Origin: a virus | Taxonomy: Duplodnaviria > Heunggongvirae > Uroviricota > Caudoviricetes | Direction: 5' to 3' (one strand) | DNA: 24,381 nucleotides | IMG/VR virus record: IMGVR_UViG_2531839666_000027 | In this document: piece after piece, positions 1-24,381 of the stretch | Position numbering within the stretch: the first letter of the stretch is position 1 | How the letters are laid out: every line of letters starts with the position of its first letter | Notes under the pieces: generated by a model | Told to the model about the DNA's origin: nothing | Seen by the model: only the letters and a program-made list of their open reading frames with translations | The model's database searches: none | Program-made: the position numbers and the translations under genes

Positions 1-1284
1 TTACAGACTTCTGGAAGGTTGCGCAGCTCTTACAACACGCGGTTGATCTTCCGCAGCGTCTTCCAGCGCACTTAAATCACGGTCTTTCACCTCTGGCATT
101 TTCAGCGCAGAGATTAAACCAATTACTGAATATGCCATGATCATAATGGCGATCGGATACCAGGATTCCGTCATGGTGCAGAAAATACCCGCCAGGATAG
201 GACCAAAACCGGAAGCGATAAGACCACCAATTTCTTTAGAAATAGCCATCCGGGTAAAGCGGTTTTTACAGCCGAACATTTCTGCCATGGTAATGTTTTC
301 CAGAGCAAATAATCCCAGCACCGCACAGTTATGAATCACAATCAGTGCAACCATAATGGTGCTCGGGGCATAGCTTTTATCTACAATGATAGAAAGCATT
401 GGCCATGCCAGCACAATCGCGGAGGTATTCATAATAATATACGGGATCCGGCGACCAATTTTATCGGATAACCAACCAAGGAACGGAATGGTCATAAAGC
501 CGAGAATCGAACTAATCATCAATGCATCTGTTGGAATTGCTTTGTTAAACAATAACGTCTGCACTAAATAGCCTGCAAGGAAAGTCTGAATTAACCCAGA
601 GTTACCCGCCTGACCAAAACGCAGCCCTGTTGCCAGCCAGAAGGATTTGCTCTGGAACATGCTACCAGCAGGTGCAGGTTTTGCTGTGGGTTGGTTGCTG
701 TCATTAACCTTCTCAAAGACCGGGCTTTCTTTCAGATTCATACGTAACCAGATAGCAAAGACCATCACGACAACGCTCGCCAGGAACGGTATACGCCATC
801 CCCACGCCAGCAGTTCCTCTTTACTGAGAATGAAGAACATAAAGGCCCAGATTGCCGTTGCGCTCAAGGTTCCGCAGTTAGTTCCCATAGCTACAAATGA
901 GGAGATAATTCCGCGCTTACCTTTTGGTGCATATTCCGCCAGCATCGTACCGGCACCGGAAATTTCCGCACCTGCACCCAACCCCTGAATAATACGCAGC
1001 GTCACCAGCAAGATGGGGGCAAAAACACCAATCTGTGCATAGGTCGGTAACACACCAATTAAGGTGGTACAGATCCCCATCATGGTGATGGTAATAAAGA
1101 GCACTTTTTTACGCCCTATTCTGTCGCCCATTTTGCCGAAAATAAATGCTCCGACAATACGCGCCACATAACCTGCACCGTAGGTTCCCATTGCCAAAAT
1201 TAACGCCATTGCCGTTGATGATTCAGGAAAAAATATTTCATGAAACACTAACGCTGCGCCGAGCGAATATAACTGGAAATCCAT
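1..1284 (-). CDS. ydfJ: MFS-family transporter (YdfJ-like); begins at the TM2 region with the G-x-x-x-D-R-x-G-R-K-K loop motif about 50 aa in, so TM1 appears missing (5'-truncated at the prophage junction)
   Basis: 427-aa ORF with many hydrophobic helices and the MFS loop motif GKMGDRIGRKK; ATG at 1284..1282; stop TAA at the window edge (3..1). Sequence matches my recollection of E. coli YdfJ. Confidence 0.85.
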   Translation of the reverse strand: MDFQLYSLGAALVFHEIFFPESSTAMALILAMGTYGAGYVARIVGAFIFGKMGDRIGRKKVLFITITMMGICTTLIGVLPTYAQIGVFAPILLVTLRIIQGLGAGAEISGAGTMLAEYAPKGKRGIISSFVAMGTNCGTLSATAIWAFMFFILSKEELLAWGWRIPFLASVVVMVFAIWLRMNLKESPVFEKVNDSNQPTAKPAPAGSMFQSKSFWLATGLRFGQAGNSGLIQTFLAGYLVQTLLFNKAIPTDALMISSILGFMTIPFLGWLSDKIGRRIPYIIMNTSAIVLAWPMLSIIVDKSYAPSTIMVALIVIHNCAVLGLFALENITMAEMFGCKNRFTRMAISKEIGGLIASGFGPILAGIFCTMTESWYPIAIMIMAYSVIGLISALKMPEVKDRDLSALEDAAEDQPRVVRAAQPSRSL

Positions 1285-2069
1285 AATTCACAGGTGTTTT
1301 TTCCCATCCTGTGGTTTCCTTGGCGTTTTCTAGGTTTTTTCAGATAGTTGCATTTTTTAAAAAGCATCCTAAGTTCGATCTCAGTGTCTATCTGGGGCCT
1401 ATTTCTGTCCCATATATGCCCCAAAAAAACTCCCCAACAGATAAGTAGTTTTTTCATGGATTTATGCGTAAAATCAAGAACGGCTGGAAATCATTCAATA
1501 CTCACACTATCGAAAAATTTACCAGCCAACCGCAGCACGTTCTTGCATAAGGCGTGTCTGCGGTTTTTCAACTATTCAGATACATCACTCCCATCACATT
1601 CATTCCTCCGCATCAAAGGCATATAGGCTATATCACCTTGATATTTTTCTTTTTCAGATAAAAACTGTTATCTATGTATACTTTTAAACCCAATCCGTGT
1701 AGAGTCTCTGCATAAGATAGTTTGCAGTTACCGCTTCAGCTTGCGCCATAAACCGCCTGATTTTTGCTGCCACCTGTTAGCATTCCTGTATACCTGAAAC
1801 GACAATGTTTATCTACGAACTTTAAGAACACCCAAGATAAAAATTGTCAACTATATCATATATAACACATTACTAATTCGAGGCTATATGAACAGCATAC
1901 TGATAATCACTTCTCTCCTTATCATATTCAGCATTTTTAGTCATGCCCTAATAAAATTAGGGATTGGCATATCCAATAACCCAGACAAAACCGATGTATA
2001 AGTCAACATATCCTGAATCAGACATACAATATCGCAATGAAAATCAATAATATTTTAAGGAATATCTTC

Positions 2070-2303
2070 ATGAAATCAAAAGACACCCTAAAGTGGTTCC
2101 CTGCGCAGCTTCCTGAAGTAAGAATTATCCTAGGGGATGCTGTAGTGGAAGTAGCAAAACAGGGAAGACCTATCAATACCAGAACATTGCTTGATTACAT
2201 TGAAGGAAACATAAAGAAAAAATCATGGCTGGATAACAAAGAATTATTACAAACAGCGATATCAGTTCTTAAAGACAACCAAAATTTAAATGGTAAAATG
2301 TAA
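2070..2303 (+). CDS. ydfK: small prophage protein YdfK-like (77 aa)
   Basis: ORF-track frame 2037..2303; internal ATG at 2070 is preceded by AAGGA about 8 nt upstream, whereas ATG 2037 has no RBS. Protein MKSKDTLKWFPAQLPEV... recalled as YdfK/YnaE family. Confidence 0.6.
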   Translation: MKSKDTLKWFPAQLPEVRIILGDAVVEVAKQGRPINTRTLLDYIEGNIKKKSWLDNKELLQTAISVLKDNQNLNGKM

Positions 2304-2618
2304 TATAATAAACTTACTTTTTATCATTTTTCCACTTTAACAACATTTTGCTCCACTTTTCCACGATCAAACAACTTGAAATCTGGTTAAAATAACACGC
2401 AACACTATTCTTCTTCCTTGAGTCCGCCCGGAACTCGAAAAACAAACCGAGTTAAAGCCATTTTTCACAAAATCGATTTTGGGTCTCACCAAAATTACGG
2501 GGTTGCATACGCATTCGTTTATTTTCGAACGTGTACATACAAATATGCACAAAAATAATCAAAATTATTTTCTGAGATGCATTATGATATGAACACCAAT
2601 TTCGTATAGAGTCTCACT

Positions 2619-3209
2619 ATGTCTCGAATTTTTGCTTACTGTCGGATATCAACGCTGGATCAGACCATCGAAAATCAACGCCGGGAAATCGAAAGTGCAG
2701 GTTTTAAAATCAAACCTCAGCAAATAATCGAAGAACACATTAGCGGCTCAGCAGCAACCAGTGAGCGTCCTGGTTTTAACCGGTTGCTTGCTCGCCTGAA
2801 ATGTGGTGATCAATTGATTGTGACAAAACTGGATCGCCTTGGTTGTAATGCAATGGATATCAGGAAAACAGTGGAACAACTGACCGAAACAGGTATCAGA
2901 GTGCATTGCTTAGCATTGGGGGGCATTGACCTGACCAGTCCAACAGGAAAAATGATGATGCACGTAATTTCAGCAGTCGCTGAATTTGAACGAGACCTTT
3001 TACTTGAACGCACTCATTCCGGGATAGTAAGAGCCCGCGGCGCAGGGAAACGTTTTGGTCGACCACCTGTGTTAAATGAAGAACAGAAACAGGTGGTATT
3101 CGAACGAATTAAGTCAGGTGTAAGTATAAGTGCCATTGCCCGGGAATTCAAAACCTCGCGGCAAACCATTTTAAGAGCCAAAGCAAAACTTCAGACACCT
3201 GACATATAA
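2619..3209 (+). CDS. pinQ: serine recombinase, DNA invertase Pin family
   Basis: 196-aa ORF; N-terminal catalytic region YCRISTLDQ (serine nucleophile) and C-terminal HTH; matches recollection of PinQ/PinR. Confidence 0.9.
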
Positions 3210-3305
3210 AAATAATCTCGGTGTGAGATGCTTTACGTCTTCCAAGCCCCCTTCCTTGCCGTAAATGGAAAGATACATCTAATTATAGAATTTATATGTT
3301 TTACC

Positions 3306-3881
3306 CTACGGCAGTGCTGGCCATTCAATATCCTGTGCAGTTGACGTATCAACACGGTTCAGCAACACCCGATACTTTTTCCAGGCTTCCAGCAATGAGG
3401 TTTCTTCCTCCGTTGCGATTTCCAGATCTACAGCATCCTGAAGTGGCGCAATATGCTCACTGGCTACCTGCATCAGGCTGTTTTTTGTTTCTTCCGCCTC
3501 TCGGATCCGGAACAGTTTTTCTGCTTCTGCATCTTTCACCCAGGCTGTGCCGTTCCACTTCTGAAACTCCCCTTCCGGCGATAACCAGGTAACATTTTCC
3601 GGTAACGGACCGAGTTCAGAAATAAATAACGCGTCCCCTGACGCTACGTCATAAACCGTTTTACCCCGATGGTCTTCAACGAGATGCCACGATGCCTTAT
3701 CACTGTTGAAAACAGCCACAAAGCCAGCAGGAATATCTGGTGGTGCAATATCGGTACTGTTTGCTGGCAGACCTGTATGAGGCGGAATATATGCGTCACC
3801 TTCACCAATAAATTCATTAGTTCCGGCCAGCAGATTATAAATTTTTATGGTCCGTGGTTGTTCACTCATTCTGAATGCCAT
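3306..3881 (-). CDS. tfaQ: tail fibre assembly protein Tfa
   Basis: 191-aa [27 protein letters not shown]..., near-identical to recalled lambda Tfa; its ATG overlaps the stf stop (ATGA). Confidence 0.9.
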
Positions 3882-6691
3882 TATGCAAGCCTCACAATAT
3901 AGTTAAATGCGATGTTTTTGACGGTGTTTTCCGCGTTACCAGCAGCGTTAACGGTGATGGTGTGTCCATGTGAACCAATCGCAACGGAGTGCGTATGAGC
4001 ACCAATACCGACAGTATGCGCGTGTGCACCTGCAGATGCTGCTGTGCCGGACAGTGAATGGCTATGATTACCATCTGTACTGGTATTCGCTAACCACCCC
4101 GTAAACATACCTACTGAGCCTTGTACACCCCAGGTATTTTGACCTGAGCTTGTATAACCATATTGATAAGTATCTTTAAAAACACTGGGGTTAAATCGAC
4201 GGCCATCTCTATGGCTGTGATTACCAGCTGCATTCGTGCTGCCACTTAAACTATGGGTATGCGCACCAGTGTTATTCGTGGATTTAGTGCCGTAATCAAA
4301 CGACGATGTGGTTTTCGTCCCCAAATCCGTACTGGATGCGCTGGCGCTGTGGGTATGCGATTTAATGCCGTCCTGTTCCTGAGACAATACGGCCCGACCA
4401 CTGGCAGGTTTGCCCTTAATCGTCCAGCCACGCATATCAGGGATCACGCCTGACGGATAAGCGGCTGCAAGTTTCGGGTATGCAGATTTGTCAAAAGTCT
4501 GCCCCTGCATCAGGGCATAGCCAGACGGAACGGTATCTGATGGCCACGGGATTGGTGCGCCAGGCGGATAAAACTGCTCTGATGGCGTATAGAGTGAATA
4601 AACTGTACCGTCCGTTAACCCTTCCGGCTTATTAGCAGAATATGCTGGTGACGTATGAATCGTCACGCTGGCATTACTGGTATAATCCCATTGAATATTT
4701 ACACCAGTCGCATAATTTCCGATTGCAACGTAAATATCGTAAGTATCACCAGATGTATTGACCCAGGCAAAATTTGTAAACCCTGTCGATGTGCGCTGCC
4801 ATAAAGCACCAGTAATCCCCTTCGGATTACCATTACCTGCACGTAAAACAAGTTCAGATATACCTGCCTGTTGAGGTGACCCCACGTTAAATCCAGCGCC
4901 ACCAATCAACGTAATTGAAACAACAGAACTCGCCTGTGGCATGGTTACCGTTGCTAATTTGAACCAACCAGCACCACCGCTGAATGACATTGTTGTTGAG
5001 TTAAGCGTACCAATATCTTTCGGCGTCAGTGTTATATCCGCTGAAAGCGCCTTACCATTCACCTTACGGGCAGAAGGTACCCGACCATTCGCATTGTCAT
5101 TAGCTGCTTTCACTGCTTTCGGTGTCGCAGCAAGCGTTTCAGATGTGCTGTTGGTTGCACTACTGAGCTGGACAATTCCTTTTTGTGCTGTCGTAGCGTC
5201 CTGTGCGGTGTATTTCCCGTTAGCCAGGTCATACGCGGCCTTAACGGCTTTTGGCGTTGCCGCCTGTGACTCGGAAGTGCTGTTAGTCGCACTGCTGAGC
5301 TGAACTATCCCTTTCTGTGCTGTCGTTGCATCCTGTGCGGTGTATTTCCCGTTAGCCAGGTCATACGCGGCCTTAACGGCTTTTGGCGTTGCCGCCTGTG
5401 ACTCGGAAGTGCTGTTGGTCGCACTGCTGAGCTGTACTATCCCCTTTTTCGTCGTGCTCGCATCCTCAAGCGCCACGGCGGATGCAATATCCTCTGCCCG
5501 TTTTGCTGCTGTCTCGGCGCGCGTTGCCGCGGATTCCGCCGTACTTTTGCTCTGTGCTGCCGCTGCCGCACTGCCAGCAGCCTCTGTCGCCTTCGTGGAT
5601 GCCGTCGTGGCGCTGCCCCTCGCTGCTGACGCCTGTCTGGTCGCCTCATCTTTTGAAGCAGACGCAGATGATGCCGATGACGCCGCCGAACTGGCGGACG
5701 ATGCGGCAGCCGTTTTTGAGGATTCTGCGCTGGTTTCCGACGCTTTCGCGTTCGTTTCGGATGTCTTCGCTGCGGAAGCAGACCTCGCTGCTGCGCTGGC
5801 CTGTTCAGTGGCTTCGCCAGCCTTCGTTGTGGCTGTTGAAGCGGATGATGCGGCGCTTTCTGCCGATTTTCCGGCGGCGGTGGCACTGACTGCTGCCTCC
5901 TCTGCCTTAATGGACGCCTCACGGGCCGATGATGCAGCTGCTGTCTCAGAGTCTGCCGCAGCTGAGGCGCTCTGTTCCGCTGCCGTTTCAGAAGACCTGG
6001 CATTCGTCTCGGACGTTTTTGCCGCCTTCACGGAATTTCCTGCCGCCGTTGCCGAGGAGGCTGCACTGCTGGCGCTTGTGGAGGCGTTCGTTTCTGATGA
6101 TTTTGCCGCCTCTTTGGAGGCCGCCGCATCTCTGGCTGAAGTGGCGGCTTCTGACGCTTTCGTCGTCGCAGTGGATGCAGAAGTGGCTGCTGATTTTTGT
6201 GACGCTGCAGCATTCGTTTCTGACGTTTTCGCCGCACCGGCACTGGTGGCCGCCGCGCTTTTTGAGGACTCTGCAGCGGCAGCACTTTTTGATGCTTCAG
6301 TGGCCTTTGTTGATGCCGTTCCTGCGCTGGAAGACGCCTCCTGAGCCGAAGTCGCGGCCTGTCCGGCTGACGTGCTGGCTGCACGCGCTGAGCCTGCAGC
6401 ATCAGTCGCATGGGTTGCCGCCTCACGGGCAGATGTGCCGGCATCACTGGCTGACTTCTTCGCGGCTGCCGTGTTCTGTGCCACCGCGGACGCGTTACGC
6501 GCCACCTCTTCCACCATCAGTTCAAAACGGCGCAGAGCCTCCGGACGGGCATCATCCTCCGTCATGGCACCGAGAAAATCATTCAGCGTACCGGGTCGGG
6601 AATCTTCATACACGGTGATGGTCCCGGCATGTGACGGCGGGAATCCTTCCACCAACAGAATAACGCTGTACTGACCGTACTCAACGTCCAT
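3881..6691 (-). CDS. stfQ: side tail fibre protein Stf, 5'-truncated by the IS (lacks about 50 N-terminal codons relative to lambda Stf); open frame continues to the IS boundary at 6699
   Basis: 936-aa ORF; Ala/Ser/Thr-rich rod, repeated [14 protein letters not shown] modules, C-terminal His-rich domain ...[38 protein letters not shown] as in lambda Stf. The frame upstream of the first ATG stays open (..[11 protein letters not shown]) until the IS end. Confidence 0.85.
5080..5460. repeat. about 2.8 copies of a near-perfect 132-bp tandem direct repeat inside stf (44-aa module [44 protein letters not shown])
   Basis: Directly visible: cctgtgcggtgtatttcccgttagccaggtcatacgcggccttaacggcttttggcgttgccgcctgtgactcggaagtgctgtt recurs at about 5201 and 5333 with 1-2 mismatches, plus a partial copy below 5200. 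Confidence 0.8.
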
Positions 6692-6707
6692 GCTGTAACT
6701 GTAGTGG

Positions 6708-9021
<2,314 letters not shown>

Positions 9022-9034
9022 CCTGAACCAGGAA

Positions 9035-10543
9035 TTATTCTTCGGACTGGTCGTCGGTGTGCTGCGGCTCCTGTCGTTTCGTTGCGGCACTACTGCCTCC
9101 TTTATCACTGGCCGGATCGGTATCAAATACCAGATCCAGATTGCGGTTTTCATCAATTTCGGCCTTGCGCCGACGTTTGACATCATCCGGATTACGACCA
9201 CCAGCACGTACCCAGTCTGATTCTGTCGCCGCTCCACCACGAATCTGGATTTTCCAGGCCTCAGCCTCCTTAACAGGGTCAATCCACGGCATCACTGGTC
9301 CGGAATACACCGCGGTATACAGTGAAGAACGGTCAAGATCGCGGGGTAGCCTGATAACACCGGATGCCACAGCCTGTTTCAGCCATGCACGATACATCGG
9401 GCGGGTGACGGCACCAATAAACCAGTCCTGCAGGATCAGGTAGCCATCAGTGGATTCAACCAGCTCCTGACGCTGGGCGCTGTAAGTGCCGTTATAGTTG
9501 CGCGCTGTACTGGAAAAACTCAGACGACTGCCCGCCGCCACGGCACGCAACTGACCATTACGAAAAGTTTCAAGGTTAGGATTGGGGCGATCCGACTTCA
9601 CCATTCCGATTTCTTCGCCGGGTTTCAGATCGTCGTAAATAATGCCCGGCTGAATGGTAAGCTCACGTTCATTCTCCTTTCTGCCATTACCATCCGGTTC
9701 ATAGCTCTGCCCGTCGCCTTTCCGGATGTACATCCCCAGAGCAGCGGCGATCCTTGCTGCAGTCAGCTCAGAATCTTCATATTCTTTCAGGGCACTGAGG
9801 CGGATCAGCACACCGGACAACAAAGACGTCCCGCGCATCTGGTGCAGACGGCGAACAAATTTAAGATGCAGCATTCGCTCTGCATCCACTTCTTTGGTTT
9901 CCATCTGCCGTCCGGATACGGGACGGCTTTTATACACCAGATATTTTTCGGGACGCCCCCAGTCATCAACAAACACGCCCTGATTCAGCCTGTTGCTCTC
10001 ATCACTGGTCATGGGAATAAAGTCCGGCTCGAGCGCCTCCAGCCAGAAATGAACACCGGCAGAAGGCGCCAGGCTGTTTATGCGCCCGGAAACCATCTGG
10101 GCAAACACCTCACCATCGCGCAGCCAGGTACGAAGCATCAGACGTTCCAGCATCGGACGGGTAAACTGCCCGGTGACTTCCGGGCTGACAGACCATTCAC
10201 TCCATCGGGTGCGAATCTCCGCAGCCAGGTCACGGGCAATGGCCCCATTGCGTAATACCGGATGTGGCTCGACAATAATCCCGTTTTTCCCCACCACCCG
10301 TTCTTCCAGCTTGTCAAATACACCAATAACCAGATCGTGGTTGTTATCAAGGTAACGGGCCTGCTCACGTAACGACACGGCCCCGTACTGGCTTAACTGG
10401 TCGGCAGTTCGGTTCTCCCGTCGGGCTTTGTGTGTCCGCGTCGTTTTTACGGCCTCATAAGCCTGGATCACCGCACGGGAACGCAGCCTTGCCGCTTTCC
10501 ATCCTGGTGAAAAAACGCCAATCACATCATCAAGAATTGCCAT
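9035..10543 (-). CDS. portal protein (lambda gpB family)
   Basis: Long ORF in the portal position between the W-like gene and the protease; likely start MAILDDVIGV... at ATG 10543..10541, overlapping the W stop (ATGA); ORF-track start is 10615. Confidence 0.85.
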   Translation of the reverse strand: MAILDDVIGVFSPGWKAARLRSRAVIQAYEAVKTTRTHKARRENRTADQLSQYGAVSLREQARYLDNNHDLVIGVFDKLEERVVGKNGIIVEPHPVLRNGAIARDLAAEIRTRWSEWSVSPEVTGQFTRPMLERLMLRTWLRDGEVFAQMVSGRINSLAPSAGVHFWLEALEPDFIPMTSDESNRLNQGVFVDDWGRPEKYLVYKSRPVSGRQMETKEVDAERMLHLKFVRRLHQMRGTSLLSGVLIRLSALKEYEDSELTAARIAAALGMYIRKGDGQSYEPDGNGRKENERELTIQPGIIYDDLKPGEEIGMVKSDRPNPNLETFRNGQLRAVAAGSRLSFSSTARNYNGTYSAQRQELVESTDGYLILQDWFIGAVTRPMYRAWLKQAVASGVIRLPRDLDRSSLYTAVYSGPVMPWIDPVKEAEAWKIQIRGGAATESDWVRAGGRNPDDVKRRRKAEIDENRNLDLVFDTDPASDKGGSSAATKRQEPQHTDDQSEE

Positions 10544-10755
10544 CAGAACCTCGCCAGCCGGTACCCGGGATGCCCCCGTCGTCGTGTAATCAGAGCCGCA
10601 AGGCGGCGCTCCCACTCCTGCCGTCCCTGCCGGATCTCAGATAAGTTTTCCATGGTCATCTGCTGACCATTAAAGGTGACGGATTTTCCGTCCAGCACCG
10701 CCATTTCAGCTTCCGTATAACGCTGAATCATGGCTTCGATATCATTCTGGTTCAT
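10543..10755 (-). CDS. head-tail joining / head completion protein (lambda gpW-like)
   Basis: About 70-aa ORF between terminase and portal; C-terminus ...RRRGHPGYRLARF resembles lambda W; ATG 10755 is preceded by GGAGG and overlaps the terminase stop. Confidence 0.7.
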   Translation of the reverse strand: MNQNDIEAMIQRYTEAEMAVLDGKSVTFNGQQMTMENLSEIRQGRQEWERRLAALITRRRGHPGYRLARF

Positions 10756-12725
10756 AACCATCCTCCGGAAGTCAGCCAGGGGTTAACATCGTCAGTTACT
10801 GTTTTCTTCCGTTTTTGTTTTTTAACAGGCGTGGATACCGGTTCCGGTGAGGATGACGGTTCGGTACTGTCCTGGACACACTCCAGCCAGGTCTCCCGGC
10901 TCGCCCACTCCGGTGCATCCGGCCAGCGGATCTTTTCGTATCCATGCAGAATGACCAGAGCCTCGGCATACACCATCAGGTCAAAAGCTTCGTTGGCACC
11001 GCGACCCGGCTTACTCCATTTCCCGTCACTGCTCCGCTCTTCATACGTCAGTTCGTCGTAAAACCAGCTCCCCAGCCAGTCAGGGAAATGCACATAGCCT
11101 GGACCTGGCGAGTCACGCCATAACGCGTTATTCACCCGGTCTTTCAGGGCATCCGTCTGAAGAAGCCAGAGCGGCACATCACCTGCGGCCTGCGCCCGGC
11201 GGCCCGTTCGTCCGGTGTTATCAGGGAATGTACGGCTGATCAGTTTTGCGCGCCGGATGCTGTCACCCTTAAACAGGTAAATACGTTTACCAAGGCCATC
11301 ACGACGGCAACGACGCCAGAATTTATAGGCATTATCAGTGACCCCGTCTTCACCGCCGGAGTCCACCGCCATTGCCATCAGTCGCATTTGTTGAGAAGGA
11401 TCGGAGGCCAGCGGCCAGCTTTTATGAAAAACATCCGTCAGCAGGACATCCCAGTCTTCCGGATAGCTGGCCGGATCAATTCGCTGGCTCTCCCCGTCGC
11501 AGTCACTGCGCAATGACTGCGTGATGTTGTAACGATCAATAATCCAGCGTTCGCCACGACTGCCATAGCCCGTTACCTGAACCACAAAACGGCGATGACG
11601 TCCCGCCTGCACATCCACTGTCGCCACAAGGAAATTAACGCCATCCGGCACACTGCGGGAAGGAACTGGCTCTGCCCGCTGCTCAAGCAGTTCACTTTTT
11701 CGTTGCTCCATGCTGGCACGAGGAAGATAAGGCAATCCCCAGTCGGTGTTGATAACCGCCCTGAGTGTTTCTTCGCTTCCTGTCGCTTCATACTCCTGTT
11801 CTGCAGTCAGTAATTTGTAAACCAGTTGCGCCCAGGTCTGATACGCAGCAGCTGGCCCTTCCATCCAGAAACTGGCGATACGGGAGCGGCGCGGTTCACC
11901 GGAAACGTTGCCGTTACGATCAATGACCTGACCTTCACGCAACCAGACTCCTGCACTATTGAGCTCACGCTTTTTCTCCGCAGTGATAATGCCGCTGCAG
12001 TGCGGGCAAAGTAGATACGCCGCCTCACTGGCTTTAAAGGGATCCGGTTCATTACGGTAGCCGGTCATGGCATCCATGGCTGGCTGAAAATATTCACCGC
12101 AGTGCGGACATGACCAGTACCAGCGGCGGCGGTCACCACGATTGTAAAGGGAAAGAATACCAGTCGTCGGTGGCGCTTCATGAGGCGACTTACGTCGCCA
12201 TTTGCTGTCGCAGATGTCACGTCCCGGCGAGCTCTCCACCAGAGTCATCCCGGCGGACATAAATGTGGTGGTACGTTTTGAGGCCAGGGAGAAACCATCA
12301 CCCTCGCTGTCGATATTCTCCGGAAAACGGTCGTAATCGGTTAAGGCGACAAACCGGTAATCCGACGACGACATAATGTTGACCGAGGGCCAACCAATTT
12401 TAAGGAACGAGCCATCCCTGAACGTCTTATCATGGACATTATTGTCGTTACGACGTGGACTCATTCTTTTCTTTACCGCCGCACTGCTTCTGAACGTTCT
12501 GTCGAGGCGCTTTTTAGAATGCTCGCGGGCCTTATCTTCGGTCATCTGCACAACGAGCATGTCCGAAGGATCGCAAACGATGGTATAGACAATCCATCCA
12601 TCGATCAGACCAATGGTCTTCCCTGTTCGCGCAGGACCAACAAAAATCACCGCATCGTATTCACGCGATGCCAGGCAGTTCATGGGCTCAATGATGTAGG
12701 GTGTCAGTTCAGGATCCCATGGCAC
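10752..12725 (-). CDS. terminase large subunit (lambda gpA family); the intact frame starts at a GTG, while the probable true N-terminus (ATG 12850 with AGGAGG) is in another frame
   Basis: 657-aa ORF with ...WYWSCPHCGEYF... zinc-ribbon-like motif typical of gpA terminases. The upstream 49-codon frame MGFSSARNLGRDISAGFSPPRRMPISEAVKKF... starts at an RBS abutting the small-terminase stop and would join this frame if the A6 run at 12758-12763 were A7. Confidence 0.85.
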   Translation of the reverse strand: MPWDPELTPYIIEPMNCLASREYDAVIFVGPARTGKTIGLIDGWIVYTIVCDPSDMLVVQMTEDKAREHSKKRLDRTFRSSAAVKKRMSPRRNDNNVHDKTFRDGSFLKIGWPSVNIMSSSDYRFVALTDYDRFPENIDSEGDGFSLASKRTTTFMSAGMTLVESSPGRDICDSKWRRKSPHEAPPTTGILSLYNRGDRRRWYWSCPHCGEYFQPAMDAMTGYRNEPDPFKASEAAYLLCPHCSGIITAEKKRELNSAGVWLREGQVIDRNGNVSGEPRRSRIASFWMEGPAAAYQTWAQLVYKLLTAEQEYEATGSEETLRAVINTDWGLPYLPRASMEQRKSELLEQRAEPVPSRSVPDGVNFLVATVDVQAGRHRRFVVQVTGYGSRGERWIIDRYNITQSLRSDCDGESQRIDPASYPEDWDVLLTDVFHKSWPLASDPSQQMRLMAMAVDSGGEDGVTDNAYKFWRRCRRDGLGKRIYLFKGDSIRRAKLISRTFPDNTGRTGRRAQAAGDVPLWLLQTDALKDRVNNALWRDSPGPGYVHFPDWLGSWFYDELTYEERSSDGKWSKPGRGANEAFDLMVYAEALVILHGYEKIRWPDAPEWASRETWLECVQDSTEPSSSPEPVSTPVKKQKRKKTVTDDVNPWLTSGGWL

Positions 12726-12858
12726 CGAGTTACCAGCCCCTTGGGAACACGCATGAATTTTTTAACAGCCTCCGAAATCGGCATGCGACGTGGTGGGGAA
12801 AATCCTGCCGATATGTCCCTTCCCAAATTTCGGGCTGATGAAAAACCCATTATTCCTC

Positions 12859-13386
12859 CTAGAGACTCTCTCCTTCCTCATCAGGAATTAATTCAGCAGC
12901 ACAAGCCTCGTAGGATTTTTCCTGAAGAGTGTATCGCAGGTCATCAATGGCCTGCTGTACAACGCCGACGGCCTGAGGAGTCAGGGCGCAATCGCGTTCA
13001 AGAACATCCGGAATTGTCTCCAGAACCTGGACGACAGCCTTTCTCATGGACGAATAGACGATGACTACTTCATCAACGGGGATGAGTTTTCGCTGCTCCT
13101 TTTCCAGCTTGATCCTTTCATTTTCAGATTGGTACCAGTCCTTTCTCTCTTTCGGCTCCATACGGGATGGATCATGAACAGAGTCTGCTGCCTCATGCTT
13201 CACACTAAACAGGGCTGGCCCGACATGCTGCAGGGCGTAAACGGGGTTCCCCCTGATAGTCGCAGCCACAGGAGTGTTGGCCGCGAGGAGCCGTTTTTTT
13301 ACTGTGTCCCGGTGAAGCCCAAAGGCCTCAGCGATTTTAAAAACACTCCAGTAATAAGCATCACCGATCCCGCTCACATTTGACAT
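12859..13386 (-). CDS. terminase small subunit (Nu1-like, HTH DNA-binding)
   Basis: ORF 12859..13416; preferred start ATG 13386 (MSNVSGIGDAYYWSV...) has GGAG 8 nt upstream; sits immediately upstream of the large terminase and downstream of the cos-like site. Confidence 0.75.
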   Translation of the reverse strand: MSNVSGIGDAYYWSVFKIAEAFGLHRDTVKKRLLAANTPVAATIRGNPVYALQHVGPALFSVKHEAADSVHDPSRMEPKERKDWYQSENERIKLEKEQRKLIPVDEVVIVYSSMRKAVVQVLETIPDVLERDCALTPQAVGVVQQAIDDLRYTLQEKSYEACAAELIPDEEGESL

Positions 13387-13564
13387 AAGCAACTCCATCT
13401 GGCAGGTGAAAATCATGTTTATTTATATATTTCAATTAATTGCAAACTGGTCTAATGACAGGGAGAAAAAAATATTGTACAGGTGAAAAGAGAAATAACT
13501 TTTAATTATCAATAAATTACCAAACATGCTGCCGCCGCCATGGAAATGCAAAAACTAGCCTTTT

Positions 13565-13590
13565 TCCGCGACGCTCCCGCCCCGTGGCAG
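13565..13590 (-). other. putative cos site (cosN-like cohesive-end region)
   Basis: Minus strand reads ACGGGGCGGGAGCGTCGCGG, closely resembling recalled lambda cosN ACGGGGCGGCGACCTCGCGG, about 190 bp upstream of the small terminase start as in lambda. Confidence 0.45.
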
Positions 13591-13610
13591 GGGCCCCCAC
13601 CGGGAGGACC

Positions 13611-13633
13611 CGACAGCCTGACAGCCTGACAGC
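13611..13633. repeat. short tandem repeat (GACAGCCT)x2.9 beside the cos-like site
   Basis: Directly visible: gacagcctgacagcctgacagcc. Confidence 0.6.
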
Positions 13634-13770
13634 CGTGATGAGCATCTGATACAGCGCTTTACATAATGGCATAGGAATAATTCAGAAGGACATCACAGCA
13701 TGCCCACACAAATTAGTGTGAGTGTCCTGTTTCTTCCTACGCACAGGACTGACGAGCATGAGGGGAAAAT

Positions 13771-13938
13771 ATGCGAACCATAAATGCCTCATCTTCAGCA
13801 ATGCAACCGGCATCCGAACAGGACGATATTGTAAATTCACCTAATTACGAGGACATTGCAGTAGTTGAATTGCAGCTCTGTATTAGCCTGACAGTGACAG
13901 AATGCGATATTGACTCTGTCACAGGTGAAATAGTTTGA
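13771..13938 (+). CDS. hypothetical small acidic protein (55 aa), absent from the ORF track because it is under 60 aa
   Basis: ATG 13771 preceded by GAGGGGAAAAT (good RBS spacing); reads MRTINASSSAMQPASEQDDIVNSPNYEDIAVVELQLCISLTVTECDIDSVTGEIV to TGA 13936-13938. No homology recognised. Confidence 0.25.
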   Translation: MRTINASSSAMQPASEQDDIVNSPNYEDIAVVELQLCISLTVTECDIDSVTGEIV

Positions 13939-13958
13939 ATGATTAGCAGTTATGGTGC

Positions 13959-14165
13959 TCAGTCAACCACCAGGGAATAATCCTTCGAATTCTTATCGTG
14001 CTTCACCAACGCTGCCTCAATTGCCCTGAATGCTTCCAGAGACACCTGATGTTCTATACATGCAATTACAACATCCGGGTAACTCATAGAAATGGTGCTA
14101 TTAAGCATATTTTTTACACGAATCAGATCCAACGAGAGTTCATCAGCAGATTGTTCTTTATTCAT
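13959..14165 (-). CDS. ynfO: small prophage protein, YnfO-like
   Basis: 68-aa [23 protein letters not shown]...; ATG 14165 with GGAG 8 nt upstream; position matches the Qin-type order. Confidence 0.6.
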
Positions 14166-14465
14166 TTTGTCGCTCCATGCGTTTGCTCGTCATCTAGCGG
14201 TTGAAATATTACTTCAAATCTTACTGCATAAAAGAGGAAAAGTATGAAAGTTTGAGTACATCGACCTTACATACATCTGTCGGTTGCATATCCCTCCTGG
14301 ATGCCAGCAAGGCTCAATTTTGTTACGCAATCAACACTATTCATCAAAAACAGGCTTAATATTTGACATAAATCATCAACAAAACACAAAGAGGTCAGAC
14401 CAGATTGAAACAATAAACACGATAATGCTAACTACGCGCCATCGTATCACATGGAAGGTTTACCA

Positions 14466-14876
14466 ATGGCTCAGGCTGCCATTTTTAAAGAAATATTCGA
14501 TCAAGTGCGTAAAGATTTAAACTGTGAATTATTTTATTCTGAGCTAAAACGTCACAATGTCTCACTTTATATTTACTATTTAGCCACAGATAATATTCAC
14601 ATTGTGTTAGAAAACGACAACATAGTGTTAGTAAAAGGACTCAAAAAGGTTGTAAATGTTAAATTCTCCAGAAACAAACATCTTATAGATACCTCCTATA
14701 ATAAGTTGAAATCAAAAGAAATCACATTTCAACAATACAGGGAAAATCTTGCTAAAGCAGGAGTTTTCCGATGGGTTACAAATATCCAGGAACACCAAAG
14801 ATATTACTATGCCTTTGATAACTCATTACTATTTACTGAAAGCATCCAGAAAACTACACAGATCTTACCACGCTAA
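14466..14876 (+). CDS. ydfO: DUF1398-family prophage protein, YdfO-like
   Basis: ORF 14451..14876; preferred start ATG 14466 ([18 protein letters not shown]...) has GGAAGG 7 nt upstream. Confidence 0.7.
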
Positions 14877-15027
14877 ACCATAACGTCCGGCTTCTCTCAC
14901 TCCTGAGCCGGACTGCATTGGTTTAATAAAAACCATCAACAATTGTGATTTAGATATTCGGAACCATTCAAATATAACAAAACCCCGTAAAAACGAGGTT
15001 TATGGATAAATTTTATTATTGAATACA

Positions 15028-15203
15028 TCAGATTAAATTAATCTTGACATCATAGCTTTCAAGACCCGTCATTTTTTCCCGTGCGGTAAACTGAATACTG
15101 GTAACTTCTTTCCCGGTCTTTTTCTTAAGTTCAATAATTTTTTTGTTATATATTCAGAAATATCTGCTTCTGCTTTTGTTTTTAAGTTTTCAATATTCAT
15201 CAT
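15028..15203 (-). pseudogene. gnsB: gnsB-like gene with a 1-nt deletion in a poly-A run
   Basis: Hand translation: frame A gives MMNIENLKTKAEADISEYITKK then goes out of frame; frame B continues KKIIELKKKTGKEVTSIQFTAREKMTGLESYDVKINLI*. The two join into a 58-aa Gns-like protein only if the run at 15138-15144 is A8 rather than A7. Confidence 0.6.
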
Positions 15204-15371
15204 TTCCTCTTTTAGTCTGTTATGACTTTCCAGTTACACAGTAAGTCGATTATATGGTGCAAACGTGTAAAAGATAAGATGAAACATCGCAATAATCAAC
15301 ATACGATAGTCTAAATTTTACACAAACAGACAAAGAGAATTTTCCTGAATTATCAATACAATAGCATCAAA

Positions 15372-15527
15372 TCAACTCAAGAGCCTTATTGCTGCTTCCA
15401 GAATTTCTTCTGAAGTAACATGTCGATCCGCGGCTACATAAATGACTTTATGATCTCCGGTCAGAGATGGAAACCCTGCGGCCATTACAGTAAGGTGTGT
15501 TTTTTCGCCATTTGGATATTCACGCAT
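15372..15527 (-). CDS. ynfN: small prophage protein YnfN-like (51 aa)
   Basis: ORF-track 15372..15563; internal ATG 15527 (MREYPNGEKTHLTVMAAGF...) matches my recollection of YnfN. Confidence 0.55.
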   Translation of the reverse strand: MREYPNGEKTHLTVMAAGFPSLTGDHKVIYVAADRHVTSEEILEAAIRLLS

Positions 15528-15640
15528 GATGGTGTTAACTCCAGTCATCGCTGGCACTACCACTGCTGGTTCAGAGTTAAAAAAACTATGATTTTTTCAT
15601 GATGTTACCGTAGTATGTGAGTATCCATCGAATAGATACC

Positions 15641-15666
15641 AAGCAAAAAAGCTCCCGAAGGAGCCT
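15641..15666 (-). terminator. putative intrinsic terminator (hairpin GCTCC-CGAA-GGAGC with a T-tract on the minus strand)
   Basis: plus aagcaaaaaagctcccgaaggagccttcattttcactttttt; the minus strand reads the hairpin followed by TTTTTTGCTT. Confidence 0.4.
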
Positions 15667-15871
15667 TCATTTTCACTTTTTTAAATCCAACGACAGACGG
15701 CTGGCATTTAAGTATTGTGAAATATTATCAAATGTAATCATCATTGATTTACAAAAGATACATTTTGCCCCGAAAGGATTCATGTCAGAAACATCAAAAG
15801 ATGATGTTCTATACTGGGAACCATGACAACACGGGCATCTAAAGTGAATATGGTTTGTAATATTGTCTACC

Positions 15872-16084
15872 TCAAAGCGCCACTACATGAACAGCGGCAG
15901 GACCTTTAGGTCCGTTCTCAATACCAAATTCAACTTCCTGATTCTCAGTTAATGTTTTGAAATCGTTGCTCTGAATTGCTGAGAAATGGACAAACACATC
16001 TTTGCTGCCATCTTTCGGCGTGATGAAACCAAAACCTTTTTCAGGGTTAAACCATTTCACTAAACCAGTCATTTTGTTAGACAT
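15872..16084 (-). CDS. cspI: cold-shock protein (CspA family)
   Basis: 70-aa [41 protein letters not shown]... with RNP1/RNP2 motifs. Confidence 0.9.
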
Positions 16085-16446
16085 AATTATTACCTTTTGA
16101 AGAAATTAGCCCTTGGGCAGAATGGTCCGAAAAAAAATATCAGAGAGAAAAACCAACAAGGAAATCTCAAGAGGTACAAATAATAAAATTATAACAATGA
16201 CTGCTTCAGATAAATTTGTAACAAACCAGAACACCATTAACGCATGATTAACCACCCATAGCAAGGATTACTTTTGTAAAGAAAAACACAGCAATGAAAG
16301 AATAGCTTTATTTATTAATAAAACGTGTCATTCTGATTAAGACCTTTTATCTTACCCTTAAGATTTCAGGAATTTTGGCTCATGGAAGAGTCCTTTTTAT
16401 TTAAATTTTACATTCCGCGATGTAAATGTTCCGATTTAATATTACC

Positions 16447-17469
<1,023 letters not shown>

Positions 17470-17473
<4 letters not shown>

Positions 17474-17781
17474 ATATATTTATGATGAGGACGCTCGTGC
17501 TTATTGGCAGGATTTTCAATCTTAAAGGAGTACTGATGCTGCAGATAAGACTCAACTTTTTCTGACAATTTTTCTGCTACTTCCAGGAAGACTTGCCGGA
17601 CGCTCCTTCTGGCTGCTGCCTCATAAAACTCCAGCGCAGCTCCTTCAACACGGTCCATGGCGACATCCAGGTCAAAAATTTCACCGTCAAAGCGTTCCTT
17701 GTCCTGTAAGGCTACAGTTACCGTAACTTTATTCTCAAAATTACGGACTCCTTTCACAACCAGTTCATAGTCTTGAGTCAT
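17470..17781 (-). CDS. ydfR: DUF1327-like prophage protein YdfR
   Basis: 103-aa ORF between holin and endolysin, as in the Qin-type lysis cassette. Confidence 0.75.
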
Positions 17782-17785
17782 TGGA

Positions 17786-18001
17786 TTACTCTCCTCTCGC
17801 AGCCTTACGCCTGTCTTCTTTAATCTTGAAATAAAGATTTGTCAGATACGTCAGCAGGCCAAAAACCAGGCTACCCAGCACACCGATTGCAGCCCACTGT
17901 GACGGAGTTACTTTATCGAGTAACTGTAATGCCCAGAAACCAGCATTACCCGCCGATGTGCCATAGGCAACACCTGTTGTTAACTTATCCATTGATTTCA
18001 T
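17786..18001 (-). CDS. essQ: class II pinholin (S21-like) with dual-start motif MKSM
   Basis: [71 protein letters not shown]: two TM segments, charged C-terminus, Met1-Lys-Ser-Met4 dual start; ORF-track frame begins further upstream at 18079. Confidence 0.85.
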
Positions 18002-18221
18002 ATCCTCACCCCGATGTACACGGATGGTGCAATATGTTTGAAAAAGATCGGAGTCTACGGGGTAGTTTTGACAGCACACGTTGTTCTCAACGGCGCTAAA
18101 GAAACATACACATTAAAAATGTGAGTAATTATTTTGAAAGAAAGTCATATATAAAATAATAATACGAGAAATGTTTTCATATTTAGTGTACTGTATACGG
18201 CCATTTATACAGGAAAAGCCT

Positions 18222-18392
18222 ATGTCAGAACGTAAAGACTCAAAATCACGCCGTAATTATCTCGTTAAATGTTCCTGCCCAAACTGCACCCAAGAGTCAG
18301 AACACAGTTTTTCAAGAGTACAAAAAGGTGCCCTTTTGATCTGCCCTCATTGCAACAAAGTATTCCAGACAAATCTTAAAGCTGTAGCCTGA
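18222..18392 (+). CDS. small Cys4 zinc-ribbon protein (56 aa), hypothetical
   Basis: ATG 18222 preceded by AGGAAAAGCC; contains CSCPNC...CPHC; ORF-track frame 18171..18392. Confidence 0.45.
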   Translation: MSERKDSKSRRNYLVKCSCPNCTQESEHSFSRVQKGALLICPHCNKVFQTNLKAVA

Positions 18393-18445
18393 TTGATTTT
18401 ATTAGTAACAAGTATTTTTATATTTTAATAATATATTTAAAGCAG

Positions 18446-18470
18446 ATAATAAAAAACCCGCCTGAGCGGG
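18446..18470. terminator. putative intrinsic terminator hairpin CCCGC-CTGA-GCGGG (T-tract strongest on the minus strand)
   Basis: plus ataataaaaaacccgcctgagcgggtttgag. Confidence 0.4.
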
Positions 18471-18754
18471 TTTGAGATTGTGGTGCTTTTTGTGGGAGTC
18501 ATCCACTTACGCACTTTGTTTTGCGATGCCAGCAGTTAGCTTCTGCTGTGAAACTATTCATGCAGCAAACCTGCACTTCACCACAATGGTTAGCATACTT
18601 TTCCTGATTAAGATTTTGCCAAATATGCTAGCCATTGTTTCATGTATTGGACCTCCTTACTTTTTATTAAAGAGATCCAATATTCACTACTCTGTCCGTA
18701 TCTCTACTCAGGCATCAGCCTTCTTCGTTATCGTATACAGACGAGCGATGAATT

Positions 18755-18970
18755 TTAATCAGTAATGATGACATTTGCTGCTGCAGGACCTTTAGCACCA
18801 CTCTCTATAGAGAAGGTAACCTTTTGACCTTCAAATAAGGTTCGATAATTATCATTCTGAATCGCAGAAAAATGCACAAACACATCTTTACTACCATCAA
18901 CAGGAGAAATAAAGCCGAAACCTTTATCAGCGTTAAACCATTTTACTAAACCAGTCATTTTATTTGACAT
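18755..18970 (-). CDS. cspB: cold-shock protein (CspA family)
   Basis: 71-aa [41 protein letters not shown]... Confidence 0.9.
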
Positions 18971-19280
18971 TCTACATTCCTTAACTTGAGCCTTTCGGCA
19001 TAAATGGTTTGCATAACAGAAACGACTTCGTACTTAATTGGAGAGACTCAAAGAAGGAATAAGTGAATAACACCTGAAATGAGAACTGCTTTAGTAAACT
19101 ACTTCGTATATCGTCTGTTCTTCAAACCGACGCAGTCATTAACTCATAGTTGAACATATGAAGCAATGTTTATTTTAGACATCCAGCCACCTTCAATCCT
19201 ATCAAAAAAGTAGTTTTCTCCAGGAACGTGTGTATGGTGCACCAGGTTATCAGTATTAAGGAGTTTTTCTGTCCCCTAAA

Positions 19281-19480
19281 ATGACAGGAATTGTCAAAAA
19301 CTTTGACTACAAAAGCAGCAAAGGTCTTATATTCCCATCCGATGGCGTATCGATGCCCAGCTTCACGTTTCAGCTCTCAATCTTCGAGATGCAGAAGAAA
19401 TTACCACAGGATTACGCGTGGAATTTTGCTGGATAAATGGTTCGCGTGGACCTTCAACTGCCAATGTTTATCCCGGGATG
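19281..19480 (+). pseudogene. cspF: cspF-like cold-shock paralog relic: frameshift after codon 23 and loss of the normal stop
   Basis: ATG 19281 gives [22 protein letters not shown] then goes out of frame; the continuation ...[42 protein letters not shown] is in another frame and reads on into ORF 19418..19747. Confidence 0.5.
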
Positions 19481-19515
19481 AGATTCAATATCTCTATTGC
19501 CCCATTTAAAGCACA

Positions 19516-19549
19516 AAAACCCGCTTATAAGCGGGTTTTCTACTTTTTT
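19516..19549. terminator. bidirectional intrinsic terminator between convergent cspF-like and Q; candidate tR' of the late operon
   Basis: aaaaacccgcttataagcgggttttctactttttt: 8-bp GC-rich stem with T-tracts on both strands. Confidence 0.6.
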
Positions 19550-19585
19550 CTAAACGTCGGATACACAAAGCCCATCGTTGAGAAA

Positions 19586-19613
19586 ATCTTATCCATGTTT
19601 TTGAAAAATGCAA
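19586..19613 (-). promoter_or_regulatory. candidate Q-dependent late promoter (PR'-like): TTGCAT-16 nt-TAAGAT on the minus strand
   Basis: Hexamers read from the minus strand just downstream of Q and upstream of the terminator; placement follows lambdoid Q-PR'-qut-tR' architecture. Weak by sequence alone. Confidence 0.25.
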
Positions 19614-19644
19614 ACATCATGTCGCCATCTTCAGCAAAAATCAT

Positions 19645-20394
19645 TTATCTCGTCACCTTCCTCAATTGCGCTTCCGCGTATGCTTCTTCCTGCCAGCACT
19701 TTGTTACCAGTTTACCAATGACGTCCGCATACCCCTTATACCACTGATAATCGGTCAGGTCTGGTACCAGCTTCTGGACATGACGTCGTGCCAGCGTGGT
19801 CGGTAAACGACTAAACCGGTTTCCATTACAACGCCCACAAATCTTATATACCGGTACGCCATGAAACCGGTTCTTTTTCATCCAGAACAATCCCTTTACC
19901 CTTACACCCTCTGCACGCTGTGCTGACTTCGCCCTTACCATGGCAATGCTGACATAGTTCCTTCACCCATTCTTCCTTGATTACAGATTCCCCGCGTCTG
20001 TAGTGTTTCACCACTTCGCGCAATACATTATAAAATCCCGTACCTGAACAATGCTCACAGCGAGCCTTACTTGCCGCAGACCTGGAGTAATCAGCAAAGG
20101 CAAAATTCACGAGGTAAGGAATAATCTGTAACCGGATTTCTTCACTCAATTTGTTCAATGTCGGGTTATCCAGTGCCATCGCGTAATTTAGCAGGCCTTC
20201 AATCGCAAACTGAGCGTCCTGAACACCAACTTTTGCCAGAAATAAGGCCAACCCAAGTGGTGCTTTCGACTGCACCATCCCCTGCGCTGCCATTACATCC
20301 GTAATTGTTAAACAACCGGTGCCTGTCGCTGGAGCGTCATCGCTCAATTTTGGAGATTTTGGGGAGTAATATTTTGGTAAGGCTTCAAGGTTCA
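19645..20394 (-). pseudogene. quuQ: late antiterminator Q, split by a frameshift at an A5 run (19874-19878)
   Basis: Starts MNLEALPKYYSPKSPKL... at ATG 20394; frame 1 ends ...CRGCKGKGIVLDEKEPVSWRTGI*, frame 2 continues ...NRFHGVPVYKICGRCNGNRFSR...QLRKVTR*. An A4 run would give one continuous Q protein of about 250 aa with Cys-rich zinc-binding motifs. Confidence 0.65.
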
Positions 20395-20407
20395 TGCTCG
20401 TTCTCCA

Positions 20408-21495
20408 CTTACGCCAGTACGCCAATTGCCAGCGCGCGATCGATAAAACGAATATCAGCTCCAGTTGGGAGCCATACTTCTCTTCAAATGCCACTGTATC
20501 CGTATGCAGCTCGTTGTGATGCTTTCTGCACAAAGGCAACACAAAGAGATCATGTGCTTTTGTTCCCATTCCGCCCTGCCCGTGACCAATCAGATGATGC
20601 GGATCGTCGGCTGGCATACCGCAGCAAGCACACGGCTGTGTCTTAACCCAACGTGTGTATTTCTCCTTAACCCAGCGGCGACGTTTAGGCAGCTTCATGA
20701 AAGATTCCGGAGACTCTGGATCAACGGTGATGCTTACCACCGTCTTTTCCTGTGGTGTTTTTGTTGCTGGTGGGCGTAAGGCAACGGTGCAAGATTTTTT
20801 GTGCGTTGTTTCAATATGCTGGTGGCGGTCTGCTCTCCCGGTACGATGTCGCTTTCGCGGTACACCGAGCAGATTTTTTCCGCTGGTAATCCCAGCGAAC
20901 GACGCGATACAGCCTCAGGTAGTGCATCCACCACCTGATTGCAGACCGCCCACCAGGATAATTCAGCCAAAGATAATTCCCGCTCCTGCGTACCGCTTAT
21001 TGCGTGACGGATGACGTCAATCACCCATGCTGTCAGATTTTGTTGAGCAAGCAGCTCCAGTGATTCCGATGTCTGGTCACGCAGTTGGTTGTCGCAGTGC
21101 CAACACAACACCATTGCGCCGGTACCATAACGGTGAATGACTGTTTCAGAGTGATGGTAATCGCCATTAGGCCACTGGCAGGATGTAACATGACGTAATA
21201 GCCAGTCAGACAATGCGCCAACACCGCCAGCAGCACGAATCACCCGTTCGTTACTAAAAAACGGCAGCAATGTTTTGTCTTCCGCCAGCGACTGGCGAAC
21301 GGCAGGAACGACTCCGGATGGCAGATTACGCATGCTTTTTGGTTCCGGTTCCACCAGCACTCGAGGATTATGAAATATCTGTATGGATTCACGGCCCGGC
21401 TTAAGGACCACCAGCCCAAGCTCAGGCACCAGAACAGGTCTAAGTAATACCCGCACGTTACCTCCAGATCCGTTGCTGGAAAGTGCGGGACGCAC
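20408..21495 (-). pseudogene. ydfU: DUF968-family protein with C-terminal HNH-like motif (YdfU-like), carrying at least two frameshifts
   Basis: Three frames carry consecutive pieces: ...ILKQRTKNLAPLPY..., then ...TPQEKTVVSITVDPESPESF...CACCGMPADDPHHLIGHGQGG...CRKHHNELH...ELIF, then RFIDRALAIGVLA* (TAA 20410..20408). As sequenced, the reading frame runs straight into Q. Confidence 0.55.
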
Positions 21496-21736
21496 GTGGT
21501 GGGCGTTCGGAGTAAGGCAATCTGACTGAGATTATCCAGTGACGGTAGTCGAGGCTAAGGGCTTTCTTAACCTCGTATCCGCGCCTGCGGTAACACTGAA
21601 TTATCCATTCAGCCTGCTCTTCAGTGCATGGAGGGTGTTGGAACCATTCAGACTTGAATGCGTGAGAATACCGCTCGTGCGTGCAGACAAGAACGGGCGA
21701 ATTATCAGAATTGTAATATTTTACGTTGCGTGCCAT
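21458..21736 (-). CDS. hypothetical protein (92 aa); may be the true N-terminal portion of the ydfU-like gene
   Basis: ATG 21736 with GGAG 9 nt upstream; MARNVKYYNSDNSPVLVCTHERYSHAFKSEWF...; overlaps the next frame by 38 bp, and that frame lacks an ATG for its first 53 codons. Confidence 0.45.
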   Translation of the reverse strand: MARNVKYYNSDNSPVLVCTHERYSHAFKSEWFQHPPCTEEQAEWIIQCYRRRGYEVKKALSLDYRHWIISVRLPYSERPPRASRTFQQRIWR

Positions 21737-21802
21737 CGGTTTTCTCCGGTGGCACGGTGTTACTCAGCGGGAGTTCAGCCCCGCGCAAGATTGTAGATGA
21801 GT

Positions 21803-22054
21803 TTATTCTTCTGCAAAAGCTAAAAAGCCTGCTTTTATTCCGATCTCTTTCAGTGCCTGTAATGAAGTGACAAACTCACCTTCGCGCAAGATAAATCCGT
21901 CTGTCACTCGACCATCCACAAAATTAATTAACGCAGCCCCATTCTTTCGCAAACACATAATGCGGTAATGACTAACAAGATTTCCATTTTCAACGCACAC
22001 AGCATAGAGGCCATCTTCACAAAAAATTTTACGCAATTCTTCGATGTTCATCAT
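21803..22054 (-). CDS. rem: small prophage protein Rem-like (83 aa)
   Basis: 83-aa ORF MMNIEELRKIFCEDGLYAVCVENGNLV...; position between hokD and ydfU as in Qin. Confidence 0.7.
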   Translation of the reverse strand: MMNIEELRKIFCEDGLYAVCVENGNLVSHYRIMCLRKNGAALINFVDGRVTDGFILREGEFVTSLQALKEIGIKAGFLAFAEE

Positions 22055-22170
22055 CAGAATCCTTCCGGATAATTAGCTCTCCCCTTTAAGGGACCATCCC
22101 TCTTATCCCTGCGCGCTACTTAAGTATTTTTGATTCTATTCCGGCACCGTCCAGAACTTCAAACGCGTTG

Positions 22171-22202
22171 AAAATAAAAACAAAAACCCGCCGAAGCGGG
22201 TT
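22171..22202 (-). terminator. intrinsic terminator downstream of hokD (stem CCCGC-TTCG-GCGGG followed by a T-tract on the minus strand)
   Basis: plus aaaataaaaacaaaaacccgccgaagcgggtt; the minus strand reads hairpin then TTTTTGTTTTTATTTT. Confidence 0.6.
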
Positions 22203-22270
22203 AAGTGCGGGTGCGTTGAGGATGCCTGCCACATCAGAGGTGGCGAGGGATTTCTCCCTCGCCGGGTTTC

Positions 22271-22426
22271 TTACTCCTCAGGTTCGTAAGCTGTGAAGAC
22301 AGCGACCTCCGTCTGGCCGGTTCGGATTCGTACCTCGCAGAGGTCTTTCCTCGTTACCAGTGCCGTCACTATGACGGTTAAACAGATGACGATCAGGGCG
22401 ATTAACATCGCCTTTTGCTGCTTCAT
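22271..22426 (-). CDS. hokD: Hok-family membrane toxin (type I toxin), 51 aa
   Basis: MKQQKAMLIALIVICLTVIVTALVTRKDLCEVRIRTGQTEVAVFTAYEPEE: single TM plus conserved Hok C-terminus; ATG 22426..22424; ORF-track frame extends upstream to 22483. Confidence 0.85.
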   Translation of the reverse strand: MKQQKAMLIALIVICLTVIVTALVTRKDLCEVRIRTGQTEVAVFTAYEPEE

Positions 22427-23100
22427 AGCCTGCTTCTCCTTGCCTTTCGGCACGTAAGAGGCTAACCTACATATGTCTAGCATGAAATTGGCCTCAGATT
22501 AATGTTAAGCGTCTTGCAGGACGCGTAATGTTAACTGGGGCTTTTCTCTATCTGCCGTTGGTGTTCATGCCCGAGGCAGATAGCCTCAAGCACCCGCAGC
22601 CATTCTACTTAACTACCGTTACCTCGCCAATGTGAAATCAGTCAGAAAGGCGATCCATAAGAACAATAGCAAGACAATAAATCGCCATTACAGCCGTAAT
22701 AGCCAGCGCACATTTGAGAACCAGCACCACAACCTCCTGTATTGGACGTAGACCAGTCCTGATGAATATGAGGCTGTCTCGTCAGTGATTCAATACAACT
22801 ATTGGGTATAGTTTCTCTGATTTTTTCTGTGGAAATGGGGCACAACCACTAGTCACCACCAGCACTTCTTTTAATACGCAAAGTCCGACACAAGCTAACC
22901 TTCTAGTCCGCTTTGAGCGAAAAACAGCCATAATTTAGTGCCACGTATATAATGATAGAGCTATTCAAGCTAGCAATTCACATGTAAAAATTCAGAGGGT
23001 AGAAGCACATAGTTATAAATGTTGGCTCCATCGACAAATTGCGGTCTCAAGTACATTTATTAATGTTGCCCCCGCATTAACAAATCATCAAGGTGACGAC

Positions 23101-24381
23101 ATGGACGATATTAATATCAGCCTCGACGAACTTAACACTATTGATTTATCCCCCTTAATCCAGAGTAAGCTGCCAGTTACCTGCTTTGATATCACAAAGT
23201 ATCTTTCTAGCCTAGGTGATGGAAGAGCGGAGATAAGACTGCTAACCCATATTTGCGGTTTTCACTTTCGTCCCGAAAATCCACAGGTACCATTTGGTCC
23301 GTGCTTTCAAAGCAGCCAAGGTAGATCTGCAATTCCGGATGACATTAACGGGTTGTCGCTGGAGGTACTTTCTCAATTTTGCCCGACGATAGAGCTACCC
23401 GAACTTCAAGCTCGTATTGCTGATACACTTTGGGTTCGTAAAATTGGTGGAATCCGTTTTCCTTTGCTGGCAGTCCGTGCTTATTATGCGTCCAGTATAG
23501 CTATTATGACATCGCAAGGGACGTGGGTTAGTGCTTTAGAACGCCTAGAGCGTGCGCTTAGGCTGTGTTGTTTTTTTCGAAAGCATACTGATTTCAGGGA
23601 TGAATTTGATCAGCTTTCGGCACATCTACTAGCAGAGTATGAACGTACCAGAGAACAAGGCGATTCACCTTATCCGCTGCGACTCCTGCAACTCGATATC
23701 GACTGTAAAGTGAGTGAGCCATCTTTTATTGCCCAGGAACTCCTGTTTCTGACAAAAAACTATCTGGCTCAAAAATTATTTTCATTTGCCGTCGATGCCT
23801 GTAAAACCGCAATCCCGATTGCGAATAGGTGCTGTGACAGAGATACACAGTTTGAATTCTGGCGGCTTCTTGCCGATACACATCTGGAAGAGTCAAAATT
23901 CCAAGATGGCGGTATGATTTCGGCAGCCTGCATGCAGAATGCTATTGAAGCACTGGCTAATATTCCAGGAACCCGAATAGAACGTCTTGCGCTGTATGAA
24001 GAAATGCGTGATTACCAAATCGAATCCCGTCACCAGATGTCTATCCTTCAGTCTCCCCCTCAAGATATTAGTGAGATTGTCCATCAAGCCAAGAGTCGGG
24101 TAGTCGGAAGAGATTTGTTTGATATGGTTTTCAGACTTGCGATGCTGGTCTGTCGGCCAACCAGCATTGAGAGACTTAAGGCTCAAGCAATAGAACAAAA
24201 GGCCAACAGCATAGCTTGGATGTTTGGATCAACACATATTGATCATGAGGGAATGACACTTGCTCGCATACCCGCAGGATTGGGGATTGATGATGCAAAT
24301 GGGGCAGTTATTTGGCCCATAATGATGACGAGAATGCGTATTGAACCGCCCCGGTTTTCCGGGAGAGTGTTTTATCTGTGA
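23101..24381 (+). CDS. hypothetical protein, 426 aa, function unknown; opposite strand to the prophage late genes
   Basis: Complete ORF ATG 23101 to TGA 24379-24381, preceded by an AT-rich promoter-like region; no Walker A, HNH, DDE or other motif recognised by eye. Confidence 0.7.
   Translation: MDDINISLDELNTIDLSPLIQSKLPVTCFDITKYLSSLGDGRAEIRLLTHICGFHFRPENPQVPFGPCFQSSQGRSAIPDDINGLSLEVLSQFCPTIELPELQARIADTLWVRKIGGIRFPLLAVRAYYASSIAIMTSQGTWVSALERLERALRLCCFFRKHTDFRDEFDQLSAHLLAEYERTREQGDSPYPLRLLQLDIDCKVSEPSFIAQELLFLTKNYLAQKLFSFAVDACKTAIPIANRCCDRDTQFEFWRLLADTHLEESKFQDGGMISAACMQNAIEALANIPGTRIERLALYEEMRDYQIESRHQMSILQSPPQDISEIVHQAKSRVVGRDLFDMVFRLAMLVCRPTSIERLKAQAIEQKANSIAWMFGSTHIDHEGMTLARIPAGLGIDDANGAVIWPIMMTRMRIEPPRFSGRVFYL

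Follow-up and report, generated by a model that had tools for sequence, protein, structure and literature searches.

Has the large terminase gene (terL) of this phage DNA truly lost its N-terminus, or was the loss introduced when the DNA was sequenced or assembled? The question arises from a broken reading frame on the minus strand of the 24,381-nt stretch that we analyzed as a whole (hereafter the window; IMG/VR virus record IMGVR_UViG_2531839666_000027). Upstream of the break, the small terminase gene terS (12859..13386, minus strand) is intact, encoding a DUF1441-family protein (Pfam, E = 4.6e-44) with 0 amino acid differences from the 176-aa WP_001595800.1 of the E. coli genome L005, and it ends with a TAG stop at 12861..12859. 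For the start of terS, the ORF listing extends to an ATG at 13416 (185 aa), and RefSeq relatives begin the 176-aa protein at window position 13386. The terL ribosome-binding site, AGGAGG (12860..12855, minus strand), precedes an ATG at 12850..12848 (minus strand) that is also the start annotated in cdtI, HannyBb, and the RefSeq relatives. From this ATG, a 49-codon frame (stop included) encodes 48 aa, reads MGFSSARNLGRDISAGFSPPRRMPISEAVKKFMRVPKGLVTRCHGILN, and ends with TGA at 12706..12704. Compared with the intact protein, this 5′ fragment (12704..12850, minus strand) consists of 38 native codons (M1-G38) followed by 10 out-of-frame codons (LVTRCHGILN) and the TGA. The long frame opens past a TAA at 12764..12762 (minus strand), and its first start codon is a GTG at 12725, equivalent to V43 of the intact protein, from which 657 codons run to 10752 (10752..12725, minus strand; ORF listing and Pfam). 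The 3′ ORF holds the Walker A motif and both the GpA_ATPase and GpA_nuclease domains. An earlier note on this DNA had described the same arrangement, with a ribosome-binding site and ATG opening a 49-codon frame beside the small-terminase stop and a long gpA frame devoid of ATG and offering only the GTG. Direct reading and translation bore out this description, including every coordinate given for the ATG, TAA, GTG, and A6 run.

When repaired as described below, TerL matches GpA_ATPase (PF05876; residues 40-303, E = 4.2e-80) and GpA_nuclease (PF20454; residues 325-643, E = 1.8e-86) in Pfam, in the domain order of the lambda gpA family. Its Walker A motif, GPARTGKT, occupies residues 72-79, of which G77, K78, and T79 are invariant in a 7-sequence alignment. 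The gene context is likewise as expected of this family, with the small-subunit gene upstream and the head-tail adaptor (10543-10755) and portal (9035-10543) genes downstream. Judged from its sequence, terL is a lambda gpA-family member by descent that is interrupted as sequenced; rather than running through the N-terminal extension as one unbroken ORF, it is split after codon 38. A tblastn search with TerL residues 1-120 retrieved 365 phage records, 359 of them covering at least 80% of the query, and alignments began at residues 1-5 in phages of Salmonella, Klebsiella, Providencia, and Aeromonas as well as in those of Vibrio, Rhodobacter, Synechococcus, and Paenibacillus. Moreover, an alignment of seven annotated N-termini revealed a conserved segment upstream of the break (F.PP.R..vSEA…y..v) and an invariant P44-W45 directly after the GTG codon V43. 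Since the N-terminus is conserved in distant gpA-family terminases, we regard it as part of TerL. The earlier note was thus right to assign the ~42 N-terminal residues to the gpA-family protein, as the upstream frame shows conservation and homologues begin elsewhere than at the counterpart of the GTG. In Tritos (OV696610.1, 733-2832), terL is annotated from an internal ATG at 799 (M23); in cdtI, HannyBb, and the RefSeq prophages, the annotated start is the upstream ATG (733, M1 in Tritos numbering), and the conserved N-terminal segment supports M1.

By analogy with lambda, the N-terminal extension probably contacts the small subunit. Frackman et al. in 1985 and Wu, Christiansen and Feiss in 1988 are said to have found that the N-terminus of lambda gpA binds the C-terminus of gpNu1, with mapping to 48 residues. 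The present locus shares with lambda gpA/gpNu1 the GpA_ATPase plus GpA_nuclease architecture, a terS gene immediately upstream, and an N-terminal extension before the ATPase domain, whereas its small subunit is a DUF1441 protein and, by Pfam, not a gpNu1 homologue. We searched the literature for a direct report of gpNu1 binding by the N-terminus of lambda gpA and found only an indirect statement (PMC9611059). According to this source, TerL of lambda is bound by the C-terminus of TerS, and the P22 site for TerS maps to the first 23 residues of TerL (PMC9611059).

On translation alone, the two terL frames are joined by a single added base at any position from 12761 to 12707. The earlier note had placed the missing base in the A6 run (12758..12763, minus strand), but this run has its wild-type length: Tritos, cdtI, and HannyBb carry it unchanged, as do 121 of 121 contigs. 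We therefore rejected a repair of A6 to A7, which contradicts every intact relative and yields the peptide …KKIHACSQGAGNS… with six non-native residues where the true sequence is …KKFMRVPKGAGNS…. The actual lesion lies ~20 nt downstream, at 12737..12740 (minus strand; a C-run on the plus strand), where a phage alignment and a 4-way alignment both place a G4 run in the window and a G5 run in relatives. Intact relatives read AAG GGG GCT (K37-G38-A39) at this site and the window is one G short, the sole difference at the junction in the alignment with Tritos, cdtI, and HannyBb being CCCAAGGGGGCTGG in the phages versus CCCAAGGGGCTGG in the window. Insertion of one G at 12737-12740 gives a 699-aa TerL with 0 differences from WP_000507036.1, the TerL annotated in the closest E. 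coli genomes. The earlier claim of a single-base frameshift that splits terL and detaches ~42 N-terminal residues thus held, but its site is the G5 run and not the A6 run. Hand repair at the nearest eye-catching homopolymer can choose the wrong site, and here intact relatives alone located the lesion. On the evidence of its domains and this match, terL is an ordinary 699-aa lambda gpA-family large terminase with nothing novel about it, all but identical to the cdtI, HannyBb, and Tritos genes and to hundreds of copies in E. coli prophages.

The G4 allele is almost absent elsewhere. Tritos, cdtI, and HannyBb are 99.6-99.8% identical to the window over the terS-terL junction, matching 702 nt against a 701-nt query (megablast, phage genomes). 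The cdtI (YP_001272515.1), HannyBb, and Tritos genes and the one encoding WP_000507036.1 have the ribosome-binding site, ATG, and upstream DUF1441 terS of the window, but carry G5 at codons 37-39 where the window carries G4 and its ORF is split. An 81-nt query centered on the run had matches in 755 complete E. coli genomes and was found exactly in ET791 only; the other 754 showed one difference each, and among the matches listed 29 of 29 span 82 nt, that is, G5. A pattern search permitting either allele found G5 together with A6 in all 121 matching contigs (120 viral, one MAG). No further G4 carriers were found among species-representative genomes, where the single match was a G5 in a MAG contig. 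An exact 42-nt match to terL was located at 5679-5720 of JAGZPX010000007.1, a 22.9-kb contig from a MAG labelled Veillonella parvula that is probably a mis-binned enterobacterial phage contig.

This distribution bears on the idea of functional recoding or phase variation, in which a -1 ribosomal frameshift or transcriptional slippage on A6 or G4 would restore TerL. A -1 shift anywhere in 12761-12707 joins the frames, this interval includes an AAA AAA Lys-Lys pair, and tRNA-Lys is slippage-prone on A-runs. We nevertheless consider recoding very improbable: the two-frame arrangement is not conserved, relatives having one continuous ORF (754 of 755 genomes, 82 nt among the matches listed; 121 of 121 contigs), and the zero frame of the overlap, which reads GTT AAA AAA TTC (T AAA AAA) and later CCC AAG GGG CTG, holds no canonical X XXY YYZ heptamer. 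A programmed frameshift was rejected on these two grounds. Furthermore, a shift on the A-run would put six non-native residues into the conserved segment, and the prophage has no use for a terminase anyway. Still harder to credit is a scheme in which G4 is genuine and low-level -1 slippage on AAA AAA or the G-run yields full-length or near-full-length TerL, the homopolymer acting as an on/off switch; if true, the cryptic prophage would retain its terminase, for example, to package or mobilize other elements.

The one other G4 carrier, ET791 (NZ_CP100906.1, 5530-14327), has a truncated terL and is ~97% identical to the lineage of L005 and the window; despite the shared G4, it was rejected as the origin of the window and is no close relative at this locus. 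Six genes of its Qin-type locus are annotated as "frameshifted," and it has homopolymer deletions of its own, including T6 to T5, T7 to T6, and G5 to G4 twice; its consensus, too, may be of low quality. Because ET791 belongs to a different, ~97% identical lineage, G4 is judged from these sequences to have two independent origins, each in an assembly with many deletions of this kind. Its presence in another frameshift-rich assembly fits a recurrent technical error. Conversely, two independent occurrences could mark a genuine slippage hotspot, and the further decay of the homologous locus in ET791 also speaks for a genuine mutation.

We next turn to the window as a whole, in which private changes were scored against three 99.9%-identical genomes (L005, L006, and L007) and tallied by run length. 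Private to the window were 15 deletion events (23 nt) and 2 substitutions (4104 and 14690), with no insertions, and none of the 15 deletions was shared by any of these three nearest relatives, which differ among themselves by ~8 substitutions and 2 indels. Six deletions shortened T6 to T5 (window 2317, 7609, 18414, 19597, ~19872, and 20757), and others shortened A6 to A5 (3207), A8 to A7 (15578), T7 to T6 (15591), C5 to C4 at the terminase site (12736), CC to C (17443), GGG to GG (19870), and AAA to AA (20450). The remaining two were multi-base G/C dropouts in an IS3 element, at 7036 (7 nt, CCCGGGG) and 7065 (3 nt, GGG). Shortening affected 9 of 44 runs of at least 6 nt (20%; one of them, a T8 run, is shortened in L005 too), 1 of 106 five-base runs, and 7 of 17,612 runs of 4 nt or less (0.04%), and runs of at least 5 nt differed from shorter ones with a Fisher p of 2.5e-17. 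When the annotation of the relatives was transferred, 7 of 30 CDS were broken, namely, pinQ, the IS3 transposase, terL, ynfN, rrrQ, ydfT, and ydfU, and the remaining 23 had 0-1 amino acid changes. Private homopolymer deletions account for the breaks in pinQ (2619-3208), ynfN (15372-15600), rrrQ (16941-17473), ydfT (Q antiterminator, 19645-20395), and ydfU (20409-21456), all five of which are intact in the three closest genomes.

On this evidence, the missing G is most probably a homopolymer under-call from sequencing or assembly rather than a biological change. The G5 run spanning codons 37-39 would have lost one G, in line with 14 further private deletions in 24 kb, leaving an ATG frame that ends after 48 aa and another 657 codons with an internal GTG only. 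An artefact is likelier because there are only deletions, dependent on run length and unshared with relatives, and almost no substitutions alongside them, a recognized mark of homopolymer under-calling in error-prone assemblies. The differences are overwhelmingly homopolymer deletions whose frequency rises with run length, and the G4 variant itself is absent from close relatives, ET791 being the only other carrier found. We infer the technical origin; the position of the deletion, its near-absence elsewhere, and the window-wide deletion bias are direct observations.

Deletion errors of long-read assemblies have been strongly tied to homopolymers of 2-8 nt, hitting mostly A/T runs and about half as many G/C runs, and they pseudogenize genes (PMC12007338). 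The window resembles such false pseudogenes of the long-read or pyrosequencing type in having deletions only, run-length dependence, mostly A/T and some G/C runs, and many fragmented genes against a near-identical background, but the loss of several G/C bases at once at two sites of the IS3 element is atypical of them. Indeed, these 7-nt and 3-nt deletions are not simple one-base under-calls and count against an artefact, although they may have arisen as G/C runs were lost in assembly. A comparison with 1,755 places in 886 E. coli genomes found no copy that was at least 99% identical to the IS3 version of window 6985-7115. Also unfavorable to an artefact is that only 1 of 106 five-base runs was shortened, so that G5/C5 is no strong hotspot in the window, and that real frameshifts are to be expected in a cryptic prophage under relaxed selection.

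Four complete E. coli genomes, among them the three aligned above, match the window over its full length at 99.9% identity, across 24,404-24,406 nt versus the window's own 24,381, and the RefSeq annotation of these relatives reveals a Qin-type cryptic lambdoid prophage inserted at ydfJ. The gene order in the relatives begins with a ydfJ remnant, ynfT, ydfK, pinQ, tfaQ, and a tail fiber gene, continues with an IS3-family element in the ClpP/capsid gene, portal, head-tail adaptor, an intact 699-aa terL, and the DUF1441 terS, and ends with lysis and cold-shock genes, ydfT (Q), ydfU, rem, and hokD. With the Qin prophage of E. coli K-12, the window shares the insertion site, the ydfJ remnant, ynfT, ydfK, pinQ, tfaQ, cspI, and cspB, as well as rzpQ, rrrQ, ydfR, ydfT, ydfU, rem, and hokD; unlike Qin of K-12, the version seen here still has terS, terL, portal, and part of the head protease/capsid gene. 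In the closest relatives, there are no tail genes between the head genes and the tail fiber. Because the IS3-family element (6708..7874, minus strand; coordinates transferred from the RefSeq annotation of relatives) truncates the ClpP/major-capsid fusion gene, the prophage is unable to make virions even with an intact terL.

Such a background lends some plausibility to the reading in which the change from G5 to G4 is genuine replication slippage and terL a true pseudogene in a decaying cryptic prophage, which would yield no more than a 48-aa N-terminal peptide and, perhaps, a protein truncated at its N-terminus. Even the closest relatives carry a defective prophage, with IS3 in ClpP/capsid and the gap in tail genes described above, so that terL is under relaxed selection. 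Even so, we hold this reading to be unlikely. The missing G is the only nucleotide difference in terL from L005-L007, and after repair the protein shows 0 amino acid differences; thus the substitutions and further lesions of neutral decay were not seen within the gene. In addition, 15 private deletions against 2 substitutions and 0 insertions are unlike natural divergence between E. coli relatives, in which substitutions dominate, and the three nearest relatives have none of the 15. A mismatch-repair mutator would hardly explain this tally either, since in such strains base substitutions outnumber indels and insertions occur too. The biological loss of the TerL N-terminus implied by the earlier note is accordingly displaced by the likelier assembly error, the deletion being 1 of 15 private, homopolymer-biased ones.

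If the under-call is accepted, the value of this locus lies mainly in quality control, with nothing new biologically: the assembly would carry ~1 homopolymer deletion per 1.6 kb here, and its calls of frameshifts, pseudogenes, or lost termini warrant distrust. Were G4 real, terL would be an unremarkable pseudogene in a prophage already inactivated by IS3.

The reference relatives themselves show a few homopolymer differences. At window 15137, in the gnsB region, the window and L005 have T7 and L006 and L007 have T8, and gnsB is annotated as shorter in L005; in L006, the ydfJ remnant contains one additional G (column 856) and is annotated as "frameshifted." Finally, the annotated programmed -1 frameshift of the IS3-family transposase uses an A AAA AAG slippery site, and the T6-to-T5 deletion at window ~7609 (minus strand) falls precisely within it, where the window reads A5G.

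Follow-up and report, generated by a model that had tools for sequence, protein, structure and literature searches.

A lambda-type cos site with a common cohesive-end variant, probably that of a cdtI/Tritos/mEp460-group prophage of Escherichia coli

Does a short GC-rich segment in front of a small terminase gene mark the place where a lambdoid phage cuts its DNA and, if so, is its cohesive end as exceptional as it looks? The question arises for the window, by which we mean the whole stretch of 24,381 nt that was analysed (Caudoviricetes; IMG/VR record IMGVR_UViG_2531839666_000027). An earlier note, made from the letters alone, had proposed a lambda-like cos site with an overhang unusual among lambdoid phages and with octamer repeats beside it. 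Our analysis indicates, with a probability of about 0.9, that the region is the cos of a lambdoid prophage of the E. coli cdtI/Tritos/mEp460 group and that the octamers are a variable flank. All the elements lie on the minus strand, in the order cosQ (13611-13605), cosN (13584-13569), cosB (about 13570-13387), terS and terL, so that the place and orientation expected of a lambda-like cos are borne out. The elements considered first are the following.

13605..13611, minus strand: cosQ heptamer GGGTCCT, the packaging-termination signal, same as the lambda heptamer
13569..13584, minus strand: cosN, CG/GGGCGGGAGCGT/CG, with left half and CG flanks same as in lambda
12859..13386, minus strand: terS, small terminase of 175 aa, type A, DUF1441/phrog_141
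10752..12850, minus strand: terL, gpA-family large terminase with GpA_ATPase and GpA_nuclease domains

The minus strand from 13585 to 13566 reads ACGGGGCGGGAGCGTCGCGG, that is ACG/GGGCGGGAGCGT/CGCGG, and the wider layout is ...GGCTGTCAGGCTGTCAGGCTGTC GGGTCCT CCCGGTGGGGGCCCCTGCCA CG/GGGCGGGAGCGT/CG CGGAAAAAGGCTAGTTTTTG.... The ends of lambda, read from NC_001416, are ...GGGTCCTTTCCGGTGATCCGACAGGTTACG / GGGCGGCGACCT CGCGGG..., which agrees with the lambda sequence given in the earlier note. By comparison with these ends, staggered nicks may be placed at 13583/13582 on the minus strand and at 13571/13570 on the plus strand; they would generate a 12-nt 5′ overhang, GGGCGGGAGCGT, corresponding to 13582..13571 (minus strand). 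As in lambda, the predicted overhang contains 10 G+C in 12, starts with GGGCGG (bp 1–6) and is bordered by CG at both nick positions. It is identical to lambda GGGCGGCGACCT at 8 of the 12 positions and differs at 7, 8, 9 and 11, exactly four mismatches where about four had been announced. The similarity extends beyond the GC-rich core: the cosQ heptamer GGGTCCT at 13611-13605 lies 29 nt upstream of the top-strand nick, as compared with 30 nt before the end of NC_001416 in lambda. On the other side, the ATG of terS (13386) is 196 nt away from the first base of the overhang, close to the 190 bp first estimated, and lambda Nu1 starts at bp 191; the distance from the end is thus about 190–197 bp in both phages. 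The resemblance to lambda also includes a gpA-family large terminase and an IHF-consensus site located between cosN and the distal repeats. The Rfam and terminator/promoter scans had no match at the cos itself. A 51-aa ORF (13517-13672, minus strand) runs across cosQ and cosN and has a counterpart that HannyBb and other records list as a hypothetical protein; it is probably spurious, because the cos would be cut within it. A further ORF (13682-13840, minus strand) is found beside it, also upstream of terS.

The most telling, if indirect, evidence for the position of the ends comes from related phages, which were asked for in the earlier note and are indeed on record with a cos at this place. 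The records of cdtI (AB285204 / NC_009514) and Tritos (OV696610) both begin at the base equivalent to window position 13582 and end with ...CCTGCCACG. Overhang, flanks, cosQ, type-A cosB, terS and terL are identical or nearly so in the window and in these phages, with 98–99% identity over 4.6 kb; Tritos, a prophage of E. coli LF82, is 99% identical over that length. In view of these record starts and of the identity with Tritos, the window belongs to a prophage of this phage group, in which the cos is internal, with the lysis/moron region on one side and the head genes on the other. Two features set the window apart from both cdtI and Tritos, namely a frameshift in terL and an A at 13416. To the left of cosQ, cdtI has unrelated sequence without octamers, whereas Tritos carries the same three copies as the window. 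It should be borne in mind that homology may in turn have decided where the cdtI and Tritos records start, the Tritos paper containing neither cos information nor an account of how the ends were set. The virion-derived assembly mEp460_4F5 (LR595868.1, our loci L137/L138) has been opened 4 nt left of the nick predicted here; its record starts with CCACGGGGCGGGAGCGCGG, and three nucleotides (TCG) are missing from the right edge of the overhang. The pattern resembles an artefact of assembly at physical cohesive ends and would lend indirect support to the termini proposed here.

The limits of the site can be drawn from conservation. In an alignment of 28 cos regions and in 79 type-A loci from IMG/VR (55 unique type-A sequences), cosQ, CTGCCACG, cosN and bp 13–41 are conserved, whereas the sequence left of cosQ and the cosQ–cosN spacer are variable. 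GGGTCCT is present in all relatives aligned, and homology to its left ends abruptly. This sharp start of homology at cosQ implies that the functional site is well delimited. No terminator-like site was detected between the genes upstream and terS, consistent with late read-through. The late region carries, between the lysis genes and the cos, a cold-shock moron: a cspA thermoregulator (15845-16230, minus strand; Rfam score 112.8 bits, E 2.6e-29) precedes an ORF for a 70-aa cold-shock protein (15872-16084).

The terminase genes require closer consideration. The terS ATG at 13386 has a GGAG Shine-Dalgarno sequence 6 nt upstream. The A at 13416, a C in cdtI and Tritos, creates an upstream ATG specific to the window, with which the ORF reaches 185 aa; this ATG is probably spurious, and translation probably starts at the ATG at 13386. 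The sole Pfam match of TerS is DUF1441 (PF07278; E 3.9e-44), and among the PHROGs it matches family 141, 'terminase small subunit', with E 1.8e-64 and, more weakly, phrog_57, the family of lambda Nu1 (E 1.7e-9). Reciprocally, lambda Nu1 gives a weak match to phrog_141 (E 5.6e-8). The two proteins align over the N-terminal helix-turn-helix region, and the Tritos counterpart is annotated as terminase small subunit; a PDB sequence search with TerS gave no match. TerS does not reach the gathering threshold of Phage_Nu1 (PF07471), in contrast to the small terminases of lambda, Gifsy-1 and N15, and this counts to some extent against a site of lambda type. It is likely that TerS is a distant homologue of Nu1 that works alike, rather than a member of the Nu1 family. 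TerL, for its part, matches GpA_ATPase (PF05876; E 2.8e-79) and GpA_nuclease (PF20454; E 1.6e-86).

A further reservation is that terL has lost one nucleotide at about 12741 (12737-12741, minus strand), a run of four G instead of five, which shifts the frame near codon 38, so that the resident prophage may be unable to use its own cos. Five G are found in cdtI, in Tritos, in 78/78 IMG/VR relatives and in 754/755 E. coli genomes, the sole other genome with four being that of E. coli ET791, where they occur in a different and visibly degraded prophage. Two explanations are at hand for the deletion, a mutation that inactivates terL or a sequencing error in the homopolymer. In the former case, the cos would be intact but a relic, cut only when terminase came in trans from another resident phage with a type-A TerS. 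The rarity of the four-G variant, seen once among 755 genomes and there in a decaying prophage, speaks for such a loss, as does the dependence of Nu1 binding on the N-terminus of lambda gpA. Nevertheless, apart from this deletion terS, terL and the head genes are open and about 99% identical to the Tritos record, the loss of a single base in a run of five G is a typical assembly error, and translation from a GTG at 12725 could yield 657 aa that still cover GpA_ATPase positions 6-247. We regard the relic status as possible but the less probable outcome, and retain the reading of the region as the cos of a cdtI/Tritos/mEp460-group prophage.

A second alternative concerns the repeats that abut cosQ.

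13612..13634, minus strand: tandem octamer GGCTGTCA, 2.9 copies (GACAGCCT on the plus strand), found by TRF

TRF reports GACAGCCT with period 8, 2.9 copies and 100% matches, so that the 2.9 copies counted beforehand are really there; their attribution to the cos is another matter. They might be a functional extension of cosQ or a cos-linked array of protein-binding sites, as their immediate contact with cosQ may hint (the final G of the last copy is shared with GGGTCCT), together with the recurrence of the 10-mer AGCCTGACAG at 13885-13894. This is contradicted by the comparison of 79 IMG/VR loci with the same cosN and cosB and with TerS proteins 99–100% identical, 78 of them with the same overhang: the octamer GGYTGWCR is present in 0, 1, 2 and 3 copies in 18, 12, 40 and 9 loci, respectively. 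Moreover, in cdtI, phi458 and several IMG/VR contigs, octamers are absent and unrelated sequence extends up to the first G of cosQ, while the cosQ of lambda has a length of 7 bp, and lambda, Gifsy-1 and mEp213 all lack a repeat of this kind. Since their number varies from none to three among phages with the same cos, the octamers are a dispensable, variable flank outside the cos, and a function as part of the cos is very improbable.

The weakest alternative, that a short stretch rich in G+C looks like the lambda cos by accident, can draw on the shortness and composition of the core (CGGGGCGGNNNNNNCG has one match in the window against 0.06 expected, and 6 of 100 shuffles of the window also yield one), but it is refuted by the genomic context to the point of being negligible, since the cosQ spacing and the distance and orientation of terS and terL all fit, an IHF-like site is in place, two phage records open at the exact base and the 42-nt core is unchanged in 1807 E. 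coli genomes.

We turn now to the overhang, which the earlier note held to be unusual among lambdoid phages. This claim does not survive comparison. Lambda-like phages are defined by 12-nt 5′ cohesive ends related to those of lambda; at bp 7–12 of cosN they often differ, and selection does not act on these differences (Feiss et al. 2015, PMC4669245). [quoted passage not shown] Our extraction method reproduces the published differences of N15 (9, 12) and Gifsy-1 (8, 9, 11). The Gifsy-1 overhang, GGGCGGCAGCGT, is only one base, at position 7, away from GGGCGGGAGCGT. In Gifsy-1, cosQ, the CG flanks and the 30-nt spacing likewise conform to the lambda type; it differs from the window in having a true Nu1-family TerS (PF07471) and a cosB resembling those of lambda and 21. 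A lambda-type cosQ, cosN left half and flanks are likewise common to mEp460, phi458, PhiR40_1, mEp213/LLS and N15, which differ from the window by other cosB/TerS cassettes (type B and others). The mEp460-like phages and phi458 even have the same overhang, with the exception of mEp460 itself, whose bp 12 is a G, while mEp213 and N15 have other right halves, with changes at 9, 10 and at 9, 12, respectively; the overhang of LLS/mEp213 is GGGCGGCGCGCT (PMC12315714).

The frequency of the variant was estimated by scanning IMG/VR with the pattern GGGTCCT-N18-24-CGGGGCGG-N6-CG, which provides a sample and not a census. Among the IMG/VR matches listed, 127 lambda-type cos sites had 24 different right halves, of which that of lambda occurred 65 times and that of GGGCGGGAGCGT 14 times, making it the second commonest. 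In 131 sites, again among the matches listed, the distance from cosQ to the nick was 30 in 76 and 29 in 43. The 42-nt core CTGCCACG-GGGCGGGAGCGT-CGCGGAAAAAGGCTAGTTTTTG is identical in 1807/5426 complete E. coli genomes, at up to seven places per genome. As for the sequenced phages in which the earlier note suggested looking for the same cos, 11 phage records contain the core with 100% identity, the match being cut by the start of the record in Tritos and cdtI. Within the type-A TerS loci the overhang GGGCGGGAGCGT is almost universal (78/79). A literature search for the exact 12-mer GGGCGGGAGCGT and its reverse complement returned nothing relevant. The divergence from lambda at four bases is real but ordinary, the variant being very common and already contained in deposited phage records. 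Accordingly, the site itself, being represented in public phage records, brings little new biology. What is gained is a probable placement of the physical genome ends and of the packaging origin for a very widespread family of E. coli prophages, which includes the CDT-I converting phage as well as Tritos of the AIEC strain LF82; this should help in annotation, in setting the orientation of genomes derived from prophages and in the recognition of satellites that bear a cos.

The residual novelty lies in the architecture of cosB and in the specificity cassettes of the DUF1441 terminases. Counting from the first base of the overhang, the cosB of the window, which we call type A, comprises the following elements.

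13542..13570, minus strand: cosN-proximal spacer CGCGGAAAAAGGCTAGTTTTTGCATTTCC, phage bp 13–41, conserved across all cosB/TerS types
13520..13541, minus strand: type-specific segment ATGGCGGCGGCAGCATGTTTGG, phage bp 42–63, at the position of lambda R3
13507..13519, plus strand: IHF-consensus site TATCAATAAATTA, phage bp 64–76, at the position of lambda I1
13480..13488, minus strand: TTTCACCTG copy 1, phage bp 95–103, candidate type-A TerS recognition element
13403..13411, minus strand: TTTCACCTG copy 2, phage bp 172–180, just upstream of the terS ribosome-binding site

The conservation of bp 13–41 in the 28 aligned cos regions and the 79 type-A loci is compatible with a role of this spacer in setting the distance, and possibly the bending, between cosN and the TerS sites. 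The next segment, bp 42–63, is wholly different between TerS cassettes with shared flanks (28 cos regions), and may thus be a TerS site. The putative IHF site at bp 64–76 is the sole match to WATCAANNNNTTR, the IHF consensus, in the 24-kb window, although one match is no more than expected by chance; the site does not vary among the 55 unique type-A sequences, and an ATTGA core is kept at this position in the other cassettes of the 28 cos regions. The two copies of TTTCACCTG, 77 bp apart, occur at bp 95 and 172 in complete type-A loci and in no type-B or type-C cosB. The window holds three matches to this motif, all near the cos, against 0.28 expected, and none of 100 shuffles had three or more. 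The identity of cosB with itself is best at an offset of 77 bp (43/90), a value reached by 18 of 1000 shuffles.

These observations suggest that the CACCTG-type elements are binding sites of the type-A TerS, with several qualifications. The copy at bp 95 is the most polymorphic spot of cosB in the 79 loci, whereas that at bp 172 is nearly invariant; in the degraded prophage of ET791, copy 1 is absent and a single TTTCACCTG is kept. Both copies are direct: type-A cosB contains neither an inverted, R2-like copy of TTTCACCTG nor one in the R3 position, and a lambda-like R3/inverted-R2/R1 arrangement of TTTTCACCTG was sought there without success, with a script that recovers the arrangement of lambda. 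The polymorphism of the bp-95 copy and the missing inverted repeat both weigh against a site of strictly lambda type, and the details of the R3-I1-R2-R1 model may not hold here. The third TTTCACCTG (13922-13930) was considered as a part of the cos and rejected, as it does not co-vary with the TerS type, being present in one type-B contig and missing from several type-A ones. It is situated 347 bp upstream of cosN, in a segment (13889-13930, minus strand) where it adjoins an 8-bp inverted repeat, GTGACAGA/TCTGTCAC, and the 10-mer AGCCTGACAG, which also forms the octamer array.

By analogy with lambda, packaging could then be envisaged as follows. The DUF1441-type small terminase would bind the type-specific cosB sites, assisted by an IHF-induced bend at bp 64–76, and would place the gpA-type large terminase on cosN. 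TerL would nick the two strands 12 bp apart, on the minus strand where the flanking G meets the first G of GGGCGGGAGCGT and on the other strand just after the T, which would leave the 5′ overhangs GGGCGGGAGCGT. From cosB, packaging would run rightwards, towards terS and terL, and would be ended by the next cosQ and cosN.

Type A is one of several solutions. Past the shared bp 1–41, at least four unrelated versions of cosB were found in the 28 cos regions, each followed by its own DUF1441 TerS.

Type A cosB/TerS: window, cdtI, Tritos, HannyBb
Type B cosB/TerS: mEp460-like phages, phi458
Type C cosB/TerS: loci L096 and L103
Fourth cosB/TerS type: PhiR40_1

The cassettes were compared over window positions 13387-13582 with loci L007–L011, L096 and L103. 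The TerS proteins of types A and B are 42% identical, the N-terminal helix-turn-helix region being diverged and the C-terminal half conserved; terL is about 91% identical in DNA. Type B has TCATCACCAC in direct orientation at bp 47, in the R3 position, and at bp 121, and in inverted orientation at bp 94; these copies surround an ATTGAT site and form a triplet that mirrors the R3-I1-R2-R1 of lambda, itself recovered by the same script. Lambda and 21 provide the precedent, having alternative cosB and TerS recognition domains on a shared cosQ–cosN (PMC4669245). The situation described here is alike in that one cosQ–cosN is combined with alternative cosB/TerS cassettes, at least four cosB types being found on the same 42-nt core; it differs in that the cassettes encode DUF1441 proteins, with putative specificities. 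A cosQ–cosN with swappable cosB/TerS would carry the specificity paradigm of lambda and 21 over to DUF1441 terminases, and might be put to genetic use.

It is tempting to go one step further and to suppose that type-A cosB is built unlike that of lambda, from two units some 77 bp long, in each of which an IHF-like element rich in A/T is followed by a direct TTTTCACCTG, without an inverted R2, and that it is one of at least four interchangeable cosB/TerS cassettes, which share one cosQ–cosN core found in a third of E. coli genomes. Such cassettes could be captured by satellites, as contig L043, described below, may illustrate. We put this forward tentatively, as something that may well turn out otherwise. 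If true, it would represent an uncharacterised packaging-specificity system, and not a new kind of cos.

More distant relatives offer some points of comparison. In a Trabulsiella phage whose TerS is 56% identical, cosB contains, at the corresponding place, a clear tandem duplication of 78 bp (1.9 copies, 83% matches) with CACCTG/CACCTC motifs around IHF-like sites. Scanning genome contigs for diverged type-A TerS gave two loci only, and scanning viral contigs gave only proteins 99–100% identical; phylogenetic footprinting of cosB is therefore shallow. Gifsy-2 (L014, 1490-1560) and Trabulsiella guamensis (L142, 460-530) represent DUF1441-TerS phages with a diverged cos, in which GGTACTC stands at the position of cosQ. 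Gifsy-2 has a different, possibly longer sequence between CCACG and CGCGG, and Trabulsiella has GGGGGACGGGGA.

Several cos sites per contig were seen in L068, L078 and L121, and three of the present variant within 12 kb in L043 (IMGVR_UViG_2574179916_000005), at 67-109, 8202-8244 and 10738-10780. The latter contig carries in succession a type-B terS, a terL cut at 331 aa, an integrase/Bro-N/AAA_25/SSB element with a type-A cosB lacking terS, a gene for a ClpP–capsid fusion, and a type-C cos with its terS; it looks like a cos-bearing satellite or a set of nested elements. Finally, a TerS 100% identical to that of the window is encoded on L141 (JAGZPX010000007.1), labelled as a Veillonella parvula MAG, and most probably comes from an E. 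coli prophage, the contig having been binned wrongly.

Follow-up and report, generated by a model that had tools for sequence, protein, structure and literature searches.

The gnsB gene of a Qin-type prophage

Between positions 15028 and 15203 of the window, by which we mean the whole 24,381-nucleotide stretch of DNA that was analysed, the minus strand carries gnsB, a member of the GnsA/GnsB family located in a Qin-type prophage. These coordinates extend from the first ATG to the stop codon, and the assignment rests on the match to the Pfam family PF08178 and on identity with the E. coli K-12 gene. Two adjacent ATG codons, at 15203 and 15200 of the minus strand, are found at the 5′ end, the second of which (15200-15198) is the start annotated in RefSeq and UniProt. 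A putative Shine-Dalgarno-like element, AAGAGGA (15205..15211, minus strand), can be read from the sequence 5′ of the start codons, and the spacing of its AAGAGG portion (15211-15206) suits the second ATG, the start of the 57-aa form, better than the first. At the other end of the gene, 27 nt past the stop codon, lies an intrinsic-terminator-like hairpin with a T-rich tail (14980..15001, minus strand); one such hairpin was found 3′ of gnsB compared to 0.2 expected in shuffled sequences.

As recorded, the window does not contain an intact gnsB frame of about 57 aa, since the reading frame shifts after codon 21/22 and is terminated after 43/44 aa. The site of the one-base loss is a run of seven A residues (A7; 15138..15144 on the minus strand, T7 on the plus strand), whose zero-frame codons are ACA AAA AAA. 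The ORF as encoded (15069..15203, minus strand) comprises 44 aa, or 43 aa from the second ATG, and reads M(M)NIENLKTKAEADISEYITKK followed by LLNLRKRPGKKLPVFSLPHGKK out of frame, i.e. 21-22 true GnsB residues, then 22 out-of-frame residues and a TGA at 15071-15069. The 3′ part of the gene (15028..15137, minus strand) is placed in the -1 frame, where it encodes IIELKKKTGKEVTSIQFTAREKMTGLESYDVKINLI and ends with the stop codon at 15030-15028; conservation within the family is highest in this part. When a single A is added to the run, the two frames fuse into a protein of 58 aa, or 57 aa counted from the second ATG. This repaired protein matches PF08178 (GnsAB_toxin) over profile positions 1-54 of 54 (E=3.3e-35, 120.2 bits, cut-off 27), while the unrepaired 44-aa ORF covers positions 1-32 only (50.3 bits) and the -1-frame part positions 22-54 (75.5 bits).

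With the exception of the single lost A, the coding sequence matches, base for base, gnsB of K-12 MG1655 (ydfY, b1550; WP_001019606.1), which is located in Qin, and the repaired 57-aa protein is 100% identical to K-12 GnsB (GNSB_ECOLI in the protein collection). The A8 run of gnsB spans codons 19-22. We found A8 (ACA AAA AAA ATT/ATC) in all intact gnsB genes examined, including a variant of 93% identity, and none of them carried A7. RefSeq places gnsB at the same position in two close relatives of the window, one of which is JNEC-KY202. The first-pass annotation, which had described a gnsB-like gene of the Gns family broken by the loss of one nucleotide in an A-run, was thus right in family, lesion and all coordinates, and the gene can be named gnsB itself. 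Its joined product of 58 aa applies to the first ATG, the RefSeq and UniProt start giving 57 aa. It had also attributed the absence of the gene from the ORF track to the lesion. Neither state of the gene is indeed displayed there; however, the lesion is not the cause, because the intact gene is likewise shorter than 60 aa and gnsB, intact or broken, escapes a track limited to ORFs of at least 60 aa.

The neighbourhood of the gene matches that of K-12 gnsB (ydfO/DUF1398 - gnsB - ynfN - ynfR - ymcF - cspI). In the window, the gene order is ydfJ′ - ynfT - ydfK - pinQ - tfaQ - tail fibre - IS3 - head/terminase genes - DUF1398 - gnsB, continued by ynfN - ynfR - ymcF - cspI - lysis genes - cspB - ydfT - ydfU - rem - hokD. 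The 5′ neighbour of gnsB is thus the ydfO-like DUF1398 gene, and on the 3′ side we found ynfN, ynfR, ymcF/ynfQ, cspI, rzpQ, rrrQ, ydfR and essD, and further on cspB, a cspF remnant, ydfT, ydfU, rem and hokD. Two differences to the K-12 locus were observed: the run is A8 in K-12 and A7 in the window, and the prophage of the window is a larger relative of Qin, in which terminase, portal and tail-fibre genes are still present and the capsid gene is cut short by an IS3-family element. Three features of the prophage are common to the window and its relatives, namely the truncation of ydfJ by the prophage insertion (window 1-1284), the truncation of a ClpP-like protease/major capsid fusion gene (7948-9090) by the IS3-family element (6708-7874), and the frameshifted cspF remnant (about 19270-19470). 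Because these features are also present in the relatives, the prophage is defective irrespective of the homopolymer deletions of the window described below. As judged from its sequence and surroundings, the locus is the ordinary gnsB of a Qin-type cryptic E. coli prophage.

The paralogue gnsA (yccL) belongs to the same Pfam family and shares 74% DNA identity with gnsB, and the GnsA crystal structures 4XO1/4XO2 align to GnsB residues 1-56 (E=5e-20). In contrast to gnsB, the corresponding site of gnsA holds an in-frame A6 (CAA AAA ATC); gnsA also overlaps ymcE, and in every genome its location is chromosomal. The paralogy extends beyond the single gene, as the prophage segment cspI-ymcF-ynfR-ynfN-gnsB (15028-16084) is paralogous to the chromosomal cspG-ymcF-ymcE-gnsA segment (UTI89 locus); on the chromosome, ymcE and the start of gnsA share 11 nt, compared to a gap of about 170 nt between ynfN and gnsB in the prophage. 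The effects of gnsA and gnsB overexpression were reportedly described by Sugai et al. 2001. Passages in two preprints state that overexpression of either gene leads to more unsaturated fatty acids in phospholipids and to suppression of fabA6(Ts) as well as of the cold sensitivity of a secG-null mutant, and mention the claim of a toxin role for GnsA together with YmcE (bioRxiv 10.1101/2024.03.27.586906, 10.1101/2024.11.06.622226). In Pfam and RefSeq, the GnsA/GnsB family is labelled "addiction module toxin".

Homopolymer deletions along the window

Over its whole length, the window has a 99.9%-identical counterpart in four complete RefSeq genomes, in which the corresponding stretch is 23-25 bases longer, and no complete RefSeq E. 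coli genome is identical to it. We aligned the window with three of the four, including CFIAFB20190167 and JNEC-KY202. Compared to these relatives, the window shows 16 deletion events that amount to 24 bases in total, each of them within a single-base run or removing one, along with no insertion at all and two private substitutions (positions 4104 and 14690). The deletions are located at 2317, 3207, 7036 (CCCGGGG), 7065 (GGG), 7609, 12736, 15137 (in gnsB) and 15578 in the first half of the series, and at 15591, 17443, 18414, 19597, twice near 19870 (19870-19875), 20450 and 20757 in the second. The gnsB lesion had been described as another homopolymer lesion of this prophage, and the 15 further ones confirm this description.

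The contraction rate climbs with the length of the run. None of 12989 runs of length 1 was contracted, compared to 2 of 3536 runs of length 2, 4 of 812 of length 3, 1 of 275 of length 4 and 1 of 106 of length 5, corresponding to at most 1% in all of these classes. The rate reached about 18% for lengths 6-7 (6 of 34 and 1 of 6, respectively) and 50% for length 8 (2 of 4). Seven genes are disrupted in this way: pinQ loses its stop, the terminase L gene meets a stop at aa 48 and the lysozyme gene rrrQ at aa 15, and the IS3 transposase gene, ynfN, the antiterminator gene ydfT and ydfU are broken as well. All seven are intact in the three relatives.

Two of these genes were followed across 5,426 complete E. 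coli genomes. The combination of the 7-bp and the 3-bp deletion in the IS3 element of the window was found in none of the 1,724 copies of that IS, the best identity being 93%, and none of 1,570 genomes carried the double deletion of ynfN. A 55-nt pattern across the private IS3 deletions likewise had no match in the collections viral_contigs and genome_contigs. In the IS3 transposase gene (minus strand, about 6708-7874), CCCGGGG and GGG are wholly removed within 30 bp, which is odd even for under-calling of homopolymers. In the 5′ part of ynfN (minus strand), A8 is contracted to A7 at 15579-15585 and T7 to T6 at 15592-15597. K-12 strains naturally carry A7 at the first of these ynfN runs, hence the mark "frameshifted" on K-12 ynfN in RefSeq. 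Real homopolymer polymorphism does occur in this small-gene cluster.

Taken as read from the alignments, the deletion pattern of the window is what under-calling of homopolymers leaves behind in an assembly, because 15 private homopolymer deletions next to two substitutions are unlike the divergence of close genomes. The pattern resembles that of long-read and flow-based assemblies affected by such under-calling, in which deletions occur without insertions, the rate depends steeply on run length, and many apparent frameshifts appear in conserved genes. It differs from simple under-calling in the two events that delete whole short runs in the IS3 element. We also considered a mutator lineage deficient in mismatch repair, which we consider unlikely in view of the spectra generally shown by mutators, as there are no insertions, only two substitutions compared to 15 private indels, and two deletions of whole runs. 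The decay of the prophage by homopolymer lesions that the first-pass annotation implied is not borne out either: the lesions are deletion-only and dependent on run length, and those outside gnsB outnumber the private substitutions by 15 to 2 and are absent from the three relatives and, for the IS3 and ynfN lesions, from all 5,426 complete genomes. The gnsB lesion, which also occurs in otherwise clean assemblies, is the exception and alone might be real. Finished genomes also hold isolated homopolymer differences, as illustrated by JNEC-KY202, whose ydfJ remnant, annotated as frameshifted, has GGG in place of GG at position 857 (about 856 in the window), a G that is private to this genome.

Length variation of the gnsB tract in E. 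coli

In order to place the A7 call in the population, complete genomes were searched with a 71-nt probe covering the gnsB tract, and matches with identical flanks were counted by tract length. A7 was found in 41 genomes, A8 in 1431, A9 in four and, apparently, A10 in one, so that the in-frame A8 makes up about 97% and A7 about 2-3% of complete genomes. The lesion is thus present in independent assemblies, among them one of the four closest relatives of the window. Of the 16 deletions, no other is shared with a close relative: CFIAFB20190167 carries A7 but lacks the remaining 15. A8 is present in three of the four genomes with this exact prophage configuration, and FHI_NMBU_11 is not on the list of A7 genomes.

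Among the genomes that were fetched, A7 occurs in five or more contexts of flanking haplotype, and near-identical sisters with A8 were fetched for two of these as well. For example, ER1709, a K-12 derivative with A7, and MG1655 with A8 differ at two positions in 2.3 kb. The number of haplotypes and the presence of near-identical A8 sisters indicate that the contraction to A7 arose, or was recorded, repeatedly. The truncated 43-aa product is present on at least 1000 public contigs from several sources, and the 41-aa reading in the style of RefSeq on 315 NCBI contigs.

As a baseline we used two other runs of eight that are intact in the window. The coding T8 of rzpQ (16858-16865) is contracted to T7 in 3 of 1,486 genomes, and the intergenic A8 upstream of cspI (16130-16137) to A7 in 128 of 2,099. 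The contraction in gnsB is therefore about 13 times as frequent as that of the rzpQ run and less frequent than that of the intergenic run. If assembly error alone were responsible, the three runs should behave alike; instead, gnsB falls between a constrained and an unconstrained run. Most of the public A7 alleles of gnsB are probably real.

RefSeq treats these alleles in two ways. In ER1709, RM10042, Ecol_AZ155 and GZ04-0086 the gene is annotated as frameshifted, whereas in EC1, 14EC020 and CFIAFB20190167 it appears as the 41-aa protein WP_349812768.1; in both groups the tract is the same as in the window over 71 nt. WP_349812768.1, named "GnsA/GnsB family addiction module toxin", has ATA as its first codon, corresponds to window positions 15028-15153 and is found in newer annotations, while older annotations of the same allele give a "frameshifted" pseudogene. 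We rejected this CDS as an alternative intact reading of the A7 alleles, since its ATA start lies inside gnsB, has no ribosome-binding site and is hardly credible; it looks like an annotation rescue. Four A7 genomes are identical to the window over 481 nt. The difference to the window lies in the surroundings, as the RefSeq assemblies with A7 are otherwise clean around the locus and the window has its 15 further homopolymer deletions. A literature search for gnsB frameshifts yielded nothing specific. Overall, the gene is the known gnsB of K-12 and its A7 allele is already contained in RefSeq, and nothing about it is new in kind.

Origin and consequences of the one-base loss

The above results raise the question of whether the A7 of the window belongs to the strain or to its assembly. 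We consider it likely, at roughly 70%, that it is a sequencing or assembly error, i.e. one more under-called homopolymer, and the under-calling pattern across the window makes an artefact the default explanation for gnsB. The base caller or assembler would have under-counted a true A8 and recorded A7, the same process would have removed bases from the 15 other homopolymers in the 24 kb, and the strain itself would carry an intact gnsB. That the gnsB deletion is part of this window-wide error process is what we infer from the company it keeps.

Alternatively, the lesion may be genuine. Replication slippage on A8 would then have lost one A and inactivated gnsB, an example of recurrent and tolerated loss in a dispensable gene of a cryptic prophage. 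We regard this as the less probable explanation, albeit one to be taken seriously. The tract-length counts at identical flanks speak in its favour, as do the at least five haplotypes with near-identical A8 sisters, which point to repeated independent events, and a contraction rate above that of the rzpQ run and below that of the intergenic run is what is expected under weak constraint. Furthermore, one of the four closest relatives, CFIAFB20190167, carries A7 in an otherwise clean assembly, RefSeq marks A7 alleles as frameshifted, and long A/T runs have been described as hypermutable (PMC1088944, PMC4066793). However, since the assembly of the window contracts about one in three of its other runs of eight and about 18% of its runs of six or seven, an A7 call in it weighs little, and the population prior for A7 amounts to only about 3%. 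Moreover, the window and CFIAFB20190167 have no other derived character in common; with 4-6 substitutions between them, the window and the three relatives are arranged as a star, and SNP affinity is therefore uninformative as to whether the window belongs to the lineage of the A7 relative.

These considerations can be combined in a rough Bayes estimate. With a probability of about 1/3 of reading A7 from a true A8, taken from the other runs of eight, a probability of about 0.83 of reading A7 from a true A7, and a prior for a true A7 between 3% (population) and 25% (nearest relatives), the probability that the lesion is real in the strain comes to about 7-45%, which we took as about 25%. If it is real, the 43-aa product, which keeps 21 GnsB residues and lacks the conserved C-terminal 35, about two thirds of the protein, should be inactive; it loses FTAREKMTGLESYDVKI, the segment most conserved between GnsA and GnsB.

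It seems very improbable that the tract is functional, be it that A7 is expressed via recoding, either by -1 ribosomal frameshifting or by an RNA polymerase that adds an A, or that gnsB is switched on and off by phase variation. The sequence A_AAA_AAA (15144-15138, minus strand) does represent a canonical X_XXY_YYZ heptamer with the zero frame ACA AAA AAA, and its -1 frame yields the exact C-terminus of GnsB. However, the fold of the 88 nt that follow is less stable than those of shuffled sequences (-9.9 compared to a mean of -13.3 kcal/mol, z = +1.25; 177 of 200 shuffles at least as stable), and no GGAGG-like or Shine-Dalgarno-like element is present within 20 nt upstream of the heptamer. Neither is the two-frame layout conserved, as roughly 97% of genomes carry A8 in a single frame, as does the 93% variant, and gnsA is in frame as well. 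Programmed -1 frameshifting is thus rejected in spite of the fitting heptamer and frame by the lack of downstream structure, of an upstream Shine-Dalgarno-like element and of conservation. With respect to transcription, slippage at A-runs is documented to rescue frameshifted genes, mostly at runs of nine, and efficient slippage in bacteria typically requires runs of about this length (PMC1088944); A7/T7 motifs are avoided in genes owing to slippage and indel mutation (PMC4066793). Incidental low-level slippage on A7 could possibly yield a little full-length GnsB.

As for switching, natural alleles with 7, 8, 9 and 10 residues in the tract are all known, but eight nucleotides are few for a contingency locus. 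The ratio of A7 to A9 of 41:4 resembles one-way decay and not switching. The related proposal that A8 acts as a weak contingency tract, which recurrently switches a modulator of membrane fatty-acid unsaturation off and occasionally on with residual expression of A7 via slippage, would agree with the independent occurrence of A7 on at least five backgrounds and with the roughly 13-fold excess over the rzpQ run; plain relaxed selection on a dispensable gene fits the same numbers, and we think there is hardly a chance that the proposal applies.

The recording error favoured here for gnsB has consequences for the annotation of the whole prophage. With about one homopolymer deletion per 1.5 kb, every apparent frameshift in the window is unreliable, and the breaks in the terminase, lysozyme, antiterminator, ydfU, ynfN, IS3 transposase and gnsB genes should not be taken as decay of the prophage unless they are seen in the reads. 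At the level of databases, the small-protein annotation at gnsB is inconsistent, as the same allele is given either as a frameshifted pseudogene or as a 41-aa CDS with an ATA start. Regardless of the state of the gene in this particular strain, within the E. coli population the gnsB A8 tract represents a genuine hot spot of mutation, at which A7 arises repeatedly.

Follow-up and report, generated by a model that had tools for sequence, protein, structure and literature searches.

The cspF-like gene that lies beside cspB in a Qin-type prophage is read in two frames, and the question that it raises is whether the break records a real inactivation, an error of sequencing, or a gene that is still used in some unusual way. 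The window, by which we mean the whole stretch of DNA that was analyzed, comprises 24,381 nt of a Caudoviricetes record (IMG/VR IMGVR_UViG_2531839666_000027). The earlier note on this DNA described a pseudogene of a cspF-like paralog next to intact cspB and cspI genes, and we found the pseudogene and its intact neighbors to be as described: sequence identical to that of the remnant is labeled as a pseudogene by PGAP.

The window derives from a Qin-type cryptic lambdoid prophage of E. coli, the lysis/Q module of which occupies 15–23 kb. The order of genes in this module (cspI, rzpQ, rrrQ, ydfR, essD, ynfU, cspB, cspF, ydfT [the Q antiterminator], ydfU, rem, and hokD) agrees with the locus annotations of ATCC 25922, CFIAFB20190167, and K-12 MG1655. 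The remnant lies where cspF (b1558) lies in K-12, inside the Qin lysis/Q module, divergent from cspB and upstream of ydfT/ydfU, with ydfT convergent to it. It is therefore the ortholog of cspF and not the additional paralog that the earlier note had supposed. The neighboring cspB gene (18755–18970, minus strand) and the cspI gene (15872–16084, minus strand), which is 3 kb from cspF, are both intact and encode proteins identical to CspB and CspI of K-12. Each coincides with a cspA-type thermoregulator (Rfam RF01766), which at cspB comprises the mRNA leader and coding region (18739–19131, minus strand; 158.8 bits) and at cspI spans 15845–16230. Unlike cspB and cspI, the cspF remnant is not matched by the Rfam model of the cspA thermoregulator. 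A scan of 18700–19800 returned no sigma-70-like site upstream of cspF on the plus strand at the threshold of the tool, a result that is uninformative in either direction.

Several features of the wider prophage were also recorded. Compared with the Qin prophage of K-12, that of the window retains extra phage genes, which encode terminase, portal, and tail fibre proteins (1–14000 and 22400–24381). Another of the extra genes, a prohead protease/capsid fusion, is truncated beside an IS3 element, and the insertion site of the prophage is a truncated ydfJ gene. Downstream of hokD/sok (Rfam sok at 22421–22595) the window carries a DUF7380 gene, in a place that relE-relB occupies in K-12.

The pseudogene that PGAP annotates in ATCC 25922 (DR76_RS17085) corresponds to 19269–19471 of the window (plus strand), which holds 68 of the 70 cspF codons in two frames. 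From an ATG at 19281, the first frame encodes 22 CspF residues, continues with out-of-frame residues, and ends at a premature TAA at 19434–19436 (plus strand), giving a product of 51 amino acids. The second frame encodes, from 19346, the remaining 42 residues of the cold-shock domain up to ...ANVY. The earlier note had placed the start and the rest of the domain in different frames, and the CspF profile of NCBIfam (NF012007) bears this out: the two halves match positions 5–27 and 27–68 of 70, and the matches abut exactly at one frameshift. Instead of a single uninterrupted ORF of ~70 codons for the whole domain, there is a domain that is split at 19345/19346.

The conceptually repaired translation, and only that sequence, scored 131.1 bits on NF012007 (cutoff 111) and 60.7 bits on the Pfam cold-shock domain (CSD; PF00313; cutoff 27), and it scored 103 bits on the CspH model, which is below the cutoff of 141. 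In the repaired protein, 59 of 68 residues are identical to K-12 CspF. Pfam detected the CSD in the repaired translation as well as in the second half alone; the 51-amino-acid product of the first frame matched no Pfam family, the CSD included. On the basis of profile score and synteny, we assign the remnant to the CspF family by descent. As judged from its sequence, it lacks the features of a working member of that family: a single ORF, a C terminus followed by a stop codon, and a canonical start.

Three lesions were mapped by aligning the remnant with the intact E. coli alleles of K-12, N1286, and ST38 and with the E. albertii gene. The first concerns the start codon. The homologous start lies at 19269, 12 nt upstream of the ATG at 19281, which corresponds to codon 5; the earlier note missed it. 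At this position (19269–19271, plus strand), 5–6 nt after an AAGGAG Shine-Dalgarno sequence, the window has CTG in place of the TTG that is present in K-12, ST38, E. albertii, E. fergusonii, and cspH. Because CTG is also found in the N1286 allele, which PGAP annotates as intact, the CTG start alone is not decisive. The second lesion is the frameshift, the loss of one T between codons 26 and 27 (19345–19346, plus strand; GATGG^CGT), by which GATGGTCGT has become GATGGCGT. No homopolymer is present at the site of the missing T.

The third lesion is a deletion of 258 bp, with the junction TTTA|TCCC at 19470/19471 (plus strand), which corresponds to 1642058–1642315 of K-12. It removed codons 69 and 70 of cspF, the stop codon, and the whole of the small gene ynfS. 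Every intact allele that we examined ends in LS followed by the stop codon, and the remnant has lost this ...NVYLS terminus. Since K-12, N1286, ST38, and E. albertii all have ynfS after cspF, and since the intact alleles share the LS ending, it is the deletion that is derived. Nothing points to a simple mechanism mediated by repeats: CATGAG occurs near both ends in K-12, and the junction keeps neither copy.

With the stop codon gone, the second frame has no normal end and stops only at 19745–19747, 91 codons after ...ANVY. The earlier note had reported the lost stop and a run-on of about 90 codons; the loss stands, and the length is peculiar to the window, where a T6 run at 19597 (plus strand) is one T short and thereby sets the apparent read-through of 91 codons. 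In the error-free loci L001 and L003, the corresponding frame extends 111 codons beyond ANVY. The same deletion accounts for a small ORF just downstream of ydfT (19540–19644, minus strand), which we rejected as a candidate gene: it reaches 34 amino acids only through the deletion at 19597, and it is 18 amino acids long in error-free genomes. An intrinsic terminator, a G+C-rich hairpin between an A-run and a T-run at 19516–19539, serves the convergent cspF and ydfT genes. It lies ~45 nt beyond the last cspF codon, survives the 258-bp deletion, and is conserved in K-12. Given this position, the long read-through ORF would lie beyond the end of the mRNA.

We examined the distribution of the allele by searching 5,426 complete E. 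coli genomes with positions 19269–19520, a query that spans both the frameshift and the deletion junction. Full-length matches with at least 95% identity were found in 217 of the genomes, so that the dead allele is present in ~4% of complete E. coli genomes, and all 51 of the full-length matches that we sampled span exactly 252 bp. When the missing T was restored to the query, 214 of the genomes matched, the best with 74 of 75 positions over a 74-bp span; none of the 5,426 matched at 100%, and the frame-restored allele was thus not found among them. The locus as such is present in roughly 1,740 complete genomes. The carriers of the dead allele come from unrelated backgrounds that include ATCC 25922, an O78:H4 APEC strain, STEC, and environmental and animal isolates. 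PGAP applies the label "frameshifted; incomplete; missing C-terminus" in all four of the carriers that we inspected for it (ATCC 25922, CFIAFB20190167, strain 100416, and STEC1589). In the literature we found no specific description of a cspF pseudogene, only general papers on the phylogeny and function of Csp proteins. The cspF pseudogene is real, and it is already known in the sense that RefSeq annotates it on identical sequence.

One database entry appears to contradict this picture. A search with the repaired protein returned a 70-amino-acid "CspF" (P0001) with 100% identity, from CP123276.1 (GCA_029855305.1). Its DNA (locus L009, CP123276.1 1638755–1644967) combines every window-type SNP with every indel state of K-12, namely the upstream CT dinucleotide, the T at the frameshift site, and the lengths of two homopolymers, and it carries the complete 258-bp segment, identical to that of K-12. 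Over 6.1 kb the locus is collinear with MG1655 and differs from K-12 by 399 SNPs and a single 1-bp gap, whereas a comparison of K-12 with ATCC 25922 gave 100 SNPs and 6 gap events. The CP123276.1 genome is 4,641,690 bp long and that of MG1655 4,641,652 bp. SNPs that are called while indels are ignored, on an MG1655 backbone, are the signature of a reference-guided consensus, and we discounted P0001 as an intact allele; CP123276.1 looks like an assembly of that kind, with a spurious intact CspF.

The earlier note took the divergence of the remnant from the neighboring csp genes as a sign of relaxed selection. That argument is invalid. CspF and CspH form the most distant group of Csp proteins, with distances of more than 1.2 to all other E. 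coli Csps (PMC6719143), and they have only three or four aromatic residues and no known function (PMC6719143; see also PMC11648934). Because CspF and CspH are divergent by nature, distance from cspB or cspI says nothing about relaxed selection. We therefore turn to the cspF genes themselves, which were compared by the method of Nei and Gojobori over codons 2–68 of the repaired gene. The window and K-12 differ with dN = 0.080 and dS = 0.226 (dN/dS = 0.35). Among pairs in which both genes are intact, K-12 and E. albertii gave dN = 0.090 and dS = 0.213 (dN/dS = 0.42), and K-12 and ST38 gave dN = 0.007 and dS = 0.083 (dN/dS = 0.08). A dS of ~0.23 relative to K-12 marks an old, diverged prophage allele. 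As the ratio of 0.35 does not exceed the 0.42 of an intact pair, most of the divergence probably predates inactivation, or else it reflects a weak constraint that is typical of cspF. Divergence from K-12 begins abruptly, ~175 nt upstream of the cspB start, and the 175 nt on the cspB side of this point are identical; this boundary indicates that the locus is a mosaic.

The individual substitutions were also compared. The remnant differs from K-12 at nine residues, and five of these differences recur in intact alleles: P3 and N11 in the N1286 type, Y14 and S17 in E. albertii, and A30 in a cluster of 463 sequences. Only the pseudogene clade has the changes at position 22, S59, and T64, and W55, although shared with E. 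albertii, arose inside the dead clade. In a three-taxon split with E. fergusonii as the outgroup, which is our own arithmetic on the dN/dS counts, the window lineage has ~10 nonsynonymous and 5.5 synonymous changes, versus ~1.5 and 4 in the K-12 lineage. Between the window and strain 100416 we counted four nonsynonymous changes and one synonymous change (dN/dS ~1.25, a value that neutral drift would give, from only five changes); of the nine differences over 701 bp, six or seven lie within the 203-bp remnant. These patterns weakly suggest that constraint was lost after inactivation, in numbers that are too small to decide the matter. Relaxed selection, as a claim apart from the argument first made for it, is thus left with real but statistically weak signs in its favor, and a dN/dS relative to K-12 that is like that of intact pairs does not help it.

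The protein annotated as "CspF" in E. fergusonii (L012 and L013) has a setting of its own. The gene is divergent from a csp gene and lies between a gene of the transaldolase family and an amidohydrolase gene, which is a non-prophage context, and its dS relative to E. coli cspF is at least 1. At such a distance, it may be nearer to a chromosomal copy of the cspH type than to a genuine cspF ortholog.

We regard it as nearly certain that the remnant is a diverged cspF allele of a Qin-type prophage that has been inactivated and is decaying. The alternative that the frameshift is an error of sequencing or assembly, and that cspF is really intact, draws its force from the quality of the window as a whole. 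Set beside NZ_CM143724.1, the closest complete genome (99.9% identity), the window has 30 differing columns. They represent ~17 deletion events, almost all in homopolymers of 5–8 bases (such as T6, A6, A8, T7, and C5), and not one insertion. The sites of deletion include 2317, 3207, 7036, 7065, 7609, 12736, 15578, 15591, 17443, 18414, 19597, 19870, 20450, and 20757, and the deletions that are found only in the window break rrrQ, ydfT, ydfU, ynfN, and the genes for the terminase large subunit and the IS3 transposase. These homopolymer breaks are absent from ATCC 25922 and CFIAFB20190167, in which the genes are intact, and the deletions are probably the result of homopolymer under-calling in a long-read assembly; other apparent pseudogenes in the window are accordingly to be distrusted. 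The cspF lesions do not share this character. No window-specific deletion falls inside cspF, positions 19000–19596 are base-identical to ATCC 25922, and the lost T is outside any homopolymer. The disabling lesions recur in independent, high-quality assemblies: the 1-bp and 258-bp deletions are both present in 214–217 complete genomes, and several assemblies of ATCC 25922, made independently in several laboratories, give the same frameshifted sequence. An intact ORF on resequencing was the result that the earlier note had named as fatal to the pseudogene; the ATCC 25922 assemblies amount to that experiment, and they all share the frameshift. An error at this site is therefore highly improbable. 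The IS3-family transposase gene (minus strand, ~6700–7870) offers a separate example of a shortened run. Its programmed −1 frameshift motif, A AAA AAG, is one A shorter at 7609 (TTAAAAAAGG in L003 versus TTAAAAAGG in the window), which is most likely another homopolymer error, and the same element has deletions of 7 bp and 3 bp in G/C runs at 7036 and 7065.

Two further alternatives accept the lesions and propose that the locus still has a product or a role. Expression of cspF could continue by a programmed −1 ribosomal frameshift at GAT GGC GTA, and the sequence predicts that a −1 slip at GGC|C, with re-reading of the C, would restore the CspF reading ...PSDG-RIDAQ... exactly. The site has no slippery heptamer of the form X XXY YYZ, however, and the gene starts with CTG. 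As the terminator is reached before any stop codon, synthesis of the frameshift product would run to the end of an mRNA that lacks one. Most of the substitutions within the clade change an amino acid when read in the CspF frame, and PGAP treats the gene as a pseudogene. Of all the readings considered here, this is the one to which we give the least credence, and that credence is close to nil. A remnant that has taken on a new role, as a peptide of 51–55 amino acids or as an RNA or spacer (for example, one that holds the cspB promoter region and the shared terminator), would be consistent with the retention of the Shine-Dalgarno sequence, the upstream region, and the bidirectional terminator, and with the persistence of the allele in many unrelated strains. 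The lack of any Pfam family for the 51-amino-acid product argues against this, as does the finding that carriers differ from one another more in the remnant than in its flanks, the opposite of what constraint would produce; persistence in a cryptic prophage that does not excise requires no function. We consider such a role very unlikely. A related idea starts from the presence of a doubly disabled allele in unrelated E. coli backgrounds: loss of CspF, of YnfS, or of both might be advantageous and the allele might have moved by recombination, or the transcript of the remnant might be regulatory beside the thermosensor leader of cspB. These are speculations to which we attach only slightly more probability than to a new role for the remnant.

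If the remnant is an inactivated and decaying allele, then no CspF protein would be made from it. Its product would be at most a peptide of 51–55 amino acids, of which ~22–26 residues, about the first third of the cold-shock domain, would be native. The allele would have drifted neutrally since its inactivation, and its spread and persistence across unrelated strains would be due to descent and to recombination of the prophage region.

The biological weight of this finding is small, as CspF has no known function, the prophage is cryptic, and the pseudogene is already in RefSeq. The locus is of more use as an example of method. It contains a real frameshift amid homopolymer errors, and independent assemblies tell the two apart. 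It also illustrates how a single database protein can falsely rescue a pseudogene, as the lone intact version here is an apparent consensus artefact.

Four known genes are the closest points of comparison. K-12 cspF shares with the window the divergent arrangement with cspB and the convergent one with ydfT, the Shine-Dalgarno sequence, the downstream terminator, and a protein identical at the 59 of 68 positions given above; the window differs from it in having a CTG start, the 1-bp and 258-bp deletions, with ynfS gone from between cspF and ydfT, and nine residue changes. The N1286-type cspF (WP_024172454.1; locus L004, NZ_CP178401.1), which occurs in ~38 complete genomes and is annotated as intact by PGAP with a CTG start, resembles the window in its upstream region, CTG start, P3, and N11, but from about codon 14 it is like K-12, and its frame, stop codon, and ynfS are intact; this mosaic allele is probably a recombinant. 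The chromosomal paralog cspH (b0989) belongs with the remnant to the divergent, aromatic-poor CspF/CspH clade of cold-shock domains (PMC6719143), but its dS relative to the window is ~0.8, and the window stays below the CspH cutoff. The closest of all is DR76_RS17085 of ATCC 25922, in which every base of the remnant is the same; the window differs from it only outside the gene, by homopolymer deletions.

Follow-up and report, generated by a model that had tools for sequence, protein, structure and literature searches.

The window analysed here, a single stretch of DNA with a length of 24,381 nucleotides, contains a Q antiterminator gene that is divided between two reading frames, and this split very probably arose from homopolymer under-calling in the deposited draft assembly, a technical cause that is read from the pattern of the changes. 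The lesion itself consists of two one-base losses in runs and is private to the window sequence, in which every indel is a loss. Judged by its sequence, the gene is the Qin prophage's own ydfT/quuQ, a member of the Q-lambda family PF03589. Both the gene and the prophage are known, and the best account of the split is an assembly error, not a real feature.

In the proposed course of events, the strain would carry the ordinary, intact 250-aa ydfT/quuQ of the Qin prophage, and a base caller or assembler would have under-counted two runs within the gene, with A6 read as A5 and CCC read as CC. The same under-counting would have affected more than a dozen other runs of the 24-kb window. The indels are deletions only, they are specific to runs and outnumber the substitutions, they are clustered, they break many unrelated genes, and they are private to one early draft; taken together, these properties are the signature of homopolymer under-calling.

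The split ydfT/quuQ gene and its intact relatives

The earlier note on this DNA had described a Q-like gene which is split into adjacent frames at GATGAAAAAGAACCGG, and this description was borne out by the translation and by the match of both pieces to the Pfam family PF03589. An ATG at position 20395 on the minus strand opens the N-terminal frame, which begins with MNLEALPKYYSPK and comprises 183 codons and a stop, ending at 19844. The second frame (19869..19645, minus strand) comprises 74 genuine codons and a stop and reads ...RFHGVPVYKICGRCNGN...RKVTR. Both frames join at GATGAAAAAGAACCGG, at positions 19882..19867 of the minus strand. Of the coordinates given earlier, the junction at 19882..19867 was correct, but the range of 19645-20394 is off by one at its end, since the start ATG is located at 20395. 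The parts of the divided gene are the following:

19874..20395, minus strand: ydfT/quuQ codons 1-174, identical to the intact 250-aa protein; PF03589, 88.1 bits
19869..19878, minus strand: the lesion, a net loss of 2 nt, with A5 at 19874-19878 (A6 in relatives) and CC at 19869-19870 (CCC in relatives)
19844..19873, minus strand: nine out-of-frame codons, EPVSWRTGI, and the TAA stop closing the N-terminal frame, from translation and alignment to the intact protein
19645..19869, minus strand: ydfT/quuQ codons 177-250 and the stop, in the other frame, with the fourth CXXC motif and the second half of the Q body; PF03589, 84.2 bits

The matches of the two pieces to PF03589, designated 'Antitermination protein Q', have E-values of 4.5e-25 (88.1 bits) and 7.3e-24 (84.2 bits). 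Both scores are well above the cut-off of the family (a gathering score of 26.7 bits), which shows that the split is no chance pair of open reading frames. An uninterrupted frame containing both the arm and the body of the protein is absent from the window, the Q frame being broken after codon 174.

For the comparison of the lesion with intact copies, three references were used: strain W2-5, aligned over positions 19400-21800 of the window, and the genomes CFIAFB20190167 and JNEC-KY202, both aligned in full. In the alignments to all three, the two base losses in Q lie 3 nt apart. The intact relatives give the ancestral reading as GAT GAA AAA AGA ACC CGG TTT, or ...DEKRTRF..., in a protein of 250 aa, and the intact product reads ...GIVLDEKRTRFHGVPVYK... 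at this place. The first 174 residues encoded in the window are genuine and run into EPVSWRTGI*, and residues 177-250 are found in the other frame. When the two bases are restored, the Q gene of the window is nucleotide-identical to the copies of W2-5 and CFIAFB20190167. The gene had been reported before as broken at an A5 run. The A-run is indeed one site of the break, but the break is not a single lesion, because a second loss, from CCC to CC, is present, giving 2 nt in all. The repair suggested at that time, a shortening of the run to A4 with the product ...DEKNRFHG... of 249 aa, restores the frame arithmetically, yet the relatives contain A6 and CCC. As an ancestral state, the A4 version was ruled out, because the window has lost 2 nt compared to its relatives and has not gained 1 nt.

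The break is positioned between the third (C161/C164) and the fourth (C187/C190) of the zinc-binding CXXCXGXG motifs. In a phmmer search against the PDB, the third and fourth CXXC pairs of the intact Q were aligned with both CXXC pairs of Q-lambda, for which the zinc-ribbon arm has been assigned to residues 114-152 (PMC9388147).

Intact copies of the gene have been identified in a large number of E. coli genomes. A megablast search of positions 19600-20450 against 5,426 complete E. coli genomes revealed 2,496 records, 1,440 of them with at least 99% identity, and all 30 matches listed carried 'ydfT: antitermination protein' beside 'ydfU: DUF968 domain-containing protein'. The intact homologue is WP_001047131.1, a protein of 250 aa annotated 'ydfT: antitermination protein'. 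The intact 63-nt Q site was found exactly in 1,434 of 1,457 records from complete E. coli genomes; the 61-nt site of the window was found exactly in none of the 1,432 matching complete-genome records from the same 5,426 genomes.

On the protein level, the 90% cluster contains 1,699 members, and among the 15 of them that were listed, 11 have a length of 250 aa, the rest being proteins of 225 and 235 aa and this record's own entry of 298 aa. With tblastn, 247 of 250 matching phage records covered at least 80% of the Q protein, and every full-length phage match listed was a single uninterrupted piece. Homologues which end at ...WRTGI* or which are encoded as two genes were not identified among the cluster members and phage matches listed. 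Both Q fragments and the N-terminal fragment of ydfU were absent when about 15 billion proteins were searched.

Deletions across the window and the deposited record

Between 19400 and 21800, no substitution separates the window from strain W2-5, and a single base is missing from each of five runs. Over its full length, the window was matched at 99.9% identity by four independently sequenced complete genomes, CFIAFB20190167, JNEC-KY202, FHI_NMBU_11 and JNEC-KY174, which originate from Canadian food, from Japanese clinical samples and from a human host. Compared to the closest of these, CFIAFB20190167, the full 24.4-kb window shows five substitutions and 15 indels. Each of these indels is a loss on the side of the window, and in 13 cases a single base is missing from a homopolymer. 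Shortened were seven of 34 six-base runs, one of seven seven-base runs, one of three eight-base runs and one of 106 five-base runs, and additionally two three-base runs and one two-base run; for runs of at least six bases, this amounts to nine of 44. Single-base losses hit none of the 12,992 single bases outside runs in the same comparison. At every deletion site, the independently sequenced genome JNEC-KY202 agrees with CFIAFB20190167.

The differences are also unevenly spaced. Three pairs lie less than 10 nt apart (15586/15592, 17444/17450 and 19871/19874), and for a random scatter of 20 differences over 24 kb about 0.16 such pairs are expected by estimate. When the annotation of CFIAFB20190167 was projected on the window, amino-acid substitutions were found in only three coding sequences. 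Six of 28 coding sequences (pinQ, terL, ynfN, rrrQ, ydfT and ydfU) are intact in CFIAFB20190167 and frameshifted in the window. For terL, the C4 variant of the window was present in one of 755 complete-genome records. Besides the lesion in Q, the one-base changes and their products are:

3208: one-base homopolymer deletion, frameshift in pinQ
12737: one-base homopolymer deletion, frameshift in terL
15586 and 15592: one-base homopolymer deletions, frameshifts in ynfN
17444: one-base homopolymer deletion, frameshift in rrrQ
19598-19602: one-base deletion downstream of Q, A6 to A5 on the gene strand, in the alignment to W2-5
20451-20452: one-base deletion in ydfU, AAA to AA (TTT to TT on the gene strand), in the alignment to W2-5
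20758-20762: one-base deletion in ydfU, A6 to A5, in the alignment to W2-5
20409..21456, minus strand: ydfU (DUF968, 349 aa in relatives) with these two private one-base deletions, leaving A5 at 20758-20762 and AA at 20451-20452
19844..20740, minus strand: spurious 298-aa ydfU'-Q' fusion ORF, composed of the C-terminal part of ydfU and the N-terminal part of Q

In the Pfam scan, the DUF968 match of ydfU is split over two open reading frames. The deletion at 20451 brings the end of ydfU into the frame of Q, and the fusion ORF is created by this deletion. Among the approximately 15 billion proteins searched, the 298-aa fusion has exactly one entry, EII21634.1, named 'antitermination protein [Escherichia coli 9.0111]'. 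E. coli 9.0111 is an O128:H2 strain with Stx2, and its genome is a draft of the J. Craig Venter Institute (JCVI) with the accession AEZZ, which was public by 2012. Drafts of about 2012 were commonly obtained by pyrosequencing, a method prone to the under-calling of homopolymers.

The transposase of an IS3-family element in the window contains three further private deletions, of 7 nt (CCCGGGG), 3 nt (GGG) and 1 nt (T6 to T5), at 7037, 7066 and 7610. The 86-nt version of the window, which includes the 7-nt and the 3-nt site, was present in none of 1,632 IS copies in complete genomes, with a best identity of 90.5%. These two losses look more like a local fault of consensus or assembly. In our own reading, the 1-nt loss is located in an A AAA AAG-like run of the minus strand that resembles an IS3-type slippery site.

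In the gnsB region, a difference in run length was also observed between complete genomes. At 15138, a T7 run is present in the window and in CFIAFB20190167, as compared to T8 in JNEC-KY202; the genome with T7 has a shortened 126-nt gene of the GnsA/GnsB family annotated, and the genome with T8 the full 174-nt gnsB. This reflects either real variation or the occurrence of run-length errors also in complete genomes.

Alternative readings of the split gene

The break in Q is truly present in the deposited sequence, and A6 runs are hot spots for slippage. It might on this basis be a genuine Q pseudogene private to strain 9.0111, generated by two replication-slippage deletions during the decay of Qin, possibly in a mismatch-repair-deficient lineage. 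The prophage was already defective, as seen from its IS3-cut capsid gene and its cspF remnant, so that selection on Q was probably weak; in a defective prophage of this kind, real frameshifts could accumulate, which also counts against an artefact. Furthermore, the losses in short runs (CCC and AAA, and CC elsewhere) are less typical of under-calling than those in runs of at least six bases. However, the genuine pseudogene is judged to be improbable. CFIAFB20190167 and JNEC-KY202 are intact at every site, and W2-5 is intact over the stretch from Q to ydfU. Natural variation would show the opposite of what is seen in the 24 kb, namely 15 deletions, no insertion and five substitutions, and at the same density, a whole genome would by extrapolation contain frameshifts in the thousands. 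The three pairs of lesions spaced by less than 10 nt likewise argue against a genuine pseudogene, and the 2.4 kb around Q without a substitution give no other sign of decay. The invariance of the Q site in 1,434 of 1,457 records argues against a natural hot spot at this place. If the lesion were real, the Q allele would be null, and the putative PR'-like late promoter could no longer be antiterminated. Missing from the N-terminal fragment would be the fourth CXXC motif, along with the part of the Q body equivalent to Q-lambda 153-207, its second half; C-terminal residues of Q-lambda within this range are needed for antitermination (PMC9388147). Even so, the finding would amount to no more than a private loss of Q, unremarkable in a prophage that is well known and already defective.

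Still less probable, by a clear step, is a reading in which the deletions are real in the Shiga-toxin-producing strain 9.0111 and have a consequence there. The ydfU'-Q' fusion would retain three of the four zinc motifs together with the torus-forming region at the N-terminus. It might still attach to RNA polymerase and disturb the action of Q proteins from other lambdoid prophages in the same cell, the Stx2 phage among them. A functional split, in which full-length Q is obtained by programmed ribosomal frameshifting or transcriptional slippage, or in which the halves act as separate polypeptides, is given almost no credence. The frames do meet at an A-rich AAAAAG, but a +1 or -2 shift would be needed, for which no recognised signal is present there, and transcriptional slippage is inefficient on a run as short as A5. 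In addition, a single uninterrupted open reading frame is found in every cluster member listed except the record's own entry, and likewise in all the full-length phage matches and complete-genome annotations that were listed, and the same type of break occurs in five other unrelated genes of the window. Programmed frameshifting at the A-run of Q was rejected, since the arrangement is conserved in no relative.

Under-calling of homopolymers in the draft remains the preferred explanation, and the value of the finding lies mainly in quality control, the window coming from a draft with about one homopolymer deletion per 1.6 kb. The 'pseudogenes', 'gene fusions' and 'split genes' of the window, including EII21634.1, should be distrusted until they have been checked against the reads or against near-identical complete genomes.

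The Qin prophage and comparison to known systems

The neighbourhood of the gene is that of the Qin cryptic prophage, with hokD, rem, ydfU, ydfT, a cspF remnant, cspB, essD, ydfR, rrrQ and rzpQ, and the prophage adjoins the chromosomal genes ydfJ and ydfI. It is defective, with a capsid gene (prohead protease/capsid) that is interrupted by an IS3-family element and with cspF reduced to a remnant. Earlier, the split had been regarded as consistent with a domesticated cryptic prophage. The defective Qin-type element was confirmed, as its capsid gene is cut by IS3; the split in Q as a mark of domestication was not, as none of the 1,432 records shares the site and the run deletions are one-directional. 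The chromosomal backbone in the window (ydfJ) contains no deletion, and with 1.3 kb it is too short to show whether the errors pass the limits of the prophage.

At the right end of the window (23101-24381), a DUF7380-domain protein is followed by another IS3-family transposase in the closest genomes. Upstream of hokD, the stretch retrieved from strain W2-5 carries a gene annotated as encoding a protein with a Kiwa KwaB-like domain. The right edge of Qin may be variable and contain defence-related cargo.

Downstream of Q, the following elements have been assigned:

19574..19613, minus strand: putative lambda-PR'-like late promoter, collinear with the Q-downstream region of phage DE3
19613-19608, minus strand: -35 element TTGCAT
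19591-19586, minus strand: -10 element TAAGAT
19579-19574, minus strand: AACGAT, within CTCAACGATGGG
19516..19539, both strands: G+C-rich hairpin with T-runs on both strands, about 40 nt 3' of the pause-like element

The exact 12-mer CTCAACGATGGG is common to the window and to the region 3' of Q in the lambda-type phage DE3. The Q-downstream region of DE3 is taken here to hold lambda PR', with the names and positions of the lambda elements as we assume them, and AACGAT is presumably the sigma-dependent pause element of lambda. In the PR'-like region, the spacer has 16 nt compared to 17 nt in the relatives, due to the private deletion at 19598-19602, which leaves T5 in place of T6 on the plus strand. 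A scan for consensus sigma-70 promoters called none downstream of Q (the -35 element matches at 3 of 6 positions), and the region is a candidate PR'-like promoter by its collinearity with lambda-type DE3. For the hairpin at 19516-19539, the scan reported the plus strand, and the T-run of the minus strand was read directly from the sequence. On the minus strand, it is a candidate for a tR'-like terminator, and on the plus strand it may terminate the cspF remnant. Further downstream of Q, past the inserted cspF and cspB, the lysis genes essD, ydfR, rrrQ and rzpQ follow.

An open reading frame of 34 aa (19540-19644, minus strand), which is unannotated in the relatives, starts directly after the stop of Q (TAAATG). 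As a gene it was rejected, because it is present only through the A5 run; with the intact A6, it stops after 18 codons in our own translation.

Frameshifts from homopolymer errors are known from pyrosequencing, ion-semiconductor and uncorrected nanopore drafts. The window resembles these in that the changes are confined to runs, one-directional and private, in that indels far outnumber substitutions, and in that many unrelated genes are broken. It differs by the 7-nt and 3-nt losses in the multi-copy IS3 element, which are not simple run-length errors.

For the Q protein, the nearest known system is YdfT/QuuQ of Qin. The gene neighbourhood is the same, and the K-12 MG1655 records contain the intact 63-nt site. 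The only difference in the window is the pair of one-base losses at 19869-19878, which is found in no other record. A comparison with the Q proteins of Qin, phage 21 and phage 82 had been recommended earlier; Qin ydfT/quuQ was matched, and the families of the two phages, PF06530 and PF06323, gave no match. In the literature, PF03589 represents the Q-lambda family, PF06530 the Q21 family and PF06323 the Q82 family (PMC9388147). In Pfam scans with E-values up to 0.01, neither the Q fragments nor the repaired protein matched PF06323 (Q82) or PF06530 (Q21). Under the same threshold, the Q fragments matched only PF03589 and the cysteine-rich zinc-binding families PF00684 and PF25436, and the repaired Q matched PF03589 and PF00684. 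The repaired 250-aa protein reached 181.5 bits for PF03589 over two stretches, and for PF00684 (DnaJ central domain) 36.1 bits against a cut-off of 32.7. An assignment of PF03589 to the Q proteins of phage 82 was ruled out by the search against the PDB and by the published classification as the Q-lambda family (PMC9388147).

The identification of a Q-like antiterminator thus held, both by PF03589 and by homology to Q-lambda. With phmmer against the PDB, the intact Q matched Q-lambda (7UBM chain Q) with an E-value of 6.9e-36, residues 1-120 being aligned with Q-lambda 1-125 and residues 160-250 with Q-lambda 117-207, so that the homology extends over the N-terminal torus region, the zinc arm and the body. 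QuuQ and the Q protein of phage lambda (PDB 7UBM/7UBN, 4MO1, 7UBJ) are homologous over both halves, with about 33% identity in tblastn, and the region with the putative promoter and pause element is collinear 3' of both genes, with CTCAACGATGGG in common. However, QuuQ is 43 aa longer, and its arm contains four CXXCXGXG motifs compared to the single zinc ribbon of Q-lambda. The zinc arm of QuuQ comprises approximately residues 109-195 (about 19810-20070 in the window) and exceeds that of the solved Q-lambda structures by about 43 residues. For Q-lambda, it was shown that the protein loads at the Q binding element, with RNA polymerase paused at the sigma-dependent pause element, and forms a nozzle on the RNA-exit channel (PMC9388147). 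From the homology of the two proteins, a mechanism as for Q-lambda is expected for QuuQ.

Follow-up and report, generated by a model that had tools for sequence, protein, structure and literature searches.

Homopolymer miscalls as the probable origin of a split ydfU gene and a YdfU–Q chimera in a Qin-type prophage sequence

DUF968 proteins and the DUF1364 family (the latter represented by YbcO of prophage DLP12, PDB 3g27) make up group 7 of the His-Me finger superfamily, and their genes typically have RusA and Q as neighbours (PMC5714182). In the DUF968 proteins of Gram-positive phages, an Orf-like DNA-binding domain is joined to an HNH motif (PMC4118853). The closest described counterpart of the locus analysed here is YdfU of the Qin prophage (PF06147, WP_001385829.1, b1560 of Escherichia coli K-12), together with the adjacent antiterminator YdfT, also named QuuQ (WP_001047131.1; PF03589). 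In Qin, ydfU is found in the same place as the gene in our window (the whole stretch of DNA that was analysed, 24,381 nt in length), between rem plus a 92-amino-acid (aa) open reading frame (ORF) and Q. However, the Qin gene is written in one frame, whereas the window gene, with one A and one T missing, is spread over three frames.

Read on the minus strand, the region runs through hokD, rem, the 92-aa ORF and then three overlapping ORFs, with cspB, essD, ydfR and rrrQ downstream of Q. The ORFs as written, the segments of ydfU and Q to which they correspond and the sites at which the frame changes are as follows.

92-aa ORF, 21458-21736, minus strand: WP_023140913.1, phrog_1212.
253-aa ORF, 21495-20734, minus strand: DUF968 profile positions 1-61 (Pfam, 51.4 bits).
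298-aa chimeric ORF, 19844-20740, minus strand: DUF968 profile positions 66-161 (178.6 bits) and Antiterm in a single ORF (Pfam).
98-aa ORF, 19941-19645, minus strand: second Antiterm match (Pfam).
ydfU segment 1, 20763-21456, minus strand: codons 1-231, with a GTG start at 21456; the frame continues to a premature TAA at 20734-20736.
ydfU segment 2, 20453-20762, minus strand: codons 232-335, with the HNH/His-Me-finger block CACCGMPADDPHHLIGHGQGG...CRKHHNELH; the frame is that of Q.
ydfU segment 3, 20409-20452, minus strand: codons 336-349, the tail RFIDRALAIGVLA and the stop codon, in the third frame.
Frameshift site 1, 20758-20762, minus strand: A5 (T5 on the plus strand), A6 in intact genes; ydfU codon 232.
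Frameshift site 2, 20451-20452, minus strand: TT, TTT in intact genes, inside ...GATATTCGTTTTATCG... (GATATTTCG); ydfU codon 336.
Q (ydfT/quuQ), 19645-20395, minus strand, start at 20395: 250 aa if intact; two one-base deletions 8 nt apart.
Q deletion A, 19874-19878, minus strand: A5, A6 in relatives.
Q deletion B, 19869-19870, minus strand: CC, CCC in relatives.

The second segment of ydfU, in which the motif reads CACCG...DDPHH...LCRKHHNELH, shares its frame with Q and therefore reads beyond the ydfU stop into Q, giving the 298-aa chimera. In this product, YdfU residues ~240-335 are followed by 18 linker residues read out of frame, then by Q residues 1 to ~172 and finally by 9 more out-of-frame residues; Q as written breaks off after codon 172, with the N-terminal portion joined to the HNH frame of YdfU. 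An earlier, sequence-only reading had described a DUF968/HNH ydfU-like gene that is broken by frameshifts and runs into Q. Both parts of this description hold, as the ORFs, the Pfam matches and alignment to intact genes place the gene in three minus-strand frames, and DUF968 positions 66-161 and Antiterm fall in one 298-aa ORF. The junctions that had been expected near the A6/A5 runs at 20715-20765 and at about 20450 were found at the A5 run at 20758-20762 and at TT 20451-20452. Of the ‘three or four reading frames’ proposed, three were recovered; there is no fourth because a strand has just three. Two further one-base deletions in Q (19874-19878 and 19869-19870) had been overlooked.

When window positions 19600-21900 were compared by megablast with 5,426 complete E. 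coli genomes, coverage of at least 80% was obtained in 1,543 of them, and the best matches, with 99.8% identity, are annotated as rem, a hypothetical protein, ydfU (DUF968) and ydfT (antitermination protein). In E. coli strain 190, the 92-aa ORF, ydfU and Q are intact and separate, with lengths of 279, 1,050 and 753 nt, respectively. Base-by-base alignment of this genome with the 2,301-base region showed that the window differs by exactly 4 one-base deletions, all in homopolymers, and by no substitutions. Alignment to intact DUF968 proteins, which had been proposed as a means of placing the frameshifts, located two one-base homopolymer deletions in ydfU, and restoration of these two bases produces a 1,050-nt ORF with a product that is 100% identical to WP_001385829.1 (YdfU, 349 aa). 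With two bases restored, the product of Q is likewise 100% identical to WP_001047131.1 (YdfT/QuuQ, 250 aa). Residues 160-346 of the repaired or reference YdfU match positions 1-171 of the 171 positions of DUF968 (PF06147; 257.6 bits, Pfam cut-off of 27.8). As intact YdfU spans the whole profile, whereas the match in the window is broken into positions 1-61 and 66-161 in two ORFs, the split is no chance pattern. Residues 1-349 of intact YdfU also match phrog_96 (‘HNH endonuclease’) over positions 1-334 of 334 (E = 1.3e-171). Antiterm (PF03589) is matched in both Q fragments (E = 3e-24 and 7e-24), and intact Q matches phrog_127 from end to end. In the intact homologues, ydfU is written in one frame. 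Judged from these sequence comparisons, ydfU and Q are an ordinary adjacent gene pair of a Qin-type cryptic lambdoid E. coli prophage, situated after the 92-aa gene, and Q is identified as a standard lambdoid late-gene antiterminator.

The 92-aa ORF (21458-21736) had been put forward as the true N terminus of a longer YdfU, with a junction at 21461-21531. Its position gives this idea some appeal, as it is adjacent to ydfU on the same strand, its TAA stop is separated by one base from the GTG start of ydfU, and the ribosome-binding site of ydfU (GGAGG) lies within its last codons. However, positions 20763-21900 are free of lesions, and the window agrees base for base with intact-ydfU genomes across the junction between the two. 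The match of phrog_96 begins at the GTG and extends over the complete 349-aa YdfU, and the 92-aa ORF matches a small-protein family of its own, phrog_1212. RefSeq treats it as a separate protein, WP_023140913.1, to which the product in the window is identical; the public collection contains this exact protein in 6,249 blocks, and separate 92-aa, 349-aa and 250-aa genes are called in all 10 of the 10 genomic contexts listed. Between K-12 and the window, the ORF has accumulated 13 synonymous and 9 non-synonymous changes and no insertion or deletion (indel), such that its frame is preserved in K-12; within codons 53-75, in the C-terminal part, there are 10 synonymous changes versus 1 non-synonymous change. 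Given the identical junction, the end-to-end match of YdfU to phrog_96, the separate phrog_1212 family, the RefSeq record and the 10 of 10 contexts, we regard a longer YdfU that begins with this ORF as practically untenable, and we classify the ORF by homology as a separate conserved small gene that is not part of ydfU. In K-12 MG1655, the ORF is intact between rem and ydfU (807-1085 of the extracted locus, L004), yet is unannotated. Neither YdfU nor the 92-aa ORF is represented by a model in NCBIfam.

Deletions in homopolymers are found throughout the window. Compared with the nearest complete genome, CFIAFB20190167, 23 bases are missing from the window, none is inserted and there are ~5 substitutions. 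The missing bases correspond to ~17 events, comprising 15 single-base deletions and losses of 7 bp and 3 bp within an IS3-family element, and a second close reference genome gives the same list; 17 deletions against no insertions has a binomial probability of p = 1.5e-5. The single-base losses sit in homopolymers, and the runs that are shortened include 6 of 34 six-base, 1 of 7 seven-base and 1 of 3 eight-base runs, but under 1% of the runs of four bases or fewer. The genes that are struck include those for the IS3 transposase (three times) and terminase, ynfN (twice), rrrQ, Q (twice) and ydfU (twice). Pairwise comparisons within the prophage gave the following counts.

Strain 190 versus CFIAFB20190167: 7,746 bp, 1 mismatch, 0 gaps.
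K-12 versus CFIAFB20190167: 1,789 bp, 42 mismatches, 0 gaps.
KV7 versus CFIAFB20190167: 19.5 kb, 154 mismatches, 9 gap openings.
Window versus strain 190: 7,746 bp, 0 mismatches, 7 gaps.

The pattern in the window differs from natural variation in the prophage (Fisher test, p = 1e-8). Three pairs of deletions are no more than 30 nt apart (p about 0.002), and this clustering fits a local low-quality consensus better than independent mutations.

Outside ydfU and Q, a T8 run is shortened to T7 in gnsB (15137), ynfN shows both A8 to A7 and T7 to T6 at sites 13 nt apart (15578 and 15591), and CC is reduced to C in the rrrQ lysozyme gene (17443). The IS3-family element lies at ~6708-7874 inside a ClpP-protease/capsid fusion gene, and its transposase gene has lost 7 bp (CCCGGGG, 7036), 3 bp (GGG, 7065) and one A of the A6G slippery run at which programmed frameshifting takes place (7609). 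The IS3 losses are present in none of the 885 complete genomes that carry the element and in none of the contigs with the terminase frameshift.

That frameshift provides an internal control. In the gene for the terminase large subunit (~10752-12850, minus strand), C5 is reduced to C4 at 12736, giving a 657-aa product that occurs in 60 blocks of the public collection. The same 657-aa product is carried by independent assemblies (L008-L012), several of which have the same IS3-interrupted capsid gene. The C4 allele is also shared by the samples ERR11797859, SRR30293065, SRR35987001 and SRR7401639. Because it recurs in independent assemblies, we interpret the change at 12736 as a genuine mutation of the lineage. 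The deletions in the window at 7036, 7065, 7609, 15137 and 15591 are absent from the independent assemblies that share the terminase frameshift, wherever these overlap. At 15137, 15578, 15591 and 17443, the terminase-frameshift contigs have full-length runs, with the exception of L010 (assembled from run SRR063742), which has the deletion at 15578 in common with the window and shows no substitutions relative to it; over 8.2 kb, the two differ in two homopolymers alone. None of these contigs reaches ydfU or Q, so that the control is indirect for the four sites in these genes. The only complete genome with the terminase deletion, ET791 (L013, NZ_CP100906.1), was considered as a lineage mate and set aside, as its prophage structure differs. 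In the equivalent prophage of ET791, the RefSeq annotation marks terminase, DUF1441, rzoD, Q, DUF968 and rem as frameshifted, which suggests that similar consensus errors are present in a deposited complete genome.

We searched complete E. coli genomes for the shortened alleles using 71-75-nt queries centred on each site, with a match defined as at least 99% identity. The A5 allele at 20758-20762 occurred in 0 of the 1,867 genomes that carry the segment, the TT allele at 20451-20452 in 0 of 2,094 and the Q allele at 19869-19878 in 0 of 1,456. Exact look-up of the broken products (240, 253, 298, 284, 183 and 98 aa) returned no match in public collections, and a homology search that used the 298-aa chimera as query revealed no identical fusion. 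Among ~15 billion public proteins, no identical fragment or fusion was present except for the C-terminal 78-aa fragment of Q, the sole record of which is EII21684.1 from E. coli 9.0111; exact look-up found the 657-aa terminase fragment under the same strain name. The window thus very probably derives from the E. coli 9.0111 assembly. Two other sporadic YdfU–Q fusions (P0001 and P0026) are each known from one public metagenome contig. Their junction is unlike that in the window, with read-through just past ...GVLA, and a frameshift of the same type is their probable cause.

We propose that the strain itself would have both ydfU and Q intact and that the lengths of short homopolymer runs would have been under-called, as consensus errors of sequencing or assembly, leaving each gene short of two single bases. 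The four missing bases would be enough to distribute ydfU over three frames, to fuse its HNH frame to Q and to split Q. We assign a probability of roughly 0.8 to this reading, in which an ordinary ydfU–Q pair was damaged by homopolymer miscalls of technical origin, because the deletion-only homopolymer pattern is window-wide, unlike natural variation and private to the record. The deletions themselves are shown by the alignments; their technical origin is inferred from comparisons of assembled sequences. Weighing against an artefact are the deletion at 15578, which also occurs in the independent contig L010, and the real homopolymer frameshifts of a decaying prophage, exemplified by the C5 to C4 change in terminase and by cspF, which is frameshifted in reference genomes. 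The four deletions could instead be genuine, recent slippage events private to the strain, with ydfU and Q as pseudogenes in a defective prophage that is visibly decaying, given the IS3-family element in its capsid gene, the state of cspF in reference genomes and a terminase frameshift that is real and common to a lineage. Such lesions usually arise through slippage in homopolymers. If this were true, an HNH-type nuclease gene (ydfU) and the antiterminator Q would have been knocked out recently and independently by slippage, a snapshot of prophage domestication in which late (lysis) gene expression is disabled, and the deletions would represent the ordinary decay of a cryptic prophage. We consider this main rival reading unlikely, as the window shows 7 deletions and no substitutions relative to strain 190 over 7.7 kb, and ~17 deletions, 0 insertions and ~5 substitutions overall, whereas natural comparisons have 0-9 indels per 42-154 substitutions. 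In addition, the alleles occur in none of the complete genomes that carry the segments, the assemblies with the terminase frameshift are without the other private deletions of the window, and the deletions that occur in pairs (8-30 nt apart) do not compensate for each other.

A mismatch-repair-deficient (mutator) lineage that gathers homopolymer indels would account for losses that scale with homopolymer length. However, mutator spectra consist mostly of transitions and contain both +1 and -1 changes, whereas the window has no insertions and almost no substitutions; moreover, one frameshift per 1.4 kb genome-wide would be expected to break a large share of genes, and we judge a mutator origin to be very improbable. 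Even less credible is recoding, in which programmed ribosomal frameshifting or transcriptional slippage at the A and T runs would yield full-length YdfU or a YdfU–Q fusion. The breaks do fall at A5 and T2 runs, and fusions of the two proteins exist elsewhere in public data (P0001 and P0026), but those fusions have a different junction and come from single contigs, and Q would require two more events, 8 nt apart. When we examined the locus for programmed frameshifting, the two-frame layout was not conserved in homologues, and the shortened runs were in no complete genome carrying the segments. As the homologues hold ydfU in a single frame, with Q as a separate 250-aa gene, recoding is effectively refuted.

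If homopolymer miscalls are indeed the cause, the split ydfU and the YdfU–Q chimera are a matter of quality control, and do not represent a new gene architecture, recoding site or fusion protein; the same caution extends to the IS3 transposase, ynfN, rrrQ, gnsB and Q in the window. Real and technical frameshifts can be told apart here, in that the terminase frameshift recurs independently, whereas the deletions in ydfU and Q were found in no other genome or protein collection searched.

Qin-like prophages differ in what they carry in the slot upstream of hokD (loci L014-L023). In the window, a 595-aa DUF7380/EMARD_N protein is encoded there (23101-24381, plus strand, running off the window end), and K-12 has relBE at this position. 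Elsewhere, the same slot contains KwaA–KwaB, QueH, or a methyltransferase with a SMEK-domain protein, and appears to be a hot spot for defence-type genes.

YdfU resembles group 7 of the His-Me finger superfamily in its Cys/His-rich HNH-type motif, CxxC...DDPHH...CRKHHNELH, which is predicted to bind zinc, and in its nin-region neighbours next to Q (PMC5714182). Its Pfam match to HNHc_6 is weak (25.6-26.6 bits, with a cut-off of 26.6), as is a match to a RecA-dependent nuclease family. A phmmer search of YdfU against all PDB chains, 3g27 included, gave only a chance match to an unrelated protein (E = 0.38), and no Pfam family matched the N-terminal 160 residues. From family membership alone, YdfU is most likely a nin-region nuclease, predicted to act on DNA recombination or replication intermediates. 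Residues ~90-130 (window ~21190-21070, minus strand) contain another Cys/His pattern, CQWPNGDYHH...LCWHCDNQL. It can be placed in register with the C-terminal HNH motif, although this is not significant (E = 0.21), and may be a degenerate duplicated motif.

With regard to known sources of sequencing error, the 7-bp (CCCGGGG) and 3-bp (GGG) losses in the IS3-family element are larger than typical single-base miscalls. The lesions in the window otherwise resemble the homopolymer errors of flow-based (454 or Ion Torrent) or nanopore sequencing in that they are likewise deletion-only, dependent on run length, clustered and private, and the genes that are broken (IS3 transposase, ynfN, rrrQ, Q and ydfU) are intact in relatives.

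Follow-up and report, generated by a model that had tools for sequence, protein, structure and literature searches.

The Gifsy-1 prophage of Salmonella encodes HepS, a solo HEPN protein that stays inactive until it meets a phage tail-tip protein and then cleaves tRNA anticodon loops (PMC13043305). Anantharaman et al. (2013, PMC3710099) placed the DUF4209/C6orf70 proteins in the HEPN superfamily and predicted them to have catalytic activity; the same survey noted TPR fusions and the occurrence of DUF4209 genes in R-M related operons, and traced the eukaryotic branch (C6orf70/ERMARD), which is conserved and housekeeping-like, to LECA. PDC-S39 was listed in 2024 among 145 PADLOC candidates that lie within BREX, DISARM or type I RM loci. 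In 2026, DefensePredictor designated the E. coli DUF4209 protein WP_021514655.1 (595 aa, 1788 bp) a 'Predicted novel defense gene' with a log-odds value of 4.34, which barely exceeds the cut-off of 4. This protein comes from one of the E. coli test strains of that paper and is likened to the gene described here by its length and its DUF4209 domain. For the E. coli DUF4209 proteins, the DefensePredictor tables name the C-terminal domain of AbiJ as the closest homologue with a known defence role, with entry values of about 0.19–0.23 and 66–73, taken here as coverage and probability on an assumed reading of the columns.

The gene was considered as a member of the validated DefensePredictor systems and rejected, as it is found in the prediction tables and is absent from the table of tested systems; both E. 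coli DUF4209 proteins are missing from the 118 tested units. In the searchable literature, zero papers were found for DUF7380 and for ERMARD combined with HEPN, DUF4209 was found only in the 2013 HEPN survey and PDC-S39 only in inventories, and no experimental demonstration of anti-phage defence was found for any DUF7380–DUF4209 member. ECOR46 and ORF612 are both unmentioned in Rousset 2022 (P2/P4 hotspots). The family is already catalogued and functionally uncharacterised.

An IS3-family insertion in a DUF7380–DUF4209 gene

The window analysed here is a stretch of 24,381 nucleotides from a Caudoviricetes record (IMGVR_UViG_2531839666_000027). The following features were identified at its right end.

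22271–22426, minus strand: hokD (type I toxin, 51 aa plus stop; located by tblastn), the left neighbour of a variable slot
22421–22595, minus strand: hok/sok regulatory element, matched by the Rfam model RF01794 ('sok') at 112.7 bits (gathering cut-off 59)
22596–22921, no strand: conserved spacer of the prophage backbone, separating hok/sok from the cargo cassette
22922–23100, plus strand: cassette-specific AT-rich 5' region of the DUF7380–DUF4209 gene (presumed promoter and RBS)
23101–24341, plus strand: native CDS of a 595-codon gene, comprising codons 1–413 and the first 2 bases of codon 414
24339–24341, no strand: left copy of a 3-bp target-site duplication (TAT), from the junction alignment of FHI_NMBU_11 with ATCC 25922
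24342–24381, no strand: first 40 bp of an IS3-family element (terminal inverted repeat end, TGAACCGCCCCGG...), where homology to the intact allele breaks

An ORF check of the window recovered the 426-codon ORF of the preliminary description (23101–24381, plus strand), which starts with ATG and is preceded by a Shine-Dalgarno-like AAGGTG located 6 nt upstream. This ORF had been regarded as a complete gene, but only codons 1–414 are native. Residues 1–414 match a 595-aa protein of E. coli ATCC 25922 (WP_000340969.1; locus DR76_RS17050 of NZ_CP009072.1) with 100% identity, and the last 12 codons (EPPRFSGRVFYL) together with the stop codon are the end of an IS3-family element that begins at 24342. 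The 426-aa ORF is thus the chimeric front part of a DUF7380–DUF4209 gene cut by an IS at codon 414/415; the window stops 40 bp inside the IS, which supplies the TGA. The native CDS represents the 5' 70% of the intact gene and carries DUF7380 and a TPR-like helical region without the HEPN domain. The preliminary description had pointed out that any partner genes beyond the window edge would go unseen; what is missing there is the catalytic domain of the gene itself. For the window, this mainly corrects the record: the 'mystery gene' is a catalogued gene in broken form, and its apparent C-terminus is insertion sequence.

The complete copy of the IS (1310 bp; positions 9859–11168 of locus L001) has the ends TGAAC... 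and ...ATTCA and is flanked by the TAT duplication. In FHI_NMBU_11 (NZ_CP045712.1; split allele at 54634–57734), the junctions relative to the uninterrupted ATCC 25922 gene read GCGTAT/TGAACC... and ...GATTCA/TATCGACC. The terminal inverted repeats are imperfect, with matches at 26 of the 40 terminal bases in the complete copy, and the annotation of the element reads IS3 family transposase, with a programmed frameshift and an ALIL pseudoknot. The complete copy therefore shows the TG...CA ends, 3-bp duplication, size (~1.3 kb) and two transposase ORFs, linked through a -1 frameshift, of the IS3 family; to judge from its terminal sequences, it may belong to an IS3411/IS629-like subgroup. Four complete genomes contain the identical junction with an element of 1310 bp, in the order DUF7380 protein, IS3 transposase and DUF4209 protein. 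The last of these is a 163-aa remnant ORF located 3' of the IS, beyond the window, in which Pfam matched DUF4209 in FHI_NMBU_11.

As the IS splits the gene, the catalytic domain is lost from the window copy, which is most likely dead. With no catalytic residue left, the window allele most probably represents a non-functional pseudogene fragment; the truncated product could conceivably keep some residual function. It is very unlikely that the split allele as such is functional, with the 426-aa fragment acting either alone (as a decoy, sensor or dominant-negative) or in trans with the 163-aa HEPN fragment. Both fragments are still ORFs annotated as CDSs in the four complete genomes (Norway, Japan and Canada), the exact 426-aa product (RefSeq WP_001371416.1, 'DUF7380 domain-containing protein') is recorded on 34 contigs, and the 163-aa remnant, beginning at M433, retains the whole HEPN domain and all invariant residues. 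However, the whole 24-kb window is 99.9% identical in these four genomes, which fits a recent one-off insertion within one lineage better than it fits selection, and the last 12 residues of the 426-aa product are accidental IS-encoded sequence. The cut also falls within a predicted helix (residues 404–434) that joins the two halves of the protein. Furthermore, the gene is in one piece over at least 80% of its length in 147 of the 152 carrier genomes, and the best matches across the family's ~2,700 clusters (50% identity; E <= 1e-30) are full-length proteins of about 600 aa.

Domain architecture and the HEPN motif

Pfam DUF7380 (PF24098) matches residues 4–166 of the window ORF (E 1.6e-34), and the PADLOC model PDC-S39 also matches it (E 1.2e-50), but only at model positions 54–435 of 615. 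In contrast, the intact ATCC 25922 allele matches PDC-S39 at model positions 54–602 (E 1.7e-102) and is hit by both PDC-S39 models. The intact 595-aa protein has DUF7380 at its N-terminus and DUF4209 (residues 484–573) at its C-terminus, with a TPR-like helical region between them. It thus resembles PDC-S39 in being a single-gene product of about 600 aa with the same two Pfam domains (DUF7380 and DUF4209/'EMARD_N'), whereas the window copy is a truncated member without DUF4209/HEPN, cut off after residue 414 of 595; Pfam found no DUF4209 in the window ORF. A Pfam match to MreB_Mbl (E 0.14) was discarded as noise, its score of 11 bits lying below the cut-off of 27.

These matches bear on the initial view of the ORF as a complete gene that could not be placed in any family, possibly with partners downstream, a reading that now has a negligible probability. 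In its favour, no NCBIfam model matches and DUF7380 occurs in no paper of the literature searched, but the Pfam and PADLOC matches are confident, the end of the ORF is IS sequence, residues 1–414 belong to a known 595-aa protein, and the next gene at intact loci is a DUF977 gene on the other strand. Nor is the gene undescribed, given the RefSeq entry for its exact product, the HEPN assignment of 2013, the PDC-S39 listing of 2024 and the prediction of a same-length DUF4209 protein in 2026.

The DUF4209 domain very likely adopts a HEPN fold with an R-x4-H motif, as judged from structure prediction and conservation. The four-helix up-down arrangement of this fold was found, and the motif corresponds to R546-NQLA-H551 of the intact allele, which lies outside the window ORF with its native end at residue 414. 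Among 29 homologues sharing 24–81% identity with the E. coli protein, R546, H551 and G552 (in LRNQLAHG) are invariant, as are P481, Q482, E484, N485, S486 and R488 of an upstream motif (IPQIENSLR), even in the homologue at 24% identity. Comparisons with structures of the PDB yielded weak TPR-like matches only, both for the full-family profile against PDB chains (E >= 0.008) and for the full-length model in Foldseek (query-normalised TM-score <= 0.23), while the C-terminal domain alone and its profile gave only chance matches to kinase and TCR chains (E >= 0.2).

Proposed role of the intact allele

The locus as a whole is probably best explained as an IS-broken PDC-S39 gene, the intact allele of which would encode an abortive-infection-type anti-phage RNase. 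For the anti-phage role in particular, genomic context and two independent predictors make us lean towards it; RNase activity, dimerisation and a trigger are predicted features of the intact protein, by analogy. In the proposed scheme, the protein would be self-contained. The DUF7380/TPR part would hold the HEPN domain inactive and recognise a phage-derived trigger; activation might then pair two HEPN domains into a composite R-x4-H active site; and the resulting cleavage of cellular RNA (tRNA, rRNA or mRNA) would stop translation and phage production. On this scheme, the IS would separate the N-terminal, sensor-like 426-aa ORF from the 163-aa remnant that holds the catalytic domain.

HepS, with its inactive resting oligomer, phage structural protein trigger and tRNA cleavage, may serve as the best mechanistic model. 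Like the gene described here, it is a single prophage gene for a HEPN protein with a canonical R-x4-6-H and no inhibitory partner, and it occupies an accessory-gene position beside the replication genes of a lambdoid prophage (PMC13043305). The two proteins, however, have no detectable sequence relationship, and HepS has a single HEPN domain with the motif R100-H105 (PMC13043305), whereas the present protein carries ~435 aa of DUF7380/TPR-like sequence ahead of its HEPN domain. Sequence identity to other HEPN toxins and Abi proteins (the HEPN/MNT toxin 7ae2, SO_3166 5yep, AbiV, the AbiA C-terminal HEPN, RnlA/LsoA and Csm6) is 7–16%; unlike these, the present gene has a different domain architecture and no MNT, antitoxin or CARF partner. 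The DUF4209 HEPN domain is shared with C6orf70/ERMARD, the bacterial and eukaryotic members forming one family, but a single transmembrane region is present in the eukaryotic proteins, which were likened to the ER stress sensor Ire1 (PMC3710099). If the family is defensive, it would represent a new HEPN-based abortive-infection family with a catalytic domain common to human ERMARD.

The cargo slot beside hok/sok

The distribution of the gene is patchy, with 152 of 5426 complete E. coli genomes carrying it, always at >=99% identity; Enterobacter and Klebsiella records also fall into its 90%-identity cluster. A homologue occupies the gpA–gpQ cargo site of the P2-like phage vB_EcoM-569R9 (PDC-S39 E 8.5e-85), and another lies between Q and the holin gene in a lambdoid prophage of Enterobacter kobei. 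Some homologues, as in V. cholerae, have housekeeping genes as neighbours and no further defence gene close by. A 160-aa ORF is located 3' of this V. cholerae copy.

In E. coli, the slot is located between hok/sok and the prophage replication genes or DUF977 gene. The window region 22441–22921 occurs in 1475 complete E. coli genomes (>=80% coverage), compared with only 152 for the gene. The left limit of the cassette was defined by blastn between ATCC 25922 and a strain with DUF5677 cargo (position 8438 of locus L002, corresponding to window 22921), and homology to genomes with other cargo stops at the same position. The intact cassette consists of one gene and extends from window 22922 to 88 bp beyond the intact stop codon; in ATCC 25922, positions 8438–10493 of locus L002 span the gene with about 180 bp of upstream and 90 bp of downstream sequence. 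The AT-rich segment pointed out in the preliminary description was confirmed, its GC content being 0.40 at 22800–23249 compared with 0.52–0.53 around hokD, and the segment is a foreign, lower-GC insert. No plus-strand sigma-70 consensus site was found upstream of the gene at the scan threshold. Other strains carry AbiH, PDC-S33 (RelA/SpoT), SMEK/Aga-like or DUF5677 cargo in this slot, and K-12 carries relBE. The earlier suggestion of a prophage-cargo or defence-type gene is supported by the PDC-S39 match and by this sharing of the slot with AbiH, PDC-S33 and SMEK-type cargo.

It is possible, although unlikely, that the intact protein is not anti-phage and represents a selfish addiction/toxin module, an RNA-processing or regulatory protein aiding the prophage or mobile element (for instance by controlling transcripts of the host or the phage), or a non-catalytic HEPN scaffold like MtlR. 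Such a role would be consistent with the conserved, housekeeping-like eukaryotic C6orf70/ERMARD gene dating back to LECA (PMC3710099), with the position of the V. cholerae copy between housekeeping genes and with the absence of an experimental defence report for the family in the searchable literature. On the other hand, the invariance of R-x4-H and of the upstream polar motifs argues for catalysis. An antitoxin-like partner is not conserved, the gene being a one-gene cassette in E. coli and solo in the P2-like phage and the E. kobei prophage. At intact E. coli loci the gene is followed by the prophage DUF977 gene, which lies on the opposite strand, and hence there is no partner gene; a conserved downstream partner was found in none of the E. 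coli, P2-like phage or E. kobei loci examined. In addition, the DUF7380–DUF4209 gene takes slots that elsewhere hold Abi or defence-candidate genes, and two independent predictors mark the family as defence.

Beyond the window, the family is of modest but real value: it is large, bears two computational defence flags and occupies at least three phage cargo sites. A broader proposal, to which we give an even chance, is that PDC-S39 is a widespread single-protein immune sensor (a DUF7380/TPR-like receptor joined to a HEPN RNase, with the catalytic domain shared with ERMARD/C6orf70) and that the hok/sok–DUF977 slot is an uncharted defence hotspot; the split allele would then provide a loss-of-function control or, less likely, a working two-piece version. 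The slot looks convenient for mining E. coli prophage defence cargo.

On the left side of the slot, tblastn with K-12 HokD gave 100% identity over 51 aa (22426–22274), and identical genomes carry a hokD annotation for the gene. The adjoining 600 bp upstream, in which no RelE/RelB-like ORF had been seen, are not empty: 22421–22595 matches RF01794 over the full model (1–157; E 3.4e-26) on the hokD strand, representing Sok itself or its target leader. A sigma-70-like site on the minus strand (22630 to 22602) matches the consensus and might serve as the promoter of the hok mRNA.

Remnants of relBE were sought by tblastn with K-12 RelE, RelB, YdfV, FlxA, YdfW and YdfX and by blastn with Qin, and nothing was found past hokD. 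No RelE, RelB, YdfV or FlxA remnant was detected in 22484–23100 with the K-12 queries, and RelE and RelB gave nothing in 22427–23100, with 6 residues at E 3.9 as their best match nearby; the best matches in or near the region have E >= 3.9 and cover 6–8 residues. The reported absence of relBE beside hokD thus stood up to the translated search. Of the two outcomes that the preliminary description had named as refuting it, neither came about: no relBE remnants were found, and the family that was matched is not a well-characterised one.

The window shares the backbone of the K-12 Qin prophage (ydfT, ydfU, rem and hokD) with 98% identity up to 22440, where synteny and homology end. Beyond this point, K-12 carries relBE, whereas the window contains neither relB nor relE. 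The hok/sok regulatory element is kept in the window but is missing in K-12, RF01794 not being found by Rfam in the K-12 hokD–relBE region, and the replacement in K-12 also removed the DUF977 and replisome-organiser genes.

Interruption of the gene by an IS3-family element

The six-frame ORF list contains an ATG-initiated ORF of 426 codons at 23101..24381(+), in agreement with the preliminary description, whose translation of it was the same, and its start codon is preceded, 6 nt upstream, by an AAGGTG motif. In a megablast search of 22484-24381 against 5,426 complete E. coli genomes, 148 genomes covered 80% or more of the query; just four contained the whole of it, and the remaining genomes lost the match at query base 1861 (window 24344). 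The gene runs on to 595 codons in non-interrupted genomes, e.g. in ATCC 25922 (WP_000340969.1, 'DUF4209 domain-containing protein'), and the annotation in the four full-match genomes consists of a DUF7380 protein, an IS3 family transposase and a DUF4209 protein. Comparison of strain FHI_NMBU_11, which carries the split allele, with the uninterrupted allele placed the left junction at GCGTAT/TGAACCGCCCC... and the right junction at ...GGGGCGATTCA/TATCGACC. The inserted element measures 1310 bp, has TG...CA ends with imperfect terminal repeats (26/40 bases), and is flanked by a 3-bp TAT duplication. A programmed frameshift and an ALIL pseudoknot are annotated for its transposase, and by its terminal sequences the element is a probable member of the IS3411/IS629 group. 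Just past the IS, outside the window, is a 163-aa ORF (11227-11718 (+) of the FHI_NMBU_11 locus, L001) that starts at M433 of the original protein, keeps the entire HEPN domain and all invariant residues, and is annotated separately as a 'DUF4209 domain-containing protein'.

24342: start of the IS; the window edge falls 40 bp inside it

Over residues 1-414 the window ORF matches the ATCC 25922 protein at 100% identity, and the final 12 residues (EPPRFSGRVFYL) and the TGA codon are IS sequence. The ORF, at first considered complete, is thus truncated by the IS relative to an intact allele of 595 codons. The exact 426-aa chimeric product corresponds to RefSeq WP_001371416.1, found on 34 contigs, and the intact 595-aa form is found on 866. 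The cut lies within a helix (residues 404-434) that joins the two protein halves in the AF2 model, and all catalytic residues lie beyond residue 414, in the portion split off by the IS. Because it lacks the catalytic domain, we read the window allele as a pseudogene fragment. Retention of a residual or in-trans function by the split allele is unlikely: the whole 24-kb window is shared at 99.9% identity by four complete genomes, which suggests a single, recent insertion within one lineage, and the family is otherwise almost uniformly full-length.

Domain architecture and predicted function

The protein had initially been regarded as unplaceable in any family, but the window ORF matches Pfam DUF7380 (E 1.6e-34, residues 4-166) and both PADLOC models of the phage defence candidate family PDC-S39 (E 1.2e-50, restricted to model positions 54-435 of 615). 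The intact allele additionally matches Pfam DUF4209 (residues 484-573) and is covered end to end by PDC-S39 (E 1.7e-102). These matches, together with the IS origin of the ORF end, refute the idea of a complete gene of unknown family. A database search yielded 152 homologues, nearly all of 590-650 aa with both DUF7380 and DUF4209, from Enterobacteriaceae, Vibrio, Aeromonas, Pseudomonas and cyanobacteria. When 1.84 billion cluster representatives were searched with a profile, 7,104 matched at E <= 1e-3 (2,676 at E <= 1e-30), and the best 150 were nearly all full-length.

The HEPN catalytic signature is R-x4-H. In an alignment of 29 members sharing 24-81% identity with the E. coli protein, R546, H551 and G552 (motif LRNQLAHG) are among the invariant positions, as are P481, Q482, E484, N485, S486 and R488 (motif IPQIENSLR). 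The AF2 model of the full-length protein is all-alpha (pLDDT 87.5), and a HEPN fold is predicted, so the architecture runs from DUF7380 through a TPR-like solenoid to HEPN. Anantharaman et al. 2013 (PMC3710099) placed DUF4209 (prototype, human C6orf70) in the HEPN superfamily, predicted catalytic activity for it, and described its fusion to TPR and its presence in operons related to R-M.

The 145 'phage defence candidates' to which PDC-S39 belongs were proposed from their embedding in BREX, DISARM and type I RM loci, and their authors explicitly call them untested; elsewhere in the literature PDC-S39 appears only as inventory entries. DefensePredictor (Science 2026) labels as 'Predicted novel defense gene' both WP_021514655.1, a 595-aa, 1788-bp DUF4209 protein of an E. 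coli test strain (log-odds 4.34), and a 602-aa paralogue, WP_000710784.1 (log-odds 7.4), which are compared with the gene here by description. Neither is in the DefensePredictor table of cloned and tested units, and the searchable literature contained neither a mention of DUF7380 nor an ERMARD-HEPN link. Therefore, the family is already catalogued and predicted as defence, and its function is a candidate one. It is possible that its role is not defence and that its members serve as a toxin/addiction module, in RNA processing or as a non-catalytic HEPN.

We infer that the intact protein is most likely a single-chain abortive-infection RNase. Its DUF7380/TPR-like part would keep the HEPN domain switched off and would detect a phage component, upon which activated HEPN domains would pair, and cutting of cellular RNA at their composite active site would stop translation. 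Among worked-out cases, HepS of Gifsy-1 comes closest: this solo HEPN protein of a prophage rests in an inactive form, is activated by a Siphoviridae tail-tip protein and cleaves tRNA in the anticodon loop (PMC13043305).

The cargo slot beside hokD

22271-22426 (-): hokD, 100% identical to K-12 HokD
22421-22595 (-), hokD strand: hok/sok element RF01794 (Rfam, 112.7 bits vs gathering 59), which models Sok or the hok leader

The Qin segment of K-12 (from NC_000913.3) shares 98% nucleotide homology with the window across ydfT, ydfU, rem and hokD. The homology stops at 22440, 14 nt upstream of the hokD start codon, which is where relE begins in K-12. A tblastn search for RelE, RelB, YdfV and FlxA found no credible match anywhere near 22427-23100, bearing out the earlier remark that relBE is absent beside hokD. 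The 600 bp upstream of hokD, where no RelE/RelB-like ORF had been seen, are not empty and hold the hok/sok element. An identical Rfam search found no RF01794 in the hokD-relBE region of K-12 (L003 4900-6300), suggesting that relBE there is part of a larger replacement that took out the element kept in the window prophage; judging from sequence comparison, the relBE-hokD arrangement of K-12 looks like the derived state. Just downstream of hokD (22181-22262 (-)), Rfam gives a sub-threshold match to the Hfq-binding sRNA isrK (25.7 bits vs gathering 50), which K-12 shows at the corresponding position too. This match overlaps a GC-rich, terminator-like hairpin (22241-22264) and is probably just the hokD terminator.

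GC content is 0.52-0.53 near hokD, drops to 0.40 at 22800-23249 and is 0.44-0.46 along the window ORF. Between ATCC 25922 and a strain with other cargo, homology is lost at window 22921 and returns shortly ahead of the DUF977 gene, 88 bp past the stop codon of the intact gene, limits that delineate a one-gene cassette of ~2.05 kb. The left flank (22441-22921) occurs, at >=80% coverage, in 1,475 complete E. coli genomes, and the gene itself in only 152, always chromosomal and at >=99% identity. The 90%-identity cluster of the window protein includes members from the Enterobacter cloacae complex and Klebsiella pneumoniae, some of them 595-aa full-length, which suggests that the cassette has recently spread horizontally among Enterobacteriaceae.

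Slot cargo in the genomes sampled (left flank in 1,475 genomes, six inspected)
Fox isolate (L012, 2463-3709): DUF5677 protein
VTB97379v (L013, about 4000-5700): RelA/SpoT-domain protein matching the PADLOC candidate PDC-S33 (E 7e-119)
O6:H16 2011EL-1370-2 (L014): AbiH gene interrupted by IS1
Ecol_244 (L015): 269-aa hypothetical protein
O80:H26 EC-107 (L016): four genes, including a SAM methyltransferase and a SMEK-domain protein (Aga-like PADLOC match)
K-12 (L003): relBE-ydfV-flxA

The slot, bounded in Qin-like prophages by hok/sok and the DUF977/replication genes, varies in its cargo, and these contents are the signature of a prophage defence/TA hotspot. The window gene is a truncated, already catalogued cargo gene of the defence type, standing where K-12 has relBE; the proposal of such cargo at this place thus stands, and its depiction as complete and uncatalogued does not.

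A second, different IS3-family element (about 6710-7887 (-)) separates the tail-fibre gene from a fusion gene for a ClpP-like prohead protease and major capsid. The fusion gene is truncated, being annotated as lacking its C-terminus in the identical genome (L017), and the window begins within ydfJ, an annotated pseudogene without its N-terminus. Together, these features indicate a defective prophage.

Homologues at other phage and genome sites

Family members also occupy other classic cargo positions of phages. In the P2-like phage vB_EcoM-569R9 (L004 4041-5972), a homologue (PDC-S39, E 8.5e-85) lies between replication gene A and portal gene Q, the old/tin position of P2. ORF612 of P2-EC46 (L005 220-2058) is a weaker match, detected by tblastn only (22.5% identity over 61% of the query, E 4e-15). 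A lambdoid prophage of Enterobacter kobei (L010/L011 8001-9815) carries a homologue between antiterminator Q and the holin, and those of V. cholerae and Pseudomonas are in small islands. A 160-aa ORF, absent from the E. coli cassette and giving no Pfam or PADLOC match, follows the V. cholerae homologue 172 bp downstream on the same strand (L006-L008 9958-10440 (+)). The two form an island between genes for a TauE-family protein and the carbamoyl-phosphate synthase large subunit, and the ORF is possibly a lineage-specific partner in V. cholerae.
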